Of a stretch of 64,000 nucleotides of DNA, positions 1 through 64,000 are shown piece by piece. The stretch is from a virus. The stretch lies in the IMG/VR virus record IMGVR_UViG_3300017917_003866, positions 1-64,000 of that record. One strand, given 5' to 3'. Position numbers and translations under genes: made by a program. The stretch's first letter is position 1. The number at the start of each line of letters is the position of its first letter. Under the pieces are notes generated by a model that did not search any database, was not told the DNA's origin, and saw only the letters and a program-made list of their open reading frames with translations.

Positions 1-302
1 AAAACTATAACCCTAAGGTGGTTGTTGTAGAATATAATTGTGATGCCGATCCAGAATCTAGTCTTACTATAAAATATGATCCATCTCATAGATTTTGTGA
101 AAATAATTACTACGGTGCTACTGCAGGTGCTTTTAATAAATTAGCAAAAGAGAAGGGATATAAATTAGTTGCTTCTACGGATGGATTAAATCTTTTTTAT
201 TGTAGAGAGGATCTAGCATCAGATTTTAAAGAGATGGATTTAAGTTTAGTTTATAGAGGTAAGGTATGGCCTTTTTCTAACAGGGAAATGATTGAATATT
301 AA
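1..302 (+). CDS. C-terminal part of a putative SAM-dependent (FkbM-like) methyltransferase, 5'-truncated
   Basis: Frame is open from the window start (NYNPKVVVVEYN...YYGATAGAFNKLAKEKGYKLV...NLFY). This resembles the C-terminus of FkbM-like methyltransferases in glycan loci. Confidence 0.55.
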   Translation, partial: NYNPKVVVVEYNCDADPESSLTIKYDPSHRFCENNYYGATAGAFNKLAKEKGYKLVASTDGLNLFYCREDLASDFKEMDLSLVYRGKVWPFSNREMIEY

Positions 303-1983
303 GAATATTAATACTGGTAAGTTAAGGAAGGATGTTATTATAAATATTCCTTTAATAGGGGAAAAAAGTATAGAAAATAGACATCTTAATTTTTTATCAT
401 GCTTTAGAAAATTAGAATATAGAAAATTCATAAAGGAGATAAAAAAATATCCCACGGATAAACATTTCCTCGATATTAATATAAGAATAGCAATATATCT
501 TTGTTTTTTAGAAGACTATGAAAAAGCTAAGGATTTTTTTATAAAAATATTCTATATAGATAGCGGAATTCAAGTGACACAATCTCTACAAGTATTTTCA
601 CACAGAATATATGAAAGGGAGGGATTTTCAAAAGATCTAGAAAAAATCATAGGATTTACAATAAAAAGATCCGATGATTTAAGATTGGATAAATGGAGGA
701 TAAGTGGTAAATTCTTTTTAGGACTGTATTCTAAAGACGATTCAAAAATATTCAAAAATTTTATAGATTGCTTAAATATCAACAGGATAGAGGTTGATAT
801 GGATTGTTATTACGATAAAATATGCTATATAGTATCATGGCTAAGATATAAATATCCAAAACAATCGGATACTTATTTGAAAAAATTGTATGATAGATTG
901 GACGGAATGGGATATTCTTATAGCCAAATACTCTATCCTCTGATTAAATTTCATAAGCCTAATCATTTAGGGAAGCATGTAAGCGGGTATAATTCAGGAA
1001 GCTTATGGGAATATGTAAACGAAAATAGAAAAAATATGAAGTACAAAAGAATATGTATTTTAGGATCAACCGGATTGGTTGGATCTAGCGTATATAAAAA
1101 ATACATCGATAAGTATCCTGCAGCTATTATTCTTTCACCAAAAAGGTATAATTTAGATCTTGAAAATAGAGAGCAGGTAATTGGTTATTTTCTTAAGAAT
1201 AAGCCAGACCTTGTTTTTATGTGTGCAGCAAAGGTTGGAGGAATAAAGGCAAATAATGATTATAAAGCTGATTTTATAACGTCTAATTTAAAAATTCAAA
1301 CTAATGTCATAGAAGCTTGCCATTTATCAGATGTTAATAAATTAGTTTTTTTAGGATCTTCCTGCATATATCCCAAGAATTCACAGATTCCTATAAAAGA
1401 GGAATATCTAATGACAGGACATCTGGAGGAAACTAATGATGCCTATGCAATTGCTAAAATTGCGGGGATTAAAATGTGTCAGTCTTACAATCAACAATAC
1501 GGAAGGGATTTCATATCTGTAATGCCTTGTAACCTTTACGGACCTGGTGATAACTTTGATCTTAATAACAGTCATGTACTTCCTGCTTTAATTAGAAAGT
1601 TTCATGAAGCTAAAGAGGAGAATTTACCTGAGGTAGAAATATGGGGAACAGGAAAACCTATGAGAGAATTTTTATATGCTGAAGATTTGGCTGATGCCCT
1701 CATATACCTTTCAGAAAACTACTCTTCTCCTGAAATAATAAATGTGGGTACAGGTGATGATATATCGATACTAGATCTTGCTGAAATAATATCAAAAGAA
1801 GTTGGCTATAAAGGGAATATAAGATTTAATTCTGGATACCCTGATGGGACATATAGAAAAGTCATGGATGTTTCTAAGATTTTTGAAACTGGATGGAGAC
1901 CTTTAACTACAATAGAGGAGGGAATTAAAAAAACCTATGAATACTATAAAAAAGTAAAATGCCAAATAAAACCGCTATTATAA
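292..1983 (+). CDS. fcl: GDP-L-fucose synthase with a 248-aa unrelated N-terminal extension; enzyme domain starts at ATG 1036
   Basis: [10 protein letters not shown] Rossmann motif, [17 protein letters not shown], catalytic [38 protein letters not shown]; adjacent to gmd. Confidence 0.92.
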
Positions 1984-2972
1984 CAGGAGTAAATGGACAG
2001 GATGGAAGTTATCTTGCTGAACTTTTATTAGAAAAAGGATATGAAGTACATGGTACTATAAGAAGATCCTCGTCTTTTAATACATGGAGAATAGACCATA
2101 TTAGATCTCATGAAAATTTTCATTGGCATTACGTTGACGTAACAGATCCAGTATCTATTAGTAATCTTATATCTAAGATTCAGCCACACGAATTTTATAA
2201 TTTAGCAGCGCAGAGCCATGTTAAGATTTCTTTTGAAATTCCTTATTATACAGGACAAGTAGATGCTATAGGAACTCTTAATGTATTAGAAGCAATAAGA
2301 ACACATTCACCCGCTACTAAGCTTTATCAAGCATCAACATCTGAACTCTACGGAAAGGTTCAAGAAATACCTCAAACAGAAATCACTCCATTTTATCCGA
2401 GAAGTCCCTATGGAGTTGCTAAGCTTTATGGATTTTGGATAATAAAAAACTACAGAGAAGCATACAATATTTTTGCATGTAATGGAATTCTTTTTAATCA
2501 TACATCTCCAAGAAGAGGGGAGAACTTTATGGAGAAAAAGATTGTGGATTCGCTTGTAGCTATTCATAAAGGAAGCAAAGAAACTCTTAATCTTGGAAAT
2601 CTAGATGCTAAAAGAGATATAGGACATGCTAAAGAATATGTTGAGGGTATGTGGAGGATGCTTCAACAAGAGACACCAGAGGATTTTGTTCTTTCTACTG
2701 GTATTTGTTTTTCTGTAAGAGATATAGTTGAGACCGTTTATCAAATTTTAGGTAATAGTATAAAATGGGTTGGTGAAGGACTAGATGAGAAAGGTATAGA
2801 CGTAGAAACTGGAAGATTAGTTGTTACTATAGATCCTAAATATTTTAGGCCATCTGAAGTTGATCTACTAATTGGTAATGCTAAAAAAGCTAAGGAGATT
2901 TTAGGATGGGAAAGTAAATCTACTATTAGAGAAATATTGGAGGAGATGGTTTATGATCAAATGAAAAAATAA
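1959..2972 (+). CDS. gmd: GDP-mannose 4,6-dehydratase
   Basis: [62 protein letters not shown]. Confidence 0.96.
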
Positions 2973-3550
2973 TGAACTATAAATCATTAATAGAGAAAGA
3001 AATAGAGGGAATCAGAAATATACCAACTGATAGGATAGATGAAGTTGTTAATCAGATACACTGGAATCTAACCACAGGGAGAATAATAACTTCTGGCATG
3101 GGAAAAGCTGGGCAAATAGCTAACACTTTTGCAACTACACTTTCTTCTACAGGAACACCCGCTTTTTTTCTTCATCCTTCGGAAGCTCAACATGGTGATT
3201 TAGGAGTTGTACAAAACGGGGATATTATTATAGTTTTTTCTAATTCAGGAGAAACTAGAGAAGTTATAGAATTAATAGAGTTGGTACACGGGTTAAACTA
3301 TCATAATTTAATTTTTGCTATTGTAGGAAAAAGTAACTCACATATAGAAGCAAGATGTGCTGATTATATAGAATTCGGGCCTGTTGAAGAAATATGTCCC
3401 TTAGGTTTAACCCCTACCACATCTACTACATGTATGTCCGTTATATCTGATTTGATAGTGGTAGGTCTTATGAAGAGAAACGGATTTACTAAAGAAAAAT
3501 ATTCAAAATTACATCATGGAGGATACCTTGGTAAGAAATCAAAAAACTAG
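2972..3550 (+). CDS. kdsD: Arabinose-5-phosphate isomerase, SIS domain only (no CBS pair)
   Basis: GMGKAG, STGTPAFFLHPSEAQHGDLG, SNSGET, PLGLTPTTSTT, HHGGYLG; directly upstream of kdsA. Confidence 0.88.
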   Translation: MNYKSLIEKEIEGIRNIPTDRIDEVVNQIHWNLTTGRIITSGMGKAGQIANTFATTLSSTGTPAFFLHPSEAQHGDLGVVQNGDIIIVFSNSGETREVIELIELVHGLNYHNLIFAIVGKSNSHIEARCADYIEFGPVEEICPLGLTPTTSTTCMSVISDLIVVGLMKRNGFTKEKYSKLHHGGYLGKKSKN

Positions 3551-4319
3551 GATTCTTATAGCGGGTCCTTGTGTTATACAAAGTTGGGATACCTGTTATG
3601 AAATAGCTACTGAAGTTAGAAGATGTGGACTTCTATATAATTTTGATCCGATATTTAAAGCTAGCTTTGATAAAGCAAATAGAACGTCTGTAGACGGATT
3701 TAGAGGCATTGGTATAGATAAAGGATTGGATATACTAAGAAAGATAAGAGAAAGGCTAAATATGTCGGTAATAACTGATGTACACGAAGTTTCTCAGGTT
3801 GAAAAAGTATCTAAGGTCGTTGATTATTTACAGATCCCTGCTTTTCTTTGTAGACAGACAGATTTAATCGAAGCATGCGCTAAAACTGGATTACCTGTTC
3901 TAATTAAGAAAGGTCAATTCTTATCTCCTGAATCTTGTAAATTTATAGAGAATAAATTTTATAAGTTTGGTGGAAATAATTTAATGATAGGAGAAAGAGG
4001 AAATAGCTTTGGGTATAACGATTTAATAGTTGATGCTACATCTATCTCTAGATTAAAAAAAGGGTGTAACAATTCAAAGATTATAATGGACTGCACTCAT
4101 AGTTTACAAAGACCGAATATGTCATCTGGCAAAACTGAAGGCAGAGGCGATATGATAGAGGATATGGTTAAATTTGCATCCGTTATGAATGCTGATGGAT
4201 TATTTATAGAAACCCATCCGTATCCCGAACTTTCTCCTTCTGATTCTGAAAACATGTTGGAGCTTAGAAAATTTGAATATGTTATAAAAAAATCAAGAGC
4301 TATCTATGATGCAATCTAA
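3516..4319 (+). CDS. kdsA: 3-deoxy-D-manno-octulosonate 8-phosphate (KDO8P) synthase
   Basis: IAGPCVI, FKASFDKANRTS, TDVHE, QIPAFLCRQTDL, KKGQF, ERG, DCTHSLQ, GLFIETHP. Confidence 0.95.
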   Translation: MEDTLVRNQKTRILIAGPCVIQSWDTCYEIATEVRRCGLLYNFDPIFKASFDKANRTSVDGFRGIGIDKGLDILRKIRERLNMSVITDVHEVSQVEKVSKVVDYLQIPAFLCRQTDLIEACAKTGLPVLIKKGQFLSPESCKFIENKFYKFGGNNLMIGERGNSFGYNDLIVDATSISRLKKGCNNSKIIMDCTHSLQRPNMSSGKTEGRGDMIEDMVKFASVMNADGLFIETHPYPELSPSDSENMLELRKFEYVIKKSRAIYDAI

Positions 4320-5016
4320 ATTACTCGATGTTGTTATAATAAGTTATGCTAAAGATGATTATTGCAGAACCTTAACAATTAATTGTATACTTTCTTTGAT
4401 GTCTTCAGAAGATAATGCTAATGATATTTTTAATATCATAGTTGTTGAATCCGAACCGGGAATAACTTGGAATCATTTATCAGAAAATGTAAAAACTTTT
4501 CCCGCTCCTCTACCTTATGGATATCACAAATTTCTAAATTTTGGAAGAAAGATGGGAAATTCTCCTTGGGTTGCTTTGTGTAACAATGATTTGATATTTA
4601 GAAAAAATTGGTTTTCTAGCATTATAGAGGCTTCTGAACAACTCCCTGATTTTATGTCATTTTCTCCGATGTGCCCAATGACTCAGACACTTTACGGAAT
4701 AAACGAAAATATGGGAGTACTTGAGGGATACGAAATAAGAAAGCAAATATCAGGATGGTGTATAGTTCATAAAAGGGATATCTATGATATAATAGGAGAT
4801 CTAGATGAAAGATTTCATCATTGGTTTTGTGATAATGATTATGCTATGGAGTTAATTTCGAAAAAAGTAAGACATGCTTTAGTTACAAAATCTATAGTAG
4901 AGCACCACGATAATAACATAGGAAAAACAACAGAGAGGGTTGTTAAGGATTATGATCTAATGTACAAAATGACTAGCGGATCCTATCCTATATTTAAAGA
5001 AAAATGGAACTTATAA
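4306..5016 (+). CDS. Glycosyltransferase family 2
   Basis: DVVIISY, IIVVES, LCNNDL (DxD-like), GDLDERF..WFCDNDY, VEHH: GT-A fold pattern. Confidence 0.8.
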   Translation: MMQSKLLDVVIISYAKDDYCRTLTINCILSLMSSEDNANDIFNIIVVESEPGITWNHLSENVKTFPAPLPYGYHKFLNFGRKMGNSPWVALCNNDLIFRKNWFSSIIEASEQLPDFMSFSPMCPMTQTLYGINENMGVLEGYEIRKQISGWCIVHKRDIYDIIGDLDERFHHWFCDNDYAMELISKKVRHALVTKSIVEHHDNNIGKTTERVVKDYDLMYKMTSGSYPIFKEKWNL

Positions 5017-5025
5017 AAAATAGTT

Positions 5026-5646
5026 ATGACTAGATACGATATAATAAACAAGATTATAGAAAGTAAAGGATATAAGAATTACCTTGAAATAGGAGTAAGG
5101 GACGGAGAATGTTTTAAAGAGATATGCTGCGAAAATAAGACTGGAGTAGATCCTGCTCCTGTTTCTTCTGACACAACTCATATAATGACTTCTGATTCTT
5201 TTTTTGAATCCCTGGAGGATGATTATAAATTCGATATCATTTTTATTGATGGACTTCATTTAGATCGCCAGGTTGACAGAGACATAGAGAATTCTTTAAA
5301 ACATCTTTCAGAGAATGGTACTATTGTTTTACACGACTGTAATCCACCAACTAGATATCACGCTGAAGAAACTCCCGTTTTTACTGCACCAGCAAACGGT
5401 AATTGGAACGGTACTGTATATCTTTCTTTAATAAAATTAAGATTATATAGAAATGATTTAAAATTAACTACTGTTGATACTGATTGGGGAGTGGGAATTT
5501 TAACTAGAAATCTAAGTGAAACTATAAATGTTTTTCCTAGTGACGCAACTAATTGGGAATTTTTCAATGAAAACAGGCAAGAAATTTTAGATTTAGTAAC
5601 TCCTTCGGAATTTTTAGAATTATACGCGTCTTATAAAACTGTATAA
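5026..5646 (+). CDS. Class I SAM-dependent methyltransferase (Methyltransf_24-like)
   Basis: YLEIGVRDG, GVDP, FDIIFIDGLH, GTIVLHDCNP, DTDWGVG. Confidence 0.85.
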   Translation: MTRYDIINKIIESKGYKNYLEIGVRDGECFKEICCENKTGVDPAPVSSDTTHIMTSDSFFESLEDDYKFDIIFIDGLHLDRQVDRDIENSLKHLSENGTIVLHDCNPPTRYHAEETPVFTAPANGNWNGTVYLSLIKLRLYRNDLKLTTVDTDWGVGILTRNLSETINVFPSDATNWEFFNENRQEILDLVTPSEFLELYASYKTV

Positions 5647-5650
5647 TTTT

Positions 5651-5679
5651 GAAATTATTTACTATTAATCTCATATAAA
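5651..5679 (+). promoter_or_regulatory. Putative early/middle promoter GAAATT-N17-TATAAA
   Basis: Intergenic; same two boxes and spacing as the sites at 20216 and 53061. Confidence 0.5.
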
Positions 5680-5686
5680 TTATATT

Positions 5687-5947
5687 ATGACTATAGAGAA
5701 GGGTTATAAAATTGTTATTTCTAAGGAGAAAGGTAAATCATACATAGAAATAACAAGACATAAAACCTCCTATATGGATAATATACTTATAATTAATAGT
5801 ATAGGTAGTACAAAATATGATGATACTTGGATAATAGAGAAGGATTTAGAGGTTTGGATTTCATCTATTAAAAGGGATGGATACGAAATAATTAAAACAG
5901 TGGAAGATGTGGAATCTCCTAAAAAGAATACTAAAAAGAAAAAATAA
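5687..5947 (+). CDS. Hypothetical protein
   Basis: 86-aa ORF filling the gap on the coding strand, downstream of a promoter-like motif. Confidence 0.6.
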   Translation: MTIEKGYKIVISKEKGKSYIEITRHKTSYMDNILIINSIGSTKYDDTWIIEKDLEVWISSIKRDGYEIIKTVEDVESPKKNTKKKK

Positions 5948-5950
5948 TAA

Positions 5951-6530
5951 TATGGAAAACATAGAAGAAATAGATGTTGAGATTCTTGATAGAGAGCTTA
6001 AACCTTTTCTCTATAAATGGACTAAGGGAGATAATTCTGGTACCGTTTGTGAATATGAAAGTGTTTTTAAAGATCCTACCAGTGGAATATTATGGATAAA
6101 CTTTAAAGGAGGTACTAGAATAAATTATTCCTTGTTGAACGAGTATATGATGCAGATAGACTCTTCCTCTATAGTTCATAACGAACCGGTAGTCCAAACT
6201 AATCTTCCTATTAAAAATGTAATGCTTTCTGAATCTAAAGCTAAGGTTCCAGATTTAGAAAATCCCATAGTTTCTCTTTTACAAAAACAAAAACCAAATT
6301 GGGTTGAGGTTGGTATTAATCTTAAACTAAATCTACCTACTAAGAATCTTTATAATGTTCTTTCGTCGTCTTTTGATGATGCAGAAGAGGAGATTATAGA
6401 ATTCGTTGTTAGAGATTTAGACATCGAATTAATAAAAGAGAGTCTAAGGATAAATATAAAGGATATATATAAATCAAATGGAACTTTACGAAAAAGCGGA
6501 ACAAGCGGTAATACAAAAAACGAAGAATAG
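5951..6530 (+). CDS. Hypothetical protein (probable start ATG 5951)
   Basis: Long ORF; ATG 5951 follows an A-rich stretch just after the upstream stop. Confidence 0.65.
6462..6469 (+). promoter_or_regulatory. Putative late promoter GATATATA
   Basis: 8 nt upstream of ATG 6478; lies inside the upstream ORF, so weaker than the intergenic copies. Confidence 0.4.
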
Positions 6531-7041
6531 AGAAGTCGTAGATATAGACGGACATCTATTTATCAGACAGATAAATCCTGGCGTTATAATAATGCCATAC
6601 ACTTTAAACGAGGAGGGGTTTCCTTCTAAAATAGGTATAATATCTGAAGTATTAGATCAAAGACCAGGTGGGATGTCCAAGACATTAATAACTGGTTCAC
6701 AAGACGACAAAGATTCCAACATATATCAAACAGCAGTTAGAGAGATGGAAGAGGAGTCGGGGTTCTTAGTAGAGGATCTTAAAAGATGGAATTTTTTAGG
6801 GAGTCTATATACATCAAAGATGGTCATTAATTCTAATCCATGTTTTGCAGTAAATATTACTGGGCTAGTTTCAGGAGAGAAAAAAACAGATGGATCTAAG
6901 TCCGAGAAGGATACCAAATTCGAATTAGTTTCAGTGGACGAGGCACTAAATCTAGAGGATTCTTTAGTTAGTACATTATTCATAAAAACTTTTAAAGATA
7001 TTTTTAACAGTAAAGAGGAAGAAGATGAATCTACCAAATAG
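6478..7041 (+). CDS. Nudix hydrolase
   Basis: Nudix box GSQDDKDSNIYQTAVREMEEESGF. Confidence 0.82.
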   Translation: MELYEKAEQAVIQKTKNREVVDIDGHLFIRQINPGVIIMPYTLNEEGFPSKIGIISEVLDQRPGGMSKTLITGSQDDKDSNIYQTAVREMEEESGFLVEDLKRWNFLGSLYTSKMVINSNPCFAVNITGLVSGEKKTDGSKSEKDTKFELVSVDEALNLEDSLVSTLFIKTFKDIFNSKEEEDESTK

Positions 7042-7192
7042 AAAAGAAAGAAGAAAGGCTGCTAAGCAGATGGGTCTTCTTGGAAAGAAAAAAGAAATTA
7101 GCGAAGAGTCTAAAGAAAGAGCTAAGGCAATGGGAAATCTCATCAGACTTAGAAATTTGACTGAGCAAAGAAATAGAAAAAAAGATAATTGA
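7025..7192 (+). CDS. Small basic protein, 55 aa (not in the ORF track)
   Basis: Read directly: MNLPNRKERRKAAKQMGLLGKKKEISEESKERAKAMGNLIRLRNLTEQRNRKKDN*; fills the gap between two genes. Confidence 0.65.
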   Translation: MNLPNRKERRKAAKQMGLLGKKKEISEESKERAKAMGNLIRLRNLTEQRNRKKDN

Positions 7193-7198
7193 TTTATA

Positions 7199-7525
7199 GT
7201 GTCTAATAAATCTTTTATAATTCCTAAAGCAGATAAGGTAAAAACCTTTAATCAGGGTTCTTGTGAAAATTTTCATGTGATAGATGTTAACCTGTGGTTT
7301 AAGAATAATAATCTTACGCCTTCTTCAATGAATGAAATAAGACAGTATATTTTTGAAGAATGGTTACAGAAAAAAATAACTAGTTCTAAATCTAAAGTCT
7401 CTACTGGATATAAACTTGTTATAGTGTATGATAGTCCTACTGATCCTTTTGTTGATCTCTTAAAACAAAAAATCATAGAAATTTTAGATTACGATTTTTG
7501 TGATATTGTTTTAATAGAGGAATAA
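7199..7525 (+). CDS. Hypothetical protein
   Basis: 108-aa ORF, GTG start, operon-like spacing. Confidence 0.55.
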   Translation: MSNKSFIIPKADKVKTFNQGSCENFHVIDVNLWFKNNNLTPSSMNEIRQYIFEEWLQKKITSSKSKVSTGYKLVIVYDSPTDPFVDLLKQKIIEILDYDFCDIVLIEE

Positions 7526-7532
7526 AAAAGTA

Positions 7533-7540
7533 GGTATATA
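7533..7540 (+). promoter_or_regulatory. Putative late promoter variant GGTATATA
   Basis: Intergenic, immediately before the first gene of the baseplate module. Confidence 0.4.
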
Positions 7541-7544
7541 CTAT

Positions 7545-9443
7545 ATGGCAGATCCTAAAGTATTTAGAGAGGGTACATTAAATAATTTACAGAACCCTGG
7601 TGAATCGATATCAGGTGTACAGTATTATAACCAGAATGGTATATATGCTTTTCCTAGCGATAAAGTATTTGCTACTTACGAGCTTTCTGAGCTAAGATAT
7701 CTTCCAAAAAGTTTATTTTACGATGCAGCAACATCTGATGGCGTTTATAGGGGTCTTTTTGCTTATTATGTTTTAGGAACGGGTGCAAATAAAGCTAAGT
7801 ATCACAAATCTGAATTAAAAGAAAGTCTAGAATTAATAACATCTAAGGCATCTAGAAACCCAACAGCAAAACAAATAATAGATGTTGTTACCAAAGGGGC
7901 TGGAGGAATCCCTAACTATTTAAATCCTAATAGCCAATTTAGAGGGCAAATATACAACGTAAAGGATTTTATTTTTTGTAAGTACTATGGAGTTATTCCT
8001 AATAATAGAATGCTTACTCTTAGAAGATTTGCACACCCTACTTTAGATTCTTTAAGAGTTATTGCTAATGATAAAGTAGGAGACTTTACTGGATCTGCTG
8101 GTAAGGACGGAAAGATAAAGGTAAAATATGAAGTTCCTAAAGATGGTATACCGGATCTAGGAAAACTACAGGATCTTACTGGAACATATAACACATCATT
8201 ACCTGTTGCTCAGTTGGTTACATTTTTTGGAGGAGATACAGGAAATAATCTTAGCACTATATTAGGAATAGATACGGGGTTAAATTTTTCCTTACAGACA
8301 CAAGAGCCTACGAAGAATGAACAAACAGGAGATCCAGGCCTTATGAATACACCATACGGGGATCTAATAAAAGCTGCTATAACTAGTGGTGGAAATGATA
8401 TATCAACCGAGGATATTACTGCTTTTGATAATCTAATAGGAACACTAATAGCTCCTGAAAAAAATATAAAAAGGTTAGAAAGGGCTCTTTTAGACGAAGC
8501 TGTAACTGCCGATGGACCGCTATCAAAGAAAATATTTGTTAACCTAAATACAGTAAATCAAGTAGCAGTTAGACAACAAGGATTTAGTGGAGGAACAAAT
8601 AGTTTTACCTTAAATTTTCATTATACTCTCAGCTCAGCAGGTGAGGTGAATTCTAAATTATTATTTCTAGATCTTATGACAAATGTATTGTCGGTAGGTT
8701 CCGACTATGGACAATTTTTAACGCCTGAAATAAGAGTACAGCAAACTTCTGTTGGTATGGGATTTCCCGGAGGTCCTGCGGGATATGCCAAATCTATAAC
8801 TGATCCGATTAATTATATAAGAGATATTGTTTCTAGAATGCTATCAGCAGGATCTGTAAATAAATTAAAAGAACAGGAGGACCTAGTTAAATCAAAAACT
8901 AGTGAAATATATCAGGATGTACAAAAGTTTATTAATGATCCTGACAAGGGATTAGATCCTAATTCAAGTTTTTATAAGTCTATATCAGTCATGATATCTG
9001 AGGCTTTTTTGAAAAAAATATACTACAGTCCAATTATGCTTAGTGGATATCCTACTGGAGAATGGCATTTAACGGTAGGGAATCCTTTGAATCCTATAGC
9101 CATGATGGGTAATCTTGTTTGTAATAATGTTAAGATAAACTTTAATGACGAGTTGGGTCCTGATGATTTTCCGACAGAAATGACCGTACAGATTCAACTT
9201 ATGCCAGGAAGACAAAGACACAGGGGGGATTGGGAATCTATGCTTAACAGAGGTAATGGAAGATTATATTTAGGACAACTTATATCTAGCAAAGAATCTA
9301 CACAAGCATGGGTTAATACTAAGGGTAATTTTGTTAATGACACAGAAGGTAAGGATATTTATAATATAGTTAACGAAAATATAGATCCCCTTACTGGAAG
9401 AGAACCTTTAGGATTAACTGGAGCCACTGGTACTAATCAATAA
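7545..9443 (+). CDS. Putative baseplate/tail-tube-initiator protein (gp48/gp54-like, tentative)
   Basis: Directly before gp53-like, hub-like and gp5-like genes; C-terminal GNLVCNNVKINF..GPDDFPTEMTVQIQL resembles tube-fold initiator proteins. Confidence 0.45.
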   Translation: MADPKVFREGTLNNLQNPGESISGVQYYNQNGIYAFPSDKVFATYELSELRYLPKSLFYDAATSDGVYRGLFAYYVLGTGANKAKYHKSELKESLELITSKASRNPTAKQIIDVVTKGAGGIPNYLNPNSQFRGQIYNVKDFIFCKYYGVIPNNRMLTLRRFAHPTLDSLRVIANDKVGDFTGSAGKDGKIKVKYEVPKDGIPDLGKLQDLTGTYNTSLPVAQLVTFFGGDTGNNLSTILGIDTGLNFSLQTQEPTKNEQTGDPGLMNTPYGDLIKAAITSGGNDISTEDITAFDNLIGTLIAPEKNIKRLERALLDEAVTADGPLSKKIFVNLNTVNQVAVRQQGFSGGTNSFTLNFHYTLSSAGEVNSKLLFLDLMTNVLSVGSDYGQFLTPEIRVQQTSVGMGFPGGPAGYAKSITDPINYIRDIVSRMLSAGSVNKLKEQEDLVKSKTSEIYQDVQKFINDPDKGLDPNSSFYKSISVMISEAFLKKIYYSPIMLSGYPTGEWHLTVGNPLNPIAMMGNLVCNNVKINFNDELGPDDFPTEMTVQIQLMPGRQRHRGDWESMLNRGNGRLYLGQLISSKESTQAWVNTKGNFVNDTEGKDIYNIVNENIDPLTGREPLGLTGATGTNQ

Positions 9444-9454
9444 AATATAATATT

Positions 9455-10060
9455 ATGCTATTAATAGATATTATAAACAATAAGCCATTTTTTACTAATC
9501 CTAATAATCAGGAAAGATTTTTAGATTTATTAGCTCCTTCTTGGTCTCCTAGAAATGTTAATTATACTATAAAAGCGATAGCATTTGTTACTGATGAAAC
9601 TAAAATGAGACCTGATTTGGTGTCTATGCAATATCTTTCTGATACATCTAAACTTGGGACATTATTAAAACTTAATAATATATCTAATCCCCTAAGTGTG
9701 AATACAGGTGAGGTTTTACTTGTGCCTGGCGAACAAATGATAAATGATTTATTTCAGAGTGGGAAGGCTATAACCAACCAAAAACAAAAAGCAAGATCTT
9801 TTAGAAAAGAATTGCAGGAAAAAATATCTCAGATAAGTAAAGATAGACTAGAATATTTAAATTCTAAAAATGTTTCTAATCTAGCAGAAACTCCGCTTCC
9901 TCCTAATTTATTACAAGAAGGGCAGCAACAAATTCTTGTTACTGAGGGCAGACTAATATTTGGTCCTGATATTGGACAATGTAGGAGTAGAGCTAAGAAA
10001 AATGTTTCTGTTACTGACATAAAAACAAAATTAGCTCAAAAGAACATTTTTAAAAGATAA
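9455..10060 (+). CDS. Baseplate wedge protein, gp53/LysM-like
   Basis: RPDLVSMQYLSDTSKLGTLLKLNNISNPLSVNTGEVLLVP matches the gp53/LysM pattern (RPDxxS..Y...LNxIxNP). Confidence 0.7.
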   Translation: MLLIDIINNKPFFTNPNNQERFLDLLAPSWSPRNVNYTIKAIAFVTDETKMRPDLVSMQYLSDTSKLGTLLKLNNISNPLSVNTGEVLLVPGEQMINDLFQSGKAITNQKQKARSFRKELQEKISQISKDRLEYLNSKNVSNLAETPLPPNLLQEGQQQILVTEGRLIFGPDIGQCRSRAKKNVSVTDIKTKLAQKNIFKR

Positions 10061-10063
10061 AAA

Positions 10064-11686
10064 ATGGCTGCAGATATAAATATAAGAAAATCTATATTAC
10101 AATATAGAAATACTGATATATTTCTGGATGAGTTGAGTGTTATTGATACCTCTTCGCAGAGTGGAGACATACAAGCTAACGATCAAAAATCCGGGAATGT
10201 TCAGAAAAAATATTTCGGTACTGTAACACCCTTAGTTAGAATAAACACTGAGATAATAAGCGGTATAAAATACTTTAAATTGGATCTTACTGGATTTAAA
10301 CCTACATTAATTTTTAGATTTGAAACTATAGATGAAAGATTTATATCTACTTCATATCCAAAAGATGGTGATATAGTATCAATTTATATAAGACCATTTG
10401 GTGAAATGTTTAAGCCAATAAGAATGGATTTTATAATAAATGAGGTAATAGCTCCTTTTAACGGTGGGCCTTATACAGATTATACACCATCTACTGGTAA
10501 ATATCAATCTTACACTATTATGGCTGAGGTTAGAATACCTAAGCTTTATAAACACATATCTAAAAGCTTTAAAGGAAACAGCTCTGATGCTTTATTGAAA
10601 ATATCGGAGGATCTAAACTTAGGATATGCTTCTAATGAGACTAAAACTAAGGATTCTATGAATTGGCTATCTCCTAATTTGGATTACCAGACTTTAATAA
10701 GAGATATAGTAAATAATGCTTGGCTAGGGGAGGAGGATTATTTTGATTGCTGGATAGATCAATATTATAATATAAATTTAGTAAATCTAAAAAAACAATT
10801 CGATGATGTAAATCCTAGCATAGATACCATGAGGGTAGCATATGGTGCTGACTCTTTTGGTGATGTATTTCCTGGAGGAGGTGCTCCTGAAACATATGAG
10901 GTAGAATTTCCACTTCTTCTTACCAACTCAACTGAATTTAGTAAATCCCCTCTTTTTATTAGTGATATGTCATTAGAACAAAATGCGGGAAGTATAAATA
11001 AAGATCTTGGATATTTTCAGAAGATACAGTTTTATGACACCAAATTAGTTTCTGATAAACCGAAAAATAAGTTTGTAGAGTATGACGTAGAATCAGTTAC
11101 TAATAAAAATCTAGGATCTAGGGATACTATAAACAAGGGTAGATTGGGAGAAAATATTTATAAAGAGGAAATAAAAAAGACGTACGTTGGAACAATGTAT
11201 TTCGATAACGTTCATGAAAATTTTCAACAAGCTTCTACCCAAAATATTTTAAATAGAAATGATTCTTATAAAATAATACTTAGAGTTAAAAATAGAGCAT
11301 GGACTCCTTTTTTGTACAGAGGACAAACTTTCCCAGTAGCTATTTTTTCCGAGGGCAGCACTACTGCTAGTTCTTCCTCTACCTACAATCCAGTAGGAAA
11401 ACAAAACTCATCCTTAGCAAACAACCCAGAAAAAAGAAATATTAACGCATTTCTTTCCGGTAATTATGTTGTATTAGGATTTACTATAGAATACGAAGGT
11501 CAAGGAATATACCAGACGATGATCTTAGGCAAAAAACAATGGGCCCTTAATCCTGGTCTTGATTCTGAACCAATAGCTCTAGATCCTAAGATATTTGATG
11601 CTGATTTTAACGATCTTGCTAAAAACGTTTCGTTTACAGTTCAACAAAATACCCAAAATCTTAAAAGCGACATATATAATACTTAA
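10064..11686 (+). CDS. Putative baseplate hub protein (gp27/gpD-like)
   Basis: Synteny between gp53-like and gp5-like genes; C-terminal FLSGNYVVLGFTIEY is typical of hub proteins. Confidence 0.5.
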   Translation: MAADINIRKSILQYRNTDIFLDELSVIDTSSQSGDIQANDQKSGNVQKKYFGTVTPLVRINTEIISGIKYFKLDLTGFKPTLIFRFETIDERFISTSYPKDGDIVSIYIRPFGEMFKPIRMDFIINEVIAPFNGGPYTDYTPSTGKYQSYTIMAEVRIPKLYKHISKSFKGNSSDALLKISEDLNLGYASNETKTKDSMNWLSPNLDYQTLIRDIVNNAWLGEEDYFDCWIDQYYNINLVNLKKQFDDVNPSIDTMRVAYGADSFGDVFPGGGAPETYEVEFPLLLTNSTEFSKSPLFISDMSLEQNAGSINKDLGYFQKIQFYDTKLVSDKPKNKFVEYDVESVTNKNLGSRDTINKGRLGENIYKEEIKKTYVGTMYFDNVHENFQQASTQNILNRNDSYKIILRVKNRAWTPFLYRGQTFPVAIFSEGSTTASSSSTYNPVGKQNSSLANNPEKRNINAFLSGNYVVLGFTIEYEGQGIYQTMILGKKQWALNPGLDSEPIALDPKIFDADFNDLAKNVSFTVQQNTQNLKSDIYNT

Positions 11687-11692
11687 AGGGAT

Positions 11693-14176
11693 ATGGCAGA
11701 TTTTTTATCAGATTTTAAAAGTGGTCCCTTAGGGAGTAAAATATTACCTAACGGAGATGCACTTAAAAGAAAAATAGACTCTAAGAGAGAAACGTGGTTA
11801 AAGGGTGTATCCTCTACTAAATTCGGAAAAAAGGAAGATCCTACATATCTTCATTTTAGATTTATTTTTGATTTTGCCGAAAGCTCCGACATGGATCCAG
11901 AGACTTTTCTTGCACCTTCTCCACTTTTTAAATCAGCATCTGCTGATGGTATAGGAGCGGCTTCCTCCGCAGCAACATCAGCTTTTACCTCTGGCGGTAC
12001 TCTTGAACAACAACAGGAAGCAATAAAAAATGCGGGAGTGAATGCTTCTAATTTTAACTTTTCATCTAGTACTGATTTTTTTTATGGTAGTAAATTTGTT
12101 ATAAATTCTATAGCACAGCAGGGGGCTTTTAATATAAATGGTGGTGGTGTAGGATATATGGGTGCCCAGAATTTTCTTGCACAAAGATCCACCAAAAGGA
12201 AACAAATGTTAGAGGCATTTAAGAAAGGATTGAGGTACATAAACGAAAAATGTCCTTATTATTTCCAATCCATCTCTGGATTAGATCAGATACTAAAGGT
12301 TGATATAAAGAACCTTCATAAAGCTGCTGGAAAGCCGCAAAGAATGGGTACATTATCTATAGATTGTTTAGAGTCTATAGATATGAGAATATTTGGATTA
12401 GCTGAGCTATATAGAAAAGCAATATATGATTACACTTATCATAGAGTAATGCTTCCTGAGAATCTTAGAAAGTTTAGGATGTGGCTAGTTATATCTGAGA
12501 TAAGAAACATACAGTTAACATATGGAATAAATGACGTATTGAATCCCTTTACTATACCATCAGTAGCGCAAGGTGCTAATTTTCTAGAGAGTTTTAATTC
12601 TCAAACAGGATTATTAGATAATGCTGCTGGATTATTACAAAAAAGTACAAACCAGGAAGAGGACCAAAATGGATCTTATGAATTAGGACCTTATGCTTTT
12701 ATTTATCAGTTTGATCAATGTGAGTTTGATTTTGATGAATCTTATCCTTCTTTTGGTACGATAGACAATAAGGGAGGAAGTGCAGTTACAAACAAGTTTA
12801 AAATCCATGTAGGACGGGTTAAAGATTATAAAATACAATTTAATTCTCTTTCCGATATAATGCAAAAGGATGATAACATAAAATCTATGGTTTTATCTGA
12901 TGTTTGGGGATCATTGAAAGAGGATTATGAGAATTATGATTATAAAGAAACGTCCGGTATAGAAAGTGCGACTTTTGATGATAAAGCAAACCCAGCTGAA
13001 TATTTTGCTCAATTAGCTTCTAACTTTATAACAAATAGTGTTGCGGATCTTAAGGATCAAGGAGTGCAGGTATTGCAAGGAGCTTTACTAGGAAATATTT
13101 ACGGATTGGGGGGATTTGATCCTAGAAGTCAATTTAGAAGCTATACTAATTTTGACGATATAAATGCTAAAGCTAGTCCTTTAAAAATACCCGATCCCCG
13201 TAAAGATAATAGTCCTCAAGGATCTGGATTAGGTGGGCCAGGCCAAAGACAATATCCGGAAATCAATGAAGATGCTTACACTGGAGTACCAAGTACGACC
13301 CAACAAAATCTAGGTACTGCATACAGTGGTACACCAGGCAACCCTGGGACTGCTAGTGGCGATGTTTATTCTAACAATCCTGGATCTGATTTAGGTTTAC
13401 CGGATAGACAATATCCTGCACCTGGGGGTGACGAATATAAGAATGTCCCTGGTTCTGATTCTGGTGTTCCTGGAAGAGTTTATCCCCTAGTAAAAGGAGA
13501 CGCTTATCCTACAAATCCTGGATCAGACTCAGGATTACCGGATAGACAATATCCTATACCAGGAGGAGATGAATACAACAATGTCCCTGGATCTAGTCTA
13601 GGAGTACCTAATAGAGTCTATCCTGAGCCTAATGATGATGCTTATCCAACTAATCCGGGAGCTGATCTAGGATTACCTGATAGACAATATCCGCCTATAA
13701 ATGAGGATGTTTATCCAGATTCACAATCGGTAGAAACTGATAATATAGGAAAGGTTTATTCTGATCCTAGCAATAGCTATGGTAATATAAACGAGAAGGA
13801 ATACGACGATTCACAGGTTGCTTCTTCAAATGAAAATATAGGTGACGTATATCCTGATACAGTAAGCAGGTATCCTGAAATAAACGAAAAGGTTTATAAA
13901 GAATCAAATGAGATAATAGATGAATCTCTAGGAGAAGTATATAAGGAAGTTAGGAATGTTTATCCTAGTGTTAATGATGCTCAATACGGAGATTCTATAA
14001 TACCTAACAACTCTTTAAATGAGGATGTTTATAGAAGAGTTCCTGGAAGAGATTTAGGAGCTCCTGGAAGAAATTATGAATCTATAAACGACGATCAATA
14101 TAATATTTCAAATAGACCTGTTAATATAGCTAATATAGGGAGAGTATATCCCTCATCAAAAAATGAAAACAATTAG
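11693..14176 (+). CDS. Putative virion/baseplate protein with a C-terminal Tyr-Pro-Gly-Asp repeat domain
   Basis: 827-aa ORF in the baseplate module; 23/46-aa repeats in the C-terminal third. Confidence 0.55.
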   Translation: MADFLSDFKSGPLGSKILPNGDALKRKIDSKRETWLKGVSSTKFGKKEDPTYLHFRFIFDFAESSDMDPETFLAPSPLFKSASADGIGAASSAATSAFTSGGTLEQQQEAIKNAGVNASNFNFSSSTDFFYGSKFVINSIAQQGAFNINGGGVGYMGAQNFLAQRSTKRKQMLEAFKKGLRYINEKCPYYFQSISGLDQILKVDIKNLHKAAGKPQRMGTLSIDCLESIDMRIFGLAELYRKAIYDYTYHRVMLPENLRKFRMWLVISEIRNIQLTYGINDVLNPFTIPSVAQGANFLESFNSQTGLLDNAAGLLQKSTNQEEDQNGSYELGPYAFIYQFDQCEFDFDESYPSFGTIDNKGGSAVTNKFKIHVGRVKDYKIQFNSLSDIMQKDDNIKSMVLSDVWGSLKEDYENYDYKETSGIESATFDDKANPAEYFAQLASNFITNSVADLKDQGVQVLQGALLGNIYGLGGFDPRSQFRSYTNFDDINAKASPLKIPDPRKDNSPQGSGLGGPGQRQYPEINEDAYTGVPSTTQQNLGTAYSGTPGNPGTASGDVYSNNPGSDLGLPDRQYPAPGGDEYKNVPGSDSGVPGRVYPLVKGDAYPTNPGSDSGLPDRQYPIPGGDEYNNVPGSSLGVPNRVYPEPNDDAYPTNPGADLGLPDRQYPPINEDVYPDSQSVETDNIGKVYSDPSNSYGNINEKEYDDSQVASSNENIGDVYPDTVSRYPEINEKVYKESNEIIDESLGEVYKEVRNVYPSVNDAQYGDSIIPNNSLNEDVYRRVPGRDLGAPGRNYESINDDQYNISNRPVNIANIGRVYPSSKNENN
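13361..13720 (+). repeat. Coding tandem repeat, 138-nt (46-aa) period built from 23-aa halves
   Basis: GGwTTACCkGATAGACAATATCC at 13394, 13532 and 13670; protein units such as DVYSNNPGSDLGLPDRQYPAPGG and DEYKNVPGSDSGVPGRVYPLVKG. Confidence 0.9.
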
Positions 14177-14198
14177 TAATATTTAGGTACAATTAAAA

Positions 14199-15104
14199 AT
14201 GGGATTAGTAGACAGAAATAAATTAGAGAAACCCAATACTGAGATATCTCATTATCTTGGTGTTGTTGTAGATAATAAAGACCCTGAGTTTAAAGGGAGA
14301 GCTAAGATTAGAGTTTTTGGTATTTTTGACGAAATAGCTGACGCAGATCTTCCTTGGGCTTATCAGAGATTCGAGCAGAGTTATGGACTCGGAGGTGGAT
14401 CTGGTAGGATATCTGTTCCTAAGCTTGGATCTGTAGTACACGTTCAGTTTAATAATGGGAACTATTATAGTCCCGAATATAAAGCTGTTCAGGAATTGTC
14501 TCCTGATTTAATAGACGAGATTAGAGCTAGCTATGACGGTGCTCATTCATTAATATATGACGGTATAGAAAGACTTAAAATGTATTATACTGTAGAGAAA
14601 GGATTAGTTATAGATCTGAAGGAATCTAAAATTATTATAAGAAATGATAATTCTATATTAATAACCCATGCTGATGATACTGCATCTATAGAATTAAAAG
14701 GAGGAAAAATAACCAAGTATGCGGATCAGGAAATAGAAAATACTGCAGTAACGAGGATAAAACATAGTTCAGAAGAAGTTTGGATGGACGGAAAAACTAC
14801 CAATCTAGGACACTCTCCTCTATTTTCTGCAGTATGTGCTGAGCCATTATGGGATTTTTTAAAAAAACTAGCTATATCAGTAGATAGCAAAATGCCAGCA
14901 ACCCCGGGAGTTAATTCAACATTAGCATCTAGTTTTGAACAATTGGCTACAAGTCAAACCGTAAGGGTTACTCGAGAGAATGCACCAGAATTTCCTGTAG
15001 TACCTCTTGACGCTAATTCCCCTGTAGGTATACCTAATTCGGGAACTAGTGGTACATCGGGAACTAGTGGTACATCAGGAACTAGCGGAATAACAGGAGT
15101 ATAA
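14199..15104 (+). CDS. Baseplate central spike, gp5/VgrG-like (OB fold plus short beta-helix, no lysozyme domain seen)
   Basis: YLGVVVDNKDPEFKGRAKIRVFG...LPWA...SVPKLGSVVHVQFNNGN is the Gp5 N-terminal OB signature. Confidence 0.85.
   Translation: MGLVDRNKLEKPNTEISHYLGVVVDNKDPEFKGRAKIRVFGIFDEIADADLPWAYQRFEQSYGLGGGSGRISVPKLGSVVHVQFNNGNYYSPEYKAVQELSPDLIDEIRASYDGAHSLIYDGIERLKMYYTVEKGLVIDLKESKIIIRNDNSILITHADDTASIELKGGKITKYADQEIENTAVTRIKHSSEEVWMDGKTTNLGHSPLFSAVCAEPLWDFLKKLAISVDSKMPATPGVNSTLASSFEQLATSQTVRVTRENAPEFPVVPLDANSPVGIPNSGTSGTSGTSGTSGTSGITGV
15039..15089 (+). repeat. (Ser-Gly-Thr)n coding repeat at the C-terminus of the spike protein
   Basis: 18-nt unit tcgggaactagtggtaca repeated; encodes SGTSGTSGTSGTSGTSG. 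Confidence 0.9.
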
Positions 15105-15105
15105 T

Positions 15106-18100
15106 ATGGCCGGGGATATAGGATCTAGAATAGATGATTTATTAGGGAAGGATTTTTCACAAATGTCTACCGAAGAGATATTAGGTATAATATCAGGTGG
15201 ACAAGATTTTAATATTCCTTATGAGGATTTACAATCAAAAGAGGGATTTGAAAAAGAATTAGAAAAGAGTCAAAAAGAAGTAGATTCTATAATAGAAAGT
15301 TTAAAACCACAGCCCCTTCCTATATCAATAAAAGACGTAGAGGATCTTTCTTGTAAATATGAGGGAGACGATTTATATAGCAGGATATTAATAGAATCTG
15401 TAAAAAAAGAAGATCCTAAATTATATAATGATCTTTTAAGATCTGATGAATATAGAAAGAATTTACCTATATCAGAGAACGATTTAGGTGTAAAAATACA
15501 AGGAGGAAGGGACTTAGGATTTTCTAAAAAAATACCATCTGAAGGGATTACTAAATATTTAAAAAAAAGAAAGCCTGATCTTTTACAAAAATTAAACGAG
15601 AAAATATTTGATAACCTTGATCCATTATTGTTAGGGAAACCTTCTAACTCTGGTTCTCGAAAAAAGAGAAAAATGAAAATATTGGGATTCGAGATCCCAT
15701 TAGAATTCATAATGAATAAAACTCAAATAGTACACGTTAAAATTGGTGGTGATGAGATAAGTATAGACGGGGCTTTAGAAAGAATAAATAGTCTTTTAAA
15801 AAAACAGAACGAAAATTCAAATCCTTGTGATTTTAAAGATATAGATGAAAATACACAATCCGAAAGGATAGATGGATTTGACTCTAATTTTTATCCTGAC
15901 GGGGATGATCCTATAATAGATGATGACTGTTTACCAGGAATCCCTGAAGATCCTATAACTGGAGATCCTATTTTAACTAAATCTAGTTTTGATGAATCTT
16001 TAGATGAATTTTGTGACCCTCCTATTTATGAATTTAAGAGAGAGGAAGTAAAAGATCCAGAACCCCCTTCTGTTGATGTAAATGCTATAGATGCTTGCGT
16101 TAATTCCGCTTTAGAGAAGAGTAAAAAACTAGAGGATGATGTAAAGGTATTAGCAAGGTGGCAAATGATAGAGAGAAACTTGGAAGAGATTCTTTATCAT
16201 TACGAAGCAATATACGAATATCAAAAATCATTATATGATAATTGGTTATCGAGAGTACCTAAAAACGAAGGAGGAGATCCTTCAGATTTTCAAATAGGTA
16301 TATCAATATTAACATACAACGATCAAATTTTGATATATCAGAAGGAGCTGATAAATCAAATACAAAATTACAATAACGATAAGACGGTATTTCTTAATAA
16401 CAATAATATATTTACCGAAAATCTTTTTCTTTTAGATGTTTATGATACGGAATTAAGCGATCCTGAACTTGAACAGCTTTTTAATGATCAGATAAATGCT
16501 GGTTTATCTCCTATTAATTACGATAATCTTTCACAATCATGGCCAATTAATGATGGTATTATTAAATTCAAGGAGAATGTAGAGGATATAAGATCTATAA
16601 TGATAGAGGGCAATTTTATATCTGTTATAGAAAATAAAATACAAGAAACGCAAGATTTACTTGATTCAGCAATATCTTCATTATCTGAAAAAAAAGGATC
16701 TCCAGTTTCTGTAGAAGATGTAGAAAAATCTTTTATTCCATCAAATACTGCAACATCTGATGTTTATGGGCAAGGCAATACAGCTCTTGACATAAACGCT
16801 AGGGTTTTTAAAAGTCCTTTAGAAATAACTTTAACCGGAACATCTTATACTTATGATTCGTACGGATACGATTTCTTAAAAGCATTAGAAGATTTTTCAG
16901 TAAGATATAAGACTAAATTTAATAAAGAATTAGGAGAGCTTCAGTTTGAATTATCTTTTGTTACTGATTATGGATCTCCTCTTCCGTATAAGAAAACAAA
17001 GAAACCATCTAAGATAAGCTTCACTGGGGCAAGCTCTGAACCATTATCAGAAGTAAATGAACCGGACGAGCAGAAGATAAAGATAGGAAATGAGCATGCT
17101 GATAATGGCGGATTACTAAGTGATTATTTTCCAGAGTATTTAAAGAGCTATCAATTCTTAAAGATAAAAAATATAAAAACTGGATTTCCTGACGTTGCTA
17201 AGTTTTATGATTTTATAGAAAAAATAATAAACACAAACGATTCTAAAGAAAGTATAATAGCTAAAATAGTAGAAGATAGAGGGATACTTTACGGGAATCT
17301 GATAGAGAAGTCCGCATCTAATTGGCTTTTTTTTACAGCTGAGGAAAGAGGCGATAATGATGCTAGGGATCCTTCTAAAACAAGACCTGCTAGTTTTACT
17401 GAAGATAGTGAACCTACTCCGGTATTTACAGATTTCTATAGTAACTTTAAAAATAAATGGAATTCTAAATATTTAGAAAATAAAAATGCCTATATAAAAC
17501 CAGCTTTAGATAATCTTAAGAATCAAGCTAGAAAAGCTGGAGAAGGGTTAGCAAAAACATTACCAGCTTCTGATGTTATAGGAATTAGAATTCTTGAAAA
17601 TTACCTGGACGTAAAGAAGAAATACGAGCAGATAAAAGAGATAATGCTTTTAGCTGCGCAAAAAATAAATGATGTAAATGAATCATTAAGTCCTGAGAAT
17701 GTAGAAAAAAGATTTTCTGATATAAAATGCGCAGGTGCAGATTCTCCACCAGCAGAAGATGATAAAGAAAATTGTCCACCTGTTTGTTGTGGTGAACCAG
17801 GCTCCGATTTTAAAAATGGTAATTATCTTATGTCTTCCCCTCCTAGCTCAGACTGTCCAACTATGTTTCAGAGATGCTGGTGGAAGCAGTTTTGTGAGGA
17901 CGTTACTAAAGTAGGTCTTTTGCCTTATCCTAATGGTTTACCTCCCATAGAGGATCCGAAGTATTTTTTATCTGCTGGACCTAGCGTTAGGTTGGGACTT
18001 AAATATTGGCCTGTTGGATATTTACCACCAGCTTTTATACCTATACCTTTTCCTAATCCTATAGATGGTAATCCTTACATAAGAATACCCCTTCCTATGA

Positions 18101-20208
18101 TTTGGACTATAGTTCCACCTATACTTATACCGCTTCCTTTTAATTTAGGTATGCTTGTTATTTTTATACCATTCATAGGTGGATTTATGCCTACACCTTT
18201 AGTTTACATAAAGGAATTTATAACGGGGAGTTCTTTATTTTTAACAGGTATTAGAGGTCCTAGATTTATCCCTAGAAAATCTGATCCTAAAATAAAAGAT
18301 CCATTAGAGAAAATAAAACAAGCTTTATCTTTCGGTATACCAGATAAACTAATACCTCTACCGGGATTCGGATTAGATAATTTAGATTCTGCTCCTAGAG
18401 TTCTAGGAGATATTAAAGCTAATCTTACAAAAATATTTGATAGCGTTCCCCCTCCTGGTAATTTACAACAGCTTAGGGATTTACAGAATAATGAAAGAGA
18501 ACTGAAAAGAAGAATAAAAGAAAAGGAAAGAGACTATAAAAGTAAATCTGCTTTATTAGATGTTCCTGAACCAGATATTTCTGCTGAGACTGAAGAATTA
18601 AAAAATATTATAAAACAGAGAAAGGATACTTTAAAATCTGTAATTAAAGACTATTTAAATAACAGTATACCAGATCCTAAATCTATATACTTTCCTAAGG
18701 ACAAAGATAAATTAAAAATAGACATTCCTGGTATAATAAAATCTCTTAGGATATTAAAAGAAATGAGAGCAAGCCTAGTTCCTGTTGATTGTCCCGATTT
18801 TATAAATTTCAAAGATGAAATGAGGGAGGTTTTAAAACTTATGCGTATAGTTTGTCCTCCTAAATACTTTTTAGAGAACTTTGAGGTAGCTAATTCTAGC
18901 AAAATATTCATGAGAAAGGATAAGGATCCGAGACTTATGACTGATGATGAATTTAGCGATCTAGTAAAACAGATAAGAGGTGTATCCCTTGTAATAACGA
19001 AAGTTATTCTTTGGGGAAATAAATTTTCAGTAATAAAGAAAGTAAGAGAGGGAGCTTTCTCGCCTATTGAAAATAGCGAATATGAGGGTGTTTTTAAATT
19101 TCCTGAAATAAAAATAACAAATTCAGCTCCCAAAGCACTTAAGTTTTTAAGAAAGAAAAATCCTATAATAGAGGCTATTAAAATAAGGATAATGGATGGA
19201 TTATCTAAAATAGAATATATCCCGGAGGATTTCTCTAGATATGTTAGATATGAAGGGGAAAATCCTATATTAGTTATAAGGGTTAAAGATCTAAAGAAAT
19301 TAGTTTCTAAAAAATTAGGATTAAGTAGAATAGGACCTTTTGATCCAATTAGACCACTAGACGAAGAAGAGCCATTAATATCTAGTTTCCCTTATCCCAA
19401 AGGACCTTTATCTTGTCTAGGTTCACTTAACGGAGGATTTGGTAATGCTGTAGCTGCTTTTGAGCTTCCTACGGTTTTTCCTTTGAAACAGGATCAGCTA
19501 ACACAAACTCCTGGGCTAGGCGGTATTATACAGGTTACTATTCCTGGATCTAAAGTAAAATCTTTTCTAACTGAATCTTTAATTAAGTCTTTAGACTCAG
19601 GAGCTCTTGAAGCTGCTTTCCCTGAGATAAATGATGTAAATTCTCCTAAGTTTTTAAATTTAGATCCTAATGATATACAAAAATTAAGTAAAACATTAGT
19701 TACTAATTTAATAAATCCGGAATCCCCTGATATACCTCCTTTCTTAAATATATTGAAGACACCTGTGTTTCCCCCTGCAAGGCCAACTGATATGATAGAG
19801 CAGGCTTTAATAGGATTAGGAGCACCTCCTCCTGCTAGGATAGTCTATAGTTTGTTCTGGGAATACTTTAAAAGTCTACCAAAAACTCCACTAGGAGATA
19901 AAATAGTGCTTCCAAAAATTAGTGCTTCCTCTGAATTACTAGCCAGAATACCTTGGCCTCTTGCGGTTCTTATAGGTAGAAATGTTTTAAATATATTAAA
20001 TCCTATAGCAATGAATGACGATCATCCCGTATGGAGAAGAATGAGTTTAAAGAATACATACTATGTTGTTTATATAGATGAATTTTTAAGAAGTGCAGCG
20101 GATGTTTCTGGATTGTTTAAGTTCTTTCTTGGATCTGCAGATCCGGTATATCCTATACCAGAACTCCCTTCTGAACTTAAAAAAGCTTTTAATATAAAAA
20201 AATATTAA
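15106..20208 (+). CDS. Large (1700 aa) hypothetical protein, probably virion-associated
   Basis: Starts 1 nt after the gp5-like gene; coiled-coil segments, a Cys cluster and a Pro-rich hydrophobic segment. Confidence 0.55.
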   Translation: MAGDIGSRIDDLLGKDFSQMSTEEILGIISGGQDFNIPYEDLQSKEGFEKELEKSQKEVDSIIESLKPQPLPISIKDVEDLSCKYEGDDLYSRILIESVKKEDPKLYNDLLRSDEYRKNLPISENDLGVKIQGGRDLGFSKKIPSEGITKYLKKRKPDLLQKLNEKIFDNLDPLLLGKPSNSGSRKKRKMKILGFEIPLEFIMNKTQIVHVKIGGDEISIDGALERINSLLKKQNENSNPCDFKDIDENTQSERIDGFDSNFYPDGDDPIIDDDCLPGIPEDPITGDPILTKSSFDESLDEFCDPPIYEFKREEVKDPEPPSVDVNAIDACVNSALEKSKKLEDDVKVLARWQMIERNLEEILYHYEAIYEYQKSLYDNWLSRVPKNEGGDPSDFQIGISILTYNDQILIYQKELINQIQNYNNDKTVFLNNNNIFTENLFLLDVYDTELSDPELEQLFNDQINAGLSPINYDNLSQSWPINDGIIKFKENVEDIRSIMIEGNFISVIENKIQETQDLLDSAISSLSEKKGSPVSVEDVEKSFIPSNTATSDVYGQGNTALDINARVFKSPLEITLTGTSYTYDSYGYDFLKALEDFSVRYKTKFNKELGELQFELSFVTDYGSPLPYKKTKKPSKISFTGASSEPLSEVNEPDEQKIKIGNEHADNGGLLSDYFPEYLKSYQFLKIKNIKTGFPDVAKFYDFIEKIINTNDSKESIIAKIVEDRGILYGNLIEKSASNWLFFTAEERGDNDARDPSKTRPASFTEDSEPTPVFTDFYSNFKNKWNSKYLENKNAYIKPALDNLKNQARKAGEGLAKTLPASDVIGIRILENYLDVKKKYEQIKEIMLLAAQKINDVNESLSPENVEKRFSDIKCAGADSPPAEDDKENCPPVCCGEPGSDFKNGNYLMSSPPSSDCPTMFQRCWWKQFCEDVTKVGLLPYPNGLPPIEDPKYFLSAGPSVRLGLKYWPVGYLPPAFIPIPFPNPIDGNPYIRIPLPMIWTIVPPILIPLPFNLGMLVIFIPFIGGFMPTPLVYIKEFITGSSLFLTGIRGPRFIPRKSDPKIKDPLEKIKQALSFGIPDKLIPLPGFGLDNLDSAPRVLGDIKANLTKIFDSVPPPGNLQQLRDLQNNERELKRRIKEKERDYKSKSALLDVPEPDISAETEELKNIIKQRKDTLKSVIKDYLNNSIPDPKSIYFPKDKDKLKIDIPGIIKSLRILKEMRASLVPVDCPDFINFKDEMREVLKLMRIVCPPKYFLENFEVANSSKIFMRKDKDPRLMTDDEFSDLVKQIRGVSLVITKVILWGNKFSVIKKVREGAFSPIENSEYEGVFKFPEIKITNSAPKALKFLRKKNPIIEAIKIRIMDGLSKIEYIPEDFSRYVRYEGENPILVIRVKDLKKLVSKKLGLSRIGPFDPIRPLDEEEPLISSFPYPKGPLSCLGSLNGGFGNAVAAFELPTVFPLKQDQLTQTPGLGGIIQVTIPGSKVKSFLTESLIKSLDSGALEAAFPEINDVNSPKFLNLDPNDIQKLSKTLVTNLINPESPDIPPFLNILKTPVFPPARPTDMIEQALIGLGAPPPARIVYSLFWEYFKSLPKTPLGDKIVLPKISASSELLARIPWPLAVLIGRNVLNILNPIAMNDDHPVWRRMSLKNTYYVVYIDEFLRSAADVSGLFKFFLGSADPVYPIPELPSELKKAFNIKKY

Positions 20209-20215
20209 TTTCTTG

Positions 20216-20244
20216 GAAATTTTAATGCAATTTTACACTACAAA
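20216..20244 (+). promoter_or_regulatory. Putative early/middle promoter GAAATT-N17-TACAAA
   Basis: Intergenic before the S1-like gene; same spacing as the sites at 5651 and 53061. Confidence 0.45.
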
Positions 20245-20264
20245 CAAAGATAAACCCAAATAAC

Positions 20265-21374
20265 ATGAAAAACAAAAATTTTAGTTCCTTCGATTATGAT
20301 ACAGCTGAAAGAGAAAGACTTGAAGCTATTTATAGTGGAACCTTTCCGGAGGAAAATAAAAAAATAACAGGAAAGGACATACAGAACAATTCTTCTGAAA
20401 GAATAACAGTAACATCGATTGATTTCGAAAAAGGAGTTGCCCTAGGCGAGACATCCTTTGGACAAACAATTATAATTGATACGAAGAAGGAAGAAAAAAA
20501 TATGAGAAAGCTAGGATATCCTTCTATAGAAATAAGTGAAGGACAAGTACTAGATGTTGTTATACAAAAAGATTCTTCTGGTTCTTTTAATGGATCTGTT
20601 TCTGCTGGATATGAAAAAGCACTTAAGAGTGAGCTTCATAGATCTATTAAAGATGAGGATTGTGCATTTAAAGTTAAAGTTAAGAATGTTTGTAACGGTG
20701 GATTCATGGTTGATCTATCAGGAATCGAATGCTTCCTACCTGGAAGTCTTGCTGCAGCAAACAGAATTATGAACTTTGCAGACTACGTAGGTAAAGAATT
20801 AACAGTAATGGTTGAAATCTATGATCAGAAGAGAGATATTTTTGTTGTATCGTTCAAAAAATATCTTAGAAAAATTATTGATAGAGAGGTTCAAAATCTT
20901 TCGTTTGCTACTAAATACCAAGGAACAGTTACTGGATTATCCAATAATGGTGTATTTGTTGAATGGGATGAGATCTATACAGGAATAATCTCTATTGATG
21001 ATTCTAACCGTGGATCGCTAGAAAAATACCAAGCAGGGGATACTGTAGAGTTCTATGTAATTGATATAAAAAATCCACAAAGAATCAATTTATCAGTTTC
21101 AGAGCCAAACGAAAAAATGAAAGCTGTCCAAGAAATGAAGGATAGTTCTTCCGAAGTTTTAGGGGAAAATACCAATTTGAAAATATATAAAGGAGAGGTT
21201 ACTAAAATTAAAACTTTCGGTATTTTCGTAAAAATGGAAAACGGATTGAACGGTCTTATCGAAAAAGAGAAATTAGTAAGTTCTATTAAAGAATATGAGG
21301 TTGGGCAATCGGTTGATTTCTCGATCTTGAGTGTGGATAGTTCCTCTCTCAAAATACAATTAATAGAGAAATAA
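20265..21374 (+). CDS. Ribosomal protein S1-like multi-S1-domain RNA-binding protein
   Basis: VKNVCNGGFMVDLSGIECFLPGS...YVGKELTVMV...FVVSFKKYL (bS1 domain-2-like), YQGTVTGLSNNGVFVE...RINLS, YKGEVTKIKTFGIFVKMENGLNGLI...VGQSVDFSILSVD...KIQL. Confidence 0.85.
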   Translation: MKNKNFSSFDYDTAERERLEAIYSGTFPEENKKITGKDIQNNSSERITVTSIDFEKGVALGETSFGQTIIIDTKKEEKNMRKLGYPSIEISEGQVLDVVIQKDSSGSFNGSVSAGYEKALKSELHRSIKDEDCAFKVKVKNVCNGGFMVDLSGIECFLPGSLAAANRIMNFADYVGKELTVMVEIYDQKRDIFVVSFKKYLRKIIDREVQNLSFATKYQGTVTGLSNNGVFVEWDEIYTGIISIDDSNRGSLEKYQAGDTVEFYVIDIKNPQRINLSVSEPNEKMKAVQEMKDSSSEVLGENTNLKIYKGEVTKIKTFGIFVKMENGLNGLIEKEKLVSSIKEYEVGQSVDFSILSVDSSSLKIQLIEK

Positions 21375-21377
21375 AAA

Positions 21378-22820
21378 TTGGCTAATTTACTTACTAATGA
21401 TTTTTTCTACTCTTCTAAATTGGGTTTCGAATTTGAGTTTTATAGCAACTTAAATAGGAATGAGATTGCCAATGAATTAGGAAAAGTATTAGGAAAAAAG
21501 GTATTACTTTTTAATAAATATCACTCTAATTTTAAACCTACTAAGGACATTTTTAAGTTAGAGCCAGATTACTCAGGAGGATCCAAGATGGTTGAATTCA
21601 TCACGGGTCCTCTTCCTTATTTTGAGGCCATAGTAATACTAATTAAGACTTTAAAATGGATAGACGAAAATGGATACACGGATAAAAAATGTGCTTTCCA
21701 ATTTGGTGTGAGTATCGATACTTCAATTTATCCTGAAGTTCCCCCTATGGGCCAAATAAACACTCTCAAATATATTCTTGGATTTGATGAGAACTTCATA
21801 TATAAAAGATTTCCTGAGAGAATGGGATCACTATATGCTAAATCCATTAAGAGAATATTACCCATTAACAAATTTGTAGATCCTACTAACATTTCATTTA
21901 TAGATAAAAATCTATTTGAAGTACCTCTAGAAAAAAACATGGGAATTAATTTTCTAAAACTTCCTGAGGGGTATTTTGAAGTTAGATATCTAGGAGGTAA
22001 AGATTATCAAAAAAGATATACTGCGGTAAAAGAAGTAATTGATCATATAATCACTTATACTGTTGGTGTCTTAAGATACAATAACGGATTCACTGAAAAT
22101 GACTTAAAAGTGTTAAGAATGTTCTTAAATGAGATTTATAAGAACTCCTCAACATTTATAGATCCAGATACTTTCCAAAAGAATTATCCCCATATGAATA
22201 TAATGGTAGATCTTAGATCTGACCCACAGATATTAAGATCTTTCTTTATTAATATCAGGGAGGTTCTCTATGATTTAATAGTAGAGAATAATATTAAAGA
22301 GGGTATAATAAATTACGATAGCTCGCTAGGTAAATTTCAGCTTAAGGATATAAAAACAACTAGGGCTTACCTACTTAAAGATTATGATATACTCGAGGGT
22401 GAAATCTCCGGTAATGTATTAAATTGTAGAATGTTTAACTGTAAATTAAATGATTCTACTATAGAAGAATGTGATCTTATAACTAATAACGAAATAAACA
22501 GATCCAAGGTAATGATATCAGATCTTTACTTTACTAATTCTGTACATGACAGCTATATTGATAATAAAGACAAAGAAATAAACTGCGAGGTATTTGGAGG
22601 TATAATAAGATCTGGATTCATAGGAAAATTAGCTACGATATCACCAGAAACTGAGGTTGTTAAGGATGCTGAAGACGACAAGAAGTTAAAAGGAAGTTTA
22701 AAAAAGAAACAGTTTCCTAATAGGAATGAAGGAGATCAACCTTCTCAGCCTACTAGATTCTCTGATAACAATTCTAAACCTTCAGGTATACCTGGTATAA
22801 ACTTCAAATCAAATAATTAA
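21378..22820 (+). CDS. Putative amidoligase (COOH-NH2 ligase)-like protein with a C-terminal beta-helix-like region
   Basis: LGFEFEF, LEPDYS, VEFITGPL, GYTDKKC, GINF, FEVRYLGG in the order seen in Amidoligase_2 family members. Confidence 0.6.
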   Translation: MANLLTNDFFYSSKLGFEFEFYSNLNRNEIANELGKVLGKKVLLFNKYHSNFKPTKDIFKLEPDYSGGSKMVEFITGPLPYFEAIVILIKTLKWIDENGYTDKKCAFQFGVSIDTSIYPEVPPMGQINTLKYILGFDENFIYKRFPERMGSLYAKSIKRILPINKFVDPTNISFIDKNLFEVPLEKNMGINFLKLPEGYFEVRYLGGKDYQKRYTAVKEVIDHIITYTVGVLRYNNGFTENDLKVLRMFLNEIYKNSSTFIDPDTFQKNYPHMNIMVDLRSDPQILRSFFINIREVLYDLIVENNIKEGIINYDSSLGKFQLKDIKTTRAYLLKDYDILEGEISGNVLNCRMFNCKLNDSTIEECDLITNNEINRSKVMISDLYFTNSVHDSYIDNKDKEINCEVFGGIIRSGFIGKLATISPETEVVKDAEDDKKLKGSLKKKQFPNRNEGDQPSQPTRFSDNNSKPSGIPGINFKSNN

Positions 22821-22826
22821 ATTGGT

Positions 22827-23606
22827 ATGACAGAAGCAGATCTAATACAGGAAATAAGAGACGATATATCTCATTCTTGTGCCTTACCTTATAACCTAAA
22901 TGAACAGGAGATAAAAAGGATTATAAAAAGAGCTAGAGCTTATTTTTACGATAATTATCAATATGCTGTAGAGGATAGAATATTTGTTTTAGGAAGGGAA
23001 TTATTTTCTACCCCTGCTTTTAGAGCAACTAGACAGATACAATTACCACAGTGTGTTAGATCTATATATGAAGTTAGGGAGGTAAACGGATCGGGATTAA
23101 TAGGAACACCGGATAAAGATTTTGGAGATTCTAAGTTATTAGGATCAGAACTTATGCTTTCTCCTTTTGCAGGAGATAACTTGGTTTATAGAACGGTTCT
23201 TTATTCTTTCTTTGATCTTGCTAAAGCATATTTATTAGAGACCTATGCTTTTAATTACAACAAAAATACTAAGAGACTTACAATACTTGGTAGAGATCCA
23301 AATAGAACATATCAAACTGATGGAGGAAGCTCATCTACTCTATTCACTGGTACTGATGTAGGTGTTAGAGCTTATATAGATATACCAGAAGAAAACCTAT
23401 ATGATGATGAGCTATTTGTTAGATTCTGTCTAGCAGAAGCTAAAATAAACATCGGTAGATTGCTAGGAACATTCGAATATAATCTTCCTGGTGGTGTAAG
23501 AGTTAACTATAATAATATACAAACTCTAGGAACCACAGAAAAACAGGAGATTATACAAATGATAAAAGACGAGAACACACCTTCATACTTCTTGCAGTGG
23601 AATTAA
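22827..23606 (+). CDS. Neck/head-completion protein, T4 gp13-like
   Basis: IKRARAYFYDN near the N-terminus and GRLLGTFEYNLPGGVRVN near the C-terminus (gp13 LPGGV motif). Confidence 0.7.
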   Translation: MTEADLIQEIRDDISHSCALPYNLNEQEIKRIIKRARAYFYDNYQYAVEDRIFVLGRELFSTPAFRATRQIQLPQCVRSIYEVREVNGSGLIGTPDKDFGDSKLLGSELMLSPFAGDNLVYRTVLYSFFDLAKAYLLETYAFNYNKNTKRLTILGRDPNRTYQTDGGSSSTLFTGTDVGVRAYIDIPEENLYDDELFVRFCLAEAKINIGRLLGTFEYNLPGGVRVNYNNIQTLGTTEKQEIIQMIKDENTPSYFLQWN

Positions 23607-23628
23607 TTTATTGTGTTATTAATCCTTG

Positions 23629-23637
23629 GAATATATA
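23629..23637 (+). promoter_or_regulatory. Putative late promoter variant GAATATATA
   Basis: Intergenic, 7 nt before the gp25-like ATG. Confidence 0.45.
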
Positions 23638-23644
23638 GAACAAG

Positions 23645-24016
23645 ATGGCAAGATATTCTGAAATTTATCCAAGGAATCCTGATGATCCAAATTACAAAGA
23701 GGGACTTTTACATACTGATGACCAAGTAGAAATACTTATTGGTATGATTAAGAATTGTATGATGACTCGTCCTGGAGAGGTTCTTGGAGATCCTTATTTT
23801 GGTATAGATCTGGAGGGACTTATTTTCGATTTGGAAGTAGATCAAAACACTTTGACTAGAGCGATAGATTTACATCTACTTACTTATGTTCCTTTAGCAT
23901 ATTCTGTATTTAATGTGGAATTTCAGGTAGGTTTTATACAAGGAGAAACTAGAGATGCTTGTATTATAGATTTTGCAATAAAAGGAAACCCTATATTAGG
24001 AATTAAAATATTATAA
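23645..24016 (+). CDS. Baseplate wedge protein gp25-like
   Basis: MMTRPGEVLGDPYFGIDLEGLIFD matches the GPW/gp25 signature (T..GE....P.FG..L..L.F). Confidence 0.85.
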   Translation: MARYSEIYPRNPDDPNYKEGLLHTDDQVEILIGMIKNCMMTRPGEVLGDPYFGIDLEGLIFDLEVDQNTLTRAIDLHLLTYVPLAYSVFNVEFQVGFIQGETRDACIIDFAIKGNPILGIKIL

Positions 24017-24018
24017 AG

Positions 24019-25716
24019 ATGGATTTATTATCAAAGAATAGAGCAAAAATATCAGATCTAATATCTCAAACTTTTGAGCTAATACAAGCAAGATATGGGA
24101 TGTCAAATCAGTTATTTACTGTTGCATCTGTATGGGGACAAATAATATTTGTACTAGACAACCTTTCGCAGTTTGTATTATTTTTTATTGAGGATTCTAT
24201 AACTGAATTAAACATAAATACTGCTACTCGTGAATCTTCTATATATGGTTTAGCTACATTAGCAGGGCATAACCCAACCAGAAATATATCTGCAAAAGGA
24301 GAAGTTTCAATTAAATGGAACGGAAAAAATGTAGAATCAATTGGTGGAAGTGCTGTACTTATACCAAGGAATTCTCAGATCAAATGCGTAAACAACGGTA
24401 AAACCTATCTATTAAAATTTCCTCAGGAATATACGAGATTAAATTTAGACGGAACGTCAAAGTTAATTTGTTCTATAATGGAAGGATCTCTCTCGATTAA
24501 TCAATATACAGGGAGTGGGGATTTTCTACAGAGTTTTAATGTATCGTCGAGAGGTACTTCAGGTATAGAAAACTTTGAAGTTTATGTTAAAGTTAATGGG
24601 GTAGAGTGGAAAAGGTATGATTCATTATATGATATACCTAGAAATGGTTTAGGCTATCTAGTAAAAAGCTCACTTATTTCTGGTATAGATATATTCTTTG
24701 GAAATAGAGATTTTGGATTACCTCCTGCTGCAGGTTCCAATATAGAGGTTACTTATTTAGAATCAGCGGGAAGCGGTGGAAATCTTTTATTAGATGATTC
24801 CTCTCAAGCAATCTTTAATTTTGATTCTGAGGGTACTGATTTATTCGGTAATACCGTTAGCTTATCTGAGATTCTTCAGGTATCTTGTACTATAGCTCCT
24901 CAAATGGGTGCTAATCAAGAATCTGTTGATTTAACAAGATTAATAGCTCCTAAAACATCTAGAAGTTTTGTTTTGGCTAATCCAACTAATTATATAACAT
25001 TCTTTGAAAAATTTGGACAGTTCTCTATAATAGAAGCTTTTACAACTTTTGATGACCAATATATTGATGATGATAATATTATTTATTTAATTCTTGTACC
25101 TGATATTCAGTTAACTTTAAAAAGTAATGAAACATATTTCGATATTCCTATTTCAAGATTTAAACTTACCCAACCTCAAAGGGATAGAATATATCAATTA
25201 TTAGACGAGAGCGGACAAAAAATAGTTACCACAGAGGTTAAGATATTAGACCCTGTTATAAAAAGGTATGTGGTAAATATAGCTTTAACTATGTTTGAAG
25301 GAAACGACCCGGATACACTAAAAACAACTATAACAAATACTTTGAGCGATTATTTTCTTAACATCCGAAGAAGAGATAAAATACCTAGATCTGATTTAAT
25401 TGCTGCAGTGGAAGAAATAGAGGGGGTTGACTCGGTATCTCTTTATTTTGTTGGTGAGGAAAACGAAGCAGCAAAAGCTCAAAATCCTAATTCTCCTGAA
25501 ATAGGATTCGATGAATTCGGAGATATAGTAATAGGCAAGGATGAGATAGTTGTTATATCGGGAGGATGGGAAGATAGAAACGGTATATTTTACGATCTAG
25601 GTGCAGGTATGGAAACTCTTTCTTCTATAAATATAGATATTAGAGCAATTGTTCCTTATACTTATAACTCAAGAGTAAATGGATTATTAAAGAGTTCTTT
25701 AAAAACAGGTAATTAA
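24019..25716 (+). CDS. Baseplate wedge protein gp6 / baseplate J-like
   Basis: NINTATRESSIYGLATLAGHNP, IFFGNRDFGLPP, VTYLESAGSGGN, GANQESV; follows gp25. Confidence 0.8.
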   Translation: MDLLSKNRAKISDLISQTFELIQARYGMSNQLFTVASVWGQIIFVLDNLSQFVLFFIEDSITELNINTATRESSIYGLATLAGHNPTRNISAKGEVSIKWNGKNVESIGGSAVLIPRNSQIKCVNNGKTYLLKFPQEYTRLNLDGTSKLICSIMEGSLSINQYTGSGDFLQSFNVSSRGTSGIENFEVYVKVNGVEWKRYDSLYDIPRNGLGYLVKSSLISGIDIFFGNRDFGLPPAAGSNIEVTYLESAGSGGNLLLDDSSQAIFNFDSEGTDLFGNTVSLSEILQVSCTIAPQMGANQESVDLTRLIAPKTSRSFVLANPTNYITFFEKFGQFSIIEAFTTFDDQYIDDDNIIYLILVPDIQLTLKSNETYFDIPISRFKLTQPQRDRIYQLLDESGQKIVTTEVKILDPVIKRYVVNIALTMFEGNDPDTLKTTITNTLSDYFLNIRRRDKIPRSDLIAAVEEIEGVDSVSLYFVGEENEAAKAQNPNSPEIGFDEFGDIVIGKDEIVVISGGWEDRNGIFYDLGAGMETLSSINIDIRAIVPYTYNSRVNGLLKSSLKTGN

Positions 25717-25717
25717 G

Positions 25718-25963
25718 ATGGAAAAGAAAAGCTGGTATGAATTTATAAAATCTCAAAATGACGTTAGATCTAACGTTGGTTTTGATTACGAAAATAAGAT
25801 ATTTGAAAATACTCTTTCAAATCCTATATTACAAGGTGATGCCAATAGAATGGATATATTAGCCAGTATCGAGAGGGTAGTTTACTATTGGTTTGAAACT
25901 GCTAAGTATATAAAGAACTATATTAATTATACAGTTCCTAAGAACAATAAATACGTGAGATAG
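25718..25963 (+). CDS. Hypothetical small baseplate-region protein
   Basis: 81-aa ORF with 1-nt spacing on both sides. Confidence 0.6.
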   Translation: MEKKSWYEFIKSQNDVRSNVGFDYENKIFENTLSNPILQGDANRMDILASIERVVYYWFETAKYIKNYINYTVPKNNKYVR

Positions 25964-25964
25964 A

Positions 25965-28900
25965 ATGACTCTTCAAAATCTTTTATTCTTTGATAAAAAA
26001 GGAGACCAATATATTTTTAAATGGAATGGAAATTATTGGGAAGGCTCGGTTCTTTTTCCTGTAGTTTCCGAAAAACTATTCGAGGTGCAACACATCTTCG
26101 TAATAGAAAAATTTTTAAATACTTCAGCTGAGATAGAATATGGGTTTCCACATTCATACGGTACAAGTCCAGGAACACCAGTGTGGAGAACAAGATGGGA
26201 ATCAAATTATGACGGGAAAACCGATGTATCTAATATAATATACACTTATGAATTAGGTGTAGACGGGGAATTAGATTCACCGGTTCTAGTTAAGACCAAT
26301 AGCGTAGAATTTTATCCCGAGGTAGTTCCTGGAGACATTGTAGATTCTCCTAGTGGTATTGTAGTTACCAGCGATATTAATTCTTCTTCGATGCAAATTA
26401 ATATAGCATTGAACTCTGAAAACGAAGGGATATACGATAGGACTTTTATATTAGAGGATTATACAGATCCAAACAATCCTATTACTATTTTAAAAGTAGG
26501 GTTCCATGGTGAAGTAGAGGGAGAAGACAGTAGGCTCTCAGTATTATTAGGAAACTTTGGTAGAGAATTTAATCCACCTGACGCTTTAATAGTAAGAGAA
26601 GGTGATATAAAAGAAGAATTTCCAGATTATGAAATAATCAACAAGAAAAGAAAAGAGTTATTACTTGCAGGAGAGAGCATATTTCCATATTTAGGATCTT
26701 ACAAATCTCTATTTAATGCTATAAAATTCTTTGGATATTATGATTTAAGGGTTAAAGAATATTGGCTTAATATTAAAAAAGATGACGCTGACACTTTAAC
26801 ACCATTACAACAGAATCAAAAGATATTAAATCAATTAAGTCAGCCTAATATTGAGGGTCAAAGTAAATTGGAACTTATAAGTAGTTTAATAAAAGACGAA
26901 AATGAGGGTAAATTTAAACAAGTAGAAATATACGGGAAAAGAAAAGACGGGACATTCGGATTGAAAAAACAATTCGAGCAATTATTTCCATCCAAGTCTT
27001 TTAAAAAGACCGCTTTATTTGGACTTTTCTATGATATAAATAGGGTGGTAGAAGATCAGGACGAGGATCAATATGGATATCCTATAGTTGAAGATTCTTT
27101 TGCTTTTAGCCCTGAAGAAGTCCTTATAAAACTTTTTGGATTAAAAGAAAGATTAAAAAGGGATTACCTTCCACTTAATGCTAGAATAATTGATATTACC
27201 GGTGAGGGTGTATATTTTAATATCTATAAAACAAGAGGGTGGACAGACCAGGTAGATATAAGTGAAATAAAAGGTGGGATAAAGGTAGACTTTACAGTCT
27301 TTCCTGAAAATGGATACGTTGAAGATCTTAGACCTTTTTATACTAAACCAAATCAATCTGGTATATTATATCCAGCAATAAATGGTGCAGAACCAGGAAT
27401 AAGCTATTATGGAAACACAGTGGATCCTTATTCTTATTTTCAAGAGTACCCAATATCTACTATTCCTACATGGGAGACTGCTATACAATCTTTTTATGAT
27501 GACGTAAAAAGTGGTACAATGCCTAAATTTTTAGGCGATGGTGATTACGATTATCCTGGATATAAATTATTCTCAAACGGTACTGAATACGTATTCCCTG
27601 CGGGATGTCCAATAATAATTAAGGATAATACATTTACCCTTCCTTGGGACGATGTAAGTGCAACATGGAATTCTTTTGATACAACAGTAACTACCACACC
27701 ATTACAAATAGCAAGTTACAACAGTACTACTGTAAGCAATCCAGGTACACCTATTCAAACAGTTAATAGTACTAGTACTTTTACATTACCTACAACATTT
27801 CCATCGAATGTTACTATTAATATAGGTCCAGGAAATGATTGGTTTGATACAACATTTCCTGAGGTTATATTTGTTAGAGTAGAATCTGTAAGTTCTCCTG
27901 GAAATTTGGTTCTTGGGTATTGTAGTGCGGGAGATTATAATACTGTTACTGGTGATCTCTATATACAGATGATGTATACTAGAGGATCTGGTGAGTATTC
28001 AAACTGGAAAGTAACACCTACTAATTTAGGATTTAGTAGCTATACTTTTGAATATTACGAAAACTTTGTACAGTCCAACGGATTTTATTCTTGGGATAGA
28101 ATACCTTACCTAGATTTCTATGAAATAGAATGGACCATATACAAGAATGATGATATTAGTCCTTACTTCTTCCAGATAAGAGGAGGATTACCAGATTTAG
28201 AGACATTAGTACATTTTGTTCCTTATGTAGGGGAATACAATATTAAATGTAGAGTTTGGGACACTCTAAATTCTATATCATTAGGAATAAAGAGATCTGT
28301 TTTAAAAGTTGATAAAAGATCTATAGAATTAAATACGATAACTAGATTTAGAGAATCTGAGATCTATGATTGGAATAATGTTCCTTTGAAATGGGAAAGT
28401 TACCCATCTCAATGGATTTTCCCAGTAGAAAACACAAATAAGATCTTAGATATTTCTGATATGATAGAAAATTATCCGGAGTATTCTAATAATTTTAATG
28501 AGGGACAACAGTGCGAGGTACTGGCTAAAGTTCCAGAGGTTAAAGCAACTATCGATTTTGAAATAGGAGTTAATCAAATAGATATTAACAACATTGTTAG
28601 TACTTATAACGGATCAGGTTATTCACTGGCTATCGTAACAACAAATACCCCTCATGGATATTCTTCAGGTAATACTGTTTGGATATATGATTCTTTAGGA
28701 TCTCCTTATGGTCAATATCCGATAACAGTAACTGGACCCAATACTTTTGAAATACCCGAGATAATTATTACTGCTATAATTGGAGGATACGTTTACGGAT
28801 CTGGTAATGTTAAGATAACTGCTGATTCATTATTAATAGCTGATTGTAATTTTCAAGGGGATATAAATTCAACAACTAGTTTAGTTTATAGTACAATAAA

Positions 28901-31900
28901 TTCTTCTCCCCTAACTCCTAAGTATAAGGTTATAAATCTAATAGATTCTACAACTCCTGGGTATAAGAAATTTACTTTACAGGCTCCTAATAATAGCGGT
29001 GCTTTATGGAATGGCAAGATTCTTTCGATTCAAGTTACTGGATCTATTTTAAGTAATATAACAACAGGAACTTTCTCTGGTGGTGTAAACGAAACTGAAG
29101 AGTATTTAGAATACAATTTCAATACACTACCTAAAAAAGAAATGAGATTCTGGGGTACTAAGGGTCTTTCTTGGGATACTTTTGAAGACTTTCAATTCGA
29201 AAAGGCTTATGCTCATACATGGGATATGTATGACTATCATAATGACTGGCTTGGCGGATTTGATCTCTATTCTCTCCAATATGGAGATCTGGTTAGAGTA
29301 ACAAAAGACTCATTAGGAGTAGTATTTGGTGAAACTGATTCACCTGGAAATAGTTATTTGGATTTAAGTGAAGCTGCTGATCAATTAAATGATTCTATTG
29401 ATGATAACGTAAAAAGATTTGATTATACTGTTAGAGGATTTTCTGAACTTCCAAATAACTTTTATATAAATAGTAATCCTATATCTCCTGATCTTAGTAC
29501 TAATCCTGGACCTAAAAATATAAACTCAACTTTCTTTAAAGTTCCTACATATTCTCCAGTTCTTTTCCAACCTACTGGTATAGCTTGGGACGCAGATGGT
29601 GATATTTGGGTTACTGGGGAGGATGTTATTAGATTTGATGGTGCTAATTACACCGTTTATGATTCCTCTAATAGCGTTATGCCTGGGCTTTCTATTCTTA
29701 CTAATTGTATAAAGATAGACAGAAACGATGTTAAATGGATAGGAATAGAAAACAATTTAACTCCTCTTGTAAAAATAAACGAGAAAGATCCCGCACAAAG
29801 CTTTGCATATTCGGTTAGCGATTTTGTAGATAACGGAGGAAATCCCATTTCACCTGTAATAGCATCGAGTATACATGCAATTGAAATAAATCCTCAGACC
29901 GGAGATATCTTTGCTGCATTTGTTTGTAATTCTTCGCCTTCATATGATGGACTTTTGTTCTATGATTCACATGCTAAATCATGGGGACTTTACACGACAT
30001 TAAATTCTGAAATACCTTCCGATAATATTAGGGACCTTAGATTAGAATATTACGGAATCAACAAATGGTATCTATGGATAGCAACAGATGCTGGACTATC
30101 TAGATTCGATGGAGTAGGATTTAAAAATTATACATCAACAAACTCAGGACTTCCTGATGATGATGTTTATTCTATAGAAATAGATAAATTAAAGCATAAA
30201 TGGATAGGCACTGCATCTGGATTAGCATATTGGGATCATATAAGATGGGCAGTATGGAATTCATCTACTAATCCTGAAATATCTTCAGGAAGATTTGGTA
30301 ATATAGTAGAAACAGGGAATGCTAATATATGGTTTACCATAGATCCTTCTTCCTCTCCTGGTGATACTGAATTATATTTCTTTGATGGATATTTCTTTAC
30401 TAAGGTTTTATATAGGAATGACGGAACTACTTTGATTAATCCTTGTAATGTATTCCACGGAAAAACTATGCTTTCGGCTCCTTGGAAAACTATTAAAAAT
30501 GGGCAAACAACTTATCCTAAGAATTTATTATTTGTTACTGATGATGGAGAAATAGGAAAGCTTGACTATGTTATACCACATATACACGCAACAGCTAAAT
30601 CTCCTGGTACGGATGGATGGGATTTTGTCTATCACGACACGTCAACACCTTTACCTTCAGTAGAGAATATTCATAATTCTGGTATTGGTTCATCACAATT
30701 AGGATTTAGCTTTATAGTTGGACCTTTTAGTGATAACATAACTTTAAATTCGGATTATACTAGGCCTATCATGCCTAATGTCGATAGATATTCGTGGTAC
30801 AAGCCTATTTGGCAGCGTTATAGCATCGATCGTCTTAAAGATCAATTTCCATCTTTAAACGTTGACGATGTCTTCTTATACGCTCCATTACGCGATATTA
30901 TAAACGGTAAAGCAAACAAAGAACCGTATTGGAAAAATTCACAGATTGAAAGAATAGCACAGAAAAAATCTAGAGACCTATTTGATAATTTTGAATGGGT
31001 TATAACATTAGGTAACAGTAGTCCCGATCAAGGGGTTAAGGTTACTGTAGATAATGAGGGAGATATTATAGCTATCGGAGATTTTACAGGTACTATATTT
31101 ATGGGAGAGGTAAACAACATCGGATCTCAGGATATTTATTTAAATAGCCCAGATCAAGGTGTTTATATTGCTAAATATAATAAAGGAGGAGTTATACAAT
31201 GGGCTACTTCTATATCTTCTGCATCTCCTCAAGGTCCAATATATGCTAGATCTGTTATAACTGATGCTAATGGAAATATCTATGTAGCTTGTGATAATAA
31301 CCTTTCAGGATTTATAGAAATAAACAAATATAATTCTGATGGTATTTTATTAAACACTATAAGCGTACCTATTACACCAGATCAATTCCTCGGAGATATA
31401 AAAGTGGATAAGTATGAAAATATTTATATATGTGGATCCTTTGAAGGAAATCTTACATTAGGATTATACAATCTTTCCTCCGTTGGTCAGGATTCCGCTT
31501 TTATTGCAAAAATAGATCCGTCACTAACTTTTGTTTGGGCTAAACAATTAACAACTACTACATATTCAAAAGCTTATGAATTAGCGGTTCTAAAGGAGGA
31601 ATATTTATATTTAACTGGAGTTTTTGATACTCAGATTGATCTCGGTCCTGTAACACTGAATGGCGTAGGAAATCCTGATATGTTTGTAGCTAAATTCTCA
31701 ACAGGGGATGGATCATGTTTATGGGCAGATAGCTTTGCATACGACTCCTTTACATCTTTTGGTTCGACTTCTATATGTATAGATCCTAAAGGACATGTTT
31801 TGGTTACTGGATCATACGAGGGAACTATAGAAATAGAAGGAGAAAAAATATCATCTTTCCCTGGAACAACCGATATATTTGTACTTAAACTTCTTTCTAC

Positions 31901-32741
31901 GGGAAAATTAATGTGGCTGAAAATGTGTGGAGGACAAGGAGGAGATACATCTCATGATATAGAAAGTGATTCAGAGGAGAATGTTTATATAACAGGTTCT
32001 TATACTTCACCAGCATATTTTTCGCCCGATGAAATAGAATCTAGAGGAGGAACAGACATATATTTAACTAAGTTCAATAAAGATGGATTATTAGTTGATA
32101 TAGTTACTGCAGGAGGATTAAACAATGACTCTGGAGCGGATTTAGTATTAGATAGTGAGGAGAATCTTTATATAACGGGATATTTTGAGGGTGAATCCGA
32201 TTTTTCTCCTTACGTTGTGCTTTCCCCTCCTGGAGGATCTCTGGATGCTTTCTTAGGAAAAATACCTAAGCAAAGATTCCAAAGCGGATTAAAGATAGGC
32301 GGGGTTCAATCCTGGTTAGGATCTCATTCTTGGTCTTGGAAGGAAGAAAAACTATACAATAAGGAATTTGAAATTCCTTTAGCTACAACTATATTTATAA
32401 ATCCGATAGATTCGTTAATTCCAGGAAAAAAGAATCATATATGGACTCTTATAGATACAGAGACCGGAGAAACCATAGTAAAAATAAGAAGAACACCATA
32501 CTTTATATGGACTTTCTTAAAGCCTGGATTCTACACCATCTCGTGTGAACTACAAGATGCTAACGGAAACATATATGAAACAGAGCATAAAGGTATGATA
32601 AGAGTAATAGATCATAAAGAAGCTTTTGCAGGAGATCTAAAACCAGAGGTTGTAAACCCTGATGATTACTTATTAAGAACTATTTACTACGATAGGAAGG
32701 AATTAGGATTCCCTCCTTTATCTAGATTTGAAATAGATTAA
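25965..32741 (+). CDS. Large baseplate wedge (gp7-like) / receptor-binding protein with beta-propeller repeats
   Basis: Follows gp6; YLGSYKSLFNAIKFFGY wedge-like motif; regulator-propeller repeats (WIATDAGLSRFDG, NSGLPDDDVYSI, KWIGTASGL); SBBP-like repeats (DSEENVYITG, GGTDIYLTKF). Confidence 0.65.
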   Translation: MTLQNLLFFDKKGDQYIFKWNGNYWEGSVLFPVVSEKLFEVQHIFVIEKFLNTSAEIEYGFPHSYGTSPGTPVWRTRWESNYDGKTDVSNIIYTYELGVDGELDSPVLVKTNSVEFYPEVVPGDIVDSPSGIVVTSDINSSSMQINIALNSENEGIYDRTFILEDYTDPNNPITILKVGFHGEVEGEDSRLSVLLGNFGREFNPPDALIVREGDIKEEFPDYEIINKKRKELLLAGESIFPYLGSYKSLFNAIKFFGYYDLRVKEYWLNIKKDDADTLTPLQQNQKILNQLSQPNIEGQSKLELISSLIKDENEGKFKQVEIYGKRKDGTFGLKKQFEQLFPSKSFKKTALFGLFYDINRVVEDQDEDQYGYPIVEDSFAFSPEEVLIKLFGLKERLKRDYLPLNARIIDITGEGVYFNIYKTRGWTDQVDISEIKGGIKVDFTVFPENGYVEDLRPFYTKPNQSGILYPAINGAEPGISYYGNTVDPYSYFQEYPISTIPTWETAIQSFYDDVKSGTMPKFLGDGDYDYPGYKLFSNGTEYVFPAGCPIIIKDNTFTLPWDDVSATWNSFDTTVTTTPLQIASYNSTTVSNPGTPIQTVNSTSTFTLPTTFPSNVTINIGPGNDWFDTTFPEVIFVRVESVSSPGNLVLGYCSAGDYNTVTGDLYIQMMYTRGSGEYSNWKVTPTNLGFSSYTFEYYENFVQSNGFYSWDRIPYLDFYEIEWTIYKNDDISPYFFQIRGGLPDLETLVHFVPYVGEYNIKCRVWDTLNSISLGIKRSVLKVDKRSIELNTITRFRESEIYDWNNVPLKWESYPSQWIFPVENTNKILDISDMIENYPEYSNNFNEGQQCEVLAKVPEVKATIDFEIGVNQIDINNIVSTYNGSGYSLAIVTTNTPHGYSSGNTVWIYDSLGSPYGQYPITVTGPNTFEIPEIIITAIIGGYVYGSGNVKITADSLLIADCNFQGDINSTTSLVYSTINSSPLTPKYKVINLIDSTTPGYKKFTLQAPNNSGALWNGKILSIQVTGSILSNITTGTFSGGVNETEEYLEYNFNTLPKKEMRFWGTKGLSWDTFEDFQFEKAYAHTWDMYDYHNDWLGGFDLYSLQYGDLVRVTKDSLGVVFGETDSPGNSYLDLSEAADQLNDSIDDNVKRFDYTVRGFSELPNNFYINSNPISPDLSTNPGPKNINSTFFKVPTYSPVLFQPTGIAWDADGDIWVTGEDVIRFDGANYTVYDSSNSVMPGLSILTNCIKIDRNDVKWIGIENNLTPLVKINEKDPAQSFAYSVSDFVDNGGNPISPVIASSIHAIEINPQTGDIFAAFVCNSSPSYDGLLFYDSHAKSWGLYTTLNSEIPSDNIRDLRLEYYGINKWYLWIATDAGLSRFDGVGFKNYTSTNSGLPDDDVYSIEIDKLKHKWIGTASGLAYWDHIRWAVWNSSTNPEISSGRFGNIVETGNANIWFTIDPSSSPGDTELYFFDGYFFTKVLYRNDGTTLINPCNVFHGKTMLSAPWKTIKNGQTTYPKNLLFVTDDGEIGKLDYVIPHIHATAKSPGTDGWDFVYHDTSTPLPSVENIHNSGIGSSQLGFSFIVGPFSDNITLNSDYTRPIMPNVDRYSWYKPIWQRYSIDRLKDQFPSLNVDDVFLYAPLRDIINGKANKEPYWKNSQIERIAQKKSRDLFDNFEWVITLGNSSPDQGVKVTVDNEGDIIAIGDFTGTIFMGEVNNIGSQDIYLNSPDQGVYIAKYNKGGVIQWATSISSASPQGPIYARSVITDANGNIYVACDNNLSGFIEINKYNSDGILLNTISVPITPDQFLGDIKVDKYENIYICGSFEGNLTLGLYNLSSVGQDSAFIAKIDPSLTFVWAKQLTTTTYSKAYELAVLKEEYLYLTGVFDTQIDLGPVTLNGVGNPDMFVAKFSTGDGSCLWADSFAYDSFTSFGSTSICIDPKGHVLVTGSYEGTIEIEGEKISSFPGTTDIFVLKLLSTGKLMWLKMCGGQGGDTSHDIESDSEENVYITGSYTSPAYFSPDEIESRGGTDIYLTKFNKDGLLVDIVTAGGLNNDSGADLVLDSEENLYITGYFEGESDFSPYVVLSPPGGSLDAFLGKIPKQRFQSGLKIGGVQSWLGSHSWSWKEEKLYNKEFEIPLATTIFINPIDSLIPGKKNHIWTLIDTETGETIVKIRRTPYFIWTFLKPGFYTISCELQDANGNIYETEHKGMIRVIDHKEAFAGDLKPEVVNPDDYLLRTIYYDRKELGFPPLSRFEID

Positions 32742-32751
32742 ACTACTAATC

Positions 32752-33423
32752 TTAAGTAGTGTATTCTCTATAAACGTCTAATATATCTGGAACTATAGGA
32801 TGTCTATGGTTTTTCTTTAATGTGATAACCTTAACTCCTGGAACCCTTGCTGATAATGTGTTCATAAAATCAAGCCCGGATTCTTTCTTGTTTTTTAAAT
32901 CTATCTGAGATGTGTCACCACATATCATTATTTTAGATCCTATACCAAGTCTTCCTAGAACCATCTCCATCTGACTCATAGTTACGTTTTGAGCTTCATC
33001 TACGATTACGCAAGAATTAACTAATGTTCTACCTCTCATAAAAGGGAAAGGAAGTATCTCAATGATACCTTCACTCATTAATTTTTCTATTTTGGTTTTA
33101 TCATAGACCATTTCTAAATTAGCATAAATAGGAGCTAACCATGGGTCCATTTTCTCTTTTAAATCTCCTGGAAGAAATCCTATATCTTCCTTTGCAACAG
33201 TTGGTCTAGTAATAACTAGCTTTTCTATTTCTCTATTGAATAGCATATCCAAAGCTATCTGGACTGCTAATAGAGTTTTACCCGATCCTGCTGCTCCTTT
33301 TAGAACATTAACCGGGTTTTCCAATATGATGGCTTTAGCATCTTTTTGTTCCTCGTTTAAATTGATTTTGAATTTAATGGGATTTTTCGGCTTTCTTTTC
33401 TGAGTCCAATTGCTTCCTGTCAT
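32752..33423 (-). CDS. phoH: PhoH-like ATPase (probable start ATG at 33423)
   Basis: GAAGSGKTLLA, ITRPTV, IGFLPGDLKEKMDPW, FMRGRT, IVDEAQN, GDTSQIDL, HRHPIV. Confidence 0.95.
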   Translation of the reverse strand: MTGSNWTQKRKPKNPIKFKINLNEEQKDAKAIILENPVNVLKGAAGSGKTLLAVQIALDMLFNREIEKLVITRPTVAKEDIGFLPGDLKEKMDPWLAPIYANLEMVYDKTKIEKLMSEGIIEILPFPFMRGRTLVNSCVIVDEAQNVTMSQMEMVLGRLGIGSKIMICGDTSQIDLKNKKESGLDFMNTLSARVPGVKVITLKKNHRHPIVPDILDVYREYTT

Positions 33424-33439
33424 AAGATTTTTTTTATTT

Positions 33440-33464
33440 TGAGAAACATATTCGATGTTTCTCA
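33440..33464. promoter_or_regulatory. Perfect 10-bp inverted repeat in the divergent phoH intergenic region
   Basis: TGAGAAACAT-attcg-ATGTTTCTCA. Confidence 0.6.
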
Positions 33465-33506
33465 GTTTAATAATTAGCCTGTCTTTTCTTAAAGTAATAA
33501 ATACAG

Positions 33507-33516
33507 GATATATATC
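33507..33516. promoter_or_regulatory. Palindromic late-promoter motif GATATATATC (possibly bidirectional)
   Basis: Reads GATATATA on both strands, between divergent phoH and ORF 33534. Confidence 0.55.
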
Positions 33517-33533
33517 AAAAAAAGAAAAATCAA

Positions 33534-34454
33534 ATGGCAATAACAATTACCGAAATCCTTGGAACGGATTCTATTTCAGGATCAAGATTAACTATTAATG
33601 CTAACTTTTTGCTATTAGAGAACGCTTACAACGATTTAGAGAACACTTTTAATATTAATGTGTTAACTGGATCATTGGACGTTTCTAGTGCATCCAGCGG
33701 GCAAATAAAATCTAAATCTCTTTTAACTAACAGCTTGGTGATGCCAGCTTCTGGATCTCCTACGATTCAGATATACGGAACTGGAGCAAGCGGGGGATCA
33801 ATTATATTTACAAATACTGTTGCAGGAGCTACTGGTATTTTTTCGAATGTTCTTCAAGCTAATGCACTTTCTGCTTCTGGAGCAGCGAATTTTGGAGCAA
33901 CAGCAACTTTCCAAAGCGTTGCTAATTTAGAAGGGAGAGTGAGCATAGGAGCTTCTGGTAATTTCGTCAATACAAATAGAAAGTCTATAGTAGGTTCTAC
34001 TACAGCGTTTCCTTCTGCTCCGGGAGCAGGTGTAACCGGAACATTCTCTACACCTTATCAATTAAATTTAACTGAAAATGTTATCTATATACAATCAGAC
34101 TATGTTTCAAGTGCGCCGGCTGATGCTGGATTCGCCACTGGATTTTTCTTTTATGCAACAACAGGTTCTGGAGCAACTGCTTCTACTATCCCTGCAGGTT
34201 ACACAGTAACATTAATTGATACTGCTACTACTGCAGGATTAATAGCTACAGGAGTAACTGGACCTGGTGGATCTGAATACTACACAGGATTCTCAACTGG
34301 TGATGCTTCATATTCTGATCCTTCTATACAAACACCGGGAAATCCTTATAAATCTTCTCTTACTCTTATGTGGGAGCCAAGAATTGATCAAGGATCTCCA
34401 ACACAAAAAGGATCTTGGGTGGTTGTAAACGATACTCAAGGATTTACATACTAA
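33534..34454 (+). CDS. Putative short fibre / baseplate-attached structural protein
   Basis: N-terminal GTDSISGSRLTINANF resembles the gp9/gp10-type attachment motif; Gly/Ser/Thr/Ala-rich. Confidence 0.5.
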   Translation: MAITITEILGTDSISGSRLTINANFLLLENAYNDLENTFNINVLTGSLDVSSASSGQIKSKSLLTNSLVMPASGSPTIQIYGTGASGGSIIFTNTVAGATGIFSNVLQANALSASGAANFGATATFQSVANLEGRVSIGASGNFVNTNRKSIVGSTTAFPSAPGAGVTGTFSTPYQLNLTENVIYIQSDYVSSAPADAGFATGFFFYATTGSGATASTIPAGYTVTLIDTATTAGLIATGVTGPGGSEYYTGFSTGDASYSDPSIQTPGNPYKSSLTLMWEPRIDQGSPTQKGSWVVVNDTQGFTY

Positions 34455-34468
34455 TTAAGGATTAATAA

Positions 34469-36652
34469 ATGGCAAAGACACCTTATATAAGACCCATAGC
34501 AGTACAAGGGGGTACATTTTATACATTTTCTTCTGCTGCGGAAGATTTATCTTTAACCTTTAATAACTCATTAAAGAAATTTACATTCTCTAAATATGCT
34601 TTATTAAAGCTTCCTGAATTTGGATCTCCTACATATGGTGAAAACACATTACAGTTTAATGCCATTGATACTACTTTCTTAGATGCTGCTTATGGCGATT
34701 TCATACTTACAAATCCTAATAATCTAAGTCCTTCGCCTGAGATATCTTTTCAGAACTATTGTTTAAATTTAGAATCTACTATTATATCAGATCCTAACTA
34801 TAATCAGGATTTAAAAAGGAATGTCTCCGAGAGAGTTTTTTGGAAATGGGTTAAAGAATTAGGAGGCGTTAGATATAGGGCAGCAAATACAAATGAAGTG
34901 GTTGCTTCACTAAATCAAACATTAACAACAACAAAAGACGGATATCCATATTCAGATAAAAGATGGGTAGAGGAGGATACGCTTTTAACTGGTAGCGGAA
35001 GTCCTAATCCAAGATACGAGAGAATAGTTCAATATATCGGTGATATCGACGTTGTAAATTCTGTACAAAATTCAGATAACGCATATTCTGAAGTTTATAT
35101 ACACATCCCTACTGGAGATGGCGGTACTCCTTATGTTTTATTTAAAACAGTAGCAGACGAGAACTACTACCCAGATAGAACGTTTACACACTTACCTCCA
35201 GATCCTACCGATACTGAATACCTACAAGGAAGAGATTCTGCTTCAGGATTATATGGACCAAACGGACTTCCTAAATTGGCAATATTTGACCAAGACGTTT
35301 TAGGAGAGCCTGGGGTTAGTGGAACTTCTGCAACTGGATCTTTTACAAATAACTGGTATTCTCCAAGGGATGAAGCTAACTCATATTTTACTGAGGCTAG
35401 TTTTTTTGATAGTAGCAATTTAGAAATACAAAAATATGTAGCTGCATCTGGACCTAGTAGTTATTCAGTAACTTACAACAGGAGTAATCTTGATGGAGTT
35501 CAAATAGATTTTGATCCTGCTTCTTATAAAGCTATTCAAAATTATGTTGGTATTTCAACTATAGAGGAATGGAACGGTACACCCGTTACTACTTCATTTG
35601 AATTTAATGCAGTTTTAGTTTATTATGATGTTTATGATCCTAATAACCCAACAGATTCTGAAACAAATTTATACGGAATTCTTTTCTTAAATGATCCAGA
35701 ACCAGTTTCAACTAATTCTGCTAAATTACCTTCATTTAAGAAATTTAAACCAGATCCGATTACCAAACTTAATGGTAATTCTTACGGATTCAAAATAAAT
35801 TTAAAATTCGATACTGATGTAGAAAGTACAGGAGTAGAGCAAGCGATAAACGATTATTCTTCATTCTCTCTTTCTATATTCATGGATGCTGCTACTGTCC
35901 TTCAAGACGCTGCTAAAAATCTTAACGATAGAACGTTACAGATAGCTGCTATGCAGGAAGAGATTAATTATCTTAAGGATCTAATAATAAACACTGACGA
36001 TAGTACAGAAATAAAAGCAAGATTGGATGTAGTAGAAGCTTCTTTACAAGCAAATCAGGCTCTTTTTGATAATACTCAAGATATACTAAGTCTTATCGAA
36101 AGTAACAGTGATACGATTAATAATATATTACAGAATCAGACTTCTATTAATATGTCATACAATCTTGATTTATTAAAAGATGGCGACGGAACATCTGTGG
36201 ATAGAAGCACTCCTAATATATTAAAAGTTAATGTAACTCAGCAAGACTATAACATATCAGGTAATTCTTTATTTACTATAAATCCTGTAGCTGGTAACAC
36301 TGTACCTCTTTCAATTTATACTAATTATTTAAAGCATAAAAATAATGGTATCTCTATAACAGCAAACAATGATATTGTTATAAAAATAGACGATAGTATA
36401 AATAAATGGCAAAAAGGACAGGTACTAAGACTCGTTATTGGTGACGAGATAGATTTAGGTAATTATTCATTGGTTATATTAACTGATGCTCTAGGAGAGT
36501 TTCCTAAAGATGCTCCTTCAGGAGTTCCTTATTCTTCCGTTGTTGCAGGATTTTTAAATGTGCAGTTCTCTGGATCTGGATATAAACCTATATTTGATAT
36601 AGTTTGTATAGATGCTAAAAACCTAATATTTGAAGTTGATCAAATAAAATAA
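34469..36652 (+). CDS. Putative virion structural protein
   Basis: 727 aa within the structural operon; coiled-coil segment near the C-terminus. Confidence 0.5.
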   Translation: MAKTPYIRPIAVQGGTFYTFSSAAEDLSLTFNNSLKKFTFSKYALLKLPEFGSPTYGENTLQFNAIDTTFLDAAYGDFILTNPNNLSPSPEISFQNYCLNLESTIISDPNYNQDLKRNVSERVFWKWVKELGGVRYRAANTNEVVASLNQTLTTTKDGYPYSDKRWVEEDTLLTGSGSPNPRYERIVQYIGDIDVVNSVQNSDNAYSEVYIHIPTGDGGTPYVLFKTVADENYYPDRTFTHLPPDPTDTEYLQGRDSASGLYGPNGLPKLAIFDQDVLGEPGVSGTSATGSFTNNWYSPRDEANSYFTEASFFDSSNLEIQKYVAASGPSSYSVTYNRSNLDGVQIDFDPASYKAIQNYVGISTIEEWNGTPVTTSFEFNAVLVYYDVYDPNNPTDSETNLYGILFLNDPEPVSTNSAKLPSFKKFKPDPITKLNGNSYGFKINLKFDTDVESTGVEQAINDYSSFSLSIFMDAATVLQDAAKNLNDRTLQIAAMQEEINYLKDLIINTDDSTEIKARLDVVEASLQANQALFDNTQDILSLIESNSDTINNILQNQTSINMSYNLDLLKDGDGTSVDRSTPNILKVNVTQQDYNISGNSLFTINPVAGNTVPLSIYTNYLKHKNNGISITANNDIVIKIDDSINKWQKGQVLRLVIGDEIDLGNYSLVILTDALGEFPKDAPSGVPYSSVVAGFLNVQFSGSGYKPIFDIVCIDAKNLIFEVDQIK

Positions 36653-36657
36653 AAAAA

Positions 36658-39600
36658 ATGTCGAATACTAAAAATTCATTTTCATCACTAATAGCACAAT
36701 TCCTTAGGCTTCAAAAGAATTCTTTGGAGATTATAAATAAGCTAAATGATGTTACAACATCATCTAAAGATTCAGTTGAGATTGAATTCTTAATGGATGA
36801 TAACACTTCAGAAAATATACAGGTTCCTTCCTTTGGATTTTTAAAAACTGAGATCAATAGATTAGATGAAAATATAAAAGCATTATCTGGATTGGAAGAC
36901 AATAAAGCTAATGTTAGAAATGCGGATGGTACTGTTGCTAAAATATATCAAGCTAAAACTTTAAAAGATCCCTCATCTCCTTCTAGCTTACAGGTTCCTG
37001 GAACTTTCCAAGCTAGAAACAATTGGTTTTTTGAATCTTTCTTAAATCCTCTTCTTTATATAGAAATTGATGTAGAGAACCAAATACCAGAAAATTCAGA
37101 AAGTGTTTACGTAAAAAGAATTATTGCTAATACCCAATCAGATGTACAAAAGCAATACTTCGACAACAATCTTAAAGGAAGGAATGATATTACAGATGCT
37201 GACTTTATAGCTTCTTTAGAAAGTCAGGGAATTCAATATTTTGTTGATGAACAAATAAACAGTCTAGATCTAAGAACAATAAGATATACTGGATCTTTCG
37301 GGGTTTTAAGAATATTTGACGAAGAATTACAGACAACAGTAAATGGAGTAACAACAACTAATACCGTTAGAAAATATAAACTCAACACATTAAAATATAA
37401 TGATGTTCTTTCAGATACTGAAAATTCTAGAACGCTAACAAAAGGAGATCTTTTAATAACAAACGGCGGTACTAAATATGAAATAACTGCTATTGATATT
37501 ACAAACCAGACAATAGTATTAAAAAGATTATTCGGATTTGAAGCAATACAACTAGGTGATTCATCCTTAACAATATATTCAAACGTTCTATCTAACAGAC
37601 AGGTAGAAGTAAATGTTGGATTCGATGAGAGACAAGGGGTATTTATTAAATCAATCGACGGAGATTTTAACGTAGCTTCTAGTAAGTATAGCCCTGGTAT
37701 TTGTTTCTGGTCTAACGAATTACAGATAACAACATCTGATGGTGTAAAAACATTAGAGGCATTTTACAATTCACAAGTTTCTGATTTTGGTAAAATATTT
37801 ATAGCTTCTGCAAAAGATAATACTATTCCTGCTATATACGGACAAACGCCTTCTGCTCCGGTGGTTTCTCCCGGTAATTTTAAGGTAGTAAGAGTAAATT
37901 CACAGATTACTAATTCTAAGGAAAGCGTTTCTTTTAAAGACAAGATAAAAATAAAGAACACCCTTAAGAATGAGATAGATTCTATCGATAGAGCTATAGA
38001 TCAAACTAGGAAACAAATATCTGAGTTAACTACTACTTCTGCAGGAAGCACTCCAACAGCAGAATACAAAAAACTTAATGATAAAATAAGTTCACTTACT
38101 AAGGATAAGGCATCTAAAACTGAATTGGTCTCTACCACGATATCTGAGATAAACAATTTAATTATAACCGTTCCTGAAATCACAGAATCTCCTAAATACA
38201 GAGTAAGAGGATTCTGGCCTATACCTGAGCCTATAATCGATCCTAAAACAGGAGAGCAAAATATAGTTCAATTTAATGTAAGATATAGATATCTTTCCAC
38301 TACTGGAAATCCTAACGGGGTAGATCAGATTGATTATATTGATAATAATGGGGTTGCAAAAACTGGACAGTTTACTAACTGGACTCAATTTAAAAGCGAC
38401 GTAAGAAAGAAAATATATGACATTAATACTGGAACATATGTTTGGCAAATAGAAGACGTTAGCGATGCTAATACGGTAAATATAAACCAGTTAGATATTC
38501 CTATTACAAAGGGAGAGAAGGTAGAAATACAGGTACAGTCTATATCTGAAGCTGGATGGCCAACTAATCCACTTACTTCCGATTGGTCAACCTCAGCGAT
38601 AGTTGATTTTCCACCTGATCTTGTTGTTCAAGTTGACAATTCTGCTTTTGCTGTACAAAATAATACTGATACTGCTGTTGCTAGAGTTCAGAGCGATTTA
38701 CAAGCTAAGGGGTTAGATCAGCATTTATCGACACAGTTTACTTCAGGTGATAAATTTTTTGCACATAATTCATCTGTTATAGCATCTGGATTTTTTGATG
38801 CAACAGGTAAAGCATTAGATCTATTCCAGAAATTAACTCAAATTGATAATGAACTTCAATCTCTAAGAGCTCTTATAGCTAAAGCAAAAGGAACTCTTGG
38901 AGTTTATTTAAGAAGCGGAAATACTTCTAACAAAGTAAATCCAGGAAGCACTGTAAACTTATTTGCTGGATACTATGATCAAATTATAGATCTATCGAAT
39001 CCAAGTAATAAGGGTAAAATTGCTAGTACAGTTTATTATATAGAATTAAGAAACGAAGCAGCAACTCCTTTAGAGCTTTCTTCTTTAATACCTGGAGGAC
39101 AGGGAGTAAAAGCTCCTAATTCTATTTCAGGACAAGCAGATTACAACAACAATAGAAAGTATGGAAATACTCCAGTCCAACTTTCAGGAATAGTTAGTGG
39201 TGATGTTAATGTTTCAAATCCTGGATCTTTCGTACAAGCTTCGGGATATCAAAGTGCTAATGCTTATTCACAGTTTGTATATAACAGATATAAGAGCGTT
39301 GGATTAGATGAGGATCTTTATTTTGCTCCACCTACTTCTCTAACATGGAACCCTACTACAGGTAACACCGTTAATGGATCCCCGGTAAATAATGATGGTA
39401 TAATTATGCCTTATGATCCCTCAGGATCTCCTATAGGAGCTGGACCTAATGCTAACGTTTGGATTGGAACTTATGCAGGTACAACTCCAAATGGTAATGG
39501 AAATCTTAATGAATTCTGTATACACATATCACATCCTGATATAAATGATGGAACCTCTCCTCTTTTTGGATCTTTAGTTAGACCTTCTGTTTTACCTACT

Positions 39601-40149
39601 GGTCCTATGGAATATCCTTCATTTAGACACGCTTTAGGATTTGAAACTGATACTAATATTAATAGTACTATTCCAGGATTCCAGAGCGCTTCATATCAAC
39701 AACTTGAATATTATTCAGCTAATCCTGCATCTTCATTTGGTACTGACGATAACGCATATCCTAATAAATTGGGATTTGTAGAATCTGACGAATTCTTATG
39801 TGGTAAATTTTCTTGCGGATCCTATCTATTTTTAGCTCCTACTAATCATACTGCGGTACAGATAGAAGGATCTACACAATTAGCAAAAAAGACGCTAGAT
39901 TTTGGCCAGGAGAATGCTATAACGATACCACTTGTTTTTCAAATGAGAGCACAAGATAAGCTTGGATATGTTGGAGGATGGAGATCTGCAGGTAACCTAA
40001 AGAATATTACCTATACTAAGAAAATAGGAATAGATATACAGGTAAAGAATGAGGATCTTTTTTCTTTCGATGTTCTAGTAACAGGAAGTTACACTAAGAC
40101 CTCATTAGTTTCACCAGCTTATTCTCAAAGTAAGAAAACAACTATCTAG
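36658..40149 (+). CDS. Putative virion structural protein
   Basis: 1163 aa; coiled coil plus beta-rich, FN3-like segments (QFNVRYRY, VEIQVQSISEAGWP). Confidence 0.5.
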   Translation: MSNTKNSFSSLIAQFLRLQKNSLEIINKLNDVTTSSKDSVEIEFLMDDNTSENIQVPSFGFLKTEINRLDENIKALSGLEDNKANVRNADGTVAKIYQAKTLKDPSSPSSLQVPGTFQARNNWFFESFLNPLLYIEIDVENQIPENSESVYVKRIIANTQSDVQKQYFDNNLKGRNDITDADFIASLESQGIQYFVDEQINSLDLRTIRYTGSFGVLRIFDEELQTTVNGVTTTNTVRKYKLNTLKYNDVLSDTENSRTLTKGDLLITNGGTKYEITAIDITNQTIVLKRLFGFEAIQLGDSSLTIYSNVLSNRQVEVNVGFDERQGVFIKSIDGDFNVASSKYSPGICFWSNELQITTSDGVKTLEAFYNSQVSDFGKIFIASAKDNTIPAIYGQTPSAPVVSPGNFKVVRVNSQITNSKESVSFKDKIKIKNTLKNEIDSIDRAIDQTRKQISELTTTSAGSTPTAEYKKLNDKISSLTKDKASKTELVSTTISEINNLIITVPEITESPKYRVRGFWPIPEPIIDPKTGEQNIVQFNVRYRYLSTTGNPNGVDQIDYIDNNGVAKTGQFTNWTQFKSDVRKKIYDINTGTYVWQIEDVSDANTVNINQLDIPITKGEKVEIQVQSISEAGWPTNPLTSDWSTSAIVDFPPDLVVQVDNSAFAVQNNTDTAVARVQSDLQAKGLDQHLSTQFTSGDKFFAHNSSVIASGFFDATGKALDLFQKLTQIDNELQSLRALIAKAKGTLGVYLRSGNTSNKVNPGSTVNLFAGYYDQIIDLSNPSNKGKIASTVYYIELRNEAATPLELSSLIPGGQGVKAPNSISGQADYNNNRKYGNTPVQLSGIVSGDVNVSNPGSFVQASGYQSANAYSQFVYNRYKSVGLDEDLYFAPPTSLTWNPTTGNTVNGSPVNNDGIIMPYDPSGSPIGAGPNANVWIGTYAGTTPNGNGNLNEFCIHISHPDINDGTSPLFGSLVRPSVLPTGPMEYPSFRHALGFETDTNINSTIPGFQSASYQQLEYYSANPASSFGTDDNAYPNKLGFVESDEFLCGKFSCGSYLFLAPTNHTAVQIEGSTQLAKKTLDFGQENAITIPLVFQMRAQDKLGYVGGWRSAGNLKNITYTKKIGIDIQVKNEDLFSFDVLVTGSYTKTSLVSPAYSQSKKTTI

Positions 40150-40152
40150 TAA

Positions 40153-43100
40153 GTGGCAAGGAAAATAATTAAACAAAATTCGTCTTTCGGGGTTCTTAGA
40201 GCCAATCCAAAGATATCTGGGAATATAAAGATCACTGTAGATTCTAGTAGTGATATATGGCTTAATTCTATAGATTCTAATGCTGAGATGTCTAACAGTT
40301 ATTATAAAGGATTTAGGATATCCCCAGAGACATCTTATGATAAGGATCTTTATAAATTTTTAAGAGAGGGTAAAACTCCATCACAGTTTGTTTTCGGGTT
40401 AATTGGTGAGGGAGATCCGGTTCAGAACCAAATAAAGGATTTATCCGATAGCTATAATTTCTTTTATAGCTCAGGTGTTTCTCCTTTAATCTCTGATAAG
40501 TACAGTGAGGATTTTTCTTATTTAGCACCGCTTTGGCTTGGCGATGATATACCGGATCACTTTGTAATATTTAAACTTAATGATCCTATAGATTATTCAT
40601 ATAAGATTCCAGTAACATCATTAGACGTTGGTAAAACATATAAAGTATTACAGGACACTACAGTAAATCCGCAAGATCCTAACTATCTTCCTTTTATTGT
40701 TTCTTCAGGATCTCAGACTTATGTTGACGGAAACGTATTTACTGCAACTGCTTTTAATTTTACCGTTGTACAAGGGCAAGGATCTGTAATTCTTTTAGAT
40801 CCCCTTTACAACATAGGTAATGTTGAAGACACTGAGAATCATTTTTATGATAAGATACTACCTAAATCTACAGTAGTAGCTAGTTTTGATTTAACTGCGG
40901 ATTCTAATATAGGTAAGTATTTAAGAAAAATAAAAACAACTCCTGGATATACAGACAGTTTAATCGATGTAAGATTCGAGGATGATCAGTTAACCACTTT
41001 TAATGGTGTTAATTATGAGGTTGGTATATTTGATAAGAGAGGTGATTTTTTAATTGACTATTACAAAAATCCAGAGACACAGATAGGATTTGAAGATTTT
41101 ATAACTAGCGGATTTAGTAATAATAGAGTAATAAGTTATAAGCTATTAAATCTTGAATTCTTATTTAATGATAATGATTCTTCAAACTACACTATAAACA
41201 GATATTTTGGACTTTATGTTAATGCTCCGGAGATAGCTAAGTTTAAATTAGACGGAAATGCACTTTATAGGAGTCAAGGAGAATCTGGAAACACCCCAAT
41301 TCCTGAAAAAAATAATAAGGGATATTACGATCAGGAGACTACATATTTTCAATATAATGATAATGGAGTTAGGCTTTATTTAGATCCTTCTAAAATATCT
41401 GGTATAATACCAAATTCTGATGACGTAAATATAGTGGAGGAAACCAAACTTTTCTGGATAAAGGACAAGAAAGGTAACTTTCATTCTCTAAAAAGATTCG
41501 AAGGATATGGCACATCGTCTCCCGATCCAATATATTCTGTATATGGATTACCAGGATACGAGAACCAATTAGTGATACAGGATACTTCGATAGATTTATC
41601 ATTATTTACTGGTAAGGATGTAGATACTAAAAAACAATATCCAGCAACAACAACAGGTGAAAAAGGAAGAGGATATAGTGTAATCAGAATCGGAAAAGAA
41701 CTTAATAACTATAACGAGAATGCTTTTATATTCTATAACCCTCTGGGATATCACGGAGTACCTGGAGCTAAATATGATATAATAAAAGCATCGGATCTTT
41801 CTTTCACTATTGATGAGTGGGGACCAGGAAGTTTTTATGCTCAGGACGGTGTTTATTATTATCATCCTTTCGGTAGCAACGAGAAAATTGCGGAAGCTTT
41901 AACAGGAATATTTAATAGCTTCAATTACAACTCATTTGAATCATTTAATTCGGGAGACGAGGTTATAATAAGAACCAATGCCACTGGAATCCAGGAGAAC
42001 AATAAATATTATCTAGACTTTTTCCAAAACTTCTCGACACTTCAGAGAATGCCTGATTCAGAGAGAGGAGCAGTTTTCATAAACGAAAAAGATGCTTGTG
42101 ATATAAATCAAAGACAATCTTTCTTAGGAGGTTCTAATTATGCTAATACTAGGGTTAAAGTTAAAATAGAAGACGCGAATAAAATAGAGATAGGCAAAAC
42201 TTTTATAGAGACAGTAAAAAATACTTCTACTGATTCTTTTAGTAATTTGCCAGAGTATTCAAATAAAGGTGCATCTGTAGTAGTTGGTAAGTATAGGTTC
42301 GTAGATCAATATGCTAAAGACTCAAAAGGAGAAATAGTAGGACTTAAGGATTTTGAAACTCATGCAACACTCGAGATAGCTAATTTTACGGAATCAATAG
42401 CTTTTGGTACGTCGGGAACAATATCAGCATTCAATACTTATGATGCCACTTTAGGTATATTTTCTTTCTATGGATTAAGAGAAATTGATATGGACTTCTG
42501 GTACAGCCAGTATGGATATACACCTACTAAAGAGTATTATAAACATTTAGATACACAACCAGAGGGAACCACTAAAATAATACAAGGTAAAACTTACTTT
42601 GTATCATCAGGGGCTGTTATAGAATATAATTCTAATAATATAACAGGACCTGATTTCTTTGAGGGTGTACCAGGAGAGGATCAATACTTATTAGTTACCG
42701 CATCATCCACAGGTGAATCAAACGTATTCCCAACTTTATCTTCTAGAGGGAATGTAACAACAGGAGTTAATCCGAGTAATTTTGATTACTCCTTTTATCC
42801 AGATCTTGATGCTTTCCCAGGATTTTATGGAATTCAATCTCTACAATATATAGATAATCAAATAGGGATTGATACAAAATATAAGCAATTAAATTTTGGT
42901 AAGCTAGATTCCGAATATGATTATACACAGGACAATTATAATCCTGCTTATGCAACAAATAGTAGAGTTAGTCCTTATATAACTAAATGGGTTTATAGAG
43001 GTGGAACTGATGTTAGAGGAAATGGATATAGATTAAATTCTAATATAGCTTTTAGTCCTTTAAACTTTTCACCTAGCTTTTTTAGAAGATCTCAAGATCC

Positions 43101-45771
43101 TCAGTATTTTACACATGAATGGTATCATTTACAAAAACCACCATATTCTTTACCAGAGGAAAGTTTACATATCGATAAAAGTTACCTTGCTGATGAGATA
43201 GATTTAAATTATCTAAGCGATGCAAATCCTGCACTAAGAGATTACTTTTTAGATTATTTTTCTATAGAGGGAGGAGATTTTGGTACTTACTATCCAGGAA
43301 GCGATACAATAAGGGATATCGATCTTACTGAAAGATATTCAATATTTGATTTTAATAGTGGAAGTAAATTCTGCGAAACACTTTATAGGGGAGCTAAAAT
43401 AAGGATAAAGAGAACATTTACTGACTATGCTCAAGGTGAATCTATAAATTACATAGAGGATGATAGATTCTACGACGATTATAAATTCTCATGTGTTATA
43501 GTTCCAATAAGAAATATAATTGATGAGATACAATCACCGGTTAAAGTTAAGATCGTAGAGAATAGGACATTTAAAAACATCACATTTGTAATTGAGGTTT
43601 TAATAGATGATTCGAGAGTTTTAAATTTCGAAGATATAAGTCCAGAAAAACAATATTTAGATCTTGATTATTTCCTTTTATATTCATTAAAAGATAAACT
43701 AGATAGCTCATATTTCCCAACTACTTCAAGTACTTGGCTTCCTTCTGGATCAATAGAACTTCCTGTTGTTGGTGACATAAAATTATCATCCGCTCTTAAT
43801 ATATCATCAACTCCTAATTCACAGGGTTTATTTTCTGCTGTAAATAGTGGAACAGTTGGTGCTGAGGGTGAAATTTATATAATACCTAATCCAGATTATG
43901 AAACAGACCTAAGAGATGAAATAAACTTCACGTATCTTCCTAGCGTAGTTCCTTCTTTATCTGGTCCTAACTCAACAAGTCCTGGATCTTTTTATGGAAT
44001 TGCTGGACCTGCACCTTACAATGGTTATACTCTACCTTTCCCTACAGGGGTAGGACAGGACGTAGTTAATTTTACAAATGTCATGACTACAGGAAATGTT
44101 TATATCTTTAATTTTAGCGATATAGGTGTACCTGGACCTGTAGATATACCTACAATAGCAAATTATTTTTCCGTAGCTAATACACCAATATATCAAAGAC
44201 AAGGTGGTATATCATACTGGCAAAATATCTTAGAAAAAATATCTTTTGCTAATCTTTCTCTTTGGGTAAATACTGGATATCCTTATATAGATTATTTAAC
44301 CTATGAATGGGACGAAACAACTAACACTACAAAATTATTAGAGGATCAATTTGTACTTGAATTTATAAGACCTTCATTCTTTGAGCAGAATTCTGTTATT
44401 GTAACTAAGGAAATAACTGATAAGCCACAGGAGCTTAATGTTTTTAATGTGGGATATGAAACTGAAGATATTAATGGTGAGAGTGAACTTTATAGATACG
44501 GGGGTGAATATGTTCCTAGCTTTAGAGAGGTACTAAAATTCGAGAATGTAAAATATGATGCTCCTATATGGGTAATTCCAGAATCTAATACATTCTATGT
44601 AAAAGTTATCGAAAAAACAACCGAATCGATAAATTATGATTTAGGATCAATTTATTGCTTAGAAATAAATGGCGTATCACAGGATGAGATAAATCTAGTA
44701 AAAGGTATTACATATTATTTTGATCTAAGTGATTCAAGCAATACTGGATATCAGCTCTATTTCTCGGAAGAAAAATTAGGTAATAATATATCATCGGATT
44801 CATTATCTCAGGGATATACTTTATTTGGAACACCAGGGACACCAGGATCTTATATAGAATTAGTAGTTCCTTATGATTTTCCAGAAACTGTTTATTATGT
44901 AGCAGAGGGTGGAAAATATATGGGAGGAAATACCAAGATAATAGATTCGATAGAATATTCTTATTGTTCTTTCGGTCCTTATAAGGATGGATTCGGTGTT
45001 TCTAAAAATGTTAATTACTATAAATATTCTCCACAGTGGATATTTAGAATCGGACAAAATTCACCTTATAATCCAGTATATACTATAATAGGAGAAACCC
45101 CAGTTGATAAGAGGAATCTTTCAATTTTTGAAAGTTCTTGGGATCCTGGATTTTATAGAGAATATTCAGGTCCTACTGGTTATACTAATCTACCAGGAAC
45201 TAGAGTAATGAAGGAACAGAAATCCTTCTTTGGTAGTAAATTTATGCAAACTCCAGATCTAATAAATTCTCAGAAGCAATTAATATATCCGCAATCTTTA
45301 AAAGATGTCTTAGATCTAAACTACAACAACTATCCTAACTACGAAATATTATGGGAGAACAATCCTAGTGAATTAAAAGGAGTTATCTTAATGGATAGGG
45401 TATTGAATAGATATTTTTTAGAAGATGGAGGTAAACAATCGTTTAATAAATTTATCGTTCCTGAATTTGGATTTGGAAGTACTTCTGATGTTGACGATGA
45501 TTTTAAAGAATATATGACTCAGAATATAATTCCTATATTCCAGTCTAAATTAAACAAAGGATATCTTAAAAAAGTTCCTATCACTGCTAATCAGACACTA
45601 ACTCCAGTGATAGGAGATCTAGCAGATTATCAGAAATTGATCAATGGTTATTTTAATTCAGATGAGATTAGATACACTAAAGTTAATGATCTGAGATATG
45701 AATTTAGAATACCTAAAGATCCTTCTTTTAACTATTCTGTTTGTTTTTCTTTAGATATAGGAAAAATTTAA
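40153..45771 (+). CDS. Very large putative virion/baseplate protein
   Basis: 1872 aa, GTG start; contains LVKGITYYFDLSDSSNTGY...GTPGTPGSY...PETVYY...MGG, a module type seen in T4-like baseplate/fibre proteins. Confidence 0.5.
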   Translation: MARKIIKQNSSFGVLRANPKISGNIKITVDSSSDIWLNSIDSNAEMSNSYYKGFRISPETSYDKDLYKFLREGKTPSQFVFGLIGEGDPVQNQIKDLSDSYNFFYSSGVSPLISDKYSEDFSYLAPLWLGDDIPDHFVIFKLNDPIDYSYKIPVTSLDVGKTYKVLQDTTVNPQDPNYLPFIVSSGSQTYVDGNVFTATAFNFTVVQGQGSVILLDPLYNIGNVEDTENHFYDKILPKSTVVASFDLTADSNIGKYLRKIKTTPGYTDSLIDVRFEDDQLTTFNGVNYEVGIFDKRGDFLIDYYKNPETQIGFEDFITSGFSNNRVISYKLLNLEFLFNDNDSSNYTINRYFGLYVNAPEIAKFKLDGNALYRSQGESGNTPIPEKNNKGYYDQETTYFQYNDNGVRLYLDPSKISGIIPNSDDVNIVEETKLFWIKDKKGNFHSLKRFEGYGTSSPDPIYSVYGLPGYENQLVIQDTSIDLSLFTGKDVDTKKQYPATTTGEKGRGYSVIRIGKELNNYNENAFIFYNPLGYHGVPGAKYDIIKASDLSFTIDEWGPGSFYAQDGVYYYHPFGSNEKIAEALTGIFNSFNYNSFESFNSGDEVIIRTNATGIQENNKYYLDFFQNFSTLQRMPDSERGAVFINEKDACDINQRQSFLGGSNYANTRVKVKIEDANKIEIGKTFIETVKNTSTDSFSNLPEYSNKGASVVVGKYRFVDQYAKDSKGEIVGLKDFETHATLEIANFTESIAFGTSGTISAFNTYDATLGIFSFYGLREIDMDFWYSQYGYTPTKEYYKHLDTQPEGTTKIIQGKTYFVSSGAVIEYNSNNITGPDFFEGVPGEDQYLLVTASSTGESNVFPTLSSRGNVTTGVNPSNFDYSFYPDLDAFPGFYGIQSLQYIDNQIGIDTKYKQLNFGKLDSEYDYTQDNYNPAYATNSRVSPYITKWVYRGGTDVRGNGYRLNSNIAFSPLNFSPSFFRRSQDPQYFTHEWYHLQKPPYSLPEESLHIDKSYLADEIDLNYLSDANPALRDYFLDYFSIEGGDFGTYYPGSDTIRDIDLTERYSIFDFNSGSKFCETLYRGAKIRIKRTFTDYAQGESINYIEDDRFYDDYKFSCVIVPIRNIIDEIQSPVKVKIVENRTFKNITFVIEVLIDDSRVLNFEDISPEKQYLDLDYFLLYSLKDKLDSSYFPTTSSTWLPSGSIELPVVGDIKLSSALNISSTPNSQGLFSAVNSGTVGAEGEIYIIPNPDYETDLRDEINFTYLPSVVPSLSGPNSTSPGSFYGIAGPAPYNGYTLPFPTGVGQDVVNFTNVMTTGNVYIFNFSDIGVPGPVDIPTIANYFSVANTPIYQRQGGISYWQNILEKISFANLSLWVNTGYPYIDYLTYEWDETTNTTKLLEDQFVLEFIRPSFFEQNSVIVTKEITDKPQELNVFNVGYETEDINGESELYRYGGEYVPSFREVLKFENVKYDAPIWVIPESNTFYVKVIEKTTESINYDLGSIYCLEINGVSQDEINLVKGITYYFDLSDSSNTGYQLYFSEEKLGNNISSDSLSQGYTLFGTPGTPGSYIELVVPYDFPETVYYVAEGGKYMGGNTKIIDSIEYSYCSFGPYKDGFGVSKNVNYYKYSPQWIFRIGQNSPYNPVYTIIGETPVDKRNLSIFESSWDPGFYREYSGPTGYTNLPGTRVMKEQKSFFGSKFMQTPDLINSQKQLIYPQSLKDVLDLNYNNYPNYEILWENNPSELKGVILMDRVLNRYFLEDGGKQSFNKFIVPEFGFGSTSDVDDDFKEYMTQNIIPIFQSKLNKGYLKKVPITANQTLTPVIGDLADYQKLINGYFNSDEIRYTKVNDLRYEFRIPKDPSFNYSVCFSLDIGKI

Positions 45772-45788
45772 TAGAGGGATGAATTTTT

Positions 45789-45796
45789 GATATATA
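45789..45796 (+). promoter_or_regulatory. Putative late promoter GATATATA
   Basis: Intergenic, 18 nt before the tail-fibre ATG. Confidence 0.55.
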
Positions 45797-45814
45797 ATAC
45801 AACTATAATAAGCG

Positions 45815-48529
45815 ATGCCACAGATTAATATATTAAACATTCTACAGGGAGACAACCAATCCACTATAGTTGACAAATTAAATTATAATTTTGATCAGAT
45901 ACTTAGTGCTGGTGGTGGACCTCAAGGAGCACAGGGATTAATAGGACCAACTGGACCTATCGGACCTCAAGGGCCACAAGGAGTTCAGGGAGCTCAAGGA
46001 CCTTCTGGAACTAAATGGTTTGTTCAAGATGCACAACCAGCATCTGGAGGAATTACTGGATCAAATCCATGGACTTATCCAACCCTCGGAGACTATTGGT
46101 TAGATCCAGATTCAGCAAATCAGGATGTTTATGTATTTACTGCTACTGGATGGGTTAATACTGGATACGGATTAAATGCCGGTGATTTATTTCAAAAAGT
46201 AACCCCTATAAATATAAACGGGGGTGCTACAGCCCAAGCTATTTTAATTGCTGGTGCTACCGCTGATGATAAGAGCTTAGTACTATCAGATTCTTCTGTT
46301 TCTGGATATACACCAGGAGGTACTGCTATAGATAATCTAAATTTTGAGAATTCTAAACTAAAAATAGCAACTAAGGATGATCGAACTAAATTAATAAGTT
46401 TTGGTAGATCAACCTACGATGTAACCCCAGGGGGATCTGGTTCTTCTAGTAGTTCTTATAATCCATACTTTGCTTGGGATTTTTCTTTTAATCCCTCAGG
46501 AGCTTCTGGAGCAGGGGCAGGATTTTATGGAATTAATTTTACTAACCCTAAGGGATCTATAGGTATAGTATCTAATGGTGCAACTGCAGAATCTGGAATA
46601 AATCTTTCAAGTACAAGCGAGATATCTGCAGCATCTACTAATGATAATATATTACTTAAGACCTCTTCGATTAATAAAGGTACTTTTGTAGATGCTAGTA
46701 GCAACGGAGGATTTTTTGAATTTTCTAATCAACCTGCAGGAACCCCTTCAAATTTATCTAATGCACCGATCTTTGCAAATTCTACTGGTTTAGGAGTAGG
46801 TTTGGGTACTGGTCAGTTTAAACAATCTGGAGATGATTCAAGAAGATTGGCAGTTAATGGAAACTTAAGTCTCGGAAAAACAGCTACAACACACACAGGA
46901 AATCTTTTTGTCGGCGATCCATCTGCACCTAATAATAATAAAGGTGTATTATTTGTAGAGGGCCATTCGATGTTTGGATATAATAATCCAACTGGAGATA
47001 ATTCGGGTGGTATACAAACTACTGGACCTGCGGAAAGAAGTGGTAGATATCCACAGCTTTTTGTTACTTCACCTAACTTTGGACCTGGTATACAAATAAA
47101 AACAGGGGGATCTAATTATTCTCCGAGAACTGTTATAGGAGATGGTATATTTGATACTAGTGCTCCTACTAATATAACCTCAGCGGGTACTGGTCCAGAT
47201 ATATCTCAAGAATTTTTTGCTGGAACTGGATACAATTTTTCAGCTAACAAGGCATTGATAAGTTATCATCATAAGATAACTAATGTTTCTAATACTGGAG
47301 TAACAGGACCGGTTTTCTCTATTTCTACTTTTACTAATTCAGGTGTTTATAATCCTACTAGTACTGCTAGAAGAACATTGATACAAACCACCAATTCTAA
47401 TAAGCTTTTAGAAATAATGGCTAATGGTACGGGAGGGACAAACATAATAAATATAGGATTTTCGAATCAGCCTTTATTTAGTTTGTATGGTACTTCTGGA
47501 TCAGCTACAGGAAGTGTTACTATCGGAGCTTCAGCATCGAATTTTCCAGGATTGGCAGGAAGCTTAACATCATTAGCTAATTTCCAATCTGGTAAAGCAA
47601 ACCATAGTTTAGTTGTGACGGGGGTTCAAACCATAGGAACGGTTAGCCCTTTATCTCTATTTAATGTTAATGGATCTGGCTCTGGTGGACTTGTTAGTTC
47701 TGCCAGTCATTTAAAAATATATAGGCAATTATATACAACGACATCAACTAAGGGATCTATTATAAGTGCTGCGGGACCTGGTGTAAATAATTATCCTAAC
47801 GGATTAGAGATAACTTCTCATATACCTGCTTCGGCATCGACGGGTGCAGGATCTCCTAATCAATCGGTAGCGATAGCAGTAGGAGGTAGCAGTCAGATAT
47901 ACAACACCTCGACCGACAGCGATATACCTCTTCCTGCTACAGGATTTTTTGTTAGTAACACTGGACAAAATATAGCAGTTGGTCAGTATATTGATTACGC
48001 TGCTGCTATAGGAGTATCTGGAGCGGGATCGGATGCAGCTATAAGTGCAAAGGGTGCTATTAATGGTATAGGTAATCTTTCTATAAGCGGAACAGGTACT
48101 TTTGGTGGAAATGTTAACGCATCAGGTGGAAACATAACAAACTCCTTAAATGTTGGGGATAGTCTTTTCCAAGGAGGATCTCTAGCATTAAATGCAGGTA
48201 CTATTATAAATGGTATGATAGTGGGAAGAATAATAATTCCAGTAAATGGATCATCTAACCCTACTATAAAAGCAGGATCTGGATTTAGCGCTGTTACGAC
48301 CGCTTCAGGAGCTTCTTTAGCAGCTAGAATTGATTTATCAGCTCCTTTCCCTGGAATAACTCCAGGATCCAATCCCGATGGAGTGGTTGTTTTATGTCAG
48401 GCGATATCTGGAGCCTCCACATCATATTTTTATTGCTCCTCATGGACAGAGGATTCATTTACACTTAGAGGGATTGGATTTAGCTCAGGTAGTGTACAAG
48501 TTCATTTTACGGCTTATGCTGTTTCTTAA
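45815..48529 (+). CDS. Tail fibre protein with collagen-like segment
   Basis: QGDNQSTIVDKLNYNFDQI anchor motif; ten G-X-Y triplets at 45917-46009; GDYWLD; Gly/Ser/Thr-rich beta repeats. Confidence 0.75.
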   Translation: MPQINILNILQGDNQSTIVDKLNYNFDQILSAGGGPQGAQGLIGPTGPIGPQGPQGVQGAQGPSGTKWFVQDAQPASGGITGSNPWTYPTLGDYWLDPDSANQDVYVFTATGWVNTGYGLNAGDLFQKVTPININGGATAQAILIAGATADDKSLVLSDSSVSGYTPGGTAIDNLNFENSKLKIATKDDRTKLISFGRSTYDVTPGGSGSSSSSYNPYFAWDFSFNPSGASGAGAGFYGINFTNPKGSIGIVSNGATAESGINLSSTSEISAASTNDNILLKTSSINKGTFVDASSNGGFFEFSNQPAGTPSNLSNAPIFANSTGLGVGLGTGQFKQSGDDSRRLAVNGNLSLGKTATTHTGNLFVGDPSAPNNNKGVLFVEGHSMFGYNNPTGDNSGGIQTTGPAERSGRYPQLFVTSPNFGPGIQIKTGGSNYSPRTVIGDGIFDTSAPTNITSAGTGPDISQEFFAGTGYNFSANKALISYHHKITNVSNTGVTGPVFSISTFTNSGVYNPTSTARRTLIQTTNSNKLLEIMANGTGGTNIINIGFSNQPLFSLYGTSGSATGSVTIGASASNFPGLAGSLTSLANFQSGKANHSLVVTGVQTIGTVSPLSLFNVNGSGSGGLVSSASHLKIYRQLYTTTSTKGSIISAAGPGVNNYPNGLEITSHIPASASTGAGSPNQSVAIAVGGSSQIYNTSTDSDIPLPATGFFVSNTGQNIAVGQYIDYAAAIGVSGAGSDAAISAKGAINGIGNLSISGTGTFGGNVNASGGNITNSLNVGDSLFQGGSLALNAGTIINGMIVGRIIIPVNGSSNPTIKAGSGFSAVTTASGASLAARIDLSAPFPGITPGSNPDGVVVLCQAISGASTSYFYCSSWTEDSFTLRGIGFSSGSVQVHFTAYAVS

Positions 48530-48546
48530 AAATAAAAATATAAAAA

Positions 48547-48753
48547 TTGGATAAAAATTGGTTCATACAAAAATACTCTGATATACATTCTGATTTGAAT
48601 AAATTAGAAACCGAAATAGAGGAGCATTTAAAAAATAAAAAAGATCTTATATCAGAAGATAAAAAGCTGGAAGATCTAAAAAGAAGAACTATAGAAACTA
48701 TAGATCTTCTAAATAAAACAAGAGAAGATGAAAGAAGAATCTTTAATTACTAA
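48547..48753 (+). CDS. Small coiled-coil hypothetical protein
   Basis: 68 aa, TTG start after an A-rich leader, heptad-like charged pattern. Confidence 0.5.
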   Translation: MDKNWFIQKYSDIHSDLNKLETEIEEHLKNKKDLISEDKKLEDLKRRTIETIDLLNKTREDERRIFNY

Positions 48754-49525
48754 ATTTTCAAAAAGAAAAGATATTTTACTTATAGCAGTGATAGCTATTC
48801 TTTGTTTATTGCTGTTTAGACAGTGTGATAGCAACTTAGATCTTAAATCCCAGATTGAGATACAGAATATGAATTTAGATGCGTTAAAAGACACAGTACG
48901 CATACAAAAGAATAAAGCTGGAGAAGCAACTTACGTCAGAAAAACCCTTTTAGCTGATAAGAAAAGCTTGGAGAAATTGAATAAAGATTTAAAGGATGAG
49001 CTTGATAAACAAAAAGGTAAAGTAATAGTGATTGAAAGAGTTGTAACAGAAACTAAAGTAGACACACAATATGTTAATAATTATTTAAGCTCTTATGGCA
49101 ATAATAAGTTTAGTTTAGATTGGAAATATGATTCAACATTCTCTGTCAACAATTACAGAAAGTTTTCTGGTAAGAGCTTCTTTATTGTTGATACTATAAA
49201 TAATAAAGTCTTACCTGGTATTACTAGAATAGATCAGGATGAAATGGGATTCTCTTTTGTTACTGGACTTAGAGAAAAAGATAAAGCTCTAGAAATTTTT
49301 GTAACTCCAAAATATCCAGGAATGACAGTTACCCAAATAGAAGGAGCTGTTATAGATCCTTATAAATCTGAGGTTCTTAAGAAAATGTTTCCTAATAAGA
49401 AATTTTCAGTTGGACCTTATGTAGGTGTAGGTATAGGAGCTGGTGTAGGTCTAAATGGAAGTCCTATATTTGGTCCAGTTTTCAATATAGGGGTAGGTCT
49501 TCAATATTCTATCATTAAATTCTAA
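48728..49525 (+). CDS. Membrane-anchored coiled-coil protein, spanin-like candidate
   Basis: Basic N-terminus, hydrophobic ILLIAVIAILCLLLF, RQC, coiled coil, and C-terminal amphipathic beta strands ending in Phe. Confidence 0.5.
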   Translation: MKEESLITKFSKRKDILLIAVIAILCLLLFRQCDSNLDLKSQIEIQNMNLDALKDTVRIQKNKAGEATYVRKTLLADKKSLEKLNKDLKDELDKQKGKVIVIERVVTETKVDTQYVNNYLSSYGNNKFSLDWKYDSTFSVNNYRKFSGKSFFIVDTINNKVLPGITRIDQDEMGFSFVTGLREKDKALEIFVTPKYPGMTVTQIEGAVIDPYKSEVLKKMFPNKKFSVGPYVGVGIGAGVGLNGSPIFGPVFNIGVGLQYSIIKF

Positions 49526-49527
49526 GG

Positions 49528-49535
49528 GATATATA
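49528..49535 (+). promoter_or_regulatory. Putative late promoter GATATATA
   Basis: Occupies most of a 14-nt intergenic gap. Confidence 0.55.
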
Positions 49536-49539
49536 AATC

Positions 49540-51867
49540 ATGGCTTACACATCTACAGAAAGATTCATAAAATTTGGTAGTTATCTACTAATGGAGTATG
49601 ACTATACTACTGCTCCAACACCTGAGCTTTATTACGTAAATACAGGTAATCCTGCAATAGGATTTGAGAAAATAGTCAATGGATACTTTAATAATTCTGT
49701 ACAGATATTAAATAATCCAGCAGCAGAATCCACAACAGGAAACGTAAGAGATCTGAGTGTTGTACAGATAGACAAGAATAGATTTGTAACTCTAGATCAA
49801 GATTATCTTGTTCCTTATTTAGATACAGATTCGAAATTAACTCCGGTAAATAATCTTCCGGTAGTTTTCCCTTCAAATATCGGAGTTTATTATGATACGA
49901 TAAAATTCCATATAGTAGCAGGATACAATTTCGAGAATATAGATGGTATTATATTAAAAGGAGAATTTCAAGAAAGGACCGGGAAAAAAGCAACTATCTT
50001 TCAAAGATTAATAACAAAATCTGATACATCTTCGGTAGTTCTTAATCCTAATCCTATTTATTTAGGAGGTGCTCTTTATGATCACTATATAGAGATTAAG
50101 ATCCCTGCTTATGCTAATATGGTTTATGAATTTGATATATTAGCAAACACACCAGCACAAGCTAGTACTTTAGCAGCTAAAATATCTTCAGACGGAAACG
50201 GATTTCTAAAAGACGCACCGGTAAATATAAGCTTATATGAAATAACCCAGAGTCTACTTAAAAATGGATACGAGAATTATATAGCTCAGTCTAGAAATTC
50301 TTTGTCTGTAATACCTAAGGATAATTTTTCATCTTTATCTGCAGTAATACAACAGAATCAATTTTACAATTACTTAGAATTTTATCCAACTTGGGATGGA
50401 AACTTCTTAGAAGATTTCTTAAATGCTGAAGGTAAGGTAGGAAATGTTTATTATGTAATAAATGAAATAGAAGTAAAAGAACAAGTTGGATTATCATATA
50501 TTACAACGTACAATTTTACTAGTACACAAACACAGGATTTTAATGCCCCTAGCATATTTAGACCTGTCCTTATAAATCCTTTAACTACATCATTCTTGGT
50601 TAATTATACTATGAGACTAGTTAACAAAGGAAATCAGAATCAGATAATTAGAAGATCTTCTTTTAGCTCTTTTGACGTAAACAAATATGGAAGAGAAAAT
50701 AACATTATATCACTTACAACTGGTGCTTACTCACAGAAGGTTTATAATAAGATAGTACAAGCACCAAATGTTATATCAGGTGGCGTTATTCCTAATCCAG
50801 CAACTCCTATCGAGAAGAGAATACCTGTATTTTACAAGGATAACAATATCTCAATAACAAAAGAAACATTGGTTGTTGATAAAAATGGAAATTTAATATC
50901 TGAGACATCCGTTCCTGGAGCAACTCAAATATTCGGACAGGGTAAAGCAAAAATAGTCGTGGATCCTTTTGACAACTTCTATAAGTTTACTGTCTATAAT
51001 TATAAAGAGGGTACTTCGCCAGAAATATTAGATCTTGGAACTTCACTTAGCTATTTTATAGTTTTTCTAGATAGCAGTGGTCAGAGTGTAAGAGTTGAAA
51101 ATATAAAAAATAAGAATGCGGTATCCAATCCTTCTGCAGGACAAATAGCATTTAAAGTAGTAGATACTAATTCCAAAAAGATACTAGGATTTATCTCTAG
51201 GGATTTTTATATTATAACAAAAACACAAGACGGAACAGAGACTAAATTATATTCAGGATCTTGGGAGACACAAGCTGAATATGTAGCAAGAACAACGGTA
51301 ACTACGACTACAACATCTGCTACTGGAGTTACTGGAGCAGCGGTTGTTACAACTACAGAAGTTGCAGTTACAGGAGCAAGTGGATCTACTGGAGCTAGTA
51401 TAAATAAAGGTAATCAGATAGCTTCTAAAGTTCCTTTAACTAAAGTTATAAAAAATATTAAGCCTTATACATTAGGAAGCAGTTCTATCCTGAGTGTTAA
51501 ACCTGCATCAATGCTTAACACAACGGGAGGATTTGTAAAAACCGGTAAAGGGGAAAGTACTACTCCTTTAAAAAGTAGTAGTCAAGTTAACAATATAAAC
51601 ATAGATGCTTTAGCAGATTCTATCTCCGGAAGAGAATCCCAAGGATTGGATGTACAAAAAGTAGTTAACTATTACTTTACACCTGGAGCACCTGGATCTA
51701 ATCTATTTAAAGGACTTAAAGCAAGCCAGTTCTTAACTGCAGCTCTTCAGGTCCATCCTAAATTAGAAAATGGAGCATTTGATAAAAAATATATACAATA
51801 TTGTAATGCTTTAGGATTCCCTGTTACTGATAATCCTAATTCGGCAAAAAATAATCCTAATAAATGA
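49540..51867 (+). CDS. Putative virion structural protein with Thr/Gly-rich linker
   Basis: 775 aa downstream of the late motif; TTVTTTTTSATGVTGAAVVTTTEVAVTGASGSTGAS linker. Confidence 0.5.
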   Translation: MAYTSTERFIKFGSYLLMEYDYTTAPTPELYYVNTGNPAIGFEKIVNGYFNNSVQILNNPAAESTTGNVRDLSVVQIDKNRFVTLDQDYLVPYLDTDSKLTPVNNLPVVFPSNIGVYYDTIKFHIVAGYNFENIDGIILKGEFQERTGKKATIFQRLITKSDTSSVVLNPNPIYLGGALYDHYIEIKIPAYANMVYEFDILANTPAQASTLAAKISSDGNGFLKDAPVNISLYEITQSLLKNGYENYIAQSRNSLSVIPKDNFSSLSAVIQQNQFYNYLEFYPTWDGNFLEDFLNAEGKVGNVYYVINEIEVKEQVGLSYITTYNFTSTQTQDFNAPSIFRPVLINPLTTSFLVNYTMRLVNKGNQNQIIRRSSFSSFDVNKYGRENNIISLTTGAYSQKVYNKIVQAPNVISGGVIPNPATPIEKRIPVFYKDNNISITKETLVVDKNGNLISETSVPGATQIFGQGKAKIVVDPFDNFYKFTVYNYKEGTSPEILDLGTSLSYFIVFLDSSGQSVRVENIKNKNAVSNPSAGQIAFKVVDTNSKKILGFISRDFYIITKTQDGTETKLYSGSWETQAEYVARTTVTTTTTSATGVTGAAVVTTTEVAVTGASGSTGASINKGNQIASKVPLTKVIKNIKPYTLGSSSILSVKPASMLNTTGGFVKTGKGESTTPLKSSSQVNNINIDALADSISGRESQGLDVQKVVNYYFTPGAPGSNLFKGLKASQFLTAALQVHPKLENGAFDKKYIQYCNALGFPVTDNPNSAKNNPNK

Positions 51868-52415
51868 TTTTAAATGCCAGGCAGAACGGCTTTATATTTA
51901 ACTTCCCAAAGGGATTTATTATACCAGAGGTCGTTCAGAAATATGAAAAATATATCAATAGGATGCCAATTCCTTATGATACTGTAGATACTTTTATAAA
52001 CTCTACTATACAGCAGGTAAATTTTCCTACGCTGAGAACTATAGATAGCGTTGAGCAAATAAGACCCGGTGGTTTTAAGCAGTCTTATAAAAGTGCTACA
52101 ACTCTTCAAAATTTAATTCAAAGGGATTTTACAGTCACTTTTAAATTAGGTGAGGGTTTTATAAACTATTGGGTCCTTTATGAAAATATAATAAAATTCT
52201 TAGATTTCCAGAATCCTAACGAGTACCTTCCGGACTTTAGATTACTAATGCTAGATAATGATGGTGTAGTTATGACTAGTGTTCTTTTACAACAGCCGAT
52301 ATATACATCACTGTCGGAGATACAATTAAACTATGCTAGTACTACTCCGCAATTTTCAACATTCAGCATAGGATTTAAATGTAATTATGTTAATGTCAAA
52401 CTTGAAATTGGATAG
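51864..52415 (+). CDS. Tail completion / tube terminator, T4 gp3-like (tube fold)
   Basis: QVNFP, FTVTFKLGEGFINYWVLYE, LLMLDN, TSLSEIQL, FSIGFKCNY follow the gp3/gp19 pattern. Confidence 0.55.
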   Translation: MILNARQNGFIFNFPKGFIIPEVVQKYEKYINRMPIPYDTVDTFINSTIQQVNFPTLRTIDSVEQIRPGGFKQSYKSATTLQNLIQRDFTVTFKLGEGFINYWVLYENIIKFLDFQNPNEYLPDFRLLMLDNDGVVMTSVLLQQPIYTSLSEIQLNYASTTPQFSTFSIGFKCNYVNVKLEIG

Positions 52416-53088
52416 GATAATAGGAATAGATTTCTCTTTAAATAGTCCAGGCTTTTGTATTTTAGAATCTGATAGCTGTAAATGGATTAGTCTACATCGA
52501 ACAAAAAACATAATAGACAAGATGTTAAAAAAGGAGGGATCTCCTTTTAAAATCCTAAATGATAATTCTAGCGTAGACATAAATATTATAGAGAAGAAGG
52601 AATTCAAAGGCGAATATCACATAATAGAAAGGGATAAAATAGTTAATGCTGTTTATTTTTCAGAGGTAGTTATGGATCTATTAAATCCTTATTTAGATGG
52701 AAGCACCATAGTAGGAATGGAAGGATTATCTTTTGGATCTTCTGGTAATTCTTTAATTGATATCTCAATGACCACAGCATTAGTTAGATCATCTATAATT
52801 AAAAAGATAGATCCTAATAATTTTTTTGTTCTGTCCCCTACTACAATTAAAAAATATGCTCTAAAAGGCAATTCAAAAAAAGACGAGCTTTATAATACAT
52901 TAATAGAAAAAAGAATAGAAGATAATAGGCTTAAGCCATTTTTAAACGTTTTAAAAGAATATAGGGATTCATGGATTAAAGGATCTAACAAAGTTGAGGG
53001 TCCTTGTTCTGACTTAGTTGATGCAACATGGATATCTTTATTCGTTGAGGAGAATTTAGAGAAACTTTTACTTGGTAAGAAGGTATAA
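52387..53088 (+). CDS. RuvC-like Holliday junction resolvase
   Basis: IIGIDFSLNSPG, MEGLSFGS, PTTIKKYA.KGNSKK, DLVDA: the four RuvC acidic positions. Confidence 0.78.
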   Translation: MLMSNLKLDRIIGIDFSLNSPGFCILESDSCKWISLHRTKNIIDKMLKKEGSPFKILNDNSSVDINIIEKKEFKGEYHIIERDKIVNAVYFSEVVMDLLNPYLDGSTIVGMEGLSFGSSGNSLIDISMTTALVRSSIIKKIDPNNFFVLSPTTIKKYALKGNSKKDELYNTLIEKRIEDNRLKPFLNVLKEYRDSWIKGSNKVEGPCSDLVDATWISLFVEENLEKLLLGKKV

Positions 53089-53089
53089 G
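53061..53089 (+). promoter_or_regulatory. Putative early/middle promoter GAAACT-N17-TATAAG
   Basis: 39 nt upstream of the SSB ATG; same spacing as the sites at 5651 and 20216. Confidence 0.5.
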
Positions 53090-53128
53090 TATTAAATAAT
53101 AAGTAATAATTTAAATAATTTAAGAATC

Positions 53129-54088
53129 ATGGAAGAAAATTTTGACATTTTTAATCTGGACAATGAGGCATTTGTTAAACAAGAAGTTAAAAGAGATGAG
53201 GATGAGTTTATCTATAAACCTTATCCTGAATTAGGAAAAGATGGTGTTTATAAATCTTTGGTTAGATTTTTACCAAACATCACTAATCCAAAAAAATCAA
53301 AAATTCACCAATATTATGTTTGGTTGAAAGATCCAGTAGATGGTGCAAATCACAAAGCTATTTGTCCTTCTACAGTAGGTAAGAAATCAGTTCTTAAAGA
53401 CCTATACTGGAAGCTAAAAAATTCTGCTTCTGCTAAAGATCAGGAAATTTCTAAAGCTTTCTCAAGAAAAGAAGATTTCTATTCATTAATTCAAGTAGTT
53501 AAAGATGCTAATAGACCTGATTTAGAAGGGAAAATTATGATCTTTAAATTCGGTCGAAAAGTTAATGATATGATCGAACAACAAATTAAACCAGAATTCG
53601 GTAATCCTTCTAACCCTTACGATTTATTCGAAGGTAAAAACTTTGGTATTCAAGTTAGAAAGGTTGGAGAATGGAACAACTATGACCTTTGTCAATTTGT
53701 TGGAGATAAAATGCCAATAATGATTAACGGGGAAGCGGTTGAAAAAACTGAAGAAGGTAGAGAAATAGTAACAAAATATCTAAAGACTGGACCTCTAGAT
53801 TTAGATAAGTATGATTACAACGATTGGAGTGACGAAGAGACTGAAAAGATCATGAGAATTATTAGAAACACTATTCCTGACGGAAGAATGGTTTCTGAAA
53901 TTATCGGTTCTAGTGTAGATTCTAAATCTTCTCCTGCAACTTCTGTTGAGGATTTTTACGAGCAAGCTAATACCTCACAGACTACCGGATATGCTGAAGA
54001 CGAAGAGACTTCTGCTCCTTCCAAACCAGCTAAAACCGCTACTAAAAAATCAGCACCATCTTTGGACGATCTTTATAATGATCTATAA
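53129..54088 (+). CDS. Single-stranded DNA-binding protein, T4 gp32-like
   Basis: VRFLP, IFKFGRKV, PYDLFEGKNF..VRKVGEWNNYD, acidic tail ending LDDLYNDL. Confidence 0.85.
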   Translation: MEENFDIFNLDNEAFVKQEVKRDEDEFIYKPYPELGKDGVYKSLVRFLPNITNPKKSKIHQYYVWLKDPVDGANHKAICPSTVGKKSVLKDLYWKLKNSASAKDQEISKAFSRKEDFYSLIQVVKDANRPDLEGKIMIFKFGRKVNDMIEQQIKPEFGNPSNPYDLFEGKNFGIQVRKVGEWNNYDLCQFVGDKMPIMINGEAVEKTEEGREIVTKYLKTGPLDLDKYDYNDWSDEETEKIMRIIRNTIPDGRMVSEIIGSSVDSKSSPATSVEDFYEQANTSQTTGYAEDEETSAPSKPAKTATKKSAPSLDDLYNDL

Positions 54089-54102
54089 AAAAATAGATTA
54101 TT

Positions 54103-55176
54103 ATGGAAACAAAGGATATAAGTGGACTATCTGTAGATAGGGTAAAAGGAATAGTATCTTCCGCTCTACTTAAGTTCTTTGGAAATGATCCTCAAAGATT
54201 AAAAATCTACCAAGGGGGCAACAGATTAAACTTCTGTTGCCCTTATTGTGGAGATTCGAAAGATCCAAAGAAAAAGAGAGGAAACCTATACACAGACACA
54301 TTAACGTATAAATGCTATAACGGAGGATGTGGAGTTTTTAAAAATTTAAATCAATTTACAAGGGATTTTGAAATCCAATCGATGCTAACTTCTGACGAGA
54401 TATCAGAGATAGCAACAATTTCTAGAGATTCTACAATAAGGAAAAAAATAAGGAACTCTTTGGATTATTTCTTCGCAGAAAATTATAAAGACATATTAAT
54501 TGACAGGGAAGAATTTAAAGAAAAATTAGGTCTAATAGAATTAGAAGGAACATACGGAGAAAAATGGTTAAAAGAAAGAAATCATTTTCCCGATTCTAAG
54601 TTCTTGTGGGATCCTTACAGAAGGAATCTTTATCTTTTAAACCTTTCAGGAGACGAGAAAAAAATCCTAGGAATACAAATACGGCCAGTAGTTAAAAAGA
54701 ATGGAGGTAGCAAATACTATACATATAAGTTAAGTGGTATTTATAAAAATCTATTAAAGATAACAGATTCGGAGATTATATTAAAGGCAGAGGAAGTAGA
54801 TCCTATATCAAATGTATTCGGATTTTCAACAGTTGACCTAGATAGTATGATTACGACTTTCGAAGGTCCTTTAGATGCTTGGCTTTGTCCTAATTCCATA
54901 GCTCTCTGTTCTATAAACAATCCATTCCCTTTTGAAGTTACAAATAAAAGATGGATGTTAGATGGGGATGATGTTGGTAGACAAAAAGCTAGAGAATTTC
55001 TAGAGAATGGGGAACAGGTTTTTCTTTGGGGTAGATTTATAAAAGAATGTGATTTACCAGAAAGAGATAAATGGGATCTTAATGATGTTGTTAATTACGT
55101 TAGATCCACTGGAAAGAAGATAAAGAGACTTGATAATTTCTTTTCTTCCGACAAATGGGATATTATAGATGTATGA
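54103..55176 (+). CDS. DNA primase, T4 gp61-like
   Basis: Zinc ribbon CPYCGDS...YKCYNGGC; TOPRIM FEGPLDA and LDGDDVG; KWDLND. Confidence 0.85.
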   Translation: METKDISGLSVDRVKGIVSSALLKFFGNDPQRLKIYQGGNRLNFCCPYCGDSKDPKKKRGNLYTDTLTYKCYNGGCGVFKNLNQFTRDFEIQSMLTSDEISEIATISRDSTIRKKIRNSLDYFFAENYKDILIDREEFKEKLGLIELEGTYGEKWLKERNHFPDSKFLWDPYRRNLYLLNLSGDEKKILGIQIRPVVKKNGGSKYYTYKLSGIYKNLLKITDSEIILKAEEVDPISNVFGFSTVDLDSMITTFEGPLDAWLCPNSIALCSINNPFPFEVTNKRWMLDGDDVGRQKAREFLENGEQVFLWGRFIKECDLPERDKWDLNDVVNYVRSTGKKIKRLDNFFSSDKWDIIDV

Positions 55177-55361
55177 GAAAGAAAAAGGAGAACAATAATA
55201 AGATAAAATTTCCAGTAGAAATCAAAGGTGATTTTGAGCTTCCTGATTTTGATGTTTCTGAAAACTTTTCAGTACCTAAACTAAAAAATAAGATAAGTTC
55301 GGAAGTTAAAGAAGTAACTAAAATAAAGAAAAATAAATGTCAGAGCAACAGTCTAATGTAG
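55173..55361 (+). CDS. Small basic hypothetical protein (probable start ATG 55173)
   Basis: ATGA overlap with the primase stop; fills the gap before UvsY. Confidence 0.45.
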   Translation: MRKKKENNNKIKFPVEIKGDFELPDFDVSENFSVPKLKNKISSEVKEVTKIKKNKCQSNSLM

Positions 55362-55804
55362 AGAAAAAAGATTTCGCTAGGGATTTCCAACTAGATAGAG
55401 AAGAGTGGACTGAAAAAATAAGAACCCTTTCTATCAGGATGAAAAATATTAGAGAACTTGCGGAGGTTCAAGTTGATCTTTATTCTAGTAGACAGATTCT
55501 TTTAGAAATGTATTCTAAACTTGGTCAGGTGATGGTTAAACTTAATGCTAAGTATAGGAAGGATAAAGCTGAAAGACTTAGATATTATTCTGAATCAGTT
55601 CAGGTTAAATACGGAGCTAACGAGAAGACGCCTTTAATTGAAGGAGACTTATCAGAATTAAAAGAAAGAATGGATTTAGTAGATGGACAAATATCATTCT
55701 TTAATGAGACTATGAAAACCGTAGATCATATGCTATATGGTGTGAAGAGTCGAATAGCACTGGAGGAATATTTAAGATCCGGCGCGGTTAAAAATAATTA
55801 TTAA
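55337..55804 (+). CDS. Recombination mediator UvsY-like
   Basis: Helical 155-aa protein directly before UvsW; RLRYYS...LIEGD...MLYGVKSRIALEEYLRSG pattern. Confidence 0.6.
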   Translation: MSEQQSNVEKKDFARDFQLDREEWTEKIRTLSIRMKNIRELAEVQVDLYSSRQILLEMYSKLGQVMVKLNAKYRKDKAERLRYYSESVQVKYGANEKTPLIEGDLSELKERMDLVDGQISFFNETMKTVDHMLYGVKSRIALEEYLRSGAVKNNY

Positions 55805-55806
55805 TA

Positions 55807-57348
55807 ATGTTAATATTTAGAGTAAGTGAGGACAACAACTGGCTAAGTTTAATAGATTATTCAGAAGAATTTGAAAGGAAACAGATAGACATATCCTTAA
55901 CTAAAAAAATACATAATCACTTTTTTCATCCCCTTGTTAAGAAAAAACATTGGGATGGGTCTATATGTTTCGTAGACAAAAAGCTTCCTGTATGGAGAGT
56001 TCCTATAGGATTATGGTCTGAAATTTATCAGATATGCGAAAAATATAAGATAGAGGTAAAGATTGAAGGACTCGAGAGATTAATAGATCAGAATTTTACA
56101 TTAGAAATCTTTACTGATTGGTGTAATAATTTCTTTAAAGGAGGAGTTGGTGGGGATCCTAATAAAATGCCTAGAGACTATCAGATAGAAACTGCATGGA
56201 AAATAATAAAATTTAAACTTTCGGTTTCTGAGGTTGCTACTAGCTCAGGAAAAACACTGATTGCTTTTATTGTTATGGCTTATCTTAAGGAAGTAATGAA
56301 AGTTAAAAAATTCCTTATGATAGTTCCTAATACTAATCTAGTTCTCCAAGGTTCCGAAGATTTTGAAGAATACGGATTAGAGAAACTGGAAGATTGCGAG
56401 ATTCAGCAGATCCATGGATCTAACAAGAAAAAAATATCGGGAGGGCTAATGATAGGTACTTATCAATCTTTGGTTAAGATGGAGCCTGAGTTCTTTGACG
56501 ACGTGGAAGCGGTTTTTGTTGACGAGTGTCACCAAGCTCAAAGTGCATCGATTAAAAAAGTAGTAGCACTTTGTAAAGATTCTAAATGGAGATTTGGGTT
56601 ATCAGGAACTTTAGCAAATAAAAACACTGCGGAGTATTTAACTATTCAGCAATTCTTGGGTCCACTAATAATGGAAATATCCCCTAAGTTCCTATTTGAT
56701 AATAAGTATGCTACCCCGGTTTCTATCAAGATTGTAAAGATGGATTGGATGGATCCTGAAGTAAAACAAAAACTATCATCTCTAAAGGAAAATAAAACCG
56801 AAATGGAGGGTAATGATCTATTTAATCTGGAAAGAAAATTAGTAGTAGCATCAGATAAAAGACTTAATTATATAATAGATTTCGTTCTTAAGACCTCTAA
56901 AAATTCATTAATACTTTTCCAGTCAGTAGGAGAAGGATACGGTAAAAAGATATATGACGGAATAAAAGAAAAATCTAATGATAGAGAAGTTTATTATATA
57001 GATGGGGATACTGATCCTGATAAGAGGGATATTTTTACTAAAAGAATGGAAGATGGTACTAATAAAATAATGGTTGCTTCTTTCGGTACAATGTCTACTG
57101 GTATTTCTGTAAAAAATATACATAACATATTTCTAACAGAGTCTTATAAATCGGAGGTTTTGATAAAACAAAGTTTGGGTAGGGGAATGAGATTATTTGA
57201 GGGAAAGGAGAAAGTTAATATAATAGACTTTGTTGATGATTTTGCATGGGAGGGAAAGGAAAACTATTTATTAAAGCATTCTAAAGAGAGAATAGAAATT
57301 TATAAGAGAGAGCATTTTGATTATAAGATCTATAACGTCAAAATTTAG
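55807..57348 (+). CDS. uvsW: SF2 DNA helicase UvsW-like
   Basis: WDGSI, PRDYQ, ATSSGKT, VDECH, RFGLSGT, STGISVKNIH, QSLGRGMR, IIDFVDD. Confidence 0.9.
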   Translation: MLIFRVSEDNNWLSLIDYSEEFERKQIDISLTKKIHNHFFHPLVKKKHWDGSICFVDKKLPVWRVPIGLWSEIYQICEKYKIEVKIEGLERLIDQNFTLEIFTDWCNNFFKGGVGGDPNKMPRDYQIETAWKIIKFKLSVSEVATSSGKTLIAFIVMAYLKEVMKVKKFLMIVPNTNLVLQGSEDFEEYGLEKLEDCEIQQIHGSNKKKISGGLMIGTYQSLVKMEPEFFDDVEAVFVDECHQAQSASIKKVVALCKDSKWRFGLSGTLANKNTAEYLTIQQFLGPLIMEISPKFLFDNKYATPVSIKIVKMDWMDPEVKQKLSSLKENKTEMEGNDLFNLERKLVVASDKRLNYIIDFVLKTSKNSLILFQSVGEGYGKKIYDGIKEKSNDREVYYIDGDTDPDKRDIFTKRMEDGTNKIMVASFGTMSTGISVKNIHNIFLTESYKSEVLIKQSLGRGMRLFEGKEKVNIIDFVDDFAWEGKENYLLKHSKERIEIYKREHFDYKIYNVKI

Positions 57349-57355
57349 GAAATAG

Positions 57356-57363
57356 GATATATA
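57356..57363 (+). promoter_or_regulatory. Putative late promoter GATATATA
   Basis: Intergenic after uvsW, at the start of the right-hand cluster. Confidence 0.55.
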
Positions 57364-57384
57364 GAGTAGAAATAAAGTACTTTG

Positions 57385-57990
57385 ATGCAAAAAATTAAAA
57401 ACTTTAAGGATTTTTGTCAAATTAATGAGTCTAACGAGGAGCTTTTTTTTAGAAGGCATCTTGGTAATAACGCTTCAAGCTATGATGATCGTGCTAAAAA
57501 TCATTATGATTTAGGTGATAATCCTTCAGTGTTACAAAAAACTAAAAACTTCTTCCAAAAAATGGAAGATAGAATCAATAGAGCTGCTGAAATAGGTAAA
57601 CAACAAGTTAGACAAAATAGAGCAAGCAGAACTCACGGAGGTCCTGATACAGGATTCGAAATTCTTTTCGGATCCTTATCTGTGGTTCCTAATGTGTTAA
57701 AAAGAGTATTTGCCCCTACTAAATATGAGTTTACTAAGAAAGCACCTAGTGAAGATAAGGTAGATCTAGAATTTATGAGGCATACAAATGAAGATTTTGC
57801 TCAAAACGAACTTCCTAATATCAAAACTGAGGATCAGTTAGCTGATCATATAGGTGATTTATATAATAGAGGTGATGTTGTAATGGGCCAAGTACCAGTA
57901 TTAGATGATATAGCTAGAAATAGGGTAAATCTTTATTACCAACATCAGGCAAATCCATCCCAACCTATATTCCAAACAAATAATGTATAA
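57385..57990 (+). CDS. Hypothetical protein, possible internal head protein
   Basis: N-terminus MQKIKNFKDFCQINES resembles a capsid-targeting leader. Confidence 0.55.
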   Translation: MQKIKNFKDFCQINESNEELFFRRHLGNNASSYDDRAKNHYDLGDNPSVLQKTKNFFQKMEDRINRAAEIGKQQVRQNRASRTHGGPDTGFEILFGSLSVVPNVLKRVFAPTKYEFTKKAPSEDKVDLEFMRHTNEDFAQNELPNIKTEDQLADHIGDLYNRGDVVMGQVPVLDDIARNRVNLYYQHQANPSQPIFQTNNV

Positions 57991-57993
57991 AAA

Positions 57994-58830
57994 ATGAAAA
58001 AATTCTCTTTAGCAGTAGAAAAAAAGAAAGAAGAACTAAAAGAAAGTCAGATAGTTAATGAAAGAAACATGTATCTTGAGTTCTCAAAGAAATATCATAA
58101 AAAACATGGTGTTTCTGGTCCTTTTGATAAAAAATTTAATGGGGACGAAAAAGAACAAGAAAAATACATGGATGGTCTATCAAAAGCTTGGACTGAGTAC
58201 AAAAAAGAGAAAGGTATAAAACCTAAATCTAGCGGATCCAAGTTTGATTTTGCAAAGAAGAAGGTTAACGAATCTAAAGCACTTGAAATGGCTAAAAGCA
58301 TGATAGGTGACGGAGGAGATCCTAACTATCACTTTGTAACAATGTGCGACGATTTCTATTTTGATAAAACCGGAGAGATGGTAAGATATAGCAAAGATAT
58401 GCTTTCGTCTCCTCTTAAAGTAAAAACAACTCCCGACCTAGGAGCTTATACTTTTGGTCCTTTTGCAAATTTAGAAGAATCAAAAATGTTTGCTGCAAGT
58501 ATAGAATTAGACGAGATCAACGGTCCTAGAATGGTAACAATAGAGGATAGAAAAACTGGTGAGGTTTATACTAGATATTTGACTTGTAAAATGCAACCAG
58601 TTTGGAATGAAATTGAAGAGGAAGAGGATATCGAAGACGAGGAGGAAGAATACGAAGATCCTAATTCTGAATATACTTACGGAGAAGAACACGAGGAGGA
58701 TCACGACGAGACTGAGGATGAGGAAGATGAGGACGAAGAAGATGGTGATGAATATACTGCTACTATACCTCAAGGAGACGATGATGAAGTCGAAGACGAA
58801 ATTGAAGACGAATACGACGAAGAAGAATAA
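57994..58830 (+). CDS. Hypothetical protein with basic N-terminal part and very acidic C-terminal tail
   Basis: Last ~70 aa mostly D/E; LKES, VNER and VNES sites. Confidence 0.65.
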   Translation: MKKFSLAVEKKKEELKESQIVNERNMYLEFSKKYHKKHGVSGPFDKKFNGDEKEQEKYMDGLSKAWTEYKKEKGIKPKSSGSKFDFAKKKVNESKALEMAKSMIGDGGDPNYHFVTMCDDFYFDKTGEMVRYSKDMLSSPLKVKTTPDLGAYTFGPFANLEESKMFAASIELDEINGPRMVTIEDRKTGEVYTRYLTCKMQPVWNEIEEEEDIEDEEEEYEDPNSEYTYGEEHEEDHDETEDEEDEDEEDGDEYTATIPQGDDDEVEDEIEDEYDEEE

Positions 58831-58832
58831 AA

Positions 58833-59276
58833 ATGTTTAATCCTATACAGAGTACAGCACTTTATCCAGTTTTACAGCATTATACAGGATGTAAGATATC
58901 TTCAATATCTTTAGAGGGAGATGATTTTATATTCAAAACACTTTTAGGAGAAAATGGTATACTCAAGGAGGATATTACGGGAAACTGGAGTATTAAAATA
59001 GGACAAGAGCTTGTTTATACGATAGAAAAAGATATTTTCAATGTATTGATCAATCCGGACAAAAAAAGCTCTTTAGAAGACTACATAGATATACTAAATG
59101 ATCTATTTAATAATAAGGATATAAGTTATAGATCTAGACTTTTAGTAGTAAATATCATGAAATTTTTAGAGGAATATATAATAAGTTCAGATTTCGTCCC
59201 TAAGAAAAGCTTAAGGATAGGACCTCTTTTAATTTATAATTTAAAAGGTAGAAAAATTATTAATTGTTTAAACTGA
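58833..59276 (+). CDS. Hypothetical protein
   Basis: 147-aa ORF; TGATG overlap with the next gene. Confidence 0.6.
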   Translation: MFNPIQSTALYPVLQHYTGCKISSISLEGDDFIFKTLLGENGILKEDITGNWSIKIGQELVYTIEKDIFNVLINPDKKSSLEDYIDILNDLFNNKDISYRSRLLVVNIMKFLEEYIISSDFVPKKSLRIGPLLIYNLKGRKIINCLN

Positions 59277-61294
59277 TGCCTGGAATAAAATATTTATCGG
59301 ACATATACGAGAAAAAAGGAAAGTCCTTTATTGAGAATCTTTTCAATAAAAATTTAACAGTAACTGAAAATTTGGATGGTCCATCTTTTTCTTTCGAGCG
59401 AGATTTTACTGGAGACAATATATCTTTTTATAAAAAAGATCAAGATAATCCTATAACTAAGGTTGATAGGATTTTAATGAGATATTACGAAAAACCTATA
59501 AGTTATATAGAATCTATATCTCCTGAAATTATGAATCAGCTTCCTAAGGGATGGAGATTCGGAATGATTTATTTTCCGAATACTAAGCCTGTTAGAATAG
59601 AGTATGATAGAATACCAAAAAACCATTTAATACTAACACATGTAATGGTTAGGGATGAGTTTGGTGAAATTATAGATAATATCCAAGACAAAAGTGAATT
59701 GGACGAATGGGCTGATAAATTAGGCGTTGAAAGATCTCCTATTATTTTTCAAGGGAAGTTAAATAGAGATCAGAAGATATCCATAATGGATTTTCTTTCT
59801 ACCCCTCTTATGGATTTAAAAAATAAATTTAAAACCGAGAGTTTTACCAAATATCTAATATCTATTTTAAATAAAAATGTTGAATCCACCACATTAGGAA
59901 AGGATTTACAGGGTGAAATAGATTCTCTAGTTTTTAGATTTGAAGACGAGGAGGGAAAGGAAGAGACTGTTTTAGCAAAAATGGTAGATCCGGTTTTCCA
60001 TGAAATAAATAAAAGCAGAAAGGTTACTCAGACCTCTTATTTTCCTAGTGATGTTTATTCTTTATGTCTTATAGACGTAATGAATTTTATATTAGAGACT
60101 GGAGTAGAAAATTTTATAGCTTATGGAAATGACCCAGAGGAAAGATACATTGGTTTTGTTTTCGATGTATTTAAAAAATTCATATACGAGGAGGGAGAAA
60201 AATACGTAGGCGCAGATTTTCAAAAACCAGAGTATTTAAAAAGCGAGGGGTTTGAAATAAATAAGGATCTAATAAAAGATGATGAGGTATTAAAGTTTAT
60301 TGAGGATGACGAAGTTTATATAGACATACTTCAAATGATACTTAATTCATTTAGAAAGCTCAAAAGAAAACCTCATGGATTTTTCACAGAAGGCCTAATA
60401 CAGCAGTTTAATATGTTAGTAGAAGAAATAGCTAATTATATAAATGCTAAGAAAAAAGAGCTTGTAGAGGAATCTTTAGGGGTTCCAAGTTTTGTATGGT
60501 TTAAAAAAGTTGGAGCTAGATTTAATCCTATATTAAATGAAGAAGAGAGCGAAGATGAATATGAAGAATTGGAGGAGATAATAGATGGTACACTTCCTGA
60601 TAATATCGTTCCACTTAACGAGTCTGAAGATAATTCTCTTCTAAAAAAAGAGGATGATTCAGATAATAAAGACACCTCAGAATTTTTCTCGTTTAAAGAT
60701 TTTAAAAAAGTAGTATCTACTCATAAGGAAAAAAGAAAAATAAAGATATTGAACGAAAATAATAGTAAGGTAAATATAGTAATTGGGAAATTTCAACCAT
60801 TTAATAATGGGCACTTAAAAATGTGTACAAGATTAAAGAAAGAAAACAATTTACCAGTTTTTCTTTGTGTAGTACATCCAGGAAGCGAGCCTGGTTCTAA
60901 ATATCCCTTCTCGGAGGATTTGATAAAAAAATCAATAGGATCTTTAACATCAGAGAATAATAAATTATTTGCTGGGTACGAAATAATACCATCTAATCTT
61001 TTGGAGGATGCCATAAATTCAGTTGCAAAACATGCTAATCCTGCTTCAATTTGCATAGGGGAAAGAGATTTTGAAAATATGGTTTTACAGAGAGAATGGG
61101 TAAGAAACAAATACGATTTAGAAGGAGGAGATATAGAAATATACAAAACCCCCCAATGGTCTAATAATAATGATATTAGAAAATCTATAAAAGATGGTGA
61201 CTTTCAACAATTTAAAAGCAAAGTACCTAAATCTATAGCAGTTCTTTTCAATGAATTTACTAAACAAATAAACGGTTCTGAGGAGGATATATAA
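59276..61294 (+). CDS. RNA-ligase-like N-terminal domain fused to a HIGH-family (cytidylyltransferase/NMNAT-like) domain, both with substituted catalytic motifs
   Basis: VTENLDG (cf. EKxDG), PIIFQG, LAKMVDP; C-terminal IVIGKFQPFNNGH (cf. GRFQPxHxGH), KYPFS, IGERD. Confidence 0.6.
   Translation: MPGIKYLSDIYEKKGKSFIENLFNKNLTVTENLDGPSFSFERDFTGDNISFYKKDQDNPITKVDRILMRYYEKPISYIESISPEIMNQLPKGWRFGMIYFPNTKPVRIEYDRIPKNHLILTHVMVRDEFGEIIDNIQDKSELDEWADKLGVERSPIIFQGKLNRDQKISIMDFLSTPLMDLKNKFKTESFTKYLISILNKNVESTTLGKDLQGEIDSLVFRFEDEEGKEETVLAKMVDPVFHEINKSRKVTQTSYFPSDVYSLCLIDVMNFILETGVENFIAYGNDPEERYIGFVFDVFKKFIYEEGEKYVGADFQKPEYLKSEGFEINKDLIKDDEVLKFIEDDEVYIDILQMILNSFRKLKRKPHGFFTEGLIQQFNMLVEEIANYINAKKKELVEESLGVPSFVWFKKVGARFNPILNEEESEDEYEELEEIIDGTLPDNIVPLNESEDNSLLKKEDDSDNKDTSEFFSFKDFKKVVSTHKEKRKIKILNENNSKVNIVIGKFQPFNNGHLKMCTRLKKENNLPVFLCVVHPGSEPGSKYPFSEDLIKKSIGSLTSENNKLFAGYEIIPSNLLEDAINSVAKHANPASICIGERDFENMVLQREWVRNKYDLEGGDIEIYKTPQWSNNNDIRKSIKDGDFQQFKSKVPKSIAVLFNEFTKQINGSEEDI
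61286..61293 (+). promoter_or_regulatory. Putative late promoter GATATATA
   Basis: Overlaps the upstream stop codon, 18 nt before ATG 61312. Confidence 0.5.
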
Positions 61295-61311
61295 AATAAT
61301 TAAATGGAGAA

Positions 61312-62169
61312 ATGAAAAGAATATTATCCTTCAGCGATTTTGCTATTTTTGAATATAACGGTTTTGGATACTCAGCTAATAATTTAAATGAAGCTGTTTA
61401 TCTAGACGAGAGAAATAAAACTCCACATAATCCAGATGCTCTTAAAAAAATGAGGGCGTGTGTTTTTTTACTTAATGCTTCATATCCGTTTTTTGCTTCT
61501 ATGTTATCTAGATTATTAATCAGAGAAAATAGAAATCTTAGATTTAAAACAATGGCAACCGACGGGGTTAGTATACATTACGACCCGGATTTTGTTCTTG
61601 CCCATACAGACGAAGAAATAATATGGGTAATCGCACACGAAGTTTTACATAACACCCTAGTTCACTTTCTAAGATGTCCTAAGGATAAAACAAAAGCTGG
61701 TGTATGGAATGTCGCTGCAGATTATGCTCTGAATCAACTCTTAACCCCAATAGATCCAGCAACAGCGGATACTACTAAGCCCACACCTGCTGGAAAAGGA
61801 GGGATAGGAAAAATGGTAGAGGGATCACTTTATCCTGGATGTGGACACGTTCCTTATGATTATGAGTTTGTAAATAGGACTGCGGAATGGATATACAACA
61901 AACTCCTGGAAAATGGATATGTACCGGAACCTGGTGATGATCCTAAACCTACACCACCACCACCGCCACCACCAAAAGATCCCATAGTTGGAGATATTAT
62001 ATACGATCCAGGAAATCAATCTTATGGGATAGTTAAATCTATAGACGAAAATTCTGGAGATCTTGAATATGACCCGATACCTAAAGAAAAAGTAAAAGAA
62101 TATTTAAAAAGAAAATCTAAAGGTGAAAATATCTTAGGTGATGACATAGAAAAAGAACTAGACTTCTAA
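61312..62169 (+). CDS. Putative zincin metallopeptidase domain (DUF2201_N-like)
   Basis: YPFFASML, TMATDG..IHYDPDF, IAHEVLH (HExxH at 61636-61650), WNVAADYALN, TAEWIYNKL. Confidence 0.8.
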   Translation: MKRILSFSDFAIFEYNGFGYSANNLNEAVYLDERNKTPHNPDALKKMRACVFLLNASYPFFASMLSRLLIRENRNLRFKTMATDGVSIHYDPDFVLAHTDEEIIWVIAHEVLHNTLVHFLRCPKDKTKAGVWNVAADYALNQLLTPIDPATADTTKPTPAGKGGIGKMVEGSLYPGCGHVPYDYEFVNRTAEWIYNKLLENGYVPEPGDDPKPTPPPPPPPKDPIVGDIIYDPGNQSYGIVKSIDENSGDLEYDPIPKEKVKEYLKRKSKGENILGDDIEKELDF

Positions 62170-62178
62170 TTTACCAAT

Positions 62179-63150
62179 ATGAAAGCTAAAATAACAGATA
62201 TAAGAATACAGGAATTACCGGAATCAGGTACAGGTACAGGTACAGGAACTCCATCTCCAGAAAATGTTGATCGATGGGGAGAAGACGTACAGGATAATGA
62301 TGTACCAGAAAGAAATCCTGATGGTACATTAGAGGATTCAGAATTTAAAAGAGTCGATAGCCCAGGACCATCAGCTCCAGAGGGGTATAACCCAGGAGAA
62401 ATACTCAGACCTGGTGAACTTGGAGATCTTGGAGGTGATTCTGGATTAAACGGAGAAAGCTTAGCTGAGGAATGGGAGGATATTTCTAGATTAGCTGAGA
62501 AAACAGCAGGTAATATACCAGGATCTCTTAAAAGAGCTTTGGCTAAGATTAAGAAGCCAGTAGTAGATTGGAAAGCTGAACTAGCTAAGTATATAGACGA
62601 GGCTATATCTAAATCTAAATACACATTACCTGCTAGAAGATTCCTTGGAGCAGGAAAAGCTCAGTATGGATATAAGAGATACAAGGAGGATTTCGAAAAT
62701 GTGGTGGTTGCTATAGATACATCAGGGTCTATTACTAGGGATATGATAGAACAATTCCTTGGCGAGGTTATGAAAATAACTGATGTTTATACTCCACAAA
62801 AAACTGTAATATTATATTGTGATACTCAGGTTTATGAACCGGATATATTAGAGCCAGGAGATTTACCAGATCTTAATAAAATAGCTGGTGGGGGTGGGAC
62901 TTATTTTTGGCCTCCTTTTAAATGGGTTCAAAAAAATATGATGGAAGAGGGTGAAAAACCTACAATATTTATATACTTTACTGACGGGGAAGCTACATTC
63001 CCTTCTGAGCAGGATTATGATATTGCGGATTATTCTGATAGATGTATCTGGGTATTTGTTACATTCAACGATCAGCCTTACCCTAATCCACAGCCTTTCG
63101 GAGAAAGAATAGACATTGTTCTTGCTAATAAGAACGCGAAAAGAATATAA
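62179..63150 (+). CDS. VWA-like domain protein (DUF2201 C-terminal-like)
   Basis: PVVDWK..L, PARRF, VVAIDTSGSI (MIDAS), YCDTQV, GGGGTYF.PPF, YFTDG. Confidence 0.85.
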   Translation: MKAKITDIRIQELPESGTGTGTGTPSPENVDRWGEDVQDNDVPERNPDGTLEDSEFKRVDSPGPSAPEGYNPGEILRPGELGDLGGDSGLNGESLAEEWEDISRLAEKTAGNIPGSLKRALAKIKKPVVDWKAELAKYIDEAISKSKYTLPARRFLGAGKAQYGYKRYKEDFENVVVAIDTSGSITRDMIEQFLGEVMKITDVYTPQKTVILYCDTQVYEPDILEPGDLPDLNKIAGGGGTYFWPPFKWVQKNMMEEGEKPTIFIYFTDGEATFPSEQDYDIADYSDRCIWVFVTFNDQPYPNPQPFGERIDIVLANKNAKRI

Positions 63151-63155
63151 AAATA

Positions 63156-63163
63156 GATATATA
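63156..63163 (+). promoter_or_regulatory. Putative late promoter GATATATA
   Basis: Intergenic, 14 nt before ATG 63178. Confidence 0.55.
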
Positions 63164-63177
63164 AAATAAAAAAAATA

Positions 63178-64000
63178 ATGGGAAAGAGAATTTATAATTT
63201 TGACGAGTTTGTAAATGAATCCTATATGAATGAGGGATTTTTCTCTGATCTAGGTTCAAAAATATCTACTTGGGCAAAAAATTTATATAACGCTGTTAAA
63301 TCTGGTATTGTTAGATTAATATCTTCAGGTCCTAAATCAGGAACCCCGAGAGTTGCTCTATTTGATGATTCAAAAAGTGAATCTATATTAGATCAGGTTA
63401 ATAATTTTTATAAAGGAACTGAGTACTATAATATGAATAACCTGCAAATTCCAGAGACTATGCAGGAGAGTTTCCTATGGGAAGATGCAGTTCCTCTAGA
63501 GTATCCTATGAAGGATGATATTCCTAATTATAGCGAAGCCGAAATAAAAACGGATATCAAGAGAAGCATGAGAGAAATCTTTAGGATAGCTGATGAAATG
63601 GATGCTGCCGCACAATCTGGAGCTAGCGAAGATGAGATAGATGATATTTACAGAGGTATATTAGATGTTAAGCCTATATTTATATACGGAGCTCCTGGAA
63701 TTGGTAAAACACAAATTGTAGCTCAAGTATGCGATGAACTAGGAAAAGAACTATATGGTCACAAGCTTTCATTAGTTAACGTAGATGGTGAAAACGCAGA
63801 GCCTGTAGATTTTGCTGGTGTACCTAGTGTAGTAGACATCGAAACTCCATCTGAAGAAAACCCTATCGGTAGAGGAGTTACAAGATCTAATATTAATGCA
63901 GATATATTACCTTACGATAACGGAAGAAACGGAAAAGGAGGTATAATATTTATTGACGAGCTAAATAGGATGCCGGAAGAGGTTATCAAAATATTTATGA
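63178..64000 (+). CDS. MoxR-like AAA+ ATPase, 3'-truncated by the window end (not in the ORF track)
   Basis: Read directly: MGKRIYNFDEFVNESYMNEG...PIFIYGAPGIGKT (Walker A, 63688-63711)...EPVDFAGVP...GGIIFIDELNR (Walker B). Confidence 0.88.
   Translation, partial: MGKRIYNFDEFVNESYMNEGFFSDLGSKISTWAKNLYNAVKSGIVRLISSGPKSGTPRVALFDDSKSESILDQVNNFYKGTEYYNMNNLQIPETMQESFLWEDAVPLEYPMKDDIPNYSEAEIKTDIKRSMREIFRIADEMDAAAQSGASEDEIDDIYRGILDVKPIFIYGAPGIGKTQIVAQVCDELGKELYGHKLSLVNVDGENAEPVDFAGVPSVVDIETPSEENPIGRGVTRSNINADILPYDNGRNGKGGIIFIDELNRMPEEVIKIFM

Follow-up and report, generated by a model that had tools for sequence, protein, structure and literature searches.

Does a run of late-type genes in a giant-phage fragment, three of which begin with a shared short peptide pattern, encode enzymes that travel inside the virus particle? 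The earlier note on this DNA had proposed that it does, likening the shared start to the signal that loads internal proteins into the head of phage T4. The window analysed here comprises the first 64 kb of a 72.5-kb contig, a fragment of an uncultured jumbo myophage (giant phage) with a genome of 30-36% G+C, whose nearest named relatives by capsid protein are the Lak and PTm1 phages. No capsid, portal, protease or terminase gene was found among the annotated ORFs of the contig itself, and the head-gene context was taken from relatives with ATPases 52-86% identical. The main comparison genome was G002, a near-complete 248-kb relative with 346 ORFs.

A shared N-terminal leader and its promoter motif

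ORFs 57385, 61312 and 63178 begin with the pattern [KR]-I-x-x-F-x-[DE]-F…Φ-x-E. The expression [KR]I..F.[DE]F lies in the first 14 residues of these three of the 64 contig ORFs and nowhere else in those ORFs, compared with an N-terminal mean of 0.001 and a maximum of 1 in 2000 shuffles. The leader of ORF 57385 reads MQKIKNFKDFCQINE, and its cut is predicted to fall behind INE (nt 57421-57429; the listed ORF begins one codon earlier, at TTG 57382); that of ORF 61312 is given as MKRILSFSDFAIFEYNGFGYSANNLNE and as MKRILSFSDFAIFE, and a further site, NLNE, stands at residue 27; and that of the ATPase ORF, 63178, reads MGKRIYNFDEFVNESYMNE, all three on the plus strand. Past the window end, further leaders are found at 65061 (MRHIKLFEQFLLEE), at an internal Met near 65590 (MINNILSYEEFINE) and on the minus strand at 68890 (VKKILSFKLFEDV). 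Within the window, no replication gene carries a leader, and an N-terminal one is absent from the VWA ORF, 58833 and 59276.

Leaders were kept in 13 related IMG/VR loci; for the ATPase and the peptidase the residues are invariant, with synonymously changed codons, across the window and 12 related loci, and the 57385 leader was likewise kept, with synonymous codon change, in the ten loci where the pattern found it. These comparisons show selection acting on the leader peptide, and the module itself is short and N-terminal, reading approximately M-K-[HR]-I-K-x-[FY]-x-x-F-Φ-N-E.

A late-type promoter motif, GATATATA, precedes each of the three genes on the plus strand: at 57356..57363, ending 21 nt before ATG 57385; at 61286..61293, overlapping the last codons of ORF 59276 and 18 nt before ATG 61312; and at 63156..63163, 14 nt before ATG 63178. 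Its abundance is not above chance (9 copies in the window, both strands, versus 10.4 in shuffles). Its placement, in contrast, is above chance: seven of the nine plus-strand copies in the contig end no more than 30 nt upstream of a plus-strand ORF start, versus 2.6% of positions (binomial 3e-10). Among 279 control 8-mers of the same composition, 82 of 1710 copies (4.8%) lay upstream, and none of these words had more than three upstream copies.

Gene content of the locus

ORF 57385 (57385..57990, plus strand, as are all genes described in this section) encodes 201 aa of no known family. After a gap of 3 nt, and probably on the same transcript, follows ORF 57994 (57994..58830), whose 278-aa product ends in an acidic tail; it lacks a typical leader and has the LKE and VNE sites previously reported near its start. 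ORF 58833 (58833..59276; 147 aa) has neither a leader nor a recognised family.

The product of ORF 59276 (59276..61294) is a 672-aa fusion protein matching phrog_395. It consists of an Rnl2-like ligase-fold domain (residues ~1-390), an acidic disordered linker (~393-493) and an NMN-adenylyltransferase-like domain with GKFQPFNNGH (~495-672), for which the TIGR00125 match falls below its cut-off. The AF2 model (mean pLDDT 60.5) retrieved T4 Rnl2 (2hvq; E 1.7e-7, TMt 0.42) and archaeal NMNAT (1.8e-5, TMt 0.66-0.68) in Foldseek. T4 Rnl2 carries its motif I lysine in EKxHG; in ORF 59276 the motif I position reads TENLDG, which lacks this lysine and aligns to REKIHG (BLAST E 1.9, not significant). 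N32 is invariant in nine aligned orthologues. The internal leader-like segment noticed earlier, FFSFKDFKKVVSTHKEKRKIKILNE (60683..60757, residues 470-494), is present directly before the NMNAT-like domain; it follows a variable acidic linker and is nearly invariant in 13 related loci, lies in the low-confidence linker of the model with a short helix at 473-477, and scores below 6 bits with the leader matrix.

Downstream lie the two halves of a split DUF2201. ORF 61312 (61312..62169) encodes the N-terminal half, a zinc metallopeptidase (PF13203 4e-17, residues 54-145) that covers positions 11-154 of the 394 of phrog_1314; a motif scan placed HEVLH at 61636-61650. The C-terminal half, a VWA-like domain (62179..63150; PF09967 2.1e-18, plus a PF13203 tail), covers positions 177-390, has its MIDAS, DTSGS, at 62716-62730 by the same kind of scan, and is probably co-transcribed with the peptidase gene (gap 9 nt). 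Both domains, with HExxH, are thus present in the window, but divided between separate ORFs there as in each of the 13 related loci, one of which, L002, has two VWA ORFs; the 394-position phrog_1314 profile and the phage LR756500 have DUF2201 undivided.

The VWA gene ends 27 nt upstream of a gene for a MoxR-like AAA+ ATPase (63178..64000 in the window; full gene 63178-64785, 535 aa), identified by AAA, AAA_5 and phrog_1297 (4.9e-46), with Walker A, GAPGIGKT, at 63688-63711 and Walker B, IIFIDE, at 63943-63960 (motif scans). The AAA_5 score is 24.2 bits (cut-off 22) for the window-truncated protein and 38.2 bits for the G002 orthologue. In the ATPase, the leader is followed by a lineage-specific extension of ~150 aa. 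In the model (mean pLDDT 63.6) the leader falls within a short helix spanning residues 8-17, inside a low-confidence region, and a fold search with this model returned NorQ at ranks 3, 4, 9 and 17, with RFC, MCM and RuvB scoring alike; the NorQ chains had the highest identity among the fold matches listed, 18-19%.

ATPase homologues in isolated phages align only from residue 145 or later (among 30 listed of 663 records), and for the peptidase no alignment starts before residue 33 in 24 of the 25 matches listed, the remaining one starting at residue 15. The leader is in this sense an add-on, which the homologues in other phages lack among the matches listed.

Leader, promoter class and head module in related phages

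About 30 of the 346 ORFs of G002 carry the leader at the N-terminus. A leader matrix gave 28 N-terminal matches at 12 bits or more versus 0.1 in shuffles, a count that is partly circular because the matrix was trained on N-termini, and 4 versus 1.5 at internal positions. With the leader removed, BLASTP among the 30 proteins gave no mutual match at E<=1e-3, showing that the tagged proteins are otherwise unrelated to one another. Of the 30 leaders, 14 have a candidate cut site, Φ-x-E, exactly at +1..+3, where 0.6 would be expected by chance, and 22 have one no more than 13 residues away (6.8 expected). Tagged proteins include a Tad3 anti-Thoeris domain (4.7e-21), CHAP and adenylate kinase.

In the same genome, no upstream 7-mer is more enriched than ATATATA (59 of 346 ORFs, 21-fold). 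A co-occurrence scan of the kind that the earlier note had suggested found it no more than 60 nt upstream of 20 of the 30 leader genes versus 43 of the 316 others (odds ratio 12.7, p=7e-10). Among those 43 are the protease gene and two more ORFs from the head module, genes for baseplate/tail and fibres, and weaker leader look-alikes; GATATATA thus belongs to the promoter class that serves the head, tail and fibre genes. The label 'late' for the leader genes denotes the sharing of this promoter and nothing else; a BLAST search with T4 gp55 as query gave no match and is uninformative, and a look-up of RNA runs listed none. Early-type upstream words precede none of the 30 leader genes and 30 of the 316 others by one count; a second listing has 31 ORFs with them, ~25 of these being the small genes at 163-193 kb. 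The leader was found on 0 of these 31 ORFs, so the refuting outcome named in the earlier note, a leader equally common in early or replication proteins, did not appear. What did not survive the wider survey is the idea of a special payload cluster, for the tag sits on some 30 unrelated late-type genes of G002.

The lineage encodes a prohead protease of T4 gp21 type fused to a scaffold. PF03420 (Peptidase_S77) scored above cut-off in contigs of three of four relatives, with an E-value of 9.3e-10 in G002. In the G002 fusion (677 aa) the unit NLDKNISYSEYLAE recurs in tandem 14 times or more, next to numerous Φ-N-E|S sites, and the repeats have the leader's own core motif, Ar-x-E-Ar-Φ-x-E. The gp23-type capsid protein of this genome reads ...HFHSLNE|SAG at about residue 44, and two leader ORFs, 23117 and 23979, lie two genes after the capsid gene.

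Further away, LR756500, a 462-kb uncultured phage with a capsid protein 43% identical to that of the lineage, has an unsplit DUF2201 bearing the tag MKYIKSYENFIFEN, an ATPase with a tag-like start and two adjoining tagged ORFs. In the cultured relative PTm1, a scan of the first 50 kb gave no such leader (best score 9.9 bits). A paper on a related isolate reports SDS-PAGE only (PMC10537231).

Comparison with known systems and rival explanations

T4 IPII and IPIII start MKTYQEFIAE and IPI starts MKTFKEF...ITE, so that their capsid-targeting sequence (CTS), MKT[YF][QK]EF, and the leader agree in layout, K-x-Ar-x-x-F and then Φ-x-E, or Φ(-6)..Ar(-3)..F(0)-Φ-x-E. The G002 matrix applied to 278 T4 ORF N-termini ranked IPIII and IPII 5th and 6th at only 8.1 bits, with gp61.1, Soc and a probably spurious ORF above them and IPI outside the top 15; as a cross-check this is modest. 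The T-even internal proteins are described as having only the CTS in common and as anti-defence factors (PMC3012670; PMC13716836), and the T4 CTS as a stretch of 10-20 residues that loads even foreign proteins (PMC5694885). Here, too, a short N-terminal tag is found on unrelated carriers, behind a late-type promoter, in a lineage with a gp21-family protease, and the tagged proteins include an anti-defence domain. In contrast to T4, the tag has 2-3 extra residues at its N-terminus (M-K-H-I-K...), Φ-N-E is the preferred candidate cut site, ~30 or more proteins per genome are tagged rather than a handful, large enzymes are among them (AAA+ ATPase, zinc peptidase, kinase), and the scaffold, built of tandem motif copies, forms one protein with the protease.

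In the phiKZ-like giants SPN3US, 201phi2-1 and phiKZ, a T4-related prohead protease processes many different head proteins (~50 in SPN3US) at x-x-E sites, and their propeptides are held to target them to the prohead, but as described in PMC5694885 these propeptides are mostly >100 residues with no single shared short tag, the cut motif is A/S/G-x-E and the phages belong to another clade. Peptidase, VWA and MoxR domains also adjoin in group 2.2 jumbo phages, which include the Lak and PTm1 phages (Iyer et al. 2021, PMC7824862); here, however, peptidase and VWA are on separate ORFs throughout, and ATPase and peptidase bear a CTS-like leader, of which the sections of PMC7824862 on this pair make no mention. 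The AAA_5-type ATPase with a VWA/MIDAS partner recalls NorQ/NorD and CbbQ/CbbO, from which it differs by its 150-aa N-terminal extension and the peptidase partner.

On balance we favour, with reasonable though far from complete confidence, the explanation that the leader serves, throughout this lineage, as a propeptide that targets proteins to the capsid in the manner of phage T4. Several observations count against it: with the G002-trained matrix the leaders of 61312 and 57385 score 9.6 and 9.2 bits, and internal chance matches in the contig reach 12.6 bits; Φ-x-E is not nearby in 8 of the 30 leaders; in the G002 adenylate kinase the leader abuts the P-loop; the VWA partner is untagged; and the head would have to take up the products of about one-tenth of all genes, a nucleotide kinase and the 535-aa ATPase among them, which is a large cargo.

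Some of the same observations would suit a portable docking helix for another late-phase hub (a chaperone, the membrane, a replication/transcription factory or the MoxR/VWA/peptidase set itself), with the tagged proteins remaining cytoplasmic and unpackaged, which we consider unlikely. The tag on ordinary cytoplasmic enzymes such as adenylate kinase and the AAA+ ATPase, the leaders without a nearby cut site and the short helix in the low-confidence part of the ATPase model would agree with it, as would similar aromatic motifs at the C-termini of two conserved proteins, the 66651 and 66992 families, which resemble the T4 clamp-binding tails SLDFLFG, TLDFLL and SLDFLY. It does not sit well with a protease-fused scaffold made of the same motif, leader ORFs located in the head module, tail, baseplate and fibre genes that share the promoter but lack the leader, a layout equal to the T4 CTS, or Φ-N-E after the motif far above chance. 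It is also rather improbable, in our view, that the tag brings peptidase, VWA and ATPase to the prohead as assembly or maturation helpers only, to be degraded or expelled before DNA packaging like scaffold proteins, so that nothing is delivered. Iyer et al. (2021) propose a role of the group 2.2 MoxR and peptidase-vWA proteins in virion assembly and structural-protein processing, and cite Acidianus two-tailed virus, whose tail development requires a MoxR-vWA pair (PMC7824862); the MoxR/peptidase-vWA pair is, moreover, widespread in phages without the leader among the matches listed. Yet carriers of the same tag include a CHAP wall hydrolase and an anti-defence domain of Tad3 type, sensible only after ejection, and the phage MoxR ATPase Bas54_0063 is reported as required against a predicted defence system (PMC13716836), neither point being directly about this phage.

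A compositional or RNA-level resemblance, namely an A+T-rich coding start that aids translation in a 32% G+C genome, would fit the low G+C range and a leader rich in K, N, I, F and E, but is already disfavoured and seems to us very improbable, given that composition-keeping shuffles yield 0.001 versus 3 in the contig and 0.1 versus 28 in G002, that codons vary synonymously while residues stay fixed, and that the leader is missing from the early-promoter genes of that genome.

Under the preferred capsid-targeting explanation, the leader would co-assemble with the scaffold core during prohead formation, the prohead protease would then cut after Φ-x-E, mostly Φ-N-E, and the trimmed proteins would remain in the head. 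Packaging, cleavage, injection and an anti-defence role of the tagged proteins are what we infer from these comparisons. The leaders support a narrower set than the one proposed in the earlier note: the peptidase and the AAA+ ATPase are tagged, and the VWA partner and the ligase/NTase protein 59276 have no N-terminal leader. Three products of this locus would be head cargo, namely that of ORF 57385, the MoxR-like ATPase and the half of the split DUF2201 that holds the zinc peptidase; the leaderless VWA half could enter only bound to a partner. As the tag closely resembles the T4 head-loading signal, the tagged enzymes are probably carried inside the virus particle, where peptidase, VWA and ATPase may remodel or process the core, in line with the virion-assembly role proposed by Iyer et al., or from which they may be ejected with the DNA as a ready-made anti-host tool.

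Gene content of the contig and of the tagged cluster

Positions 1–64,000 of one 72,519-base contig form the window; the contig has 30–36% G+C and genes nearly all on the plus strand, and it is a fragment, with an estimated completeness of 24%. Pfam and PHROG scans assigned sugar-nucleotide genes (0.3–5 kb), baseplate and very large fibre-type proteins (7.5–52 kb; gp5-like hub 14199 and wedge subunit 24019, ORFs being named by start coordinates) and a T4-style replication/recombination block with RuvC-like 52387, gp32-like SSB 53129, primase 54103, UvsY-like 55337 (slightly below the Pfam cut-off) and ResIII/DEAD helicase 55807. The cluster of tagged genes (57385 onward) lies directly 3' of this block. 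Beyond the window, the contig encodes a split family-B DNA polymerase, a pyrophosphohydrolase, the ribonucleotide reductase small subunit and a collagen-like fibre protein. Capsid, portal, terminase and prohead-protease families were found in none of the 60 contig ORFs scanned with Pfam/PHROG, and DNA similarity of 57356–64000 to isolated phages was confined to an acidic low-complexity stretch. In the contigs of two relatives (L003:1296-4084 and L011:1509-4289), the helicase gene (window 55807–57348) is in two pieces, and the ORF of 289–291 aa between them looks like an inserted mobile element or an intein-type gene.

A DUF2201 protein is encoded in two halves, ORF 61312 and ORF 62179, which match positions 11–154 and 177–390, respectively, of phrog_1314 (394 positions). 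By Pfam and motif search, the former carries PF13203 with a HEVLH motif, the latter the end of PF13203 and a VWA-like domain (PF09967) with DTSGS. The division into peptidase and VWA ORFs falls at a low-complexity linker in the window (61312–63150) and in all 13 relatives. One relative has two tandem VWA ORFs (L002:7099-9967), and in LR756500, a 462-kb uncultured phage, DUF2201 is unsplit (L036:3435-4910), with a long GQ repeat where the others are split. The AAA+ ATPase (63178–64785) is of the AAA_5/phrog_1297 kind, with Walker A and Walker B present; its predicted model has a generic AAA+ fold with NorQ among the best structural matches, and its first ~150 residues are without counterpart in other phages.

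The 'ligase/NTase' label given to ORF 59276 (59276–61294, 672 aa) in the earlier note holds at the level of fold. In a model with a mean pLDDT of 60.5, the N-terminal part resembles T4 RNA ligase 2 (Rnl2; E 1.7e-7) and the C-terminal part archaeal NMN adenylyltransferases (TMt 0.66–0.68; motif GKFQPFNNGH), both joined by a disordered acidic linker (residues 393–493). The label does not extend to the Rnl2 motif-I lysine, a catalytic-motif residue, whose position is taken by an invariant Asn (TENLDG) in an alignment that is itself non-significant. The protein may combine a pseudo-ligase with an enzyme of NAD salvage. Its internal segment FFSFKDF…ILNE is nearly invariant in the 13 related loci, lies inside the disordered linker (short helix 473–477 in the model) and is not matched by the leader matrix described below; the segment may either repeat the signal internally or just belong to the NMNAT-like domain. 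ORFs 57385, 57994 and 58833 matched no family in Pfam, PHROGs or NCBIfam, and scores for 57385 in an ESM Atlas search were all under 0.8.

Distribution of the N-terminal leader

The leader [KR]-I-x-x-F-x-[DE]-F…Φ-x-E (Φ, hydrophobic), described in the earlier note for ORFs 57385, 61312 and 63178, was confirmed in all three translated ORFs, whereas the VWA half 62179, ORF 58833 and ORF 59276 each start without the tag. The pattern [KR]I..F.[DE]F occurs in 3 of 64 contig ORFs, always in the first 14 residues and with no internal match, and was found on average 0.001 times (maximum 1) in 2000 composition-preserving shuffles. More leaders stand just past the window, at 65061, at an internal start near 65590 and at 68890 (minus strand). 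The ATPase as query retrieved 13 loci from viral contigs of up to 248 kb (52–86% identity, gene order kept), and the leaders of all six families are retained in relatives. Across the window and 12 loci, the ATPase and peptidase leaders keep their residues or exchange them conservatively, while many of the codons differ only synonymously (Val GTA/GTC/GTT; Arg AGA/CGC/CGT/AGG; Leu TTA/CTT/CTC), so that selection is seen to act on the leader peptide. Homologues in isolated phages lack the leader: the ATPase aligns from residue 145 or later in the best 30 of 663 records, and among the best 25 of 39 peptidase records, 24 alignments begin at residue 33 or beyond and the remaining one at residue 15.

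A census was taken in G002, the contig of a relative (248,191 bases; 346 ORFs called by a simple longest-ORF rule), with a position matrix whose seed was a set of 14 regex matches and which was then refined on N-termini. At a threshold of ≥12 bits, it matched 28 N-termini against 0.1 in shuffled proteins, and 4 internal sites against 1.5. Training on N-termini makes the N-terminal count partly circular, a caveat that does not apply to the seed regex or the shuffles. A slightly wider start window brought the number to 30 leader proteins. The two weaker leaders of the window scored 9.6 and 9.2 bits with this matrix, the top internal chance match of the contig 12.6 bits.

Two other origins of the common N-terminus were rejected. 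A compositional or RNA-level origin is at odds with both the shuffles and the synonymous codon change. Descent from a paralogous family is contradicted by BLASTP: with the leader cut off, the 30 G002 proteins have no mutual match at E ≤ 1e-3, which makes the tag a module carried by proteins otherwise unrelated. The same breadth, some 30 unrelated G002 proteins, also removes the special status of a virion-packaged payload cluster that the earlier note had proposed for 57356..64000.

For domain assignment, 57 G002 candidates (matrix score ≥4 and an aromatic pattern) were reduced by dropping chance-looking matches and supplemented by eye with two ORFs, giving 42 leader-like ORFs. Seven match Pfam at E ≤ 1e-3 and 35 do not; five exceed the curated cut-off, namely DUF2201_N, AAA_5, adenylate kinase, the Tad3 Thoeris-inhibitor domain (4.7e-21) and CHAP. 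The known domain begins after the leader in every Pfam-matched case. The domain of Tad3, a type I Thoeris inhibitor, occupies residues 54–175 of a leader-tagged 261-aa protein (G002 151569–152354; L025:11569-12351).

Promoters and transcription units

The motif GATATATA does precede all three leader ORFs, ending 21, 18 and 14 nt ahead of their ATGs. Its number in the window is not raised (9 vs 10.4 expected); as to placement, seven of nine plus-strand contig copies end within 30 nt of a plus-strand ORF start, where chance would give 2.6% of positions and same-composition 8-mers give 4.8%. The other four well-placed copies stand before 6478 and the structural-region genes 33534, 45815 and 49540. 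The ninth copy, at 66431, falls in the loop and stem of the region's best terminator-like hairpin (66425–66449; L001:9425-9449), which may end the transcript begun at 63156. Intergenic gaps, taken with the positions of the three promoter motifs, point to transcription in three units: ORFs 57385 to 59276, 61312 with 62179, and 63178 onward. A sigma-70 consensus scan of 57001–72519 returned 46 sites, fewer than shuffles (66).

No 7-mer is more enriched than ATATATA within 45 nt upstream of G002 ORFs (59/346, 21-fold). When the upstream stretch is extended to 60 nt, the word stands before 20 of the 30 leader genes and 43 of the 316 other genes (odds ratio 12.7, p=7e-10). Several of the ten leader genes without it are directly 3' of another leader gene. 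The 43 include the protease-scaffold gene and two other head-module ORFs; baseplate, tail and fibre genes, of which none has a leader; and about a dozen ORFs with weaker leader-like starts. The promoter of this conserved N-terminal module, carried by unrelated proteins, is thus common with structural genes. The distance from ATATATA to the start codon in G002 is most often 4 nt (15 of 63 cases; compare window 49528 and contig 68307), which suggests leaderless or near-leaderless late mRNAs.

A second, long and well conserved upstream element of G002 (L026-L027), …TTAGCTAAGTAAACCAATTA…, also written …aaatcattttttt…tctataTTAGCTAagtaaACCAATTAaac, precedes about 25 small plus-strand genes at 163–193 kb and probably represents the early class among this phage's promoters; on the window's contig it has only three isolated 9-mer matches. 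Its words stand before none of the 30 G002 leader genes. The earlier note would have taken a leader equally common in early or replication proteins as a refutation, and this result does not refute it. The window's replication genes have neither GATATATA-type nor early-type motifs upstream. A BLAST search with T4 gp55 in G000, G001 and G002 gave no match and is uninformative.

Two small conserved proteins are encoded beyond the window, at 66651–66983 (L001:9651-9983; DUF3008-like start MPAVS.TQQRLMGQ, C-terminal end …NLSDYREFINRKK) and 66992–67459 (L001:9992-10459; C-terminal end …SLMDFKTFMNNSKANQ), and the aromatic C-terminal motifs of both families are retained in relatives. The 66992 tail resembles the clamp-binding tails of T4 gp43, gp33 and gp55 (SLDFLFG, TLDFLL, SLDFLY). 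Both products may be clamp-binding or late-transcription factors; their C-termini resemble such tails more closely than the leader and appear to be a separate matter.

Head genes, T4 internal proteins and a candidate packaging signal

The lineage possesses a gp21-type protease and a scaffold that repeats the leader motif, a head-gene context that comes from relatives and not from the window's own contig. PF03420 (Peptidase_S77, the T4 gp21 family) was above cut-off in contigs of three of four relatives. The G002 head module runs from an 863-aa ORF without family, perhaps the portal, through a 677-aa protein (18267–20300; L031:267-2297) with the S77 domain at residues 21–140, a gp23-type major capsid protein (PF07068, 7e-39) and a 326-aa ORF to the leader ORFs 23117 (MKRIKRLEEFESLNEG) and 23979 (MRITKIKDFVLEQE). 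Past its protease domain, the 677-aa protein is scaffold-like: the 14-residue unit NLDKNISYSEYLAE recurs in tandem at least 14 times, and Φ-N-E|S sites are numerous. The unit's core, Y-S-E-Y-L-A-E, equals that of the leader (S-Y-N-E-F-I-T-E, F-N-E-F-V-N-E; T4 Y-Q-E-F-I-A-E). The capsid protein contains …HFHSLNE|SAG near residue 44, N-terminal to the start of its Pfam match at residue 98. In LR756500, whose capsid protein is 43% identical to that of G002, the same protease-scaffold fusion with similar repeats is found at 226725–228623 on the minus strand (L037), the tag is present on the unsplit 491-aa DUF2201 protein and on two neighbouring ORFs, one a leucine-rich-repeat protein, and the ATPase start is tag-like. 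Protease and scaffold are thus one fused protein in G002 and LR756500, whereas T4 has separate genes 21 and 22. The putative portal (L018:15653-18241) and a 176-aa head-module ORF (L019:4290-4817) of G002 have a common N-terminal GYNP[IV][YF]E followed by Φ-x-E sites, which may represent a second propeptide class.

The internal proteins of T4 enter the core by a capsid targeting sequence (CTS) of 10–20 residues that is removed by gp21; the CTS carries foreign proteins in as well, and T-even internal proteins are described as diverse anti-defence factors with only the CTS in common (PMC3012670, PMC5694885, PMC13716836). In the T4 record, IPII and IPIII begin with MKTYQEFIAE and IPI with MKTFKEFTSTTTPVSTITE. 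Numbered from the second aromatic residue, the T4 layout is M(-6) K T Y/F(-3) x E F(0) I A E(+3), while that of the lineage is I/L(-6) K L F(-3) E Q F(0) L/I/V N E(+3), preceded by two or three extra residues. Φ-x-E lies exactly at +1..+3 in 14 of the 30 G002 leaders and within 13 residues in 22, and is absent in 8; leaders without an immediate site fit the T4 pattern, since in IPI, too, the cut site does not follow the core at once. Among 278 T4 ORFs, the G002 matrix ranked IPIII fifth and IPII sixth (8.1 bits), behind gp61.1 (MKTFKEFIKED), Soc and one probably spurious tRNA-region ORF among others, with IPI outside the top 15; this cross-score is supportive of the CTS reading, but modest.

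Overall, we lean towards regarding the leader as a T4-like capsid-targeting signal. It would co-assemble with the scaffold core, the prohead protease would cut after Φ-x-E and the trimmed proteins would remain in the head; a scaffold built of tag-motif repeats suggests that such tags could work by mimicking it. Cargo from the window's cluster would comprise ORF 57385, the peptidase half 61312 and the ATPase 63178, and the untagged VWA half 62179 would enter only when bound to a partner. The predicted cuts would fall after INE15 in ORF 57385, FE14 or NE27 in the peptidase and NE14 or NE19 in the ATPase. Points against a capsid-targeting role include the head-gene context taken from relatives, the modest T4 cross-score and the low matrix scores of the window's two weaker leaders; in addition, the P-loop of the adenylate kinase abuts the tag, and about a tenth of all genes as cargo would be an uncomfortable load. 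Complex prediction for G002 scaffold residues 230–560 with the first 60 residues of the ATPase gave 0.00, run without controls, and is evidence neither way. It also counts against this role that the first 50 kb of the cultured relative, Tenacibaculum phage PTm1, whose record marks no virion proteins, contained no clear leader (best 9.9 bits). For Chryseobacterium phage MA9V-1, the paper PMC10537231 offers SDS-PAGE only.

Both the CTS of T4 and the MoxR/vWA/peptidase pair of phages have been described, the latter with a role inside the prohead or in virion assembly proposed by Iyer et al. (PMC7824862). In the titles, abstracts and few passages covered, no paper joins the two, and none reports a CTS-like tag on MoxR/DUF2201 or in this clade. 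By analogy, Tad3 and CHAP cargo, together with the Bas54 MoxR result outlined in PMC13716836, suggest that the peptidase/VWA/ATPase set might be ejected into the host. The widest reading is tentative, and we hold it to be rather doubtful: by means of one T4-like tag, a clade of uncultured jumbo/huge phages would package roughly one tenth of its proteome in the capsid and inject at least 30 unrelated late proteins along with its DNA, as a ready-made kit for counter-defence and takeover, including a complete AAA+/VWA/zinc-peptidase machine, a Thoeris-inhibitor domain, a wall hydrolase and nucleotide enzymes. If it is true, the injected proteome of such phages would be readable straight from sequence. 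Should the tag indeed direct loading into heads, a sequence search could list the proteins that an uncultured jumbo-phage clade packages and perhaps injects, and that list would provide direct candidates for anti-defence and takeover proteins. The widespread and unexplained phage MoxR/VWA/peptidase module would then be placed inside the head, its roles narrowed to core remodelling or host delivery.
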